In this document: positions 1 to 64,000 of the stretch, in pieces
How positions within the stretch are numbered: position 1 is the stretch's first letter
Layout of the letters: each line of letters opens with the position of its first letter
Translations under genes and position numbers: made by a program
NCBI GenBank assembly: GCA_025558095.1
Contig: JAIVFI010000011.1
Span: 186,001-250,000 of the forward strand
DNA from: Hyaloraphidium curvatum SAG 235-1
Lineage: Eukaryota; Fungi; Monoblepharomycota
Direction of reading: 5' to 3'
Length of the DNA stretch: 64,000 nt
Notes under the pieces: model-generated
Told to the model about the DNA's origin: nothing
Seen by the model: the letters and a program-made list of their open reading frames with translations, nothing else
The model's database searches: none

Positions 1-2563
<2,563 letters not shown>

Positions 2564-2617
2564 TAGGACACTGTTTCATAGACACAACTCGCACATGCTT
2601 TCTTTCCTCCCTCGTCT

Positions 2618-3455
2618 CTAGATGATGCCGCCGTAGCCCTTTCAGTCCGCAAGCAGTGTCCGTTGCCGCCGACGCTCGAGCTCGTGGCCCGTCCGGCTCC
2701 GAAAGGTCCGATCACTGAGCAAGGGCGTCCGCGACCGCGAATGGCACCTTGTACGTCACGAGGAGGAAGCAGAACACGGAGAAGGCGAGCATGACCTGGA
2801 CCCGCGTGCACATGTCGCCGAACACGGGTAGCAGCGACCCCGAGTCGCAGTAGGTCGGCAGCACCGCGCCCAGCGCGCCCATCGTCGCGACCCAGAAGAT
2901 CCAGTAGATCGCCAGCCACGCGACCCAGGCCCACACGTGCTTGCCCTTGAAGGCGCGGGACATGAGGTTGTTGACCGAGTCCTGGAGCTGCTCGGGCCTC
3001 AGGAGGAAGACTGCGCGGGGATCAGCGGGATCGGGGGGCGGCCGGGTGCGCGGGCGACCCACAGAAGATCATGATCAGGGCCATGATCATCGTCGTCACG
3101 CCGGTGTAGATCGCTGTGGTGGAGGAGGGCGGCAGTCAGGCTCGTCCCGCCGGGCACGATTGCCGGGCCCACCGAAGTTGACCTGGGAAGGTCTGAACGG
3201 AGCGAGCACCCCCGCCGGCCACTGCGCGATCGAGAACGCGGCCAGCAGGATCCAGTAGATCGCCCAGGCGCGCTGCGAGGTGAGCTTGGCGAGGATCGGG
3301 GTCCTGTACACGCGGCCGTTGGTCGCAGAACGCTCCTTCACGGGGTCGTAGCCGACGGCCTCGAGGGCCGAGGCGGGGGCGGTGTCTGCGGGGGGGTGAG
3401 GTGCGGCCGCGCAGGCAGCGCCGGTGGCGGCACCTTTGGGGTCGACGGAGGCCAT
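2618..3455 (-). CDS. Small multi-pass membrane protein (MARVEL-like), intron-containing
   Basis: ORFs 3096-3455 and 2712-3062 carry hydrophobic helices (WAIYWILLAAFSIAQW; WAWVAWLAIYWIFWVATMGALG; VQVMLAFSVFCFLLV) and a C-x-C luminal loop. The 3' end is uncertain (2712 or 2618). Confidence 0.55.
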
Positions 3456-3980
3456 CGTGCGGGGGACGTGTGCGGAGTGTCGGGTCGTCGGGAGACGATG
3501 GGCGCAGCTGCAGATCGGGCATCAGCCGTCCGCACGGCCCGGGCGCAACGCCAGCCCAGCAGGGAGTCCGGCGCAGCGACGATCGGGCGGGTTAGTTCCG
3601 GAAAGCGGCAATTGACTGGGCCTGCGCTACATAGATGCAATTCCTGCGAGCCACTGGGTGTTGGGTATCGAAGTCCCCGAGCCAATGCCGCGCGACGATC
3701 ACGGCCCTGACTCGCCGCCCGTGCGCGACACAGCAGGGTGTTGCTCGACGCCATGGCTCTCCGGCGCGATGACAGCGGCATGCCGCGTTGCAGAAACCCG
3801 CGTGCGGCGGGGGTTCCGCGAAGGAACGGAGCCGTCGAGGGGCGCTCTTCGTTGCGCCGATGGGACATGTGACCGGCTGCATCCGCGTGAAGCGAGAGGC
3901 GGCCCGGGGAGCCGGAATCGAAGCCCCCGAGCCGTCCACCCCGAATGCCGGTGTCCGAAGTCTCGTCCGCCGGGAACGGA

Positions 3981-4872
3981 TCACGGGTAAGGCGACACCC
4001 CCAACGCCCCCACCCTCTCCTCCCCCCTCTTCCTCCTCACCAGGCACACCGGCCCGTCCCACCCCGTCATCACGCCCTTACCCACGCCGCCGTGGACGAG
4101 GGTGTCGACGATCCCCGAGGTGTGCCCGCGCGAGGCGAGGACCACGAGGGAGGGCCGGGTGTCGCCGAAGAAGGAGAGGAGGGTGTGCAGGGTGGAGGTG
4201 CCGTGGGGCAGGACGGCGATAGAGATCGGGATCTGTAGGGAGACAAGATCGACAACCTGTCAACCCGCAGCTCGGGATGACGGCGTCCTTCCGTGGCCCC
4301 ACCTTGAACGGCGCGTCCACCTCCCTGACCACCTTGGCCACCCGCTCCTCCAGCGCCGCCCCCACCCTCTCCTCGTCCGGCGTCGGCACCCCGTACAGCC
4401 ACGAGTCCGCCGGCGGCTCCTTCGGGAACAGCTCCGCCATCTCCTCGACCTTTGTCTCCCCCACGCGTTCCCTGCTCCTGCTCCGATCCCGCCGCCGGAA
4501 CAGGCCCAGCGAAGGAATCTTGCCCCCCGCGCGGCGGAGCACGGCGTCCGAGAGCGCGCAGACGGCGAGCAGGTCGATGGCCTCGCCGTCCTTTGGGAGG
4601 TACAGCCGCTCCAGCGCGAACCGCAGGGCGTCGTCCCCGTCGGCTGTGAGATCGTGGCAGATGGTCACGCGCGTCCGTGCGGGGTCGCGCGGCGCGTGGC
4701 CGGCGGGGAACGCGAGGAACGGGTCCGGCAGCTCGGCGGGCGGCGAGAAGGGCGGGTCGGGGAAGAAGGGCGGCGCGTCTTCGGGCGGCACCGGCGACGG
4801 GAGGGGCACCTCGAACGACTCGACCGTGAACGGCTCGCCGTCGTCGGCCGCATCAGAGGCGGCACCCTCCAT
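3981..4872 (-). CDS. Universal stress protein (USP)-like domain protein, 2 exons
   Basis: RVTICHDLTADGDDALRFAL (USP beta1/alpha1). After an intron near 4233-4301: LVVLASRGHTSGIVDTLVHGGVGKGVM...PVCLVR, the USP C-terminal motif. TGA at 3981-3983. Confidence 0.7.
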
Positions 4873-5032
4873 CGGCACCTCCTCCTTCTTCGCTGCCGCA
4901 GCACGCAGGCGGCCGATCACCTCTCAGACGTTGTTGATCGACGCCCGCAGGATGGATGGGCCAGATTCCGCACCAGCGGCAAAGGCCGGCAAAAGAAAGC
5001 GCGAGACGGGAATCCCCGCCGAGCACGCGAAG

Positions 5033-5815
5033 ATGACCACCGCCCTGCGCACCGCCTTTGTCCGCGCCGGCGGGCACCGGTTGGAGTACCTGCGCATCCC
5101 GGGACGCCCAGGCAGGCCGGAACTGGTCTTCCTGCACGAAGGGCTCGGCTCCGTCTCGCTGCTCCGCGACTTTCCCGCCCGCGTGTGCGCGGCGACGGGG
5201 TCCCCGGGCTTGGTCTACTCGCGGTACGGGTACGGCCGCTCCGACGTGCTCCGGGAGGCGAGGAAGCCCGACTATCTGCACAAGGAGGCGCTCGAGACGC
5301 TGCCGGAGCTCCTCGGCCTCCTCGGAATCGAGCGTCCCGTCCTCGTGGGGCACTCGGACGGCGCTTCGATCGCCCTGATCCACGCGGCCCATTACCGCGA
5401 CACCCGCGGGGTCATTGCCATGGCGCCACACAGTTTCGTCGAGGATGTCACGATCAAGGGCATCCTCGGCGCCAAGAAGGCCTTCGAGACGACGGATTTG
5501 AAGGAGAAGCTGGGGAAGCACCACTCGGACCCCGAAAAGACCTTCAGGGGGTGGAACGACGTCTGGCTCTCCCCCGAGTTCCGCTCGTGGAACATCGAGG
5601 GCCTGCTACCGCGGATCCGGTGCCCCGTGCTCGGCATACAGGGGCACCAGGACGAGTATGCGACGATGAGGCAGCTGGAGGTGCTGGGTGAGAAGATCGC
5701 GGGGAAGGTGGAGCTGCTCGGGCTGGAGAACTGCAGGCACACGCCGCAGAGGGACCAGGAGGAGAGGGTGGTGGGGGCCGTGGCCGGGTTTGTGGATGCG
5801 ATCGCGGACGACTGA
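5033..5815 (+). CDS. Alpha/beta hydrolase (Abhydrolase_1/6), intronless, bacterial-like
   Basis: LVFLHEGLGSVS, YSRYGYGRSD, nucleophile elbow GHSDG, IQGHQDEY (acid) and CRHTPQ (His). Confidence 0.9.
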   Translation: MTTALRTAFVRAGGHRLEYLRIPGRPGRPELVFLHEGLGSVSLLRDFPARVCAATGSPGLVYSRYGYGRSDVLREARKPDYLHKEALETLPELLGLLGIERPVLVGHSDGASIALIHAAHYRDTRGVIAMAPHSFVEDVTIKGILGAKKAFETTDLKEKLGKHHSDPEKTFRGWNDVWLSPEFRSWNIEGLLPRIRCPVLGIQGHQDEYATMRQLEVLGEKIAGKVELLGLENCRHTPQRDQEERVVGAVAGFVDAIADD

Positions 5816-6287
5816 GGTCGGCCGGCCGGGGTGCCACGGTGCGGATCGTATAGGCTACAACAAAGAGGCCGCTCCGCGGCTTCAGGACGGAATCCTGACC
5901 ACCAGACATAAACTAGAGTATACCCATCATATAGAGCTTTTTTTGGCCTGGTTGTTTGCTTTCCCTCTGTCACAGGCCTGTTTTGAGGTGCTGTGGATTG
6001 CGCCTCGTCTCCAGCCGCAGCCCATCAGGAGGCGGGCCACACCCAAGATTCGGGGAAACCCGAGGTAAGCAACCGCTGGAATTGATACAACGAGGCCCCT
6101 GCCGCGATTTCCGCGCCTTCTCGGCGGCGATCGACGGCATCGACCGGGTTTCCGTATTTGTGTTTAGGCCCTGGCGGGGGCGAGGGCTTCGCTCGACCAT
6201 TTCCGGGCAGCACTGCACACAACAACCCAACCCCATGAACATCGTGCGATAGCGGCCTCCGCAGCGCCGCGCGGCAGCTTATTTATC

Positions 6288-9200
6288 ATGGCGGACGAGC
6301 GGGACCGCCCGCCGACGCCCGGGTCGACCGGGTCGGCGGACGAGCCGCTGACGTTCCCGGCGCGGTGGCGGCCGCCGCGGCTCTCCACCGCCGCGCCGCC
6401 GCGGCCGGCGTCGCCGTTCGCGTACACGCAGTCGCCCGTGTCGTACACGCCGTTCTCGGGCGGGCCGGGCAGCGTGCCGGGCAGCTCGCTCAACTCGCCC
6501 GCCTCGCCGTTCTTCTCGGCCGGCTCGGGCGGCGGCTACCAGCTCGGCCGCTCGCACTCGGTCGAGGTGCTGACCTCGTCGGCGCCCCGCTCCCGCGTCT
6601 CCACGCTCCACCGGCTTGCCCGCCCCCCCACGCCGTCGCCGCAGAGCCCGCTGTTCGGCTCGCCGCTGCACTCGCCGCTGCCAGGCTCGGCCTCCAAGCC
6701 GCTGTACTCGCCGTACCACGACCCGCACTACTCAAAGTACGCAAAGCCGCCGCGCTCGCCCTTCCGCGCGCTGGCCGTCGTGTGCCTGGTGGTCATGCTG
6801 GTCGGCTCGGCCGTGCTGTGGTGGACCGTGGACGTGGAAAAGGCCGAGGAGACCGGGCGCATCCTCGAGGGCAAGAAGCCCAAGTACGTGCTCTACCGCA
6901 TCCTCGGCAACGACCTGCCCCCGCGGCACCGCGTCGGCCAGACCTACAGCAACCTGCAGTTCATCCTCAAGCACGAGCCCGACTTTTCCGACACGGAAAA
7001 GTGGTGGCTGCTCAACCGCATCGTGGACCCGCAGGTGGAGCGCGAGATCGTGGACCTGCTCACGCGGCACCGGCAAAAGTACGTCCGCGTGCCCTTCCGG
7101 GACGAGGAGTACGTGCGCCGCGACTTCCGGCTCGAGGACTTTCCCCTGCCGGACTACTTCCGCGCGCGCGAGTTCCTCGAGCACGGCCACGCCGCGCGGC
7201 TGCGCATCCTCGACTCGTCGTACCACGACAAGAACCAGTACGTCATGAACAACAACGGCGGCCGCAACCACGCCATCCTGCACGGCCGCCACGCCGTGCG
7301 CGCGCGGTGGATCCTGCCCTTTGACGGAAACGCCTTTTTGACCAAGCGCGCGTGGACGGAAATCACGCGCGCGCTGGAAAAGCACGGGGAGCGGTACAAG
7401 TACCTCGTCGTGCCCATGCACAGGCTGCTCAACAACACGAGGGCGCTGGACGAGAACTTCAGGCCGCTGGCGAGGGAGGAGCCGCAGATCGTGTTCAGGG
7501 AGGACGCGGAGGAGATGTACGACGTGCGCATGCGGTACGGGCGGCGTAGCAAGGTGGGTTGCTGAACAGGAGGTCTGCGTGCACAACGTTGACCTTTCGT
7601 CACCATGCTTCCCACAGCTCGAACTGCTCTGGCGCCTCGGCGTGCTGCCCGCGACGCCCTACCTCTCCAACTCCTCCACCTTCCCCTGGGAGCTCAACCC
7701 CGCCTGGCGCCTCTCCCCCAGCGCCGGCCGCTTCCTCCGCGCCGGCTTCGTCCTGCGCCTCTTCTCGGGCCGCCCCGAGCAGGAGGTCGCCACGCGCCGC
7801 GCGGCCAGCCGCCGCGCCTACAACCGCATGCTGGGCGTGCAGAGCGTCATCGACGGCATCGACGAGGGCATCGTCGGGCGGGTGCTCAACGCGCCTGAGG
7901 TCGAGGCGGCGGACGGGGAGGGGCCGAGGAGGAGCAAGGGGTGGTGGGTGTGGGAGGAGGAAGCGTTGAGGCATGCCAGGAAGGTGTGGGAGCGGCGCGG
8001 GGCCGCGGGTGTGAGGAAGGGGAGGGACGGCGGGGTGGAGAAGTGGGTCGGGAGGGTGCTGGATGCTGCCAAGGGGGAGATGGAGCAGAGCGCGGCGGCG
8101 GGCGTGACGCTGCGGGACTTCCTGGACTATGTGCGGCCCGGTGCGCGGCCGGGCAGGCAGCGCGCGACGGTGGCGCCGCCCGACGGGCAGGGCAAGCCTT
8201 CCTACGTGGACGTGTCGCTGGTGCAGCCGGCGGCGCTTCCGCGGGCGCTGCGGAAGGTGGCGGTGCTGGCGCTCGCGACCGAGCTGTCGGGCGACGAGGC
8301 GTACGCGACGGCCGCGGCCACCGAGGTGCGCCGGTGGATCCTGGGGCAGGGCATGTCGATCCCGCCCTCGGTCCTGACGACAGCACGCAAGGGCTTGGAG
8401 CAGCGCGCCCCGACGGCCAAGCAGCACCTGATGGGCATGTGCAGCGGCCTTCCGGCCTTTTTGGACGCGCTGCGGATCCTGGGCCGGGACGGCAGGTTTA
8501 CCGAGTCCGAGTGGGCCGAGGTGCGCGGGGTGCTCGCGACGCTGCTGCGCTTCCTGCTGGCGTCGGACATTTCCCGCGAGCTGGACCTCAAGAGCCGCGA
8601 GTGGGAGAGCGTGCGCGGGGATGCGGCCATCGCCTCGCTCGCCGGGTTCCTGGGGGACGTGCGGAGCTGGAACCGCATCATCACCGGCGCGCGCATGCGC
8701 GTGGGAGGGAGCCTGGGGGAGGACGAGGGGTGCGTCGACGCTGCGCCGCCGCCGGCGGGGTTGGCTGCCGACGCGGAGGGCGACGGCGCGGAAGGGTCCG
8801 AGGGGCCTTCATCCATTTCGCCGCCCGAAGGCGACGACGCCGATGCCAAGCCGACCGTCGCGCAGGCCCAGGTCGCCATCGTGGCGCCGCCGCCCAAGTC
8901 GGCCGACACCTTCCTGGACGCCGTCGAGGGCAAGGCGCACCTGCTGCAGTGGTGGATCGCCCTGGCCCGCGTCTTCGAGTCGGGATACGGGCGCTTCCGC
9001 ATGAACGAGCAGGACCGCGCTGGCTGGATCGACCCGACGCCGCCGTTGGGCAACCTGGCCCCGGCGCTGTGGACCCTCAGGACCAGCCACGCGACGTGCA
9101 AGAACGTGAGCATCGCGGGCGCCACCAAGGCGGGCCTTCGCGTGCTCGCGGCCGACGTGGAGCGGGTGTGGGGCCTGTGGGGCATGTCGCCGGACCAGGA

Positions 9201-9708
9201 GATCGGCGCCGAGGAGGACGCGGCGGTGCTGACGGACGAGTCGGACGACGGGCTCGACGCGGGCCACGGCGGAAGACCGGCCGCCGACGGCGCAAAGGGC
9301 GGCTTCGCCGCCCGATACGGCATCGAGGCCGCGCAGGTTGCGCGGCAGGCGAACGAAGCGCGGCGCGCGCGGCTGCGGCTCGTGCGCGCCCGGTTGCAGT
9401 TCGTGGCGCAGGTTGCCGCCCGCCTCGACGCCGCGCCCCCGCCGCGGCTCTCGGCGGGACCCGGGGCCGCGCCGGCCGGGGAGGAGCCCCAGCCGATGGT
9501 GCTGCCGGAGGACGACATGGACATCCACGATTTCGCGGCCACCAATCGGCTCCGGCTGAAGCTGCACGACGACGAACCCTCCGAGGATGGGTCCAAGTGG
9601 GAGGAGCTGTGGACGAAGACTCCGATCGTGGCCTTCAACCCGGATGGAGGCGCCGTCGGGTCGGTGATGGACCTGCCATTCGCCTGGTCGCTCGGTATAC
9701 GCGACTGA
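6288..9708 (+). CDS. Type II membrane protein: putative GT-A-like domain plus degenerate alginate-lyase-like (alpha/alpha) domain, 2 exons
   Basis: Pro/Ser-rich N-terminus, TM ALAVVCLVVMLVGSAVLWW, then LYRILGNDLPPRH, YVMNNNGGRN, WILPFDGN and EEPQIVFR. Intron 7554-7617. C-terminal LALATELSGDEAYATAAATEVRRW and FLDALRIL. Confidence 0.7.
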
Positions 9709-9745
9709 TTTAAGATGATTTCTAATGTCTTTATCTACGTATGGC

Positions 9746-12423
9746 CTAATTGCAACCTGTTGCTCCACAAGATGCCTTGCTCAGCGCCGCACTGCCCATG
9801 TCCGAGAAGGAGACCGATCCGGAACGCAAGAGTCCGAACATGGCCGCCAAGAGTGCGACCAAGATCGCACTCGCAACGATCGCCAGCGATCGGGGCGACG
9901 CATCCAGCGACGAAACCGTTGTCACGGCTGTGTGAAGACGGTCCACGGCGAGCTGCTGCAAGCGCCGCCAGTCGAGTTCCGGGTCCTCAGTCTGCGAAGA
10001 AGAATCCACCTTCCACGCTACACCAGGGTCTTCCTTGCCCTCTCGATCCTCTTCCTCCCTGAGCTCCGCCAGGAGCTTCACTTTGTGCAGCTCGATCAGC
10101 GCCTGCTCCAGTCGTTGATCGGCGGCGCGCTCCCGAGACCGTCCCTCGGCGGCCTCTCCGGCAAGGCGCTGGTTCTCCCGCTGGACCACCTCCATCTCAG
10201 AACGGAGCTGCTGAACTTCGATCTCCATGGCGTCGACGACCTTTTCGAGCTTGGCTGTGTGCAGCTTGGCCTTCTCAACTTCGCTCCGCTCCCTGCCGAT
10301 CTCGTCCTTGGACGAACGGACCTCGTGCTTCAGTTCTTCCGCGTCCTGCCTCTGCTTCGCTAGCTCGTCCCTGTGTCTCTTGTCCGCGTTTGCCACGGCC
10401 TCAACCCTGTCCTGTTCGGCCTTTCTGTGCTTGTCCTTTGCCTTGTCCAGTTCCTCGCGAAGATGCTTGAGCTCCTTCTCCGCGAGTTCGTGCTTCTTCC
10501 GCATCTCTTCCGAGGCCCTTGCAAGCTTCGTGCGCTCCTCATCCGCATGCTTCCTTGCTTCCTCGAGCTCCTTTGCCAGTTCGTGCGCACGTTGCACACC
10601 GTCCTTCCGCGTGCGTTCAATCTCCTTTTGCAAGTCGTGGACACGATCTTGGGCGTCCTTTCGGCTCTTGTCGGCTTCTCGCTGCACCTCCTGGATGCGG
10701 ATCTGCATGTCCTGGATACGTTCGTTGGCGTCCTGGCGGACAGCCTTGACCGACGATTCGTGATCTTTCTGGGCCGCGGCCAGGCGACGCTCTGCCTCCT
10801 CCTTGGCGGCTTTGGCTTGCGCGACCAGCCTTTCCTTCCCGTCGTGGAGCTCCCGTTCCAATGCAGCGACGCGCTCTTCGGCAAACGAGTTGACCGTATT
10901 CCGCAGGAGCTCAAAGCCCTTTGTCACGCGGTCCACGTCCTGCGACCGGACGGCCTCAGATCCGAGCCGGATCCTGTCAAGAGACTGCAGAATCTCCCTG
11001 TGCCGCCCTTCGTCCCTTCCATCGACGACCTCGGCACGCGATTCCGCAGCCCGTATCTTCTCATCCGCCTGGCGCTTGGCAATCCTAGCTGTTTTGACTG
11101 CCCGTGCAAAGAATTGCCCGACGCGATCGCGGAGAACGACGTTCGAATGAATGATCGAGTTCGAGAGGGCACACACAAGCGTCGTCCCGAAATCGCACTC
11201 GTCGTCCAAGCTCTCGAGGACCTCCTGGCGTCCCTCCATGATGGCCACGAGATTGGCGGTGTACGGTTGCGAATGCCCCTCTCCCGCAACTTCGTTCAGG
11301 GTAGGCCAGAAGAAGACCTGCTCTCCCGCTCCGTCCTTGACGAATGCGGCCACTTCCTGGCTGCGTCCGTCGCGGCACACCCGAAATACCGTCGCTGGGT
11401 CGCGGGACGACATTGCGTGTCCGTGTTCAAAGCTGCCGAGGCTGCTGGACGAGCTCGACAGACCAGCTCGGGCCAGGAAAGCGGTAAACGACGCCGACTC
11501 CTCCAGCGGCGGGGCGGAAGGCGGGTTGGAGATGGGCGTCGGCAGCCCGTGCGGGACATGTTCCCGGGAGACTTCAGCCGAACTGGATCTCCGCATGCTC
11601 TGCTTGAAGAGTACGATGTCATTAGGACGTGTGATGTCGGCAGATTCGGACCAGCTCACTTGGCGGTTGACTGGCGGATCTTTCGCTTCGATTGCTGCTC
11701 CGTTGGTAGCCGAGGTCGGCGTCGGGGGCTCCCAGTGCACGCTAGGCACCACGAGTCGACGAACGGTCACCCGGGGCACAAAGGACTGTGGTTCCGGGTC
11801 GTCCTTTCCGTCTTCGCGTTCCTCCGTGACTGGTTCGAAAGAGTCGCCCGTGGCCGAAGACTCCCCGCCGTCGGCGCTGTTTCCAACGGAGCTGAACCCG
11901 CTGTCCGACGTCGACTCCGTCTTTTTGATGATGAAGGTCGCGTTGCTACCCACGGAGGCCACCCTCGCCGAGGCCGAAACCGCGCTGGCCTCGGCGACGG
12001 CCGCCTCCAAAGCGTCGCTGGACCGCGAATGCTGGCGCGACAGGTTGGTCGTCGAAGAAGAGGCGAGCCAGAACTCATTGACTGGCTTCCTGGCAACCTC
12101 GGTGCCATGTGCCGGTGTTGCCCGGGGAGGATTGGTGGTCGAGGACTCGAGCGCAGTCTTGTGAGCCCCGGCCCCGGGCAGGGACGTCTGGGCCACAAGC
12201 TCCGATTCCGAGAGGCGTGCTCTTATACCCGTATGCCTCCACGCCAAGTCGTCTGTCCGGAAAGCGCGGTTGAATGGTTGAGTGCCGGGCAAACAACCGC
12301 CGCGTCCGACGCACCTCGGCGACCGGTCGGGTCCGCGCCTCCCCGGTTCGGCGGCCCAAAATCGAACGTTTCGTCCACATTGTTTCCCTTTCCGCGGCGT
12401 CGGAACGTCGAACTGCTCGCCAT
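9746..12423 (-). CDS. Long coiled-coil protein with C-terminal transmembrane anchor (golgin-like architecture), function unknown
   Basis: About 300 aa of E/K/R-rich heptad region followed by SLAIVASAILVALLAAMFGLL. The start is inferred at ATG 12423, spliced via a putative intron 12228-12188. Confidence 0.7.
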
Positions 12424-12571
12424 GGTGCGTCGTGACGCTCGGATTCGGGACACAGCTTGGCGGAGTTGCGGCGTCAAAATGGCCCGTCAACCGCACACAG
12501 GGAAGAGGATGTCTTCAAATCAAGATCAAAAGAAGGAGATTACAAATGTCAATCAAGACCAAAAAAGAATG

Positions 12572-13848
12572 CTACTGCATGCTACTCGAGTCGACGATGC
12601 TCTGCAGATCGTCCTTGAACTTCCTCACGTTCCTCCCGATCACCGTGACCGTGGACCTCCTCTCCTCCTCGCCTCCCCAGGGCCTTCCCACTTCGAACTC
12701 GAGCTTCCCGTCCCCGACCCCGTGTAGGACCACCTTCCTGTCGCCCGCCTGACGCGTGCGGAGGAAGCCCTTGACACGGAGAACCACGCCAGGATTGGCC
12801 GCGAAGAACGCCGCGAAGTTCGCCTGCAGCTTCTCCGTGTCCACGTAGCTTCCCTCCGGTGCCAAAATGGGAACGTGCGTGACCCCCGGATCGTGGGGTC
12901 GGGGATCAGCCGGTCCGCGCTCGCCGCCCCACGGCGTTGAAAGGATCTCGACGGTGCGGTCGAGCGAGGGTGCGCCGTCGCCGCGGGCGGAACGGAAGAC
13001 CCGATCCGAGGGGAAGCCGGGGCGGTGAGAGGCGATGTAGTCCGAGAGCACCTTCTCTGCCGGAGGCGAGGCGTCCGAGGGCAGGAGGTCGGTCTTGGAA
13101 AGCACGACGAGGTCCGAACCGAGGAGCTGGGCGAGCGGCTCGTTCTTGAAATCCCCAGCGTCGGATTCGCCCTTGTCAGCACCGGAGATGACCTCGCGGT
13201 ACACCTTGCCAGAGTCGACGACGCCAACGACGCCAAGGAGGTCAAAGTACGGGGAGATGGAAGGGTCCAGGGTCACCACGTCCGAGACCGGCGCTGGGTC
13301 CGCGAGGCCAGTCGTTTCGAGGATGACGAGATCGAGCGACGCCGTCGTGCCGGGGAGAGCCGAGAAAGTCCCCGTTCCCCCAAACGCCGCCAGATCCGAG
13401 AACGGATCAGGGACCGCTGCTTCCGAAAGGCCCTGACGTGCAGCGATCTCCGCGAGGACACGGCGCAGCTCGCCGGAGCTCGAGCTGCCACAGCGTTAGC
13501 CGGTCTTCCCTACGAAACCAGCTCAACTCACCAGCAGACGCACCCGAAGCCGAACTCGTAGAGATCATGAAGTTGCAAAAGAGACTGTACGCTTTCGTGG
13601 TCGTGCCCAGGGAGTAGTTCATTCTCGACGACGCCAAAAGCTGATGCAAATTCGTTCTCGATCAGGGCAACGCGTTTGACCTGGTGTCGTCCACCGTCCA
13701 TGAGCTGGACGAGCCAATTGTTGAGGAGCGTGGTCTTGCCGGCACCGAGGAAGCCGGTGAGGATGATGACCGGGATCCGGCGAGGTGCAGGGGGGGCATT
13801 GATGACCGGAATCGGGCGAGGTGCAGGGGGGGCAGTTTCGTCCGCCAT
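12572..13848 (-). CDS. COG0523/CobW G3E P-loop GTPase, zinc metallochaperone (Zng1-like)
   Basis: PVIILTGFLGAGKTTLL (Walker A), ALIENEF, GCVCC reconstituted across a GTGAGT intron near 13530, VILETTGLADP, SKTD, and CobW_C VLRVKGFL...LHGVG...VTVIGRN. Confidence 0.9.
13765..13834. repeat. 36-bp tandem duplication inside the CobW 5' coding region
   Basis: gatgaccgggatccggcgaggtgcagggggggcatt is followed by gatgaccggaatcgggcgaggtgcagggggggcag; encodes PPAPRPIPVINA/PPAPRRIPVII. Confidence 0.9.
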
Positions 13849-14640
13849 CGCGGCCGAGAGGGAAAGCAGGAAGCAAAATATGAAAACGAGGGAGTCTTTC
13901 GCGCGTCCGAGTGCTTTTGAGCGCTGCTGCTGCTGCTGCATCAATCGCGAAACATATCGCCAGCTGGCGCCGATTTGCCGGCAAGGGATTGGGGGACTCT
14001 CTTGCCCCGCCCGGTCGCTCGCGAAAATTGTCCCAAACCTCCGGCTTGAACGGGCTACAACGGAGAGAAGACGCCGAGAACGGTTGGCGTGGGTGATGAG
14101 GAGGGTTCCAGTCCCGCTACTTACCATTGGTTACGCGCAGAGGGGAGTCGGGCGAGCATGCACGAACGCGGAAAGCTGTGCTATTCTGGCCGCCGGTTTT
14201 CGTCTCCATTAGCCTCTCCATGCTGTCTTCTGTATCGATGGTAAGCTTCTTGAAGGCGGCCCGGACTGTTGTTGTTTTGACTTGTTCCTCGGGCCCAGCG
14301 GTACCCCGCGGCGCGCCATCAAGGATGGAAGGATGCTGTCTTGCAAGAGCATCATATAGGGGCTATTGCCGTTTTGGTGTCGGACATGGCTTTCCAGCAG
14401 CCGTGATGATCTCCAAGGACATCGGGACCTGTTGATGGCTTCCAAGGATCTGTGGTAGGTTCCAAGAGGTCCATCAGTAGAGTAGGCACTTAACGACTTT
14501 GCGACTTCGATCTATGCTATTTGCTTTTGTCCTCACGACGCGGCTGTGATTGAAACGCGGACTTTTTTGGCTGTTGTACCCGTCTTCGTGAACCTGGTCA
14601 GACAGTCTTGACACTTTACAGGGAAGTTCTACGGCGATCG

Positions 14641-16859
14641 TCACTCGCTCTCTACCCCTGTTGTTTCAGGAGCGGCCTTCTCTCCGTGCTGCTGTGCAGC
14701 TTTCTGCGCTTCTCGCATTTTGTCCACCGAGATCCGGATGATGAACCTGCCGGCTGTCGCCTTCACGGGCTCTGTTGGCGCCGTGGCAGCACTATCGCGA
14801 GCTTGCGGAGCGCTTTTCCTGGTGACGGCCTTCTTCAGAGCGCGCTGGTGGTACTTTCGCGGCTGTTCGTTCTTCGGTTAGCCTCGACGGATCACTCTCT
14901 CGGCGGGTATTACCTTGACATCAGCGAACTTGCGAGGTTCTGGTTTCTTCTCGGGCTTTGGCAGAGCCTTGAACGTGGTGCGAATGAACTCGTGGGTTAC
15001 CGTCGCCGCCTCAACCTGTTCGCCGAGGAGCAAGTCGACCATGGTGTCGGTCTCGAACGCCTTGGGATTCTGCGTCATGAAGCCGATCGCCTTTGCCGTG
15101 CCGTAGACGGGACTGAGACGCTGGATCTTGCTGTTCAGGTCGAATTCGAAAAGGCGGCTTATGATCTCGTCTCTCCGGACCATTCGGATTGCCGCTTCCT
15201 TCCCGAACCTCGTTGTTGCATCGACCAGAACCTGCCGGAACTCTTCGTGCTCGACGCGTTTAGCGGCACTGTCGCGCTTGACGATCGCAAGGACGAAGTC
15301 GTCTCCAAGAAGTGGATGTGTGAGCACGAGCCGCATCGAGTCCATGAACCGTTGGTCCAGGATCCGGCATGCGGCGCCGTCAGTGGCGAGAACGTTCTCC
15401 GCGAACTCCGCTCCGAACTCGTCAGCAGCTGCGCTCACGGCAGGTGCCGACGATGCGCCTGGCGAAGTCGATCCCGTGCTGGTCGATCAGCGAGCAGATG
15501 ATGGGCAGGAAGTCGGGGTCGTCGACGATCCGGCTCGCCGATCCGCTCGTGCCGACGATGCACTTGACGAAGTCGCGCCCGAGCTCCTGGTCGACCTTGA
15601 CAAGTGCGCTGGTGAAAGCAGGGTCGGCGATGCGGGTCGCGGAGGAGGGGGTGCGGGCGGCGCGTTCCAACACTTCGCGGCCGAAAAGCTCCTCGAGCGC
15701 GATGAGCGCACCGTGGCCATGTTCCGCGACGAGGTTCGCGATGGCCCCGGTCTGGAACCAAGCTCGCGCGTCCTCGGACTCAGCCCACTCGACGAACGCA
15801 ATGAGGTTCTTCTCCACCTCTGGCAGCTCGAAGGGTAGCAGGCGAAGGTGGCGAAGCTTCGGCGGCCAAAGACCCGGCGGCAGCCCCAGCACTGTCTTCA
15901 CGCGCGCGCAGGCTTCGGCGTGTGCCTTCAAGACGTCACCGAGCTCATCCTCAAGATCGGCGAACGTCATCGTCACGGAAGCCGTGCGTCCCCGTCTCGC
16001 GAACGCTTTCAGAAGCGAGATCGTCAGGGACTTCTCCCCCTTGGCTCTCGATTCCCCTCTGGAAGTTGCCTCCCAGGACAGATGAGCACGGAGCAGCGCG
16101 ACGATTTCGAGAACTTGGCCGTCCTCCCTGGCGTACGACAGCACTTCAACTCCGAGGTCGGCAAGCTTGTCGTCCGGATGGTCACGGAGGGTGGCGCGGG
16201 GGTCTCGGGTCGCCGCCGTCTCGAAGGCCTCGTGTTGGACGAGACCAGCGACGTATGCGTACGCAAGATTCGGGTCGCGGATCAGCTCGTCGATGCCGCG
16301 ATTCCACCAGATCAGACCGATAGGCACTGGATCCTTCGACCAGCTTTCGCGAATGAACCTTGCGGCGGCCGCCTGATCGAAGTCGGACGCCAGGCCGTTG
16401 CACGACAGCGGGATAATGTCGTCGAAGACCAGGTAGTGCCCGAGCCGCTTGATCAAGTCCCTTGCCGTGGAGCTGCCGGCGAGGTCGTGTGGCCCCTTGG
16501 CGTTCGCATGGGGGTACATGGCAAAAGCCAAGCCCCGCTCGGTGCCATCTCCTCGGGGTTGGAAGACGACGATCGAGCCGCCCTTTTCGCCTGCGAGGTA
16601 CTCGATCCTCCCCTCGAAGTGCTCCTTGAGTAGTTTCTCCTGGAGCAACGCTGCGACGAGGTGGGCGGGCACTATTGATGGGGTCGCACCCGGAGGATCT
16701 GGAAAGTGCTGGTGTCAACGCGCGATCACTTTGCGCTTGTGACCACGGACCTGGCTCTACTTGCTCAACTTGCTTTGGGGGCTGTTGCTGCAGCGCGGGG
16801 CGCTTGGCGCGGCCTGAGTCGGCCTGCCCAGGCGCTTTGCGCTTTGCAGCGCGCGCCAT
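14641..16859 (-). pseudogene. Disrupted gene for an NLS-bearing protein with 34-36-aa helical tandem repeats
   Basis: ATG 16859 (MARAAKRK...AKRP) and intron 16750-16699. A frame break near 15440 falls inside a repeat unit. After an in-frame TAA at 14878-14880 a coding-like frame continues to TGA at 14641. Confidence 0.6.
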
Positions 16860-18931
16860 GATCGAGGGGCCTATGGAGTGAGCGATCAGCCCCGCGCCGT
16901 TTGCGCAGAGCCTATTTGTCACCTGCCTTTACCGTCGGTTGGTTGCAGGACCGGCGTGCCGAGGATCGGTGGCCGCGGGGTCCGGTGTGAAAGGTCGGGG
17001 TGGAGAGCGGAAGCTGATGAAGCCGGGTCAGCTGTGCAAAATCTCCGCGGGCAACAAGCTAGACGATCACCTGCTCGGTTCCGGTGGCGTCGCTGGTCTC
17101 TCGTGCCCGCCCACCCGGCGCGGACGGGATGAGCGCTGATGCAGGGAAGCGCCGCGATCGGTCCCCGTTCCAGATCGCCGGTCCGCGCGCGTGCTGCCGA
17201 TACCAGTCACTCGAGAAATTGCTGCGTCTTGGCACTGCGCTCGGCCTTGCGGGGTGACGTGCGCGCGCGAGCACCGGGATTCGGGGTCGAGGTGCGGCTG
17301 TTTGGTTGTGCGGCTTCCCACCCACACAAAGGTCACACAACGGACTAGATCAGACTACCAGACCATAACAATCGCGACCATGTGCATGATTCTTTGATTA
17401 CACTGCTCGCTACACAGGAGATGCTTTAGCGTTGAGGGCGGATGACGTGTGGACACCACGACGCCCAACGGATGGCCGCAGCCCAAGCATGGCCCGCACG
17501 CGCGAATCGATCGCAATCTCGGGCATCGTGCTCGAAGGCAAAAGCGGCGCCAGCTTCTCGGCAGCCCCCGCCGCCCTCCCCAAACCCCTCCCCCGACGAC
17601 ATCCGAAACCGGCCATCCCGTCCGATCTCGAGCTCCGGAGCAGGGGTCAAAACTTAGCGTTCAAAAGTGTGCAAATTGCACCGTCCGACACAGGATTTGC
17701 ACCGTCGGCAACGAAGAAGGTGCAACTTTTGCACGCTTCCTTCCCTTTCTTTCCCTCCCCTTCCCTTCCTCTTCGTCCGGGAGACAGGAAACCCAGAAGC
17801 TACGCCCGACACTACGTCAAAGGCAGAGGATATCCCGCATGCCTGGTTCTCAGAGCGCTATCTCGGACGTGGTCATATCTCCCTGAATCATCATCGCATC
17901 TACTCTCGGCAAAAGCAAAGTCTATGCTCTACGATGACCTCAGGGCTGATCTCACACCTCTCGAATTGGCTTTCATGCGTTCGTGAACCCCATTTCCTAC
18001 TGGCGCTTAATGGCCCGGTAGGAATGGCTGGTCTTTACGAACGCCCCCAACCGGGCCATTAGCGCCCACGGATATGAAAGCTTTACCCAGATCGCAATCC
18101 AACTATCCCAAAAGCTATCTATTACATCGTCTCCTTTCGTACCTTCATAGCCTGCCCTTCAAACTGCTCGAGAGGACCGCGTCGCGCGATAAACAAGGCT
18201 TCTGCCGTCGGTCCGCGTCCTCATCCTGTCTTATCTATGAATAGCCCGCCAGACAGGGCGTCTATCTGCTCCTGCTCGTGGAATTGTGCTTTTCCGTCTC
18301 TATATCGGCCTCTCGGCCTGATCTTAGGGTGATCGGGTTCGTGGATGATTCTAGGGCACTATCTTGACGGCAGACGTCGGTTGCTCCCAAACAACCCGCT
18401 GAAGCACAAACCACCCTCAGGGGACAGCGACTCTTTGCTCGTTTGAAACGCCAAGAAGCTCAAGGCACACTTTCCGAGCCCCTGCTGGACGACCTCTCGG
18501 CTATCGATCTCTTGTCACGTTTGCTTACAACTACGCCTACCGCCCCCCTCCCCCGACCATTGTTTGTTCACCAACTCTGCTCGCGGGAACCCTGTTTTTC
18601 GACCTTCTCCCGCTAGGTGAGTTTCGATCGGCGTCGGCAAGGGACGGAAAGTGCGCCAAGGGTATCGAGGCGCTCAAACGGGTTCACGGTTGCCCCGGAA
18701 CCGGTCATCGTAAGTGGTGACCCGGTAAGAACTTCCCGTAGAAGTTCCAGGGAGTGCTTTGCCGGTAGAAAGCGTCGAGGAGCTGGGCGTGTGATCACTC
18801 TACGACCACAAGGTAACCCAGTGCCTGCGCCGCGAAACATCAAATATCTACTCATTTGCAAGCTGCTTTGCTCCTTCTGCTTTGCTCCTTCCGCTTTGAA
18901 CTTGCATCGGTTGACACTGATTGGGTGACCT

Positions 18932-20395
18932 ATGCACCTTTTGCACCGCCGCGAGCACGCGCGCCGCAATCGCCCCGCCGTGCCGCGGGCCCGTTTTCTC
19001 GCCCGGTCCGCCGCGATGGCCGAGCGGACGACGCCCGCCAGGCGGACCCGCCGGTTGACTTTGCGGACGGCGACGGAGACCGCGGCCAGCGAGACCGGGG
19101 CGCCGTCAGCAACGCTGTCGGCCTCCCTCACCCTCTCCGATGCCTCGCTGACGCCGGGCGAGGAGACGACGACCACGGCGGCGGCGACAAAGCGGACGAC
19201 GCTGAAGCTCACCACCACCACGACGACGACCACGACCCCGGTGTCGACGCTGCCGATCCCGACCCAATCCCTGCTCCCCCTCGACTCATCCTACCAACTG
19301 GGCGTCTACTCCGCGTTCAACACCACCCTGACGTGCAATCCCACGACCCTCAATTGCGGACTCGCCAACCCGCCGTCCTACTTCTCGCTCTCTTGCGGGG
19401 CTAGGGCGACAAACGGGTCCTGCCTCACTTTCTTGATGCAGATTCAGCCTGGCAACTCGCTGTGCCTCGTGGCGACGGCGGAGGGCACAATAGCTGTTCG
19501 GACCTGTCCGCGCCCGGTGCGATTGGCCGAGCTGGAGCGGCGGGAACGGGCCTATCGGGGCAACACCCCCGCGGACCTCGTGCCCCGGCCGCCGCCCCGG
19601 TTTCGCCGCGCGCTCAACGGCACCGGCGTCGCCAACCAGTACTGGACTGTCGCCCTCTTTGACCCCATTCCCAGCAACCCGACGCTGAGGATGCTGATCA
19701 ACACCGGCCGCTCTTCTGCGCTCGGGCCGGGCCAGGGCTGCCTGCTGCGGACCGTGTCCTCGAACCAAATCACCCTGGGCGACTGCGCGCAGCCGATCCA
19801 GAGCAACTGGACCTCCACCTGGGCCATCCCTGCTCCCGGCGAGAGCCCGCCACCGCAGCCGCCTCCGACGACCGCCCCTCTGAGCGGCGGCGCGATCGCG
19901 GGCATCGTGCTGGCGGCGATCGCGACGCTTCTGGGCATGTTCGGTCTCACGTACTGGTGCGTGCGGATCGACAAGAAGAAGAGGGAGGAGGAGGAGCGGG
20001 TAAAGGCCGAGAAGGCGGAGAAGGAGAAGGAGGCCAAGGAGAGGGCTGCCGCCAACGGCTCCGCACGGGGCTCAACGGACCGCCGCGGCGGGGATTCTGG
20101 GAACGGCACGGCGCTGGAACCGGTTTCCAGCTTTCGGACACAGCCGCTCAACGGCTCCTCTTCCCTCCCTGCCGGTTCCTCGAAGCCGGCGCAGTCCCGG
20201 GCAATGTCGCCGGGCTTCGACATCTTGGATGCCTATGCCGATCCCGGCCCGAGCGGGGCCACGACCTACGACTTATTGGACGCCTACGGTGCCCCGACGG
20301 GCTCGGAGCTGGGGCTCGTCCCCCTCACGCAGGGGAAGTCGACGCAGAGCGCAAAGAGCAGGAAGAGCCGGCGGAGCGGGGAGGTCCGAGCATGA
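18932..20395 (+). CDS. Single-pass membrane protein with Thr-rich stalk and Cys-containing ricin-B/beta-trefoil-like ectodomain
   Basis: T-rich region, SLCLVATAEG, NQYW, MLINTGRSSALGPGQGCLL, ITLGDC, TM LSGGAIAGIVLAAIATLLGMFGLTYW and a basic cytoplasmic juxtamembrane segment. The 5' end is uncertain (no clear signal peptide). Confidence 0.7.
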   Translation: MHLLHRREHARRNRPAVPRARFLARSAAMAERTTPARRTRRLTLRTATETAASETGAPSATLSASLTLSDASLTPGEETTTTAAATKRTTLKLTTTTTTTTTPVSTLPIPTQSLLPLDSSYQLGVYSAFNTTLTCNPTTLNCGLANPPSYFSLSCGARATNGSCLTFLMQIQPGNSLCLVATAEGTIAVRTCPRPVRLAELERRERAYRGNTPADLVPRPPPRFRRALNGTGVANQYWTVALFDPIPSNPTLRMLINTGRSSALGPGQGCLLRTVSSNQITLGDCAQPIQSNWTSTWAIPAPGESPPPQPPPTTAPLSGGAIAGIVLAAIATLLGMFGLTYWCVRIDKKKREEEERVKAEKAEKEKEAKERAAANGSARGSTDRRGGDSGNGTALEPVSSFRTQPLNGSSSLPAGSSKPAQSRAMSPGFDILDAYADPGPSGATTYDLLDAYGAPTGSELGLVPLTQGKSTQSAKSRKSRRSGEVRA

Positions 20396-20687
20396 GCTGG
20401 TGGCCTGTTGTGCGAGTTTGCTGTTTCCATGGCTTTGCTATCTATTGGAACGTATATGTTCTTATTGAAAAGAGCTTCCTTTGTCCTCCGTCTGTCTTCA
20501 TGCCGCATATTCCTTGTCATTTCGATCCTCGAACGAACGTGCGTGATGCGTGATGGTTCAAGGGCTGGTGGCTGCGCCTCCTCTCCTTCAAAACTCCCGC
20601 CCAGGGACCGCGGTTCAAAACCCCATCCGCGGGCTCAATCTTCCGTCATCGCGGCGGATCTCGCCCTTCCCGATCCCCCCCGCCGCC

Positions 20688-22564
20688 ATGCGCGCCCTCC
20701 GAGGCGCCGCGGCCGCCCTCCTTCTCGGCGCCCTCTCGGCATCCCCCGCCGCGGCGCAGCCCAAGTGGGACTGGGGCTGGCGCTTGGGCGAGCCCGAGGA
20801 GATTCACAATGACAAGAAGAACCTCGTCCAGCCCTGGGTGAGATCCGTGTCGCGGGAGGGAGTTGCGCACCCTCTGACCCGTCCCCCTGCCGCAGCACGT
20901 CTTCCCCGACGGCGGAATATCCACGTTCCGCGGGACGAACGGCAATTTCACGTCGTACTGGAGTAATTCGGAGAACTACAGGAACGAAGGCGCCACCGCG
21001 CTGCTCGAGGATCAGTACCGAAATGTGCCTGAGACTCCGTGGCCGGTACGTTGGTCCTCTCCTTGCCACTCCTCTGTTCCGTTCATTGACCTCGTACAAA
21101 GATGATCTATTACGGAGGCCGCGTCGACGCTCCCGTGTTCTACAACGGCGGGCGTTGGTTGCTCTCGGTGCACAAGCACCCGACCGACGGCAACCCGAAG
21201 CACCTCGTCGCCTTCGTCCACGCCGAGGACGCCTACTGGTTCGTCACCCACCCCAGCTCCCTTGGTGTTGCTCACCCATGATGTGTAGGCCCCGCCACGT
21301 TGCCGGCGGTCCCAACTGGAAGTCCATCATGGTCTCGCACTCGTTCGACGAGGGCATTACGTGGGAGGACCGCGGCCAGATCATCACGCACTCGCGCCCC
21401 CGACCCAGCGATGCAGACTCTTGGGACTCGTCCAAGATGCGCCAAACCACCGGCGGTCTCGGCAACCACGCCGCGATCTGGGACGAGCCCAACAAGCGTT
21501 GGGTGATTGTGTTCGAGGGCAACTGGAAAGGCGTGGCGATCAGCACCGACCCCGACGGCATGCCGGGCACCTGGTTGAAGTGGAACGGGACGGCCAGGGG
21601 TTTCTCGTCGCCGGGCATAGGCGGGGTCTGGGAGAGGATCCCGGCGCTGTCGGGGCTAACCGGGACAAACCCGATCCTCTCGTACAACGAGTACCTCGGC
21701 AAGGTGGGTTGTTCGTCGGCCACGCATCAACGGAGCTGACGCTTTCCCGGGCGCAGTACCTCCTCATGTACGGCCTCTGGCTGTCCAAGGGCGCCTACAT
21801 GGTGATCACGGCCACCAACGACTTCATCAACTACGAGGCCCCTCGGGTTTTCGTCCGCTCCGTCGACAACACTCGCGCGTGGTTCCCGACCCTCATCAAC
21901 GAGGAGTACGGGTCGTTCCGCAGCGGGCAGAAGAACTGGCTCTACTACGGTAAGGCGCTTTGTTTTCCCCATCAGGATTTCGACTCATCGCGATTTGGGT
22001 TTCAGCCGACAAGTTCGAGGTGCCCAAAACGGACCGGCGCCAGCTCACGAAACGCTTAGTCGAGTTCTGCATTGGCGATCGTTGCGGCGACAACTCGTCG
22101 TACGTCAATGCCACAGCGGAGCAGGGCACGGGCAACTTCTTGACCAACATCAGTGGGTCTCTCGTCCGCAGCTGTCCCCCTTTTCTGACGTGCTTGTCCC
22201 ATCCGCAGAGAACGACATCGACGGCGCAGACGCCGGCCAGAACCTCGGTCGGCCCGTGGGCAGCCCCTGCACGGCCAGCAACCAGCAGTGCACCACCACC
22301 TGCTGCGCCAACGGTCTGTGCGCGGAACGGCAGATCTGCGCTGCGGGCGGCGGCAAGTCCGACGGGGCGAGGTGCTCCGCGTCGGGCACGGAGTGCGCGA
22401 GCGGGTGCTGCGTCAACTCGCTGTGCACTTCGAGGAACAGCACGGCATGCGGCGGGAGTGGAGCCAAGCTTTCGTCCGCGAGCAAGCTCGAGACCCGTGG
22501 ACAGCAATCCATGGGCAACGCGGCCGCATTCGCCGCCTTTGTTTGGTCTTTGTTCCTGACTTGA
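20688..22564 (+). CDS. Secreted, probably GPI-anchored beta-propeller glycoside-hydrolase-like protein with two Cys-rich C-terminal repeats, multi-exon
   Basis: Signal peptide MRALRGAAAALLLGALSASPAAA; Asp-box SFDEGITW; AFVHAED; C-x6-C-x3-CC-x4-C motif twice; hydrophobic tail AAAFAAFVWSLFLT. Confidence 0.7.
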
Positions 22565-22740
22565 TCGATCCCGCTTTTCGCACGTCTGCGTATGATATCA
22601 GCCGATATATCTATTGTGGGGCCCGGATGGCCCCTCTATGCTCGAAAAACTAGGATTTGTAGCTATTGCAGGGCGCATGATACACTATGCCAATGATCCA
22701 GAGGTTGCTTCAAGTCCAATTGTGGCCGTCCGAGGCAGGC

Positions 22741-23616
22741 CTAGTGCTTTTCGGTGCCGTTGGCCGCTCCGTTGGCGTGCTCCGTGGAGACTGCTTTGGA
22801 GGTCTCGCGGCTCCATAACTTCCTCGCCTCGATCCAGTACGGTTCGTGCTGATACGTGTAGGTGTTGGTCCCGCCGTACTGGATCTCGTTGAGCTCCGCC
22901 GGTATGCTCTGGCGCAAAACTTCGCTGCCCTTGTTCACGAACTGGATTTTCGCCCGGGTAGCCGGATCCAGGAACGGTGAGATGGCTCTCCAGAAAATCG
23001 AGAAAATGGTAGGGGCTTCGTAAACCAGCGCGAGTCCCAGCCGCTCCACATAGTGGTTCTGCAGGATGTCCAGGACCTTTTTGGAAACCGACATCGGCGG
23101 CTGCTTGCTCATCGTCATCCCGACAAAGTCCATCAGCAGGCATATCTTGGACACGCCCGGTGGCATGGCCTTGACGGCCAGCTCCAGGCAGAAGACCGTG
23201 TACCGGAGCTGGCGGTCGTAGGTCTTGGTCGTCTCGTTCCGCGGCAGCATGTGTATGATTGGCCGGCCCTCCGAGTCAAAGCCATGCACATACATCTTCC
23301 CGTTCGTCGCCTCGTGCGAGACATCGTCAGGGTCAAGAAGGTCCGGTCTGAACTCGCGCCGCCATTCGAGCGTCGCGCGCAGCCGCTTCGCCGCCGCCTC
23401 GGCCGACAGGTGCTTCACCGAGCGGACGTACCGCACGAGGCACTCATCGTCGCAAAAGGCGAGCTCGCGCTCGCGGTGTTCTGGATCCTTGGAAACGAGG
23501 TCCGCCACGAGAGGCCGGAACGCGGCGAGCAGCTGCTCCTCCCGCTCCGTCAGCGGGGCCACCGGCACAGGCCCGAGGTGCGTAGGGTATTGGAGCATCG
23601 GGAGCTGGTCCGCCAT
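22741..23616 (-). CDS. Sec14/CRAL-TRIO phosphatidylinositol transfer protein (Pdr16/Sfh3-like)
   Basis: CLVRYVRS...RLRATLEWRREFRP, GKMYVHGFDSEGRPI, ILQNHYVERLG, PFLDPATRAKIQF and YGG. Confidence 0.92.
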   Translation of the reverse strand: MADQLPMLQYPTHLGPVPVAPLTEREEQLLAAFRPLVADLVSKDPEHRERELAFCDDECLVRYVRSVKHLSAEAAAKRLRATLEWRREFRPDLLDPDDVSHEATNGKMYVHGFDSEGRPIIHMLPRNETTKTYDRQLRYTVFCLELAVKAMPPGVSKICLLMDFVGMTMSKQPPMSVSKKVLDILQNHYVERLGLALVYEAPTIFSIFWRAISPFLDPATRAKIQFVNKGSEVLRQSIPAELNEIQYGGTNTYTYQHEPYWIEARKLWSRETSKAVSTEHANGAANGTEKH

Positions 23617-23722
23617 CGCCGCAACTCGGAATCCCCCGCCGCCCGTCGTTCCACGTTGCGCGCGCCCGCGTTCGGTTTGGGTCTCAGGCCGCGCGGGAAG
23701 AGTGACCCCGCCGCGCGCTTGG

Positions 23723-26700
23723 ATGTCGTCTCCGCGGCCCGCCGGCCCGGGCTCTGGGCCGCGCAGCCCGGTGACGACGAGCCCGATTAAGAGAACGGGC
23801 TCGACCGGGAAGGAGAAGGACAAGAGCCAGGGGAGCAAGGTCGCCGCGTCGCGCCGACGGGCCAGGGGGGCATTGGCTGCCTACTACGGGCTCCAGGACG
23901 CGGCAGCCGAGGCGAAAGCAAAGGCGGAGAAGCGCAAGGATCCCCTCGATATAGGTCGGACACTTGGGCGGTCTCCGACCTTACGTCGGCATCGCCGGAG
24001 TCAGGCAACTCATGGTGCCGCGCTTTCGGGCGCGCTTTCGGGCTGCAGATGGCGCGTCTTTCGAGCCCGATCGTTACGTTGCCAAGTTCTTGCAAGAGGC
24101 AGATGTGGTACAGCTGATCCAGAAGGACAATGATCTCATTACCGGTCGGTGTTGAGTTGCAAGCTTGTCTCGGACCCTGGCAAGCGATTCCTTGGACGCA
24201 ACTCACGGGGCTCATGCCGCAGCGGTCAAGACTCTGGATGGCGAGATGAAAACGCTGGTCTACGAGAACTACAACAAGTTCATTACCGCGACGGACACGA
24301 TTCGGAAGGCGAGTCGCAAAGTCGCTCGCGTTTTGGAGTTCCTTCCTTATCTGTAGCACCGCAGATGAAAGACACCGTCGATAGTATGGACGCCGAAATG
24401 GACGGTCTGATGCGGCAAGTGCAGACGATTGGCACCAAGGCGGACCTCCTGAACGAGGCTTTGGGCGAGCGGCGGCAAGAGGTCCGAAGACTTACTGGGG
24501 TCCACAGCGTCTTGCGAAAGGTCTGGAGTCATTTGCTGCGTCGCGAGGCTCCTCTTACCGCGGTCCCCACGGCAGCTCCAATTCATCCTCGAGCTGCCCG
24601 ATACGCTGAGGGAAGCGTTGGCAAAGAAGCAGCTTCCCCAGGCCGTTCGGCACTATGCCCAGACGTCCAAGATCATGGAGCAGTACAGCGATTTGGCCGT
24701 CTTCAAGAGCATCGAGAGCGAGTGCAAGAACATCATGAAGGGCGCTGCCGCGAGCCTGGAGGCGCAGCTCGCCAGCGCGTCGTCGGCTTCTTCCGTGGTT
24801 CAGGCGGTGGAACTCCTCCTGGGACTTGGCCGTACACCGCGCGAGATGTGGAAGGCAATGCTGGAGACGTGAGCAGCCGTTTGTTTCGTTGCGCCCCGCG
24901 ACGATCTCACTTTGGGAACCCCAGGTCGCACCGTTACCTGAAGCAGGTCAAGCAGAGCTGTACGAGCTCAATCGCGTCCATGCAAGCCGGTGGAAGAGGC
25001 AACAGATCCCCGGACTCTGTCCCGGGACAGGATCCCGCGGGACAAGCTGCTGGACCAGCCAGCATGGCCGACCTCGTTGATGTGGTGAACCAACGGTATC
25101 TTTCCGACTTTGGCACGCTCGTAGCAGGCTTCGAAGACCTTTTCCTTGCTACGGATGTGCCACAAGCCGGTGCTTCGGGAGCAGCGCAGCCGGAGAAACC
25201 GCGGAAATCGGACAAGCTTGCTCCGCGATTGGACCTGGACAAGCGGCGGGACGCCCTTTTGGACCTGAAACTATCGGTGCCGGGGCTCGTTTCGGACTTC
25301 ATTTCCATGGTCTCTTCTTGTACTGAAGCGCGGCCCGGCGTTCCCGAGATACCGCCCGCGGAGTTGGATGCCGCTTTGACCGCACTTCACTCGGCCGTCG
25401 GCGCACAGCCTGCCCTCTGCCGTCTCGTGGAGCTGGACGATCACGTGCGGAGGTTCTCCATGGGAAAACTGCGGAAGAGTGCAAACGCGGTGCTGGCGAG
25501 GGCGACGACGGACGTGTTGAGCCGGTTTGGACCCGTGCTCAGTCAGGACCGCATGCCCCCTGCGGAGCTCGTTCGGTTGGTGAACGAGATCGTGGCCTGG
25601 CTCGATTTCGAACTCTCGACTCGGTGCCTGACGTACATGAGCGCGTTCGTCACCGAAGGGACGGGGCGCTACCTCCCCGCGGTCGCGGACGGCCGCGTGG
25701 AGTACCTGGAAACGATCCGCGTCGAGCTGCGCCTTTTCTGGCAGGATTTGCTCCAGCGACTCCGGGACCTGGGTGTTTCGCGGGGTGACTCCGACGATCG
25801 GACGGAAGCTAGCGGTTCCGAGGAGCCGTCCCCGGCGCTCGCGTTGGCCACATGCCGCTTCTGCGCCGACCTCCCGGTTTCGGCCATATATGGAAACTTT
25901 GCGAAGCGCCTTTGGGACACTGCAGCGGATGCCCCGAGCGAAAGCAGGAAACCGCGGAAGCTCGGAGGATCCTCGCCGGCGGATGACTTTCTCCTGGATG
26001 CTGTCGACGTCTCCAAGTCGGTCCGCGCCGAGGCCGAGGAACTGGCGGCAGTCTACACGAGAAGCGCCGCGGAAGGCGTCCTGAGCTCTTTGCGTACCGA
26101 GTTTTCTCTGTTGACAGACTGGATGAGGTCGGAACCCGTCGCAAAGGTCTCCGATGGCGTTGCCGCGCTGCTGAACGGATTGCGGGCCGTTCACGGCGAA
26201 ATCAGTGCCGTGTTTGGCCAAGTGCCTCGCACTGCGCAAGCGCGGGCACCTGCGCCGCTCAGCTCGAAGAGCGCTCACGCTTCAACTGCATCATTGAGGC
26301 CGGCCAGCGGCAAGATCGCCGCCGTGGACAGACTGTTTGCAGAGACTGAGGAGTGGTACTCTGTCTCTTTACCGCTGAAAGCGCCAGTCTTGATGGATGC
26401 AGTCGTCAAGATTGCTTTGAAGGTACAGAGCTAACGGCGCGCTCACCGCATGAAGTGCGACGCTAACCCTTTTGATAGGTGTTCCTCGAGCTTGTTCGAA
26501 TCCAGACCTTCTCCAACGACGGTTTCCAGCAAGTACAGCTCGATGTCGAAGTGTGCCGCACAACGCTTTGGCCCTACGTCACGGACCAAAGGTGAGATTA
26601 GCGTCTTGTTCGGGTCTTTTCCCCGTGCGTACCGCCGCTAACGTCACGTTCAGAGCTTTAGGCGCACTTGCCGACGAACTGGTGTCAAGCGCAGCCAGTC

Positions 26701-26789
26701 GGACTGCCGGACCGGCCCAATCCCTGGATCGTACAAAGCTGGACAGGTTCCTTGCGCTCTTTGAGCGGGAGCTCGGGGACCCCCAGTGA
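23723..26789 (+). CDS. VPS51: GARP/EARP complex subunit Vps51/Ang2, multi-exon
   Basis: [46 protein letters not shown] (Vps51 hallmark), LQFILELP, and C-terminal [19 protein letters not shown]. Confidence 0.92.
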
Positions 26790-26800
26790 TCAATACACGA

Positions 26801-27967
26801 TCATTCTGCCCTCCTTCTGAACTTTGCCTGCACCCATATCCTGTGCATCTTGAGCTTCCTCGAGCGGTTGACCAGCAATCGCCGATCGACTTCGTTCTCC
26901 AAAACGTCGAAATACGGCGCAAAGATTTCGTTCACTTCCTCCTGCGTGTAGAAGTAAACCTGGGTCCCGTCGCCCCGAATGTAGAAGTGATCGTCCAGCA
27001 ATCTTCCGCCCTTCAAGCGCAGCTGCGTCAGGTCGTAGCGTCCATAATCGCGAAACAGGACCATGCCGCCGGGCTTCACAGCCCGCGCAAGGTTGGCAAC
27101 GGCAGCTTTCCATTTGGAAGGATGCAATGCGGACAAAACAAAGATGCAGGTGCAAGCGTCCACAGTGTGTGGCTCAATCTCCTTCGGCGGCACGTCGCTG
27201 GTGATGTCTGGTGGAAGGTGCGCAATCGGAAACCCAACGCAGCGCCGACGCATGGGCCACCTACCAAAAACGAAAGCCTGACAGCGCGCAGTGTCGTACA
27301 TTTGATTAGACTGTGCCACAGACCGTCCATGAGTCGCACTTCACGCGTGTTTCGCCTCCGAAACCTTACCTTCACGATGTCGACGGCCGTGGCAGAGAAA
27401 TCGGAGGCGTAGACGAACACATCTTCCCCCTTCTTGGCCTCCAGGAGCGGGAAAAGAGTGTTCCCAACGCCGCAGCCGACCTCCCAGACCACGAGCTTCC
27501 CGGCTGTCCCGCGATCGCCGAATATCTCGGGGAACTCAATGTCCAACCACCGCCGGTCCTTGAAGAACTTGTTCTCATTCCGGGTGTAGAACTCGTCCCA
27601 AAACCGCGCCGCATCCCGGTCGTACATGTCTTGAGCAAACGTAGAGTCGTCAAGGAGGGCCCGTTTTTGGACCTGCCGTGGCTCCGAGCCCACCTCGCTT
27701 GTCGGCAGGCACCGGGTTGCTCCTTTGCTTCTCTATCGCCTTCTCGGCCTCCCGCTCCTGCTCCTCCCCCCACTCCACTTTGTCCCATGCGTTGAAATCC
27801 CATACATTGTCCTCGCTCGTCAGCAAGCGGTTCCCGAACTCGGCTACGGAGCTCGCGGTCTTTTTGTTTGCTTGTTCGTTCGAGAGAGACGGGCCGGCAA
27901 TAGCGGCTATCCGAGCCGGCGAGGCCGATGGCAATGAGGAGGGATCTTCCGAGCTCGCAGCGGACAT
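26801..27967 (-). CDS. TRM140: tRNA N3-methylcytidine methyltransferase (Trm140/METTL2), multi-exon
   Basis: FGNRLLT...FNAWDKVEW, WDEFYTRNENKFFKDRRWL, EVGCGVGNTLFP, IFVLSALHP, LFRDYGRYDLTQLR and RGDGT. Confidence 0.93.
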
Positions 27968-28117
27968 GCTCGCTGGGCCGTCAACGTGCAGGAGAGTGTT
28001 CTCTGCTGGGTGGGTGATCGCGAGTCGTCCACATGCAGTCCCGGCCATTGCCCGGCCACGTCCGCCCACCCCATCTCCCAACGGCCTACGCTCTGGGCGC
28101 CTGAAGTGGTCGACAAA

Positions 28118-29349
28118 ATGAATGCGCTCACTGGACAGGCGGCCTCGGTGCCATGCCCGCCCGAACCGGAGGTCCAACGAGGTCTCTCCGAAAAGGCACC
28201 TGCCGTCCCATCTCCCGTGTTCCTGCCCGCGGAAATCCTCCTCCACATCATGAAGCAGCTGGACTGGGCGAGGAAAAAGAAGTCTCTCCTGAGCGTGCTC
28301 TCGACGTGTCGTTTTCTGCTCACGCTGGGGATGCGCGTGCTGGTGCGGAAGCTCCAAATCACGCCGCTTTACAAAGGGCAAATGGGCAAGTGGAGAGGGC
28401 TGTTGTCTGACGGGCTGCACTTGGGCAAGCTTCAGATGGTGCGGGAGTTGAGCATTTCTATCGAGTCGGACCCTTTTGTCCAAGCGCTTTTGCGCAACGT
28501 CGCCCCCACGATCCTGAAGCTCGAGCTCGATATCTCCGACCTACCTGCCCTCTCGAACTGTCTTCCCGCCATCCGCACGTCAAATGCATTGCGCTCCGTT
28601 TGCGTTTCGTACGATCGAAACCACGACGTGCCTTCGGAAGCGCGAGGAGAAGAGACCCTGCTTCAGCACCTCGACAAGCTCGGCGGTAGTTCGAGGAGTT
28701 TGAAGTGCATTCCCTCGTCTCGTGGAATGACTTTATCATGGACAATTTCAGCTGGCCCGGTGCGATCCTCGAGTTTCCAACGGTTGCGGCCAAGCTCCGC
28801 CGCCTTACATTCAACATGTGTGAGCTTGATGATTGGACGGCCGCCGTACTCGAAAACGTTCAGGAGCTCGACGTTGCCTGCTCTGACTTTGAACTGGCCC
28901 CCAAGGCCGAAGATCTGCGCCGCATCCGAGCTGCGTTCCCTGGTCTGCAGGATCTGACGTTGGACCTGGCGTCAACGTCCATTCTCGCGGGGTGCGAATG
29001 GACGGGGCTACAGCGGATCTTTCCGTTCAGCTGCAGCGATCTGGACATGCCTCACGAAGCGTTTCCTGCCGTCCGAGCCGCGATCAAGACGTCGAGTACG
29101 TTGATCATCATCGACCCTGCGTGGGATGCCCTCTTTGAAGGACGCGGGTTGACGTTGTCGCAAGTGAATGCTATGGACATCGAGGAAGACTACTGGTTGG
29201 AGATCGAGGAGCTTTACTGGTTGGACAAGAAGAAAGGGGTGGTCTACCACCAGGGAGCCAATTGGGACGAGGTGCGGCAAAGCGTCACGAAGTTGCATGA
29301 TGTTGAGAACTTCATGGACGTCAACGGTGCCAACGGAGCGGCTCAATGA
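28118..29349 (+). CDS. F-box-like / leucine-rich protein; frame switch near 28690 (weak intron or frameshift)
   Basis: FLPAEILLHIMKQL...LLSVLSTCRFLLTLGMRVL (F-box-like), followed by LxxLxL repeats across ORFs 27986-28957 and 28705-29349. Confidence 0.65.
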
Positions 29350-29417
29350 CGATCAAGGCTTAGGCGGCGACGAGGGCGCGATCTTATGTTCTCGCGCAAA
29401 GCAAATGCACTCTCAGT

Positions 29418-31184
29418 TCATCTATAGTACACGCTTCCTGGAACGGATGACCCGGCGATACTGTAAGAGGGCAGGCTTCCGTTGCCTGTGCCGTACGTCC
29501 CGCCCATCGCCTGTGTGGCGGGGGGATCAAAATAGCTGTCTATGACCTCGTTCTGCATGATGCCAGAGGATTGGCGAACCCGCGACGGCGACGATCTGCG
29601 GGGCGTTGGCTCCCTGGCGACGGGGATCGATTGGCTCGCCTGCGAAACCGTGTAGGTCGTTGGCATGGAGGCCGTGTACGCTGCCGGGGGTGCTTCGGGC
29701 ATGCGAGGCGTAGCTCCAGAGCTATCGGTCGTGCAGCAGTCGCAGGTCCCCGAGCACACCGAATCGTTGTCACCAGCGTCGGGATCCTTGTTAGTGACTC
29801 CCAAGCTCCGCTGCGGCGACACCGCGGTCCTCGACGTGGCGGTCGTTGCCGCGCTGGTGGGTGACTCGGGATCCTCACTGGCGAGCGTCTCCACCGATTG
29901 CAGCTCGACCGCTTGCTTCTTCTTCTTTGGCCGCGCCAAAGCCCAGAACGTCACGGCAGCAATGAGCCAAACGACAATGAGGCCTCCAACGGAAGCGCCG
30001 ATGATCAGTCCCAGGTTCAGCGTGGCAGGTGCTCCCGTCTCCACGGGAAGCGGGGCAGTTTCGTTGTTCAAGGGGATCGCGAAGCCCGGGGTCAGGCCCG
30101 ACGACGCAGATTGCACGCACGAGCCGATGAAGACGCTCTGCTCGCCGGTTTCGTTCCTGCGCAGGAGGCATCCTTGGCCCGTGCCCAAGGTGGCTGCCCT
30201 GCCGGTATTGATCAGCATCCTGCTTGTGTCCCAGGGTCGTGCAGGATCCATGGGAGCGAGCGACCAATGCTCGGACGACACTTCGGCTGCCGCCTCCTGG
30301 CGCCGCCCGAGCACTTTTGCAAGAATGCCACGAGAGGTATGAGCCGTCCTCGCGGGGCATGTCTTGATCACCAGGACGCCATCGTACCGCGAACTCAGAC
30401 AGCTTCCGGCCTCGGTGGTCAGCTCCATCAGAAACGAAAGGCAGTTCGATGTCGACGCCGCCGAGCACCGTGCGGAGAAAACGATTGGAGGAGACGAAAG
30501 CTTGCAGTTGGTAAATTCCGTGGAGGTGCACGACAGCCCGGTGCCGGCGCTCGAATACACGACGAGGGCGCTGCCTGGGTAAACGGGAACAACTGATTCC
30601 GTCGCGATAGGGAACGGCGTGTGTGACCGTGTCGAAGTCATCGTCGTTGTCTCCGTGCTCATAGCCTCCACTGACTCCGTGGAGCTCGGCGTCGCTGCCA
30701 GAGTCGCCGTCGGCGAGACCTCAAAAGTTGACGTCGGCGCCTCGGTCGCAGACGGGAAGGGGTCCGTCATCATGGAGGGCACAACAGACGTGCTCAGCAA
30801 GGTTGGACCCGTCTGCAACGTAGCCGTGGCCGTCACGTCGGATCCGGGAGTTTGTGGGGGCAGCTTGCTCGCGATTTCGGGCGGCGTCCGCGTGCGGGTC
30901 TCCTCTGTTGACACCGCCAGACTCGCGGATGCCGTTGCGTCCCCGACCAAGCCGGTGGTGCTGGTGAGAAGCAATGTCGCCGAAATGAGGTCGGAGAGCG
31001 TCGTCGTGTCCGTCGAGAGCAATGTGGGCGTCAAGGTGGGCCCGAATGTCAAGCTCGGCGTCGGGGACAGGGTGCTGCTTCCGTCACCCTGCTCCGGAGA
31101 TTGCGCCGAAACCCCGGCCGGGGGCAAAGCCAGGAGGCATACAAGGCTTGCCGCAAGGCGAGCCATTCGCCCGGAGGCCACCAT
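29418..31184 (-). CDS. Type I membrane protein with Ser/Thr-rich stalk and ricin-B-like ectodomain; paralogue of 18932-20395
   Basis: Signal peptide MARLAASLVCLLALPPAGVSA, mucin-like S/T region, MLINTGRAATLGTGQGCLLR and TM LIIGASVGGLIVVWLIAAVTFWAL. Confidence 0.8.
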   Translation of the reverse strand: MVASGRMARLAASLVCLLALPPAGVSAQSPEQGDGSSTLSPTPSLTFGPTLTPTLLSTDTTTLSDLISATLLLTSTTGLVGDATASASLAVSTEETRTRTPPEIASKLPPQTPGSDVTATATLQTGPTLLSTSVVPSMMTDPFPSATEAPTSTFEVSPTATLAATPSSTESVEAMSTETTTMTSTRSHTPFPIATESVVPVYPGSALVVYSSAGTGLSCTSTEFTNCKLSSPPIVFSARCSAASTSNCLSFLMELTTEAGSCLSSRYDGVLVIKTCPARTAHTSRGILAKVLGRRQEAAAEVSSEHWSLAPMDPARPWDTSRMLINTGRAATLGTGQGCLLRRNETGEQSVFIGSCVQSASSGLTPGFAIPLNNETAPLPVETGAPATLNLGLIIGASVGGLIVVWLIAAVTFWALARPKKKKQAVELQSVETLASEDPESPTSAATTATSRTAVSPQRSLGVTNKDPDAGDNDSVCSGTCDCCTTDSSGATPRMPEAPPAAYTASMPTTYTVSQASQSIPVAREPTPRRSSPSRVRQSSGIMQNEVIDSYFDPPATQAMGGTYGTGNGSLPSYSIAGSSVPGSVYYR

Positions 31185-31313
31185 GGTCCGTAGGACAGCG
31201 AGAATTAGACGGTGATCAACAACGGGGCCAACGGGGCTGAGTCGCCAAACAGAGAGCGCGTGCTGGGAGCACAACCCAGGCACAAACGAAAGGGAGGCCA
31301 AGATAGAATCGAA

Positions 31314-33305
31314 TCAACACAAACAGATCACACTGCTGCAAGCTAGGCAGAAGGGCATGTCGTCGTCGAAACGCTTCCGCATGCGCGCCTGCCAACCGGC
31401 GACCTTCATGACGGCAACGATCTGCTGGACCACCTGGGTCGAAAACGAGTTGCCAAGCTGCTCGTGCCGGCGAAGATTGGATGCCTGCGATACCGTCCCG
31501 AGGAGAGTATAGTTGTCCGGGAATCCGAGCAGGCGCTCTTCTTCCACCGGCAACAGCGGGCGCACCCGCGGATCCTCGTGAGTGAACCCGGCATAGGGCT
31601 GCTCGGTCAAGCGCGGATCTCGCACAAGGGTGCCATGTGTAGTCCTTTCGGAAGGCGTCAGCTCAACGATGTTCTCGGAAGACGTACAAGACTGCTGCAG
31701 ACCTCACGATGCACACAGCCTTCTTGCGCCAGTGTTCCAGCGGATAGCCGCTCACGAGCATGTCTGCGAGATTGGGTTCCGGCCACGGAGTCACCAACGG
31801 TTGCACCCGGAGGTTGGTCCAATCTGCACGACGAGATTGTCAGCAACTGCGCATCCGGCAAAGTCAAGAGCCCACAAAGGCGATCTCTCTTGCATGCAGA
31901 CACTCGATCCGCCATATATCGAACCGGCTGAACCCCCATCTCTGTGGACGGATCGTGCTCAGTTGCGTTGAAGTCGTTGGCGGCACACAATACCTCGGGA
32001 GATCGTCTGCAGATCCTCGCTCGGCATCCCGTACACATTTTCGAGCAAGAAAGGCACGTGCGGCTTCGCCTTCGGCCCGGCATTGACTCTGTCGACAATC
32101 TCCAGTATGCGGGGCTGTGCCGGAGGGCAATGTAGCTCAGGTCCAATGCTAACAACTACGGCGAGAGGACCCACGATATGGAAGAACAGCTTGCTCCTGC
32201 TACCGTTCAATCCAAGTCTATCGGGTCCTTTTGCACGGGACAGATCCTGGCACGGAGAACCGCCAATGACAAAGTCGATCGGTCCGAGCTGCCGCGCCAT
32301 CTCCTCGGTAAAGCTCTCGACGTTGCCTGCAAATGTCAAATGTTAGGGAAGCAAATGACAGGAGAGCGCTGAAGGAGCACGATACCCACCTAAATGGAAA
32401 ACGTTCGAATGATTCTTGGTCACGACCGCCGCGCACTCCCGATTGAGCTCGAACGACAGTACGCGACCAACCCTGATCCCCGCCCGCTTCAGCGCGACGA
32501 GGTCGCCGCCGATCCCCGTGAACAGAGACAGGACGCAGATCCCATCGAACGGCAGGCTCGCAAAGTTGGCCGGCAGCTGCGGCGGCGAGATCGGAACCTT
32601 GCCTCTCGCCGCCGGGCTCCTCGTGTTCTCCAGCTCGAGTGCGCGCTTGAGGGAGCCCGATGCTCGGTCGTAGTAGTCGGGCGTGATCGAGATCGACAGC
32701 GAGACCTTCATCGACCACCGAGCGTCTGGAGCTTGGAGCACGGTTCCGCTGATCGTGGCAACTCCCGAGTCGAGCAGAGGCGCGAGCTCCCTGACGAACG
32801 TCGCGGGAAGGAACCCGAGCTGATTCGGCACGTTCTCATGCTCCGCGGCCGACGCTCCGGGCGTTGCTCGAGTGCGGCACACCGCGACGGCGTTGGAGTC
32901 ATAGGGGTTCTCGCGCTGGCGGAAGAAGAGCACGGGCTCGCCGACGGCCGCGGCGCCCGCGTTCCTCGTGTGCTTGAAGGCCCCTGCAACGGGAACTTCC
33001 AGGACCAAGCGCTGCGGAGAAGTCGCGGCCGGGGCGACGGTGCCTCCCGGCGTGCCGCCGCCGACGACGAATCCCGGCTTGTGCACCCCAGAAGTTGAAG
33101 CTCCACTTGACCTGGCAACTCGCTCGGCGTGCAGCTGGCTCAAAAGAGAAGTTGGAAGGGGTGCAGGTGCCGCGTAGACGCGTGGCTTTTTGACTGTCTC
33201 CCCGCCGCCCTCTGGCGCCCGCCGCTTCCGCGCCGGTGGAGGGGACGGGACCGCGATGGTCTCTTCGTCATCGTCCGAAACGAGGTCGATGACGATGGGG
33301 GCCAT
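31314..33305 (-). CDS. HIRAN domain-DNMT3-like C5 cytosine DNA methyltransferase fusion, 6 exons (about 570 aa)
   Basis: HIRAN: VAGAFKH...GEPVLFFRQRENPYDSNAVAV...QLGFLPATFVRELAPLLDSG. MTase motifs in canonical order: I VLSLFTGIGG, II SFE, III GNV, IV DFVIGGSPCQDLS, SKLFF, VI FLLENV, VIII SACKRDRLYWTNL, IX EERLLGFPDNYT, X LGNSFS. Introns 32389-32327, 32174-32115, 31993-31942, 31875-31824, and 31702 (or 31687)-31645. Confidence 0.88.
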
Positions 33306-33433
33306 CGCTGGATGTGGTGGAGGGCGGGGCGGGGCGTTTTGGGCGTGGGGGGCGCTCCGGTTGCACGAGTCACCACGATCGAAAGGACCACTGGAGACGA
33401 CTTTCGGAAAGCTTTGAGACTGGCAAATGGCAT

Positions 33434-34795
33434 TCATTGGGAAAGGAACCCTCCATCGACGTGGACCTCGGATCCAGCTGTGAGGGGAACGGAGGGGAGG
33501 CCGAAGACCGGGGAGGTCAACACGACAAAGGCAACCGCGGAGACGGGAAATGACCCACTCATGAAGCTGGCCTCGTCCGAAACCAGGAACAGCATCGCGT
33601 TCGCAATCTCCTCCGGCTGCCCGAACCTCCCCATGGGCGTGAGGTGCCTCAGCACCTGTTTCACCCGCTCCTCGTTCCCCCGCGTGCCCGGAGTGTCGAT
33701 CACGCCAGGGTGGACGCTGTTGCAACGTATGTTGTAGCCCCGCCTGGCGCAGTACATGGCCGTGGATTTGGTGAGGATGCGGACGGCGCCTGGCGGGCGG
33801 GAGAGTCAGCGCGCGGCTCGCGAGGGCAGCGACCGGCGTGCCTTTGCTGGACGAGTAGGGAGCGCTGCCCGTGCCGATTCCGCCGACGACGGCTGCGATG
33901 CTGGCGGTGTTGACGATGCTCTTGCTCTCCTGTGAGCGACGTGGAGGGCACACACGAAAGATGAGTCGACGAAGGAACAAACACCAGGCAGAGCAGCAAG
34001 CGTCGATTCGGCGGCGTCCCCGACGCGCGGGGCACAGCGATCGTCAACTCACGGGGTTCTGGTTCTTCTTCATGCTCTGCGGCACAAGTGGAAGGTAAGG
34101 GAGCCGATCGCCCTCAAACTCCCTGAAGATCCCACCTTGATGCCGTGCTTGGTTCCCAAAAACACGCCCCCGGCGTTCACGTCCATCGTCCTGTTCCACT
34201 TCGCCAGCCTTTGTTGGGGGGGCGCGCCGATGACGAGTGACCTTCCGGACCTGGCGAAGGCCCGGCGCCGTCACCCACGTGATGTCCTCGAGCGCATCGA
34301 TGTCCTTGGCCGACGCGTCCAACCCGGCGTTGTTGACTAGCGCGTCGATGGGTCCCCAGCGGTCTTCGACGCTGCCCGCCCCCGGAATCAGCCCTCTCGT
34401 TCCCGAACCGCCGGCGGACCACCCACGCCTTGATGCATGCCTCCCATTGCCCCTCGTCCCTCACGTCCATCTCGAAGAACGCCACCTCGGGCGCCCCCGG
34501 CACCTCGTCCCGGATCCTGCGCATGAGCGCGTGCGCGCCCTCCTTCTGCCGCGGCAGGTCGAAGATGGCGACGCGCGCGCCTTCCTGCGCGAAGCGGAGG
34601 GTGGCGGCGGCGCCGATCCCCGAGCCGCCGCCCGTGATTATGACTGGCGGTTTTGGGCATCGCGGGGGAGGGGTTTGGCGGGGCGTCACGCCGAGGGGAG
34701 GGTTTGGGAGGGGTGAGGGAGGCGTGGGAGACGGTGCCGGGGGACGCACCGATTTTGCCCTGGCCCGTGGACTTGTTGACGAGGCGGCCCGGCAT
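33434..34795 (-). CDS. Classical short-chain dehydrogenase/reductase (SDR), multi-exon
   Basis: VIITGGGSGIG, LVNNAG, SIVNTAS, YSSSK, IRCNSVHPGVIDT, PMGRFGQPEEIANAMLFL and VDGG. Confidence 0.92.
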
Positions 34796-35000
34796 GGTGA
34801 AGGGACGATAGACGGCTGTCTGATTGAAGGAGATACGGAGAGATTCCGCTACTGGAGGCGGCTTCGGAGCGTTGGAAACGTAGCGAGACGCGGATTGACC
34901 CGTCTCAGAAGCGGCGACCTCCACTCGCGCTTGGTGGCGAGGTTCGCCCTCCGCCGCGCCATCGCCTCCTCCGCGATCCTTCCCGCCTCCTTCCGCCGCC

Positions 35001-35887
35001 ATGGGCAAGAAGTTCCGGGACATCCACCCCGCCCTGGCGCAGTTCATCTCCGAGCAAAAGCTCTTCTTCGTCTCCTCCGCCCCCCTCCGCGGAGGCCACG
35101 TGAACGTCTCGCCCAAGGGCTACGACACCCTGCGGATCCTCTCCCCGACCAGGCTGTACTACCTCGACCTGACCGGCTCCGGCGTCGAGACGGTGGCGCA
35201 CATGAAGGAGCCGGGCAACGGGCGGATCTGTTTGATGTGGATAAGCTTCGGGGAGAACCCGCAGATCGTGCGGGTGTGGGGGAGGGGGAGGGCGGTGGAG
35301 CCGGGGAGCAGGGAGTACGAGGAGACGGTGGAGTGCGTTCGGCCGGGGCGGGTGGGGTGTCCACGTCTCACCTAGTCCTTCGATGCGATCGCACAGGCCC
35401 AAGCTCAAGGCGCTGCCGGGGGCGCGGGCGGCTATCATCGTCGACGTGCTCATGACGGGCAATTCCTGCGGATACACGGTGCCGTTTTTCGAGTTCAAGA
35501 GCGAGAGGACGTTGCTGCTGGACCGTGCTTACCGGAGAACGGCAAACGTGGGTGCCCGCCGCGGCAATTGCCGGCATGGACCAACGGAACCAACGGGCAC
35601 TTTCCTCCAGGACCCGCACGACATCGAGTACCACAAGAACAACAACAGTGGGGCCCGCGACTTGCGACCTCGAGCGAGTTGGAGCTGACCTTTCTCGCCC
35701 CTCCCCGCGCCCAGTGTGGTCGATCGACCAGCTCGTCGGCCTCGAGACGTACATGCCCAAGGGCCCGGCGTGGTACGCCAAGGCGTACGCGCCGTACCTG
35801 CGGCGGGCGCTTGAGGCGGTTGGGACGTTTGCGCTCGGGGCCGGCGTGGCCGTGCTGGTGATGCGCCGGCTGGAGCGGCGGAGATAG
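35001..35887 (+). CDS. Pyridoxamine 5'-phosphate oxidase-like FMN-binding split-barrel protein, multi-exon
   Basis: MGKKF...FISEQKLFFVSSAP.GGHVNVSPKG, YLDLTGSGVETVAH, GRICLMWISF...PQIVRVWG, SCGYTVPFFEF, and a C-terminal TM. Confidence 0.88.
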
Positions 35888-36023
35888 GGTGGTCGTCGGC
35901 TCGGGAGGATTGTTTCCTTGTACGTCTGAGTGATTTTCATTGATTCAAGGAGGTGTGGCGTGCTCGGACGGGGAGATTCGAGGCAGCAGCTTGCGGGCCG
36001 GCCGCCCCAACCGTCACCCAAAC

Positions 36024-38032
36024 ATGCGCTGGCTCCCGGACGCCATGTACCCAGCGGACGTGTACGCCGACCTGGCGGTGCGGTTCTACGCGCTGCCCGC
36101 CGAGATGCCCGCCGAGCTTGCGTTCAACCGCGGCGCGCTGGTGCTGTGCGCGGCGGTCGACGCGCTGGCATGGGTCGCGCTGCCGGCGTTCGCGCTGCTC
36201 GCGCTGCTGGCCGCCGTGCGCCGCGCGCGCGCGCCGCTGCTCGTCTTCCGCGCGGCGGCGGCAAAGGCGGGCGGGGCGGGCGCGGAGGCCGCGGAGGCGC
36301 CGCCCCGCCTGCCCGCGCAGCGCTCGTTCGCCGCCGTCGGCCGCGCGCTGACCCGCGGGGGCGCCGGCCTGCGCTCGGCTGAGAAGCCCGCGGTGCCGCG
36401 GATCGACGCCGGCGCAGAGACCTTCGACGACGCCGTGGCGCGCTCGGCAAACAGGGGCAGGCCGCTGGCAAACTCGCGCCAAACCGCTGTGTGGGTGACC
36501 CTCACCCGCCGGATTAATTCCCGTTCTAACAACATTCTGTCTTTCTCCTCGGTGGTTTTTGCAGCGAGGACGCGACGCCGCCGGCGGTCTCGGGCAGGTC
36601 GTCCGCCAAGGCCCCCTCCGGTGCCCGCGCCCTCTTCACAAAGGGCCTCAGCCAGCGCGTGGACATCTTCGACCCCTCCTCCCCCGTCTACGACTCGCCC
36701 GTCATCCTCCCCGTCAGGCCCGCCTACCTCTCGGCCGCCTCGTCCGCCAGCAAGCCCGCGCCCACGGCCTCGGTCCGCGCCGCGCCGCCCGCCCCGGAAC
36801 CCACCGCCTCCTCCGACGACCTGCTCGACGGTGTCGCGCGCGACCTCGACGCGCTGCTCCGCCCGCGCTCGCTGTCACCCGCGCAGAGGGTCGAGCCGCT
36901 CGCCGGGCCGTACCCCGTGACCACGACGCCCCTCCCCGCCGTGCCCGCGGGCGAGCCGTCCCGCCCCCCACCCGAGGCCAGGCAGGAGACGCTGGTCGAG
37001 CGGTGGAGCGAGATGTCGATCTCCGCCCCGCGCGCGGCCGAGGCCGAGGCGAGGGGGAGCGAGGGCCCGGCGTCGCCGTCAAAGTTCGAGGAGCTGCTCA
37101 GCGAGATCGACAAGCTGACGCTCGAGAGCGAGGCGGTGGCCAGGGAGCTGCCGGTGCGCGAGGAGAACAGGCTGAAGGTGGTCGTGGAGGAGGTCAAGGT
37201 CGGGCAGGATGCGCGGGACGGGCAAGTGGAGGGGGATGAGCGTGACAGGTGCGTCTCGTCGACAACCTCGCATGCGCAGATCCATTCTGATCTGCCCTGT
37301 CGCCGGCTTTCCTCCATGTGCGTCAGGAGCGGGAACCAGATCCTCGACGAGCTGCTGCAGGACGGCGCCGCGAGCACCGAGAACGCCGAGAACGCCGAGA
37401 GCACCGAGAGCACCGCGCGCCCCGTCACCCCCTCGGGCCCCGCCGTGCCGTCCTCCCGCCTCCCCCTGCGCATCCCCACCTCGACCGGCAAGTCCCCCGT
37501 GCCCCCAGCCGCCGACGCCGAGACCGGCTTCCCCGGGCTGTGGTACCGCCTCCCCAACCGCGCCGCCGCGTCGACCCACTCGCCCACGGAGCACACCCCG
37601 CGCTCGCTCCGGCTCCCCGCGCGGGTGCCGGTCCGCGAGGGCTCGCCGACGGAGAAGACCCCGCTGAGCGGGCAGACCTCGTCGAGCGCCGGGACGCTGG
37701 CCGCCGGAAGGAGGTGGGCACACGTGCGCCCGTGCTTCGAAAGTCCGCTGACGCTTCCGTGCAGCCCCGAAGCCGAGCGGCACTTCACGCCCCCCAGCTA
37801 CCCCCGCCCCGACTACTCCAAGATCCCCTCGCACTACGCGCACACCCGCCCCGGCGGCAAGCCCGTCACGGGCACCCCCGCGGACCGGCTGCGCGACGCG
37901 GCGGCGAGCGCGGCGGGCAGCGCAGAGAGGCCGCTCTACTACGTCAGGTCGACGCTGCCGAGCAACCAGAACAGGGTCAACGACCTTTTTGCGAGCGTGC
38001 TGCGGTCCGAGTCGCCCGCGGGGCGGTCCTGA
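36024..38032 (+). CDS. Hypothetical protein: N-terminal hydrophobic segment, Pro/Ser-rich disordered remainder, introns
   Basis: ORFs 35940-36920 and 36659-38032 show coding-like codon usage and splice signals near 36491-36564, 37249 and 37714; no recognisable domain. Confidence 0.55.
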
Positions 38033-38279
38033 AGTGCCTGCACGATACCCCGGTTTTCTTGGCATCTTGATTAGGGCATCTTGAAGAGCATCTTGGTTGG
38101 ATTTCGGGCCGGCGGAGGAAAGAGGAGGAGCACGGACGGAGGATCTTGGTTGAGCGCACGCAGGACAAGTAGCATATCCGGGATACCGGCCGCACAGCGG
38201 CGAGCACCCTGTACAAATCTGTATCGTTCGTTTGGCAGGAGAGTATCTATAAGTTTTGATAACAAGAACCTAGTCACGA

Positions 38280-39281
38280 TCAGGGATCGGCTTTCCCTTC
38301 GGCCTCCGCAATCTTGTACGCCTCGCAGAGCGGCTTGTGCTGCTTCCAATGGACCTTCTGGCATTCCTTGGAGCAGTAGACCGTCCGTTTGCACGCCGCG
38401 CACCTTTTCATCTCCGTCTTTGCGACCGTCTTCATGCAGCTCGCGCAGGGGATCTGCGTCGGCCCCGGCCGCCGCTCCGGTTCCAGGAACGACAGGCTCG
38501 AGTCGATGATCCTGTTTACCGTCCTCGTCGCCGCCTTGTAGCAGCTCTGCCCGTCGCACGCCGGCACGGCGACGAGGAAGAGCATGCCCGGGACGGCCGC
38601 GCCCGGCGCTCCCAGTTGGTTGAGGAGGGTGCGGAATCGCCCCGTGTATCCGCCGCAGGAGATGCAGGGGAAGCGCGGGGGCGCGGAGGGAGCGGCGCCG
38701 GGTTCGGGTTTGAGGTACCTGACCATCATCGGTCGGATGACGTCGATCTCGAGGACGAAGTTGGCGGCGACCTGGAGCCCGTGTCCCTGGGATTCCATCG
38801 ACCCGTGCGAGGCGGCACTGCGGCGCCTCCCCGGGAGCCCGTTCCGGATCACCCGCGGCGGGACGATGGGCGCGTAGAGCGAGCCCCCGGTGAGCTCGAT
38901 GCACCGCAGCCCCGGCGCGGCCGACAGCGGCGCGGTGCCCGAGACGCCTTCCCGCTCGTCTTCGGCCTGGTAGGCCGCCAGCACGCCCCACTGCATCGGC
39001 CCCGCGAGGTCAAAATCGCCTTCCTTCAGCCCGTTGGCCGCGCAGTGGGCCGCGAACCCGCGGCAGATGGTCGACATCGAAGGCAGCCTCGCAGTCTCCA
39101 GCCCGGCCGCCTTGCCCCTCAGCAGCTTCGCCGCGGCCGGGAAGCGGTCCGCCGAGGCGGCGAGCATCTGGATCTGCGCTCCGAGCTCCATTCCGTACAT
39201 GCCGTTGGTGCCAAAGTCGAGCTCGATGCTCTCCATCCCCAGGACCTGTCGTGCGTACGCGTCTTCGGATAGCGTCGTCAT
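38280..39281 (-). CDS. MYND-type zinc finger protein, intronless
   Basis: C-terminal CASC...MKRCAACKRTVYCSKECQKVHWKQHKPLC. Confidence 0.9.
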   Translation of the reverse strand: MTTLSEDAYARQVLGMESIELDFGTNGMYGMELGAQIQMLAASADRFPAAAKLLRGKAAGLETARLPSMSTICRGFAAHCAANGLKEGDFDLAGPMQWGVLAAYQAEDEREGVSGTAPLSAAPGLRCIELTGGSLYAPIVPPRVIRNGLPGRRRSAASHGSMESQGHGLQVAANFVLEIDVIRPMMVRYLKPEPGAAPSAPPRFPCISCGGYTGRFRTLLNQLGAPGAAVPGMLFLVAVPACDGQSCYKAATRTVNRIIDSSLSFLEPERRPGPTQIPCASCMKTVAKTEMKRCAACKRTVYCSKECQKVHWKQHKPLCEAYKIAEAEGKADP

Positions 39282-39687
39282 TGCCGGAAAGAGGTCCGCG
39301 GTGGTGCGAGGGAGCGAAGTTGCGCCCGTTCCAGGCTATAGAACGACCGGCGATTGGGCGGATCCCCCGTAGCTTTGGGGCCCCTTTTGGACTGGTCGTT
39401 GCAGGCGGGTGAGTCGCCGCAGCAACAGTTGAAACAATCAGGCACGAACCCATGGGGCAACAGGGCCTCTTGCCACCGTCTGCTTCGTTCCAGCAGCTTC
39501 CGCGGAAGTACTATTTTGTCGCCAGTTTGGGACGGAGGACGAAGGAGGCGGCGATCACGGACGACCGATCTCGGAGGCGTACGATAGGACATCTGGGTAC
39601 CGGCACGGAACGGTGGCACCTGCAACAGATCTGTATCGTCTTCTTCGCGGCAAGAAAGTATCTGTTCCCCGTTGCGGCAACCAGGGG

Positions 39688-40721
39688 CTATGCGGAGGGT
39701 TTCGCGGCCCCGTTCCCATTCGCGGCTGCGGCTGCGGCCTGGTTCTGGCCGGCCTTGATGGTCGAGCGGAGGTTGAAGACTTTCCAGAGAAAGAAGAGGG
39801 TAACGGCGATCCCGATGAAGCCTGTGGGCAAAACCAGAAACTCTTCGTTCAACCTAAAGGACTGAGCAGAGCCAGGCGAAACCCACTGAACAGCGTCTCG
39901 TCCACCTCCTTCTGGATCCCATTGATTCTCGCCCTCAGTTCGTCGACCCTGGCGTCGAGCTTGCCCGCCGCGGCGGCGATCTGCCGCTCGAGCTCGCGCT
40001 CCTCGTCGCGGATCCGCCCCCTTTCGAGGTTCAGGTCCAGCTTGATGCCCGAGGAGGAGCGCTGCACGGCCTCCGGGATCTGCTTGCTCAGCTGCGACGG
40101 ACGGCGTCAGCCGATCCTTCCAACGGGGCGAGTCAGAGTTCCCACCGCCTCGGCCGCGGCCCTGATCCTCGCCACTTCCTTCCGCACCGCTTCCGCTTCG
40201 CTTCCCGTCGCCCCCACCACCCGCTCCCGCAGCGAATCCATCGGCCTGGGATCGTCCAGCTGGCTCTCCCTAAAGTGCTTCGGCACCATCCCCGACGCCG
40301 CCGCCGACAGGTACTCCCCCGACGAGTCCGCCAGCGCCGAGAGGATGGCCTCGGCCTGGGAGGGCGAGAATCCCGCTGATTCGAGCCGCGAGATGAGTTT
40401 CGGGCGGTCCAGGTGCTCGGGGACCGAGAGGCGCACGGCGGATTCGGTGAGCGAGGTGCGGAGGCCCTGCTGGGCGTCGGGCGGGGGAGGCGGAGCGGGG
40501 GATTCGGAAAAGGCGCGATGCGGGGGAAGAACGCGTGCGGAAGGCGGAGGGGAGGGCCGGAGGAGGCGACGCGTCGAGAAGGCTCGGAGCGTGGCGGGGG
40601 GCGCACGCGGCGAGCGAGGGGAGATTGGCGGCCCAGGGCGCGCTAGGGAGAGGCATGTCCGCGCGGGGAAGAGGGCGGATAGGAGCGCGTCCCATGAGGT
40701 AGCCGGTTTTGGAGGGGGCAT
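39688..40721 (-). CDS. DUF1640 / CCDC90-MCUR1-Fmp32-like mitochondrial coiled-coil membrane protein
   Basis: Arg-rich presequence-like N-terminus, LISRLESAGFSPSQAEAILSAL, SGIKLDLNLERGRIRDE, and C-terminal TM FLVFAHRLHRDRRYP region in the spliced last exon. Confidence 0.8.
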
Positions 40722-40977
40722 GTTTGCGTGGAAGAAGGACCGCGTGCGACACGCGATCCAAGCCGTTGCAAGTCATCTTCGGATTCCCGGTCGCTGCCAT
40801 GGAAACCAGAGACGAACTCTCTATATTCTCGTGCTTAGTTCCTTGGACAAAAGGCTGATGTTTTCCAGCTCGGAAAAGGCCACGTTGTCCGCGGAGACTC
40901 CTGCCAACGCCAGACCGACAAGAAGCCACGTTGACGTCCGACTGACCACCTGAAAAGTCCAGAAGATCGCCCGTTGC

Positions 40978-41846
40978 TCATCCGAAGTTCATCGCTGCCG
41001 GCAGGCCCCCGTCGACTCTGCAAGGGGTGTCAACTGCCTGCTGGGCAAGGGACAGTCCAGGCACTCACACCAGGGTCTGCCCCGTAACGCTGTCGGCCTT
41101 GCAGAACATGACGGTCGCCGCTGCTATGTCCTCCGCGCTTCCGACGCGTCCCAGCACGGCCTGCAGACGGAGAAAATCAGCAACTCCGCGGCCCGTCCGT
41201 CCGCCGATCGACGCACCATGTTCCGCGCGCCCTGCGCAACCGCCGGCGGCAAGTTGCCTGCCATCCTCGTGTTCTCGACGAGCCCAGGCGCGACACAATT
41301 CACTGATACCTCCGGCGCCATCGCCACGGCGAGGCAGTGCGTGAGGTGGATCAGCCCCGCCTTGCTGCAGGAATAGGCAATGGACGACGATCCAGGGTTT
41401 AGACCACCGACGGAGCTGATGTTGACCACGCGGCCGGCACCGCTGGCCTTGAGCGCAGGTGCGAGCGCGCGGCAGATGAGAAAGGGGCCGCGCAGGTTCG
41501 TCTCGAGCACCCGGTCCCAGATCCCGGAATCGAGCCTGTCCAGCTGCGGGAACGGGATCCCGATGTTCCAGGCGGCGTTGTTGACGACGATGTCCACGCG
41601 CCCGAACCGCTCGAGGACCCATTTGGCGCACGCGTCGATGGATGCCTCGTCGCGCTGGTCGAGCTGGAACGCGTCCGCGTCGACGCCGGAAGCCTTGGCC
41701 ACGTCCACAACCTTCTGTGCGCCTTCGGCGAAGCCGACGTAGGTCGCCGCGATGCTGCAGCCCTCACGGATCAGCGCGTGGGCGATTGCAGTTCCGATGT
41801 CCCCCGACGCTCCGGTGACCAAGGCGACTTTGCCCTTCAGCTCCAT
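40978..41846 (-). CDS. Classical SDR oxidoreductase, bacterial-like, 3 exons
   Basis: MELKGKVALVTGASGDIG, VVNNAA, NISSVGG, YSCSK, VNCVAPG, and SVTGQTLVVDGG after the final intron. Confidence 0.92.
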
Positions 41847-41918
41847 GGTAGGGTCGGCGATAAGAGCAATGAAGCAAATCGCCACTATTCGAGGTAAGGC
41901 GCGTCGCTTTCTTCGCGC

Positions 41919-41960
41919 GCGGACGGGCGGCGGACGGGCGGCGGACGGGCGGCGGACGGG
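41919..41960. repeat. 11-bp tandem repeat (GCGGACGGGCG) x about 4, upstream of the SDR start
   Basis: gcggacgggcg gcggacgggcg gcggacgggcg gcggacggg read directly. Confidence 0.9.
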
Positions 41961-43233
41961 AGGCAACCTGCTCCGTGCAGTCGTGCGTTGGGAGACAATG
42001 ATGGGGGTGGGACGCGATCGACCGACGACGAGAAGCGCGTCGTCAACCGGTGACGATCGCGCGGCCCACACAGGCTCGTCGTCTCTTGTGACGATCAGGG
42101 ACCTTCGATTCCGTGGTCGGATAGAATGGCAGCAGACGCACGCTTTCTCTGACCGTGGTACGTCGTTGGTCGCGGCGGCCCGGAGGAAGCCCCGGGCCGC
42201 CTCTGTTGGTTCGCACGGCGAGCGGGCCCACAGGCTCGTAATGTAATGTCCGTTTTGCATCAATGACAAGTCGTGCCGGCGATCCGCACATCGCGTCCAG
42301 AGGGCCGGACCCCCGCATCGGAGTCTTGGCTGGATACGGCGCCACATCCGACGCGTCCCGCCCACACCCGCTCTCCGAGCACCGCATCGCATCTCCAATC
42401 GCGTGCCGGTTGTTTCCGCCCGTCGCGGTCCGCCGCCCGGCGCCGATCCGGTTTCGCTGCCGTGCCGACGGCCGGCCGTACGACGTCACCCCCGGTTCCT
42501 GAGCTGCCGTTGCGCACCCGCGCGCGCCGGCCGGTCGGACGCGCCGGGGGCCGAATCCCCGCGTCCCGGGCGTCGGAGGGGGACTACAAAGCGGTTGGGA
42601 CGCCGGAAGGAGGTCGGTGGGGGACGTTGGGGGGGCAGCCGGGGGTGGCGCTGGTTGCAGATAAGGCCGGAGCAGGGTGGCCGCGCCGCACGAAGCCGGG
42701 GCGGATCGGGGCCGCGTGCGATTGGGTATCGTCGGGAAGAATAGAGCGGCGTCCTGAGGTGCCGACGGGCCGCGTCCTGAACCCTGCCGATCTCCGGTCG
42801 CTGCGCGGGAGCCGCAATGCCGAAAGCCGAAAGCCAAATTGCTCGCGGTGGTCGGCCCCCCGTCCTGCCGATGAGATCGCGCCGCCGAGCGCCAGGATGG
42901 CAGAATACGGGCATCAGAGAATGACGCCGGACGCTACTACGCCTCCATCCGCCGCAATGTGGGGGACTCGAAGGGAGTCACCGGGCGGCTCAATCGGAAG
43001 TTTGAAGTCCGCCACACCGTTCAGAAGCACTTTCAGGCGGCCCCGGCAGTCCCATTCGCCGGCCCGCCGACCGCCGACGTCCATCGCGAGCGGCGCGCCC
43101 GACTGCAGAGGGCCGTTTGCCGGGCCGCCGAGCGCGCCGGTGGCCGCGGGGCGTGCCGGTTCCCCCGGGTGCCTTCAGGCGCCGCACCCGCTCCGACCGC
43201 CCCGCGCCGTCCCGCGCCCTCCGCGCCGCCGCG

Positions 43234-44464
43234 ATGTCGCTGTCGCCGCGGCCGTTCGATTCGCCGCCCGCGGCGCCGCACAGCGCGCACGCCGCGCCCG
43301 AATCCGCGTTCCCCGCCGGCCCGCTCGACGGCCTCCCCTTCTTCCCGCCGGTGCGCCGCGCCTCCGAGCCCGGCTTCCCCTCGCCGGCATTTGCCCCTCC
43401 GCACGCGCCCCCCCAGCACGCCGCGCGGCTGCCGGCACACCCCGCAAAGCGGCCCAAGCAGTCGCACCCCGCGCACTACGCGCACCCCCGCTCGGAAAAG
43501 CCGTCGCCGGCACACTCGGCAAACGATTCGTTCTCGGACGGGGGCGAGGACGTCGGGCCGATCGCGGGGACGGGGGAGGTCAAGCGGCGGGCACGCGTGA
43601 GCAGGGCATGTGACAGGTGATTACCCGCTCCGACCGGTGGCACGCCCGCCGGGGGTCGCCGCCGGCCGCCATCGGCGTTCCTCCACTCTTGTGAACCATT
43701 CCGCTGACCGTTCTCGCCCCTCTTCCCCCCGCACGCGCCCGGAATCCCCCCCGACGCCACATCCCCCCCCCCTCATCGCGCCCGCCCCTTCCGACCCAGC
43801 TGTTCGAAGCACAAGAAAAAGTGCGACGGCAAGGAGCCCTGCACGTCTTGCGCGCTGCGATCGGCCGAGTGCACGTACACGTCGACGGGCAGGAAGCGGG
43901 GGCCGGCGCCTGGCTCGCGCCCGCAGGTGCGTCCCGCAGATCTGCTGGTCGCGTGTCTCTGATGCGATCCTTTCGCTGCTGCATGTCTAGTACGCCGCGT
44001 ACGTCGCCAGCCTCGAGGACCGCCTCGCCAAGATGGAGGAAATGGTCGAAGGTGACCCCATCCGCACCCCGCACCCCGCCCCCTCCTCACACCCCCCTCC
44101 AGCCGCCTCCGTCCTCGCCATGGTCCAAGACTTCCGCGCCCCCTGCCAACCCGCCTCCCACCCGGCCCCCCGCCCGCCCACCCCCGCCTCCGTGAGCGGC
44201 GACGAGCGCCCCCGCTCCCCCGCCGCGCGCACGCCCAGCGTGTCGAGCAGCAACGACGACACGCTGCACCAGACGACCCCGGCCAACCACCCCGCGGGCA
44301 GGTTCCCGGACAAGGGGCGGGTGGCGGAGCTGGAGCACCTGCTGGCGTCGAGGTCGGAGCAGCTCCGCGAGGCGAGGATCGAGGCCGAGTACTGGAAGCA
44401 GCGGTTTTTGGAGGCCAGGCCGGGGGAGGAGGAGGTGGGCGGGGAGGCCGGGACGGAGGCGTAG
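43234..44464 (+). CDS. Zn(II)2Cys6 binuclear cluster transcription factor, 3 exons
   Basis: Spliced KRRARVSRACDSCSKHKKKCDGKEPCTSCALRSAECTY...RKRGP, then coiled coil YVASLEDRLAKMEEM. Confidence 0.92.
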
Positions 44465-44718
44465 CCCGGTCGGGGAGCTGGGAATGGTGGGCGCGGGCTC
44501 CTTCCGACGGACCGCGCCGGGGCATCTTGTACAGACCACTGGGGTTGATTGTTTCATCAGTGTCAATTGTCGTAATCGATGAGATCTGGGTGGATCTGAT
44601 GTTTCCCGCCGGATCCGTGCCCTCTCTTCGCAGCAGATCGGCGTGGGCGTTGCGACTCGTCGCGTCAACCTCGTTCCGGCCCCCCCGTCCGCCGGGCATC
44701 GGCGCCCGCTGCCCCGCG

Positions 44719-46099
44719 ATGGAGCCGCAGATGAGCGCCGCGGAGCAGTTCCAGTACGAGATGGACCGCGACACGTAGTGCGTTCGCACCCCGCCGGGAC
44801 TCCTGCCTCCCATTCTCACCACCTCCCGCCGGACAACCAGCGCGACGCAGCTCCGCACCCTGCATAACATGGGATACTCCGACGAATATGCCGCGGTTAA
44901 AGCACTTAGGAAGAGCAACGGCAGCGTGCCCGGCGCCATCGACGCGCTCCTCGCCGCCCCCCCCGCGCCGGCCGCCCCTCCGCGCCCCGCCGCGCCGCCT
45001 GCCAGCACCGGTCCGCCGCGTATGAGCGTGGAAGGCAACCCCTACCGCGCCGAGATCCTCCGCCTGGAGGAAATGGGCTTCGCGGACCGGCAGAAATCCT
45101 ACGACGCGCTGAAGATGACCAGCGGGAACGTGGAGGCGGCGGTGGAGGTCCTGCTCGGCGGGGACGGCGGATCGGCCCCCGTACAGCCGCAGAGGCAGCA
45201 GCCCGCGCCGCAGGCCAGCCTGCCGCGGCAGCAACCGCCGCCGGCCGGCTTCGCGCAGCAGCCTCCGCCCCCGAGGTTCCCGCAGCAGCAGGCGCCGCCC
45301 GTCGCCCGGCCGCCGGCGCCGTCGAGCACCACCTTTGTCAACGACCTCATCGGTGGGCTTCCCCCGCCTTCGTTTGCAGCCGGCTGACCCGCTTCGGCGG
45401 CAGATCTGGACTTCTCCACCCCCGTCGCGCAGCCCCCCCGCCCCGCGAGCTACGAACAGCAGCAGTACCAGCGGCTGCAGGCGCAGCAGGGGTACGGCGG
45501 GGGTTACGGCGGCGCGGGGTACGGGCCGGCGTCGGAGGGGTACGGCTCGATGGGGAGGGCGCCGCAGGGCGCTCTCGGAGGCGGGACGATGGGCGGGCAG
45601 GGGATGGGCACGGGCAACCAGGGTGGGATGAATATGGGGAGCCAGGGGGCGCTGAACATGGGAAATCAGGGCGCGCTCGGAGGCGGGACGATGGGCGGGA
45701 TGGGGTCGATGGGCTCCATGGGGTCGATGGGCTCCATGGGGTCGATGGGGTCGATGGGGTCGTTGGGACCGGCCGGAGGGTATTCCTCCACCGGGGCACC
45801 GGCCGGAGGGTATCCCTCGACCGGGCCGGGGATGGCGACGGGCACCGGGGTGCCCGGAACAGGTTACGGCCAACCAACGGGCTGGAACTCGGCGCCCGCG
45901 GGCGGGTACGACGCCAGGTACGCTCCCTCACCCGATCGCGAGACGCGCGCGCTGATTTTCGCGCAGCAGGGGGTACCAGACCCAACAGCAGGGCGACTTT
46001 GCCGCGTTCCCGCCGCAGCCGACGCCGGGGGGTTACGTCGATCCGTACGCGAACACCGAGGCGCTGCGGCAGGCGAACCAGAACCCGTTCCAGCGGTGA
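44719..46099 (+). CDS. Tandem UBA-domain protein with Gly/Met/Gln-rich low-complexity tail and C-terminal NPF motif
   Basis: LHNMGYSDEYAAVKALRKSNGSVPGAIDALL and LEEMGFADRQKSYDALKMTSGNVEAAVEVLL; terminal ANQNPFQR. Confidence 0.8.
45700..45762 (+). repeat. 9-bp coding tandem repeat encoding (MGS)x7
   Basis: atggggtcg/atgggctcc units read directly. Confidence 0.9.
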
Positions 46100-46207
46100 A
46101 GGGGCGGGGTATAAAGGAACTGTGGCGGTTTAGTTTGGTGATTTGAATCTTGCGGGAACGGAGATCGGGTATGAGGGGGTATTATTGCCGTTCCGAGGCC
46201 AGAAGCC

Positions 46208-46863
46208 TTAGTCATCCTCCCCCTTGTCGAGATTGATCGACTGGCGCGGCACAGGAATCAGCACCGTTCGAGCAGGAGCCCTTCGAACCCACCTTTCCGA
46301 ACCGCCCGTACAGCAGCACCTTGAGCTCGTCCATGCGCTCCTGGACCTTGTCCATGTCCCCTTCCACCCGCTTGGCCTCCTCGCCGACGGACTCCTGCGC
46401 CTTGGCAACGCGCTCCTTGGCTTCTTCGAGGGGAAGGAGCGCGAAAAAGTCGCCGACGCGGTAGCTGTTGGCCGAGGAGGGTCAGCGAACCGAATCGGCC
46501 CGGTATCCCCGAGAGAAACGGCCGCCAACGCGTCTCCGCCCCATCCGCTCCGCCGTGGTTCCTAGGAAACCGACCTGACGGGCTCCTCGTCGTCCAGCAC
46601 CAGGTCCAGCTCCCCCGCGAGGTCCTCGAGGTACTCCCGCTCCCGCGCCCAGTCCTTTGCCCGCGCCTGCAGGTCCTCGAGCCGCGCGTTGAGCTTGGAA
46701 AACTCGTTGATGCGGCTCTGGTCCTCCCAGGTGACCTCGATGTCGGCGTCCTCGCCTTCCTTGAGCTGCCGGGGGTCGATTGCGGCGGGGAGTGCGGGCG
46801 GAGAGGGTGAGGAGGCGGTCCGGAGGACGGCTGCTCGGGCAGACGGACCATTTTCCGTTCCAT
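46208..46863 (-). CDS. GIM3: Prefoldin subunit 4, multi-exon
   Basis: EVTWEDQSRINEFSKLN, YRVGDFF, MDELKVLLYGRFG and SINL. Confidence 0.93.
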
Positions 46864-46987
46864 TTACGCGCCGCAAAGGGCGGAGGAGATACGTGACGCG
46901 TTCGGGCCGGGGCACTTGCGGGATAGATCGGCGCTGAGAAGCTTCGTGCGAATCGCGACGCAACTCGGTCAACGTGTCGCCGCGAAA

Positions 46988-47932
46988 ATGAACCGACCGC
47001 CGCAGCAGCAGCCGGTACGCCTTTCGCCTTCTCTGTCTCCGATGCGCTGACGCCCCAGCAGGGCGCCTCTCCCCTCGCCGACGCCCAGGCATGGTTCCAA
47101 TCGCTCCCCTTCGTCACCCGATGGCTGTTTGCCCTGAGCGTCGGCACAACCCTCGCGGGCAACGTGGGCCTGGTGCACCCGTTCTCTCTGGTGTTGATAC
47201 CGGCGAAAGTGTGGAAGCTGGAGCTGTGGAGGCTCGTGACGTGCTTCTTCTTTGACAAGCTCGGTGGGCTCTTCCCCGGCGTACCTGGCAGATGCTGGCG
47301 GGCTCTGACGCGGCGGTACAGGGTTCAACTTTGCCATCAACCTCTACTTCCTCTACAAGAACTCGCTGGAGCTCGAGTCTACCCTCTACGCCGGTCGCAC
47401 GGCCGACTACGCGTTCTTCGTGCTCTTCCAGATGGCGTGCCTCGCGGCGGCGGGGGCTTTCATGGGCTGGCTCGTGTTGTTCGAGGGGCTCATCATCGCC
47501 ATCATCTACCTCTGGGCGCAGTACTACCGGGACAGGACCGTGAGCTTCATGTTCGGGTTCCAGTTCAAGGTGGGCTCGTACCCCGATCGGGTGGAGAACG
47601 GCCCGCTAACGATGGGGCAGGCGGTCTACTTCCCCTTCGTGCTCCTGGGGTGGGACTTCCTCACCACCGGCCACGTGCCTTACGTCAAGGTCGCCGGCAT
47701 CCTTTCCGCCCATCTATACTACTTCCTGGACCGCGTACTGCCGGAGCAGCAGGGCGGGCGGCGGATCCTGCAGACTCCGGCGTTCCTGGCCGCCGCGATC
47801 CCGCAGGATCCGGCGCCGAGGGCCGCGGGCTTCGCGGCGGGGGGCGGCGTTGAGGCGGTGCGACCGCGGGCGGCGGAGGCCGAGCCGCGGCAGAGGCACG
47901 CGTGGGGAACGGGGCACAGGCTGGGAGAGTAG
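46988..47932 (+). CDS. Derlin (Derlin-1/Dfm1-like ERAD rhomboid pseudoprotease), multi-exon
   Basis: LPFVTRW, ELWRLVT (WR motif), GRTADYAF, GILSAHLYYFL and C-terminal SHP box WGTGHRLG. Confidence 0.93.
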
Positions 47933-48049
47933 CGATCGGGGTCCGAGAGCAGCCCTGGCGTGTACTCGGTTATACTCGGTCTGTTTCTGTTTGAGGGATC
48001 ACGATCACGCGATAAGCCCGCCCTGACGATTCAGGCACCCTGAACAACG

Positions 48050-49084
48050 ATGCCGCCCACGCGTTACGCCCGCCTGTTCCCGCCGTCGCCGCTGCTTGAC
48101 CACTGCGTGCGGCTGCTGTCGACGGTCAGCGGCACCGACAAGGTGCTCATGGTCGCGCAGTACGCGGCGCGGCTCGCGGCGCACCGCCTGCGCGGCGCGC
48201 GTGCGGCGCCGGCCCTGGCCGCGTCGCTGTCGAATCTCGCCGCGCCGCTCGAGGACGTGCGATACGTGCTGCGGTACTACGCGCTGCTGCCGATGGTGCA
48301 GTACTCGTCGTGTGGGTGCGGCGCAGGGGGCCCCCGCGCCGCCTGACCCCGGTCCCGGCCAGACATGGAGCACAACCCGCCGAGCAACCCGCGATTGCTG
48401 GCCCTGGGGCGGCTACAGAACCTATGTGGGTGGCGTTCGCGGGCCGTTGGCTCTCGGGGGGCCCTGAATGGACCCCACCAGGCATGTACTTCTACTATCC
48501 CCTGGAGCACGTCTATTGGTTGGGCAAACACGGCGTTATCCCGATATCGAAGGTGGGATGGATATTGGGCGCCGCTTTTCTGGCGTTCTGAGCCCGTGGA
48601 ACAGGAAACGCAGGACCGGGCTTCGCTCTTGTCGGTCCGCCTTTGGATGACCTACGTGATCCTCTAGTGGGACCCGGTCTGCCTCCTCTCGGCCGACCGG
48701 CACTCATTTTGCCCTATGTTTTCAGCTTCCTCCACCTCGCGGAAGAGTACCGCGTCCTCGGACTGCGCCAGACGCAGCTCGCGCTCAAATCGACCGAGAG
48801 CCTGGACGGCTCGGATATGGAGCGCAGCATGGCACGGCTGCGGAACGATCGGCAGGCATGGGGCCTCAATTTCTGTGGGTTTCTTTGCCGTCGGGATCAC
48901 CCAAGGGCGCGATCGGCTTACAGTGCCCAACTCCCCTCGAACAGTGATGAACCTGGCCTATTTCCCCCTGACGCTCCACTGGAGCTTGCCGGACCGAAAA
49001 CTGCTCGACGAAGGGCAGGTTGCCTTCTTTGGAACGGCTGCGGGGCTACTGCAGCTCCAGAAGGCGTGGCGAGGCACGGCATGA
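48050..49084 (+). CDS. PEX11: Peroxisomal membrane protein Pex11 family (Pex11C-like), multi-exon
   Basis: LSTVSGTDKVLMVAQY, DVRYVLRYYALLP, YYPLEHVYWL and NLAYFPLTLHWS. Confidence 0.85.
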
Positions 49085-49302
49085 CGGATGTCGGCCCGAC
49101 GGACAATGACGCTGGCAAGGCCGTTGAGACGGCGCTGAAATGTACTTGCACGCTCTAATTCAATTGCTGTTTCTGGTAAGTGAAGGGGCATGATCGATCA
49201 GAAGCCGCTTCGGCTGCGCCGGCCCGTTTGCCTCGCCGCGCCTGCGGTGGCAAGGGAGACAATCCTTCCACATCCTTCCCCACGCCCTCCGGACCGCCAA
49301 AG

Positions 49303-52069
49303 ATGGCCGTGTCGTCGCAACCCGAGACCCTGAAGCTCGACTTTGACCCAGATGCGGTGCATTTGCTCCGTGTTTCGTGCCGAAGTGCCTGTTCGATCCG
49401 TTGCCTCCCTCCCGGACCTCCTCCTACCCGGTTCCTCTCCAACCACAACCGCCTCGTTCTCCCGATCCCTGATCTCATGCTCTTTACTGCGGCCCCGCAC
49501 GTACCTACAATTGCCTCGGGTGCTGCCGATCCCGGGCCACCCAGCTCCTGGCCCGTTACCTGCAGGAGAGGGACAAGCGCCTGCGGTCGGACGGGCAGGA
49601 CCAATACGTTCGGATCGGCGAAGGAGTGGGCGCCAAGTACGCAGAATGGTCGGAGCTTTCGGACACGGGTCGGTGCAGAGGGTGCTCATGTCCTTCTCGG
49701 GCAGGTTCACGGATATCTGGTCCGAGGCGAAGCCGAGGGAGGCGCTAAACATCGAGACCACGGCCGTCATCTTGGGATCGGGGTTCAGCGGGATCCAGAT
49801 GGCCGCGCAGCTCGTTGCGAGGGGCATTACGGACTTCAAGATCATCGACAGGGCAGGAGACTTTGGCGGGGTGGGTGACTCCTGTCCTGGTTCCCCGTGA
49901 CGGCAGTTACTGACCTGCTGCTGCCGAACAGACCTGGTACTGGAACGTGAGCCGCTTCTTTGGAGTCAGAGACTCTTGACTTGCGCGTCTGACTGTTTCT
50001 AAGCGGTACCCTGGCGTTGCCTGCGACTCCGAGGCCTACTGCTACTTGCCTTTGCTGGAGGAAACCGGATACATGCCCAGCCATAAGTACGCCGCGGGCT
50101 ACGAAATAAGACAGCATTGCGAGCGTATGGCGAAGTATTACGGTCTCTACGAGCATTCGCTGCTCAACACGCCGGCCGACTGGTTCCGCTGGGACGACGA
50201 GGCGGCGTTGTGGCGGGGAAAGACAAAACGCGGTGATACCGTGACGTGCAGGTTCCTTGCCGTTGCGGCAGGAGGTGGGCAGATTGCGTTTGGGGCCGTG
50301 ACTGATCCTCACCTGCGTCCATCGCCAAGGAATCAACCACCCGCACATCCCTAACGTTCCTGGGATCGAACTCTTCAAGGGGAAGGAATTTCAGTTGGTT
50401 TTCTTGCCTGGCATCTTCTTCTCTTCGTGCTAACCCCTTTTGCAGCACCGCGCGCTGGGACTTCAAGTACACCGGCGGCTCCCCCGATGGGGACTACAAC
50501 ATGACCGGCCTGAATGACAAGACCGTGGCTCTCATCGGTACGTTGCCCGCTTTTCGTTGATTCTCGATCCCACCTAACGCTATTTACTGCAGGCACTGGC
50601 GCCACTGCCATCCAGTGCGTCCCCTTCCTGGGCGCTTCGGCCAAGAAGCTCTACGTCATCCAGCGCACCCCCTCGGCCGTGGACGTTCGTGACAACAAGC
50701 CCACCGAGTGAGTCCACACCGTGGCTCCGTCGGTCCTTTATGCCAACTCGCGGCACCGCAGCCCGAACTGGGTCAAGTCCCTGCCGAAGGGCTGGCAGGC
50801 CACCCGCGACCACAACTTCCAGGTCTCTTCCATGGGCCCCCTCGCCGGCGACCCCGAGGAGCTGCTCGACGACGGCTTCACGCGCACGACGCGCGAGCAG
50901 TGGAAGCTCGTTGAGAAGATGTTCAAGGGCGCCGACATCCGCGCGCCCGACGGGCGGCCCTACACCCGCAAGGAGCTCCTCCAGATCGGGGATTTCATGC
51001 TCATGGAGAGAATCCGGAAGCGGTGCGAGGACGTGGTCAAGGACAAGAGGACCGCGGACCTGCTCAAGCCGTGGTACAACATCTGTAGGTGGATGGATTG
51101 GGTGAGCATCATCCCGCGGGCTGACAGAAGCTCCTCAGGGTGCAAGAGGCCAGTGTACAGCGACACGTACCTGCCCACCTTCAACCGCCCCAACGTCGAG
51201 CTGGTCGACTGCTCGCAGTCCAAGGGCATCGAGCGGATCACCGAGAAGGGCGTCGTCGTCGGGGGCAAGGAGTACGCGGTCGACTGCATCATCTGGGCGG
51301 CGGGCTACCACCTGCCCGCGGGCGAGACCTTCCGCGATTTCGAGGTCTACGGGCGCGGCGGGCTCAAGTGGGACGAGGCCATGACCAAGAAGGGCGGTTA
51401 TGCGTCACGTGAGGTCCTCCATTGGTTCACCGAAGTTCTTCTCATCAGTGGAACATCGACAGTCTACGGCGTTGTCACCAACGGCTTCCCCAATTATGCC
51501 CAAACTGCTGCTCGCCAGGCCGCCGTGTCGGTCAACATGCCAAGGTTGGTCAACATGCTCGGTCCCGGCGTGGGAATGTTCACGGTCCCTTTCGCAGCGT
51601 GCTCAACGACCAAGCTATCTTTGCCGGCTACTTGATTGCGGAGGCCATCAAGCGCAACCTCCGCACCTTCGAGGTCACTCGCGAGGCCGAGGAGGATTGG
51701 ACGAAGCAGGTGCTGGCCAAGGCCGGGAACACGGCGTTCTCGAACGTCGAGGGATCGAAACTCTGCACGCCCGGTAAGCTCTTCAGATGATGCTGTATTT
51801 GCCGATCTGACCTTGTGCCGTTCGCGTGCAAAAAACTCGCAGGCTACTACAATGGTGTGTTCTCGGTCCCAATGATGTTTGCAAGCAGCACTAACTCCTC
51901 GGCGCTTCAAACAGCCGAGGGCGACCTTTCCAAGCTCGCGAGCAACCTCCGCGGCGCACCCTACGGCGGCGGTCCCCTTCGTTACCGCGCCTTCATGAAG
52001 AGGGACATGGACAGCGGAAAGCTGCCAGGATTCAAGGTCGAGTACGCCGACTCGCGGCCTTCACTGTGA
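49303..52069 (+). CDS. Type I Baeyer-Villiger monooxygenase (PtlE/PamO-like flavoprotein), many introns
   Basis: [39 protein letters not shown] fingerprint [56 protein letters not shown] and YGGG. Confidence 0.93.
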
Positions 52070-52297
52070 TGGGCCGATGCCAGTGGGAACTTGTGTGTGC
52101 AGTGGATTGAAATGAATGACTACGCTGTTTGTTTTGGGAGCGAGTGATTCGGTGAATCACGTGGGTCAGGGCCCCCGCCGGAGTTTGGAGGGATTGACCC
52201 GGTCCCAAGTGCGTGACGTGGTTCGGGGCCGGCCGTTGGACCGGGGTTTACGGGGCGGAGAAGAAGGCGGAGGAGTGAGTGCCGGCCGCGGACCGCC

Positions 52298-54372
52298 ATG
52301 GCGTCGTGGGCCGAGGCGATGGAGGACGGCGACGACGACTCAGAGTACACCCACCTCGCGAGCGACACCTTCGGCGGCGAGGTCGTACCGGTCGCCGCCT
52401 TGTCGTCGCCGGCCGCGCGGCTGCTGCTCTCGGTGCTCCGGCCGGTCGCGACCACGGCTTCGCTCGTGCGGTACGCCCAGCGCACGGTGTCTTCCACGGC
52501 CTCGGAAATCTCCTACTTCGCCCATCTCTCCTACGCAATGACCCGCACGTTCGTCGAGGGCGTCGTCCACCACCACGTGGCCGGGCCGCCGAGAGAGTCG
52601 TGGGGCATCGGACTCAACCTGCTCACAAAGGTGGGTTGCCCGGGCCTTGGACCCCGGCCTCCCGCTCACCTTGCCGCCAGGTCATGAGGGCCAACATCTT
52701 CTTCCCGAAGCACACCATGACGCGCATACGCCGGCCCGAGCAGCTCTTCTCCCCCCTCCTCCCCACCCCGCTGGACATCCGGATAAAGTCGTTCCGCTTC
52801 ACCGTCAATAAGGCGCTGCTGCTCCGCGCCGAGCGCGAGTCGGCGACCTGGTGGGGCGAGGGCGTCGGGAAGGAGCGGCACGTGGTCCCCGCCGAGATCA
52901 ATGATTCGCCCTTCTACGAAATCACCGGCGAATGGGTCGAGTGCACGTCGTCGCCGGGATACAAGGCCCGCGCGGGCTCGTGGGCGGCGTGGCTGGCGGG
53001 ACACGAGGACGGCGGCGGAGGGGACGAGAAGGCAATCTTCTACCTTCACGGAGGCGCCTACTCGATGCTCTCGGCCGCGAGTCACCGCTCCCTCACTTCG
53101 CGGATAGCGCGGGAGACGGGGATGAGGGTCTGTGCCATCAACTACAGGCTGGCCCCGGAACATCCCTTCCCGGCGGCGCTTCATGACGCTTTCGCAGGTG
53201 GGCCGCATCAGGAGCGCGAGCTTTGACATTAGTTCACTCATCTTTTCTTGTGGCGACCCACAGCATTCCTCTATCTGACGGAACCGGATCACCCCGCCAT
53301 CTCGCCGAGCCCCGCGCACTGCTTCCGCCCCGAGAACCTCGTTTTCATGGGCGATTCCGCCGGCGGCGGTCTTTGTGCCTCGCTGATGCTGTACTTGAAG
53401 GACTTTCTTCGGGACGAAAGCGGGCGTCCGCGTTTCGGACTCCCCGGCGGCTCGGTGCTCATGAGCCCGTGGTGCGACCTGACCTGCAGCCAGCCTTCTT
53501 GGTCGACCAACGCCCACACGGACTGGCTGCCTTCCGGCCTGACCGACATCTTCGCCCCCATGTACGCGGAGGACGGGCCCAACCCCGTCGCCGGCTACAT
53601 CTGGGGCCAGAAGCCCGACCCCGACCGGCGCTACCGGGCCATCCCGTCGGGAGACCCGTACGAGATGGTCGACGTGGGCGGCTGGGCCGTCGAGCGGCGC
53701 GTGCTGGACCAGGTCACCCACCCGCTCGTGTCGCCGCTGTACGGGGACCTCCGCGGGCTGCCGCCGGTCCTGATCCAGGCTGGCGACGCGGAGATCCTGC
53801 GGGACGAGACGGTGCTCTTTGCCAAGAAGTACTCGGCCGCGAACCGCCACCGCCGCGGCTCATTCGCCCCGGGGATGGACCACGAGGATCCCGTGCTCCA
53901 CGGCGGCCTGCACGGCCACGTGCGGCACGAGCTCTTCAAGGACATGGTCCACGTGTTCCAGGCTTTCCTCTTCCTGCACTCGGCGCAGGTGGCGCTGCAG
54001 AGCATCGGCCGCTTCACGCGCAGCCTGTTCGGCGAGGCGGAACGGTTCGACGAGGACGATGCCGTGCTCACGGTCGCCGCCCTGGAGCAGGAGGGCGACG
54101 TGATGGTGACGGTGCGGGACATGGACAACGAGGAGGAGCTGGCGGACGGCAAGACGGGGATGGAGATCGCGAGGGAGATTGGCGACGGGGAGCTGGAGGT
54201 GCTCCGGGAGGCGGTGGCGATGGAGGGCGTGGCGATGGAAGGCGCGGACGGGAGCGCCGATGCGGTGGCGGACGGGGATGAGGCCGCGCCGCCGTCGGCG
54301 GTGGAGGGGCTGGGGATAGCTTCGTGGCTGCCTCGGGGGGGGCACGGGCCCGTGACCTTCGACTTCTACTAG
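52298..54372 (+). CDS. Hormone-sensitive-lipase family (Abhydrolase_3) esterase, 3 exons
   Basis: [42 protein letters not shown]...[17 protein letters not shown] and DMVHVFQ. Confidence 0.92.
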
Positions 54373-54883
54373 CACCGGGCGGAATGCCCGGCTTTGTCCA
54401 TACGCAGAACCTAGATATGCGGCAAAGGTGCTGCCGATTGTACATACGAAAAGAAAGCGAACGCCTCAGTCTCGGACCACCGAGCGAGCACCGCTCGCTC
54501 GCGTCATGACCTCCTCCAAAGGGACAATGGACCCCTGGCAATCCAATGGCGCAATGATGGCTATGTCGGCCAAATATGGCCTAGCCTGACGGCGCCCCGA
54601 GAGCCAGCGGCAGCGGGCGGTGTTCAGGCCCCGGACCGAATGCATCCACCGCGGACCGCGCCGCGCCCGCCCTTCCCGGAGTCAAGCTTCCGCGGTCACC
54701 GTATCAAGCCGCGCCTGATGCTTGCATATAGAATGCACTTCTCCATCCTCCGCGGGCATTTTCAGGTTCCGCCGAACACGTCCGCCTTTTTGAGGGATGT
54801 GACCGCGCGGGCGGTGTTGGGAAGTTTTACAACTCACAGTTTGCCCCGGCAAACGCAGGCAGCAGCGCGCACGAGGTATCCCA

Positions 54884-56722
54884 ATGATGCGCTTCGCAGT
54901 CGTCGCCGCGTTCGGGGCGGCGGCAGCGCTCCTCGCCCCGGGGGTCAGCGCCCAAACGATCCCTGCCAGAGCGACGGCGCCGTGGCCCGTGCTCCAGTAC
55001 TACGACGCCGTCCTGTTCAACCGCAGCGGCGCAGCTCGGCTCGCCTGGGGCGACTATTGGGAGCGCAGCGACGAGTTCTTCTACGGCGATTACCTTGGGC
55101 AGACCCGCGAGCTCGAGTACACGGACGTCGGCGGCGTGGCGTGGTTCGCGGCCGATCTCGGCAACGCGACCGAAACCCTCGTGCTCCGCGTCGCGCAGCC
55201 CGGCAACGGATCCGTGCGCATCAGAGTCGGCGGCCCCACCGGGACGGTCCTCGCGAACTGCACGATCCCGAGGACCGGGAGCCTGGCCGCTTATGCCGTC
55301 GCCTCCTGCCCCATCCCGGCCGGCCCGCTCGCGACCGGGAACAAGACGATCGCCATCGAGAGACTGGAGGGAACCGTGCTGCGCCTCAACTGGGTCGCTT
55401 TTTGGGCCACGGGCACGGTGCAGTCGATCGACACCCTCATGAGCCGCCAGCGCAACTCGCAGCCGAACAAGCCGGTCCCTCCACGTCGGCTCGCAGGCAC
55501 GCCCGCGAGGTCGCAGACCATGTTGCCCCCAGCCAGCGCAAACCTCTCCGCAGCATACGGCGTGTGGGAACCCCTTGCTATCGGCGAGTGCAAGAAGTGG
55601 ATGCACGACTCGTACTCGGTGCTCGCGGATAGCAAGGTCTACCCGACATGGCACCCGCCCGTGGACTTTGACCCCGAGACCGGCGCCTACTGCACGTACG
55701 GACACGAGCACGGAGACGATCCCGCTGGATCCAGGGCTTTCTCCATCGGCGGCATGCCGCCCTTTGGGGCCGTCAACGAGGCCCACATGGCCAACAATGT
55801 ATCTCTCAAGCGACGCGAGGATCATGTCGGCCACAAGGTCCGCATCGTCAACAACATGACTCTCTACGAGGCCAACAACTCGACCGTCACCCGCGCATGC
55901 GACATCCTCATCAAGGTACCGTCTTGTTCGCACCCAAGGCATGCACTGGCTGACGGTTTCTTGCAGCTCCACATGGGAACGCACAGTCCCGACGCGCTGG
56001 TCAACACGGCGCACGAAGTCATTGCCTATGGACAGTGCGCGGGCTTGGAGGCCTACAGCGTTCGTTATTTCGCACTCTTTGGCGTGCCGGGGAGGTTCAA
56101 GGAAGCCGAGGCCTCCGGATGCAACCAAGGAATCGTGCCTGCGCTGCTTCCGAACCCGCCCAACCAGCCCTCTGGCGGCACCCACAGGGCGATTCCAACG
56201 CGCGACTGCTTCCTACGCGGAACCCTGGACGAGCAACTGGCCAATGTGGGGCGGCGTACGCAGGAGTTCTGGCTTGGGTCCGTGACCGGCAGCAACCTCT
56301 ACTCGGTTGTGGAGGACCCATCCAGGATCTACGATCCCTCGCAAAGCACCTTGATTGGCAGGACTCATGACAGTTGCTACAATGCATCGCATCCCCTTGC
56401 CGCTACGTTGGGCTGCCAGCTCACCGTCGCCTCCAGCCCGGTTCGCATTCCCTGGAATGATACCCGCTCGTACTTCCGCGGCGTTCGGCACGGCAACTCG
56501 CACATCTCCGGCATCGGTTTCCCCGCATCTAACGCAACCACTGTGTACACGGACGCGTACCTGCGCAATCCCCGGCTGGCACCCGATGCAACGAACGGCA
56601 TCATCTACAAACAGCTCGTGCCGCGCCGTGCTTTCAGCCTGCGCGTGGATGGTATGGCCAGCGTCTTTCCCTTCAGCGATTACTCCGCAGCCGGACGCAA
56701 CGGTGTGCGTGCACCCAACTAG
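54884..56722 (+). CDS. Secreted protein: CBM6-like module plus His-rich domain of unknown function; one in-frame intron
   Basis: Signal peptide; LRVAQPGNGSVRIRVGGPTGTVLANCTIPRTG (CBM6-like); YPTWHPPVD, CTYGHEHGDDP, EDHVGHKV, LHMGTHS. Intron 55916-55966. Confidence 0.75.
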   Translation: MMRFAVVAAFGAAAALLAPGVSAQTIPARATAPWPVLQYYDAVLFNRSGAARLAWGDYWERSDEFFYGDYLGQTRELEYTDVGGVAWFAADLGNATETLVLRVAQPGNGSVRIRVGGPTGTVLANCTIPRTGSLAAYAVASCPIPAGPLATGNKTIAIERLEGTVLRLNWVAFWATGTVQSIDTLMSRQRNSQPNKPVPPRRLAGTPARSQTMLPPASANLSAAYGVWEPLAIGECKKWMHDSYSVLADSKVYPTWHPPVDFDPETGAYCTYGHEHGDDPAGSRAFSIGGMPPFGAVNEAHMANNVSLKRREDHVGHKVRIVNNMTLYEANNSTVTRACDILIKVPSCSHPRHALADGFLQLHMGTHSPDALVNTAHEVIAYGQCAGLEAYSVRYFALFGVPGRFKEAEASGCNQGIVPALLPNPPNQPSGGTHRAIPTRDCFLRGTLDEQLANVGRRTQEFWLGSVTGSNLYSVVEDPSRIYDPSQSTLIGRTHDSCYNASHPLAATLGCQLTVASSPVRIPWNDTRSYFRGVRHGNSHISGIGFPASNATTVYTDAYLRNPRLAPDATNGIIYKQLVPRRAFSLRVDGMASVFPFSDYSAAGRNGVRAPN

Positions 56723-56940
56723 AAGTAGCCATGCGTGTTGGGCTCTTCAACTGCGATTTGGATCACAATTGTTTCCACCTTGTTATGTACAGAGCCCTCT
56801 CTTTCGGTTGTATGGAGAGTGACTAGAGCGAGATCTAGGAATTCGAGACGTTTTCCGTTGCTTCCCAGCCTGGACAGCGAGCAATCGTAGGGCAATTCAC
56901 TTCCACTCAATATGAAAGAATCGGGATGGTATAGGCAGGT

Positions 56941-59900
56941 CTAACCCTCGATCACAGCCTGGTCGGCCGCCGCCGACGCCGACAGAGATTCCTTGGGCTC
57001 CCCGCCCGTCTCGTCCACCTCCATGCTAACCATCTTTTCGGCCGGTGCAGCCGCCGTCTGCTCCACCAGTGCAACCGAGATCTCCGTTCCACCGTTCGCG
57101 ACCGCCGCCTCAGGCCCGGGGACCCCGGCTGGCTTAGGCGGGGGCGCGCTGTCCGCCGGCTCCTCCACCTTGCCCGCGGTGTCCGACCTCGTCGAATTGC
57201 CCTGCATCGCCGTTGCGCTCGATGCACTCCGCGGCGAACCCGAGTCCCTCCCCGCCGCGCCGACGGATTGCTGTACGGCCGGCTGGAACGGGCCTGCCAC
57301 GATCGGCGGCAAGCTGACCGACACCGGCTGGCCGAGCTGCGCCGGGGCCTGGAACCACATGTTGAACGTCGAGTTGGCCGTCGAGGGGGTTGAAGCTGGC
57401 GAATCCTTGCCACTCTGCTGTCCTGCCTGCGGGGGAGCACCGCCGTAGAAGCTGATGGGGGCCCGCACGGGAGAGCCGGTCGGGATCACGATCGCGGGGA
57501 GCGAAACGTGCGCGCCCGACACCCAAGGCACATAGATCTGGTCGGGTCGGCCGGGTGCCGGAGCGCCGGGGAACGAGGGCTTGTAGGAAGAGTGTCCATG
57601 CACGACCGCGGCAGAGGTGTCCACGGTCGGCATGGGCAGACGGGCATGCTGCGCGAGCGGTCCTCCGGGCCCTGCCAACGGGGAGCTCTTGGCCGGGGTG
57701 TGCGAGGGCCGCTTGTGGCGGTGCTGGTTTGGAGAAGATCGCGAGGAAGGATGGCCGTCCGAGGGGCGGGAAGAAGTCTTGGCGCCGTGCTCACCGGCGA
57801 CCTGCGGAGGCCGCGGCGACTTGGGCCTCTTCTTCTTCTCCACCGGCGCCGTCCGTAGCGAGACGAGCGTCGCAACAATGTCGAAGCCCTCGCCCTGGGT
57901 GCTTGCGCGGCTACCGGGCCGGGCGATGGGTGCCGCCTGGTCCGCAAACTCCTCCTCAGGCTCCATGTGACGCGGGAGGTGCGGCCGGTGGTGGTGGTGC
58001 TTGCGCTTCTTGCTCGGCGCCGGGTACTGCAGGTCCACCTGGGCCGAGTGTCGCTTGGGGGGCGGCGGGACCTCGTCCATCTCGGCATCCGGATCCATCT
58101 CCTCCTGCTCGGCAAACTGCTCGTCCTCCTCTTCCTCCTCGTAGTACTCGCCTTCTTCCATGTCCCACTCCCCCTCGTCCTCGTCGTACTCCTGCCCGCG
58201 CGGCTGGGAGCGGTGCTGGCGCAACTCGTGCCGGGACGATCCGTGCCGCGGCTCCGGCTCGGGCTGCAGGATCCTGCTCTCCATGGCCGCGCGCTGCCGC
58301 TCCGACGTCCTGCGCCCGCCGCCCATGCCCATGCCGAACGCCGAAGGGTTGACGGCGCTCCGCGAGAGGGCGTTCATCCGGAGGAGCACCTCGTCGAGCG
58401 GCGCTTCGGTCTTGCGGCGCGGAGGTAGGCGATCCGTGGGTTCTTTGGGAGGAGGCGGTGGGTGCACGGGCAAGGAGATTGAGGGCGCCCTGCTGCGCGA
58501 CGTCCCGGGCATCGGCTCGGACGATGCGCTCGGCGGGGTCGGCGCGTCCCTGACGGTCTCCTTGAGAGAAACGCTGCTGCTCCGCCGCAGTGCAGGAGGC
58601 GGCACCGAAGGCTTCGAATTGGCACGCGGCCTGGCCTGCTGCGCGCCGCCGGCCGCCGGCTCCTGGTCCACGACGGGTCTGGCAACTTCCTGGGTCGCAG
58701 CCGCGGGTTTCGTGCCCTTGGCGTGCGACGACGACGCAATCGATGCCCTGCGCTCGGATCGCTGCAAGGGAGGCCGCGGCTCGGGCCTGGATTGCGCGGG
58801 CTCCGTCTTGATCTCGGATGGACTGCGGAAGCAGAATGTCGGACAGATCAACGACCATGCCTCGCGGATCAAACACGATCGACGCCCACCTTTCGCGTGT
58901 CCGCTCCGCGCAATCGCCCGCCGCGCTCCCGTCCGCTTGTTGCCCCGCGGCGGCCGCCGCCCGCTCCGCCTCCTCCTCCTCCTGGTGCTGCCTCTCGTGA
59001 GACTTGAGCTGCCCGCGGCTGTAGAACCACTTGTCGCACCCCGGGTACCGGCACCGCGGGAAGTCGTCGAGCGTCATCAGGTCCTCGACCTCGGTCCGCC
59101 GGCGCTTGTCCCGCTCCTCGGGCGACATGGACCGATTGGGCCGCTCGCCGAAGGACCACGAGGCCGACACGCCCCTGCCGTCCGCGGCCCGCGCCGCGCG
59201 CGTGCCAGCACGGCGCGCTGAAGACGCGGCGTCACCAGCTGCCCCGTCCAAGGAACGCGCCGAATCGGCCTCGCTCTCTGATGCCGCCTCGGCCTTGGCA
59301 CGCGCCGCGGGCTCGGGCCGCACCCCGCCCTTGACCTTCTTCTTGGGCTGCGGTCTGGGCGCGGGTTCCGCTTCCGCAGGCGGGTCCGCCGCCGGCGCGG
59401 GTGCAGCATCCTCGGGAGCGGGCGACGCCTCGGAGGCATCCGCGGCCGCTTCCTCGCGCTTGGCCTCGAACTCGTCCTCGACCTGGGGCGATTCCTCCTT
59501 CTTTTCCGGCTTGGCCTTGGGCGGCTCCGGATCGGTGTCGATCCCGTGCGCCGACTTCATGTGCGACCGCAGCTGCCCCTTGGTGTAGAACCAGCGGTTG
59601 CACTTTGGGAAGCTGCACAGCGGGTACGTCGCCACGCCGTTGACCAGCAGCGTGCCCTCCTTGTTGGGCTGCTCGAAGACCACCTTCTTGTCCTCAGAGT
59701 CGGAGGCGTCGCCGGCCACCGAAGCGCGGCGCTGCTGCTTGGAGGGCGCGGGAGAGGGCCGCTCGGCGGGCGGGTCCGCGGGCGCCTTGCCCTTGTCCTT
59801 CTTGCCGCCCTCCTTCTTTGCCTCCGCGTCCTTTGCAGCCGCCGGCTTCTCCTTGTCCTTTGCCGGCGCCGGCTTGTCCTTCTCCTTGGCCTGCGCCGGC

Positions 59901-62454
59901 GCGGGCGGCGCGGCCCCGGAATGCCGCGCCTTGACAACTTCCTCGATCCCCTGCCCCCTGGCCCTCCTCGCCCTCCCTTGCTCCGGCTCCTGTTCCTCCT
60001 CCTCCTGTGCCTCCTCCTCGTGCGAGGCCAGGTGCGTGCGGAGCTGCCCCTTGCCGTAGAACCACTTGGGGCACCCGGCCACCGTGCAGCGGTACACCTG
60101 CATCAGCCCCATCCCGCCCGCGAACTCGTCCGCGAACCGGGGCTTGGCGGGCTGCGCAGGGGCAGCGGGAGGGGGTGCGGGCGGCGCGGCGCCGTCGGAG
60201 CGTGAGCGGGCGTGGGAGGGCTTGGGCTTTTCGCCAGCGGGGGTTGCGGGCTTCTTGGGCTGCGGGGGGGGAGGCGCGTCGCCGCCGGATTCCGAGGGCG
60301 GCGTCGCGGCGCGCTTCTTGGGGGCCGGCTTCTTGGGCCTGTCCTTGTCCTTGTCCTTTTCCCTGTCCTTGGGCTTGGGCTGATCCGGCTTGTCCTTGTC
60401 CGGTGGCGCCGGCGCCGGCTTCCCTGACGGCGCGGCCGGCGCCGACTCCCTCCTCCTGTGCGCTTTGGGCGCCCCGCCCCTCAGATGCGCCCTCTTCCTC
60501 TCCTTGAGCCCTGCATCGCCAAGGATCAGCCCTGATCATCCCCCGCAAGCGCGCAAAAGGCACTCACCGCACGCATTGCACAGGTAGTTCCTCCCGTCCA
60601 CCGTCCTCCTCCATGCCGGCGTGTGCGCCGTCCCGCACACGTGGCACCGCACCCCCGCGCGGCCCCTCCGCCCGCCGGGATCGTCGTCCCCGCTCCCGCC
60701 GCCGTCCTCGCCCCCCGATCCGCCGTCGGACTCGTCCGCGTCGCGCGAGGGGGGCTCAGAGGCGTCGTCGGCGTCGCCCGAGCCGGAGCCGGAGGGGGTG
60801 CCGGCGCCGGTGGGGGTGCCGCCCTCGGAGCCGGCGGCGCGGCGGCCGCGCGTGCTGCGGGAGGCGTCGCCGGCGGCGTCGGAGGGAGGGGGGGTGCGGC
60901 GGCGCTTGCCGAGCACGGATTCGTAGCCAGAATCACCCCGCGGGGGCGGTGGTCGGGGAGTCGGGGGGGAGAGGATGTCCGAGTCGTCCGGGACCGAGTC
61001 CAAGGGGGTGAACGGGAGCAAGGAGGGTGGGAGGGCGTGCGGGATGTACGGCCATCGTCGGTAAACACGGCCAGCAACCTGGATCGGGGGTGGATCAGCG
61101 GCCGGCCGGCGGGAGGGATCGGATTGGCGCACCTCCGAGGCGGGCACAGCGTCGTCCTCGTCCGCGGGGTCGTCGGGGTGCCACGGGACCGCGACGAAGC
61201 CGGGGCGGTTAAGCAGTGACCGCAGTCGGAATTTCTGCGCCGCGAGGGGTCAGATCGGATGGCCGGGAACCTCGGCGTGGAGCCCACCTTGCCGACCAGC
61301 ACCGGCGCGCCGCCATCCATCCTGATCCCCGACACCAGCAGGCACGCGTGCTCCGTCATCTCGCCCGCGGCGGCGGCCGCGGGCTCCAGGAGGCGCACGG
61401 CGTCGCCCACGCGCACGGATTCGGGGCCCAGGACGAGGCCGTCGGGGCTGCGGGGGCGGGGATCAGCGCGGATCGGCGGCGCGGATCGGGGGACCCACCT
61501 CGCCGGAGACGGCGATCCCGGGTCGGATGGGACAAAGGAAAAGTATTCCCGCCGTGCCAGGCGTGCGGCGACGCCGGGGTCGGCCTGGGCGGGGGAGGGA
61601 GGGGGGTAGTGCAAGAAGGGCAGGACGCGGTGCTCGGGCACGCCCGCGACGGCGCCCACGGGCCCGCCGTCCGCGCCGGCGAGGGAGTAGAGGTACCCGT
61701 CGCCGTCCGGGTCGGGCGATCGCGCGGCGACGACGAAGGGGGCGCGGGTGATCCCGCGGGGCAGGTGGGCCAGCCCGCGAACGGAGCCGAGCACGGCGTC
61801 CGAGGCCAGGCGGACGCCGCCGGCGCCGGTCTGCTCGAGGTGCAGCCAGACGAGGTCTCCGGGACGGAAGTCGGGTGCGCGGCCGCGCTCGGGGCGCGGC
61901 AGGGTGCGCGAGCGGAGGTCGGCCTCGGGGCCCAGCGCGGCGCGGGCGGCGTCCAGCGGGCGGATCGGGCGGCGGCGGCACGGCCTGCAGGCGCAGGCGC
62001 CGCGGGCGCCGCCAAAGAGCCACACGAGGTGCGGCCAGAACTCGTCCGGCGAGCGGAACTCTGACCGCGAGGGGTGGCCGGCGAGGTGTGCGGGGGCGTC
62101 GTCGGCCTTGCCGGCGCCGCGGGCGACGAGCGCGTAGCCGTGCGGCCACCGTGCGAGCCGCGGGTCGGTGCCGGCGGGGTTGGCGGCGGCCTCGGCGGGC
62201 GCGCTGCCCGCCCACGCAGCCATCTTCTCCGGCAGGCCGCCCGCGGCGTCGGCGTCGAGCAGCCGCCGCGGGTCGGCGGCGAAGGCGACGGCGGCCTCCG
62301 TCGGCAGGCCGCTCAGCCGCGCCAGGTCCCACAGGGCGGTCCACAGGGCGCCGAGCGCCGCCAGCCAGCGGTCGGTCTCGCGGGCCGGCGGGGGCGAGCC
62401 GATGCCGCCGCCCGGCGACCCGTCCGACAGCGGCGGGGGCTCCAGCGTGGCCAT
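56941..62454 (-). CDS. Large nuclear protein: Clr2 (cryptic loci regulator 2)-like N-terminus, BAH-like segment, GATA zinc finger and three dispersed C2H2 fingers, 5 exons
   Basis: Clr2 motif LARWPHGYAL...HLAGHPSRSEFRSPDEFWPHLVWL...CACRPC; FRPGDLVW; LGPESVRVGDAVRL; VAGRVY; GATA CHVCGTAHTPAWRRTVDGRNYLCNACGL; C-x4-C-x(K/R)WFYxxGQLxxH three times. Splicing at about 61287-61235, 61137-61079, 60566-60511 and 58889-58824 keeps the frame to TAG at 56941. Confidence 0.82.
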
Positions 62455-63121
62455 CGCCGTTCACGGGCGGCGGGGCGTGGGGCGGCGGAGTGGGCGGGGT
62501 TCCTGGATAAAATGGGGCGGTCAGAACGGCGGTCCCTCGTCGGCGGGCCGGCGGTCGGCGGAGTGGGCGCGGCTCCAAGCGCCCCCGGTCCCCCGCTCCC
62601 GGTGCGTGATTGGCCAGCTTAAACCGTTTTAACCCGTCCGGCACGGGAGGAGGCGGGGAGGCGCCGTCCGCCGGCGGACCCCGAGTCCGATGCGGCCCGG
62701 TTGATCAGGAAGCCGCGGCGCCGCGCCCCCCGGCGCCGCCCGCCGCCGCCCGCGCCGCCAAACAACTCACCTGCGTCGTCTCAGCAGAAGACATGCCGCG
62801 CCCGGCAGAGGGGCCGCCACCCGCGTCGTCGGGTCGGCTGCGGCGGGCGGTGTGACGCCCTCCCCGCGGCGCCCCCGCTGTCCGCCGGCGGCCCGCGGCG
62901 TGCGGAACCGGCTGGACGGAGCGACGGCGCTGGCGATTCGGAGGCCGCCCGCCGCTCCTCCCCGCGCCGTGGGCGGGAATCACTCGAACGTTGGAACCCT
63001 AGAAGATCCGCTAGGCGATCTCGAGCCGATTCGCGCCGAACCAGGATCGCGCAACGCCTCCTACCGAAAACTCTAAGCTCGCACCCGAAGCAACCTTTGC
63101 CTCCCGCCCCTCCTGCCCACG

Positions 63122-63777
63122 ATGAGCGTGGTCACGGACGAAAAACACCAGCTTGGCCGCACCGACTCGTCCTCCGCCGCACCGGCGCTGCCCGAGGGCG
63201 CCCGGCGGTGGCTTGTCTGCCTCGACGGCTCCGAGCTCTCCGAAAAGGCGTTCTCATATGCCGCAAGCAAGCTGGCCCGGAAAGGAGACCAGCGTGGGTT
63301 CCTACATCCAAATTCCCGACCCCGAGCTCATTTCGGCCCCCATTCAAGTGATCGCGCTCGCGGTGCTCCCCGACTCCAAGGTCGCCGAGGAGTTCCTCTC
63401 GGACGCCGCCACGGGCACGCACCAGCTCGACGACCACATGGAGCAGCTGGTCGCCTCGATGCGCGGGAAATGCGAGGCCGTGCTGGCCTCCTCGTTCGGT
63501 TCCGGATGGAAGGACGAGGTGCGTCACCATTTCCCGTTTCCTTCCTCCCGCCTCACGCGTTTCACCCGGGGAACAGATCGACCTCGTCCTCTCGGTCCGC
63601 GTCGGCGACCCCGGCCCCGTCATCTGCGACGCCGCGGGCGAGTACGGCGCCGACGGCGTGGTCTGCTCCTCCCGCGGGCTGTCGGGGTGGCAGCGGCTGA
63701 TGCTGGGCAGCGTGTCGACGTACCTGGTGCACCACGCGCCGAGGCCGGTGGTGGTGGTGCGGGAGGACATGTCGTGA
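63122..63777 (+). CDS. Universal stress protein (USP-A like), 3 exons
   Basis: RRWLVCLDGSELSEKAFSYA, VGDPGPVICD, VVCSSRGLSGWQRLMLGSVSTYLVHHAPRPVVVVR. Confidence 0.93.
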
Positions 63778-64000
63778 TACGGGGGGTGGGATCCGTGGCG
63801 GGGGTCGCGGCGTTGGAGGCGCTCGACCGGCGCCGCCCGATTCGCGGTACGCAGCCGCGGGATGGAACGGACCATTGCCCATGTTGCGATCGGATTGGTT
63901 CCGGGCCCCCGTTTGGAACTTCGGTCACGCCGGCCTGCGGAGGAGCCTGGGCCGACGACAGCTCTAGCTGCGAAACGTCTGTTTTTGGCGCTGGGGCCGC

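What the first reader, a model, noticed from the sequence alone, without database searches (positions are those of the whole stretch)
31314..33305. HIRAN-DNMT3-like cytosine methyltransferase in a fungus: candidate fork/damage-targeted de novo DNA methylation system
Seen in sequence: the ORF track splits this locus into four pieces, but five canonical GT-AG introns (about 43-63 nt) splice it into one open frame of about 570 aa. It runs: N-terminal SIM-like IVIDLVSDDDEE, bipartite NLS (RKRR...KKPR), a full HIRAN domain (REN-P-YD-SNAVAV, LGFLP, LAPLLD), then an intact C5-MTase with unpermuted motifs I-X including catalytic PC, ENV and RxR, and a short CxxC-x4-CxC tail. The spacing and wording resemble DNMT3/DRM catalytic domains and their bacterial/phage relatives: GPIDFVIGGSPC, LFF..RIL, FLLENV.GM...LQTISR.MGVQP, VSACKRDRLYWTNL, EERLLGFPDNYT, LGNSFS. 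Established: characterised fungal 5mC writers are DNMT1/DIM-2, RID/Masc1 and DNMT5, and DNMT3 is generally considered lost in fungi. Animal DNMT3 is targeted by PWWP/ADD histone readers. HIRAN (HLTF/Rad5) binds 3'-OH ssDNA ends at stalled forks. Inference: a histone-independent methyltransferase recruited by free 3' ends and SUMO could methylate at stalled forks, breaks or invading DNA. It is either a relic DNMT3 or an intron-acquiring HGT from bacteria, phage or giant virus.
Basis: partly seen in the sequence, partly recalled or inferred. Interest (0 to 1): 0.92.

Follow-up and report, generated by a model that had tools for sequence, protein, structure and literature searches.

The report
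HIRAN-fused DNMT3-like cytosine methyltransferase, fungal
An early-diverging fungus (Hyaloraphidium curvatum) carries an intact, intron-bearing gene that joins a DNA 3'-end-binding HIRAN domain to a DNMT3/DRM-like cytosine-5 DNA methyltransferase, a combination I found in no paper, and fungi are said to lack this type of methyltransferase.

Summary
On the minus strand, 33305-31314, six exons joined by five GT..AG introns (63, 60, 52, 52, 58 nt) give a 1707-nt frame of 568 codons. It encodes a disordered N-terminus, a HIRAN domain, a complete unpermuted C5-methyltransferase (motifs I, IV PC, VI ENV, VIII RxR, IX, X) and a four-Cys tail.

The window is Hyaloraphidium curvatum (Monoblepharomycota). 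The GenBank model here is a three-gene chimera that drops motif VIII. A 536-aa paralog elsewhere in the genome has the same architecture and all five intron positions.

The same fusion occurs in several unnamed environmental eukaryotic contigs. It was not found in any phage, bacterial or archaeal locus examined, where relatives carry the methyltransferase alone.

Among solved structures the catalytic domain is closest to DNMT3A/B/C, then plant DRM2, and far from HhaI, DNMT2 and DNMT1. Uncharacterised phage/bacterial methyltransferases are equally close or closer.

In my tree the HIRAN enzymes form their own well-supported clade. Its link to DRM is unsupported. Animal DNMT3 could not be included, so "relic DNMT3 or old horizontal transfer" stays open.

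Targeting to 3' ends is a reasonable inference. SUMO targeting is weak, because the SIM-like motif is absent from the paralog.

The parts
31314..33305 (-). Whole HIRAN-MTase gene: six exons, five introns, 568 codons
   Evidence: exon phases, no stops; colinear with paralog P0002; same intron positions in the paralog
32390..33305 (-). Exon 1 (aa 1-305 plus 1 nt): disordered N-terminus, HIRAN, linker, MTase motifs I-II
33030..33305 (-). Disordered N-terminus (aa 1-92). Holds the SIM-like IVIDLV plus acidic run (33296-33279 and onward) and basic patches RKRR (33230-33219) and KKPR (33191-33180)
   Evidence: pLDDT below 50 for aa 1-92; motif coordinates. SIM/NLS roles are inferred and the SIM is not conserved in the paralog
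32685..33014 (-). HIRAN domain (about aa 98-207). NPYD at aa 133-136, where Y135/D136 correspond to HLTF Y93/D94
   Evidence: Pfam PF08797 at 2.4e-12. AF2 model of exon 1 plus Foldseek: HLTF HIRAN E 8e-8, TMt up to 0.78. Alignment to HLTF. N133, D136, A139, G164 and D179 are invariant in the 15-sequence alignment A4
32505..32525 (-). MTase motif I (LFTGIGG, aa 261-267), SAM binding
32327..32389 (-). Intron 1 (63 nt, GTGGGT..CAG, CTAAC branch site)
   Evidence: the JGI model P0001 uses the same junction
32175..32326 (-). Exon 2: motif IV with the catalytic Pro-Cys (SPCQD aa 329-333, 32258-32244; Cys331)
32115..32174 (-). Intron 2 (60 nt, in frame, GTGGGT..CAG)
   Evidence: same junction in P0001 and in the paralog
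31994..32114 (-). Exon 3: motif VI ENV (aa 380-383, 32045-32034)
31942..31993 (-). Intron 3 (52 nt, GTATTG..CAG)
   Evidence: the position matches the paralog
31876..31941 (-). Exon 4 (66 nt): motif VIII RxR (KRDRL aa 414-418). The GenBank model omits this exon
   Evidence: the homologous exon is annotated in the paralog
31824..31875 (-). Intron 4 (52 nt, GTGGGC..CAG, CTGAC branch site)
31703..31823 (-). Exon 5: start of the short target-recognition region
31645..31702 (-). Intron 5 (58 nt, GTCTGC..AAG, CTGAC branch site)
   Evidence: same junction in P0001
31314..31644 (-). Exon 6: rest of the TRD, motif IX (GFPDNYT 31526-31506), motif X (GNSFS 31454-31440), Cys tail CxxC-x4-CxC (31349-31317), stop
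   Evidence: the tail is conserved in P0002, P0035, P0131 and L002

Best explanation
This is a functional nuclear gene of Hyaloraphidium curvatum. It encodes a 568-aa enzyme of a small, previously undescribed class of eukaryotic cytosine-5 DNA methyltransferases.

Shown:
- A HIRAN domain with the HLTF-type fold. It keeps the Asp that reads the 3'-OH and the adjacent stacking Tyr.
- The HIRAN domain is fused upstream of a complete C5-MTase domain.
- The catalytic core belongs to the DNMT3 / DRM / phage-type supergroup.
- A conserved four-Cys C-terminal tail.
- The fusion is old. Two H. curvatum paralogs share all five intron positions, and diverged copies exist in other uncultured eukaryotes.

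Inferred mechanism: the disordered, basic N-terminus brings the protein into the nucleus. HIRAN docks on a free 3'-OH end of a DNA strand, such as a primer terminus at a replication fork, a gap, a resected break or a reverse-transcription intermediate. The tethered DNMT3-like domain then methylates cytosines in the adjoining duplex. Targeting would therefore be by DNA-end structure, not by histone marks, since the protein has no PWWP, ADD, BAH, chromo or UBA domain.

Origin: either a separate capture of a phage/bacterial-type MTase or an early offshoot of the DNMT3/DRM lineage. I lean slightly to the former.
For: Gene model and intactness.

Paralog with the same architecture and the same introns.

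HIRAN:
- Pfam 2.4e-12.
- Fold match to DNA-bound HLTF HIRAN, E 8e-8, TMt 0.68-0.78.
- NPYD aligned to HLTF NPYD.
- The Asp is invariant in 15 sequences.
- D94 reads the 3'-OH and Y72/Y93 pinch the terminal bases (PMC5773155).

MTase:
- All catalytic motifs are present.
- The window's own domain (by reference, P0001:373-641) hits DNMT3A at 1.9e-24, DRM at 1e-22, HaeIII at 1e-6 and DNMT2 at 6e-6.
- The family profile hits DNMT3A at 9e-54 in one stretch over the whole domain, DRM2 at 2e-41 and HhaI at 8e-19.
- For the AF2 model of the paralog, all Foldseek matches listed through rank 50 are DNMT3A/B/C, with TMt 0.81-0.88 against the catalytic-domain-only chains.

No other Pfam domain was found.

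Family monophyly is supported at 100/97.

The fusion was seen only in eukaryote-like contigs. No HIRAN was found next to or fused with the related MTase in 160 viral/metagenomic loci, 80 bacterial loci or 1112 matching phage records.
Against: - There is no transcript, methylome or biochemical evidence. I found no 5mC data for H. curvatum.
- The GenBank model at this locus differs (a chimera), so splicing rests on homology and splice signals alone.
- Outside the YD pair, HIRAN pocket residues are only partly conserved. For example, HLTF H110 aligns with Phe.
- The TRD alone has no significant similarity to any solved structure and is modelled with only moderate confidence. Sequence specificity such as CpG therefore cannot be claimed.
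- The SIM-like motif is specific to this copy.
- Among named organisms the family was found only in H. curvatum.
Confidence: 0.6

Rival explanations
1. It is a true DNMT3 orthologue, a relic of the opisthokont DNMT3 lost in all other fungi, whose PWWP/ADD readers were replaced by HIRAN.
For: DNMT3A/B/C are the best solved-structure matches by sequence, profile and fold, across the whole domain in one stretch. The ML tree places the clade next to DRM and not inside a phage subclade. The TRD is short, 71-75 aa against a phage-type median of about 120.
Against: Support for the DRM link is only 51/49. Phage/bacterial-type MTases score 200-225 bits against the family profile, DNMT3A 186. A phage-type enzyme hits DNMT3A better (113 bits) than the fungal ones do (89-92 bits). 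There is no PWWP or ADD domain. The family is absent from all other named fungi in the databases searched, which would require many losses. No animal DNMT3 sequence was in my tree.
Confidence: 0.2
2. It is a genome-defence methylase. HIRAN captures 3' ends of invading or reverse-transcribed DNA (retroelement cDNA, target-primed nicks, linear viral genomes), and the MTase marks the new DNA for silencing. In this reading it does not act at host forks.
For: Same domain logic as the best explanation. The 3'-end-binding activity of HLTF HIRAN restricts HIV-1 replication in T cells (PMC6511057), which is a precedent for HIRAN acting on retroelement intermediates. The family has duplicated in H. curvatum, as defence genes often do.
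Against: There is no link to transposons or viral DNA in the window. Neighbours are ordinary host genes. No experiment bears on it.
Confidence: 0.15
3. The annotated 752-aa protein (KAI9025478.1) is right: a short-chain dehydrogenase, a partial HIRAN, an MTase lacking motif VIII and a membrane tail in one polypeptide.
For: It is the deposited model. Intergenic gaps are only about 130 nt, so read-through transcripts are plausible.
Against: The dehydrogenase has its own last intron (33558-33478) and ends with the canonical ...VDGG... C-terminus and a stop at 33434. The model skips the exon carrying the RxR motif, which the paralog's model keeps. It also removes the first ~105 codons of this gene's reading frame. 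The paralog is annotated as a stand-alone 536-aa HIRAN-MTase next to unrelated genes.
Confidence: 0.04
4. It is an inactive or decaying copy, or it acts on RNA like DNMT2.
For: No activity data exist. DNMT2 appears among weak PDB hits.
Against: There are no stops or frameshifts, and all catalytic motifs are intact in both paralogs and in distant members. The DNMT2 match is about 18 orders of magnitude weaker than the DNMT3 match for the window's own domain, and about 40 for the family profile. HIRAN is a DNA-end binder.
Confidence: 0.05

Closest known systems
Animal DNMT3A/3B/3C catalytic domain
   Same: Best match among solved structures by sequence (1.9e-24 for the window's domain, 9e-54 for the family profile) and by fold (TMt 0.81-0.88 against catalytic-domain chains). 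Same motif order, a short TRD, and a motif IV of the form GGSPC-x-DLS.
   Different: No PWWP or ADD domain; HIRAN sits in their place. Has a Cys tail. About 28-30% identity. Clade membership was not tested because no DNMT3 sequence was available by id. Phage-type enzymes are at least as close.
Plant DRM1/DRM2
   Same: Second-best solved match (1e-22; profile 2e-41). Exon 6 (motifs IX-X) alone matches DRM best. Weak sister placement in the ML tree.
   Different: DRM is circularly permuted and carries UBA domains. This enzyme is unpermuted and has none. Sister support is only 51/49.
Orphan phage/prophage C5-methyltransferases (PHROG 116 type, often auto-named 'DNMT3A' by KO)
   Same: Highest-scoring relatives outside the family (139 bits pairwise, 200-225 bits to the profile; phrog_116 at 4.7e-38). 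Share SPCQDLS and the motif VIII RxR-YWTN wording.
   Different: About 300-400 aa, single domain, no HIRAN within 4-6 kb. Prokaryotic or viral context with no introns. TRD mostly longer. They do not include the HIRAN clade in the tree.
HLTF / Rad5 HIRAN domain
   Same: Same fold (TMt up to 0.78). NPYD with the 3'-OH-reading Asp and the stacking Tyr (PMC5773155).
   Different: No SNF2 translocase or RING. The effector here is a methyltransferase. The residue aligned with HLTF H110 is Phe.
DNMT5 (SNF2-RING-MTase of fungi and protists)
   Same: It is also a C5-MTase fused to modules of the Rad5/Rad8 family (named Rad8/DNMT5 in PMC7862722). This gives a second, independent pairing of fork-remodeller parts with a DNMT (inference).
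   Different: DNMT5 carries SNF2 and RING, not HIRAN. No DNMT5 chain appeared among the listed PDB matches.

Membership tests
C5 cytosine DNA methyltransferase (PF00145) | Motifs I (FxGxG), IV (PC), VI (ENV), VIII (RxR), IX and X, in canonical order | tested here: met
   LFTGIGG, SPCQD, LENV, KRDRL, GFPDNYT and GNSFS, in that order across exons 1-6
C5 cytosine DNA methyltransferase (PF00145) | SAM-dependent methylation of cytosine C5 in DNA | not testable with these tools
   Needs an enzyme assay or a methylome
DNMT3 (animal-type de novo MTase) | Catalytic domain nearest to DNMT3 among characterised enzymes | tested here: met
DNMT3 (animal-type de novo MTase) | Falls inside the DNMT3 clade in a phylogeny, closer to DNMT3 than to prokaryotic MTases | tested here: inconclusive
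   No DNMT3 sequence was available by id. The clade stands alone (100/97), and its link to DRM has 51/49 support. Profile scores are 200-225 bits for phage-type and 186 for DNMT3A
DNMT3 (animal-type de novo MTase) | PWWP and ADD chromatin-reader domains N-terminal to the MTase | tested here: not met
   Pfam finds only HIRAN and DNA_methylase in the window exons and in the paralog
DNMT3 (animal-type de novo MTase) | CpG-reading TRD loop (DNMT3A R836 region) | tested here: inconclusive
   The global alignment puts an Arg-Ser pair opposite DNMT3A Arg-Ser in the TRD loop. The TRD alone has no significant hit and has moderate pLDDT
DRM (plant de novo MTase) | Circular permutation (motifs VI-X before I-V) and UBA domains | tested here: not met
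   Motif order is canonical and there are no UBA domains. The DRMs fetched do show the permutation
HIRAN domain (PF08797) | Profile match above the curated cutoff and an HLTF-like beta-barrel fold | tested here: met
   46.9 bits against a 24.7 cutoff. Foldseek HLTF HIRAN E 8e-8, TMt 0.68-0.78, rmsd 2.4-3.5
HIRAN domain (PF08797) | 3'-OH-reading Asp and stacking Tyr (HLTF D94, Y93) | tested here: met
   Y135 and D136 align to HLTF YD. The Asp is invariant in alignment A4. Residue roles are from PMC5773155
HIRAN domain (PF08797) | Binding of DNA 3' ends | not testable with these tools
   Needs a binding assay
HLTF/Rad5 fork remodellers | SNF2 ATPase and RING finger | tested here: not met
   No such domains
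DNMT2 / DNMT1 / DNMT5 | Catalytic domain nearest to that family | tested here: not met
   DNMT2 at 6e-6 against DNMT3A at 2e-24. DNMT1 and DNMT5 are absent from the listed hits
Phage/bacterial orphan C5-MTase | Single-domain protein in a prokaryotic or viral genome | tested here: not met
   Five spliceosomal introns, an 816-kb fungal contig with host genes on both sides, and a separate clade

The most novel reading that the evidence does not exclude
HIRAN-DNMTs are a new class of eukaryotic de novo cytosine methyltransferase. They would be guided by free DNA 3'-OH ends (nascent strands, repair gaps or retroelement intermediates) and not by histone marks or small RNAs. They are present in Monoblepharomycota and in several unidentified microbial eukaryotes. 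If so, the DNMT3/DRM-type catalytic lineage is not wholly absent from Fungi.
Probability: 0.3. Interest if true: 0.85.

Novelty: new variant of a known kind. Interest (0 to 1): 0.66.

Why it matters
Recent reviews state that no fungus has a DNMT3-type enzyme, and that fungal 5mC is written by DNMT1/DIM-2, RID and DNMT5 (PMC13297926, PMC7862722). This gene shows that a DNMT3/DRM-like catalytic domain does exist in an early-diverging fungus, attached to a module whose known job is to grip the 3' end of a DNA strand.

If the enzyme is active, it offers a directly testable way of aiming de novo methylation by DNA structure instead of chromatin marks. It would also be a natural example of coupling 5mC deposition to replication, repair or retroelement intermediates.

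It also corrects a mis-annotated GenBank protein. Finally, it flags a small family of orphan DNMTs that surveys of fungal methyltransferases appear to have missed.

Tried and rejected
1. The joined (spliced) 568-aa protein has no reference, so I did not search, fold or align it. Instead I searched exons singly by reference. As by-reference stand-ins I used P0001:373-641 (the window's own MTase domain minus exon 4) and the paralog P0002.
2. I could not get any animal DNMT3, DNMT1, DNMT5, DIM-2 or RID sequence as an id. The word-index searches returned only DRMs and prokaryotic types. The full reference tree was therefore not built.
3. The first try of the search for related loci, with an alignment holding a fragment, failed. 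It worked after I dropped the fragment (A2).
4. I looked for a phage or bacterial HIRAN-MTase fusion or neighbourhood as the donor and found none. Two long BFVD phage hits with poor rmsd could not be inspected.
5. The TRD alone against the PDB gave no hit, so I dropped any claim of CpG specificity.
6. I tried to name the organisms behind the environmental homologues through cluster look-ups of neighbouring genes. No names came back.
7. The Bewick et al. 2019 fungal survey is not held in the library.
8. I considered a giant-virus or transposon context and found nothing of that kind in the window.
9. No contig that I took for human was met.
Full report
WHAT IS THERE

The window matches Hyaloraphidium curvatum, a zoosporic-lineage fungus of the phylum Monoblepharomycota. 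A GenBank protein of that species, KAI9025478.1 (P0001), is 100% identical to the translated locus.

On the minus strand an ATG at 33305 opens a frame that is interrupted five times and ends with a stop at 31314. The exons are 33305-32390, 32326-32175, 32114-31994, 31941-31876, 31823-31703 and 31644-31314. The introns are 63, 60, 52, 52 and 58 nt and all are GT..AG. Three have a CTRAC branch site 13-16 nt before the acceptor. Exon lengths and phases add up to 1707 nt, which is 568 codons plus stop, with no internal stop.

I checked this by phase arithmetic on separate exons. All searches on the window gene were exon by exon by reference. Where a longer stretch was needed I used P0001:373-641 (the window's own MTase domain minus exon 4) or the paralog P0002. 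No contig I took for human was met.

GENE MODEL VERSUS ANNOTATION

The deposited 752-aa model is a chimera of three genes.

- The upstream short-chain dehydrogenase has its own last intron (33558-33478). It ends with a canonical ...VDGG... C-terminus and a stop at 33434, which is 128 nt before our ATG.
- The deposited model splices from that dehydrogenase into the middle of exon 1. It keeps introns 1, 2 and 5 as I place them.
- It skips the 66-nt exon 4, which carries the RxR motif.
- It then runs on into the next gene, a Ser/Thr-rich membrane protein.

A second H. curvatum protein, KAI9009076.1 (P0002, 536 aa, on another contig), is annotated as a stand-alone protein with HIRAN plus DNA_methylase. 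It aligns colinearly with all six window exons. Its annotated gene has introns at exactly the same five positions. No transcript-derived protein for this locus exists in the collections searched.

DOMAINS

Residues 1-92 are predicted disordered. They hold the SIM-like IVIDLV...DDDEE motif and two basic patches.

The HIRAN domain covers roughly aa 98-207:
- Pfam E is 2.4e-12, at 46.9 bits against a cutoff of 24.7.
- An AlphaFold model of exon 1 has pLDDT around 90 over this part.
- Its best PDB matches are DNA-bound HLTF HIRAN structures (E 8e-8, TMt 0.68-0.78), then a bacterial HIRAN and Rad5.
- The NPYD of the window aligns with the NPYD of HLTF.
- In HLTF, D94 reads the 3'-OH and Y72/Y93 pinch the two terminal bases (PMC5773155). 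The Asp is invariant in 15 aligned sequences.
- HLTF H110 aligns with Phe, so the pocket is only partly conserved.

The methyltransferase has motifs I (aa 261-267), IV with Pro-Cys (Cys331), VI ENV, VIII RxR, IX and X in canonical order.

The protein ends with CxxC-x4-CxC. The same tail is present in the paralog, in the environmental homologue L002, and in P0035 and P0131. It is modelled with low confidence and is probably a small zinc knuckle (inference).

WHO ELSE HAS IT

An exhaustive HMMER scan of 1.84 billion representatives with exon 1 found only two relatives that match the HIRAN part: the paralog and one environmental relative.

Word-indexed searches found further HIRAN-MTase proteins:
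- P0035 (803 aa) and P0131 (605 aa), both single ORFs.
- P0132, P0135 and P0136 with their cluster members, which are cut short by introns.

All of these sit on contigs with eukaryote-type neighbours such as Tam41, Vps4-like, RAB3GAP and split genes. None carries an organism name. Among named organisms the family was seen only in H. curvatum.

By contrast, the MTase domain alone has hundreds of relatives at about 30% identity. These occur in IMG/VR viral contigs, JGI metagenomes, GTDB bacterial genomes of many phyla, and 1112 GenBank phage records. Every one of them matches only the MTase part of the query, starting at P0002 residue 189 or later. A local HIRAN HMM found no HIRAN ORF in the 240 flanked loci, while it recovered all seven positive loci. 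On present evidence the fusion is a eukaryotic invention.

WHICH METHYLTRANSFERASE FAMILY

Against all PDB sequences, the window's own domain hits as follows:
- DNMT3A: 1.9e-24
- Tobacco DRM: 1.1e-22
- DNMT3B: 8e-22
- HaeIII: 1e-6
- DNMT2: 6e-6

Exon 6 alone matches DRM best. The paralog gives the same order.

A profile of seven family members hits as follows:
- DNMT3A: 9e-54, in one stretch over the whole catalytic domain
- DRM2: 2e-41
- HhaI: 8e-19
- DNMT2: about 5e-12

DNMT1 and DNMT5 are not among the listed hits.

The AlphaFold model of the paralog has a mean pLDDT of 78.7, and above 90 over most of the MTase. All of its Foldseek PDB matches listed through rank 50 are DNMT3A/B/C, with TMt 0.81-0.88 against the catalytic-domain-only chains. 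So "DNMT3-like" is correct as a description.

It is not enough for membership, for four reasons:
- Uncharacterised phage/bacterial MTases (PHROG 116) score 200-225 bits against the same family profile, while DNMT3A scores 186.
- One such phage-type protein hits DNMT3A at 113 bits, better than the fungal proteins do at 89-92 bits.
- PWWP and ADD are absent.
- The TRD on its own matches nothing.

I built an ML tree of 58 sequences under LG+C20: HIRAN enzymes, un-permuted plant DRMs, phage/bacterial types and generic Dcm-like outgroups. The seven HIRAN enzymes form one clade with 100/97 support. That clade sits next to DRM with only 51/49 support. Both rise from a poorly resolved phage/bacterial radiation.

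Rows I left out:
- Animal DNMT3, DNMT1/2/5, DIM-2 and RID, because none was available by id.
- One IMG/VR locus whose match region contained stops.

The question of relic DNMT3 versus old horizontal transfer therefore remains open. I lean slightly to an independent capture, because of the narrow distribution and the phage-type scores.

HOW IT LIKELY WORKS

Shown: an intact catalytic domain, an intact HIRAN fold with the 3'-OH-reading Asp, no chromatin-reader domain, and conservation across paralogs and distant members.

Inferred: nuclear import through the basic N-terminus, docking of HIRAN on a free 3'-OH strand end, and methylation of nearby duplex DNA by the tethered DNMT3-like domain.

Which 3' ends are targeted is unknown. 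Candidates are primer termini at forks, repair gaps and resected breaks. Another candidate is reverse-transcription intermediates, as suggested by HLTF HIRAN-dependent restriction of HIV-1 (PMC6511057).

The SUMO idea rests on one PIAS-like SIM that the paralog and the other members I read lack, so it is at most a feature of this copy.

One parallel is worth noting (inference). DNMT5 joins a C5-MTase to the SNF2 and RING parts of the Rad5/Rad8 family (PMC7862722). This enzyme joins one to the HIRAN part.

NOVELTY

Two reviews state that no fungus has DNMT3 (PMC13297926, PMC7862722). A 180-species survey lists other orphan DNMTs but not this one (PMC10538959).

Full-text searches for HIRAN together with DNMT or methyltransferase terms found no description of the fusion. 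The Bewick 2019 survey could not be read. The paralog is in GenBank with a generic name, so the sequence is public but, as far as I can tell, unremarked.

I rate it a new variant of a known kind: a known catalytic supergroup and a known DNA-end reader, in a new combination and in an unexpected kingdom.

LIMITS

- There are no RNA, methylome or enzyme data.
- The reference tree lacks DNMT3.
- The taxa of the environmental homologues are unknown.
- The TRD is modelled with moderate confidence only.

Noticed in passing
window 29418-34749 (-): GenBank protein KAI9025478.1 (752 aa) fuses three adjacent genes: a short-chain dehydrogenase, the HIRAN-MTase and a Ser/Thr-rich membrane protein. Intergenic gaps are only about 130 nt. 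The dehydrogenase has its own intron (33558-33478) and a stop at 33434.
   Followed up: yes
window 31317-31349 (-); also the C-termini of P0002, P0035, P0131 and L002 near 8880-8900: A family-wide C-terminal motif with four Cys (CxxC-x4-CxC) lies at or near the very end of the protein. It is probably a zinc knuckle. It has low model confidence and its role is unknown.
   Followed up: partly
N-termini of P0002, P0012 (L002), P0035, P0131, P0135, P0136: A short motif of the form G-F-x-S-[AS]-x-x-L recurs, sometimes two or three times, in the disordered N-terminal regions of family members. It is not obvious in the window copy. It may be a partner-binding peptide.
   Followed up: no
window 60526-62454 (-): An ORF with a Clr2 transcription-silencing domain (Pfam 3.8e-13), next to a C2H2 zinc-finger ORF at 57956-60112. 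These chromatin genes lie about 27 kb from the methyltransferase and have no evident link to it.
   Followed up: no
L087 (IMGVR GVMAG-M-3300027754-30), 5001-5825: A giant-virus metagenome bin carries a related single-domain MTase (33% identity). In the tree it groups with phage types, not with the HIRAN clade.
   Followed up: partly
L004 1914-4325; L001 10001-11889; L002 7141-8897: Intron content differs across the family. P0035 is one uninterrupted 803-aa ORF. Both H. curvatum copies have five introns. The L002 homologue, the relative closest to the two H. curvatum copies, seems to have those plus a stop-containing interruption in the HIRAN region.
   Followed up: partly
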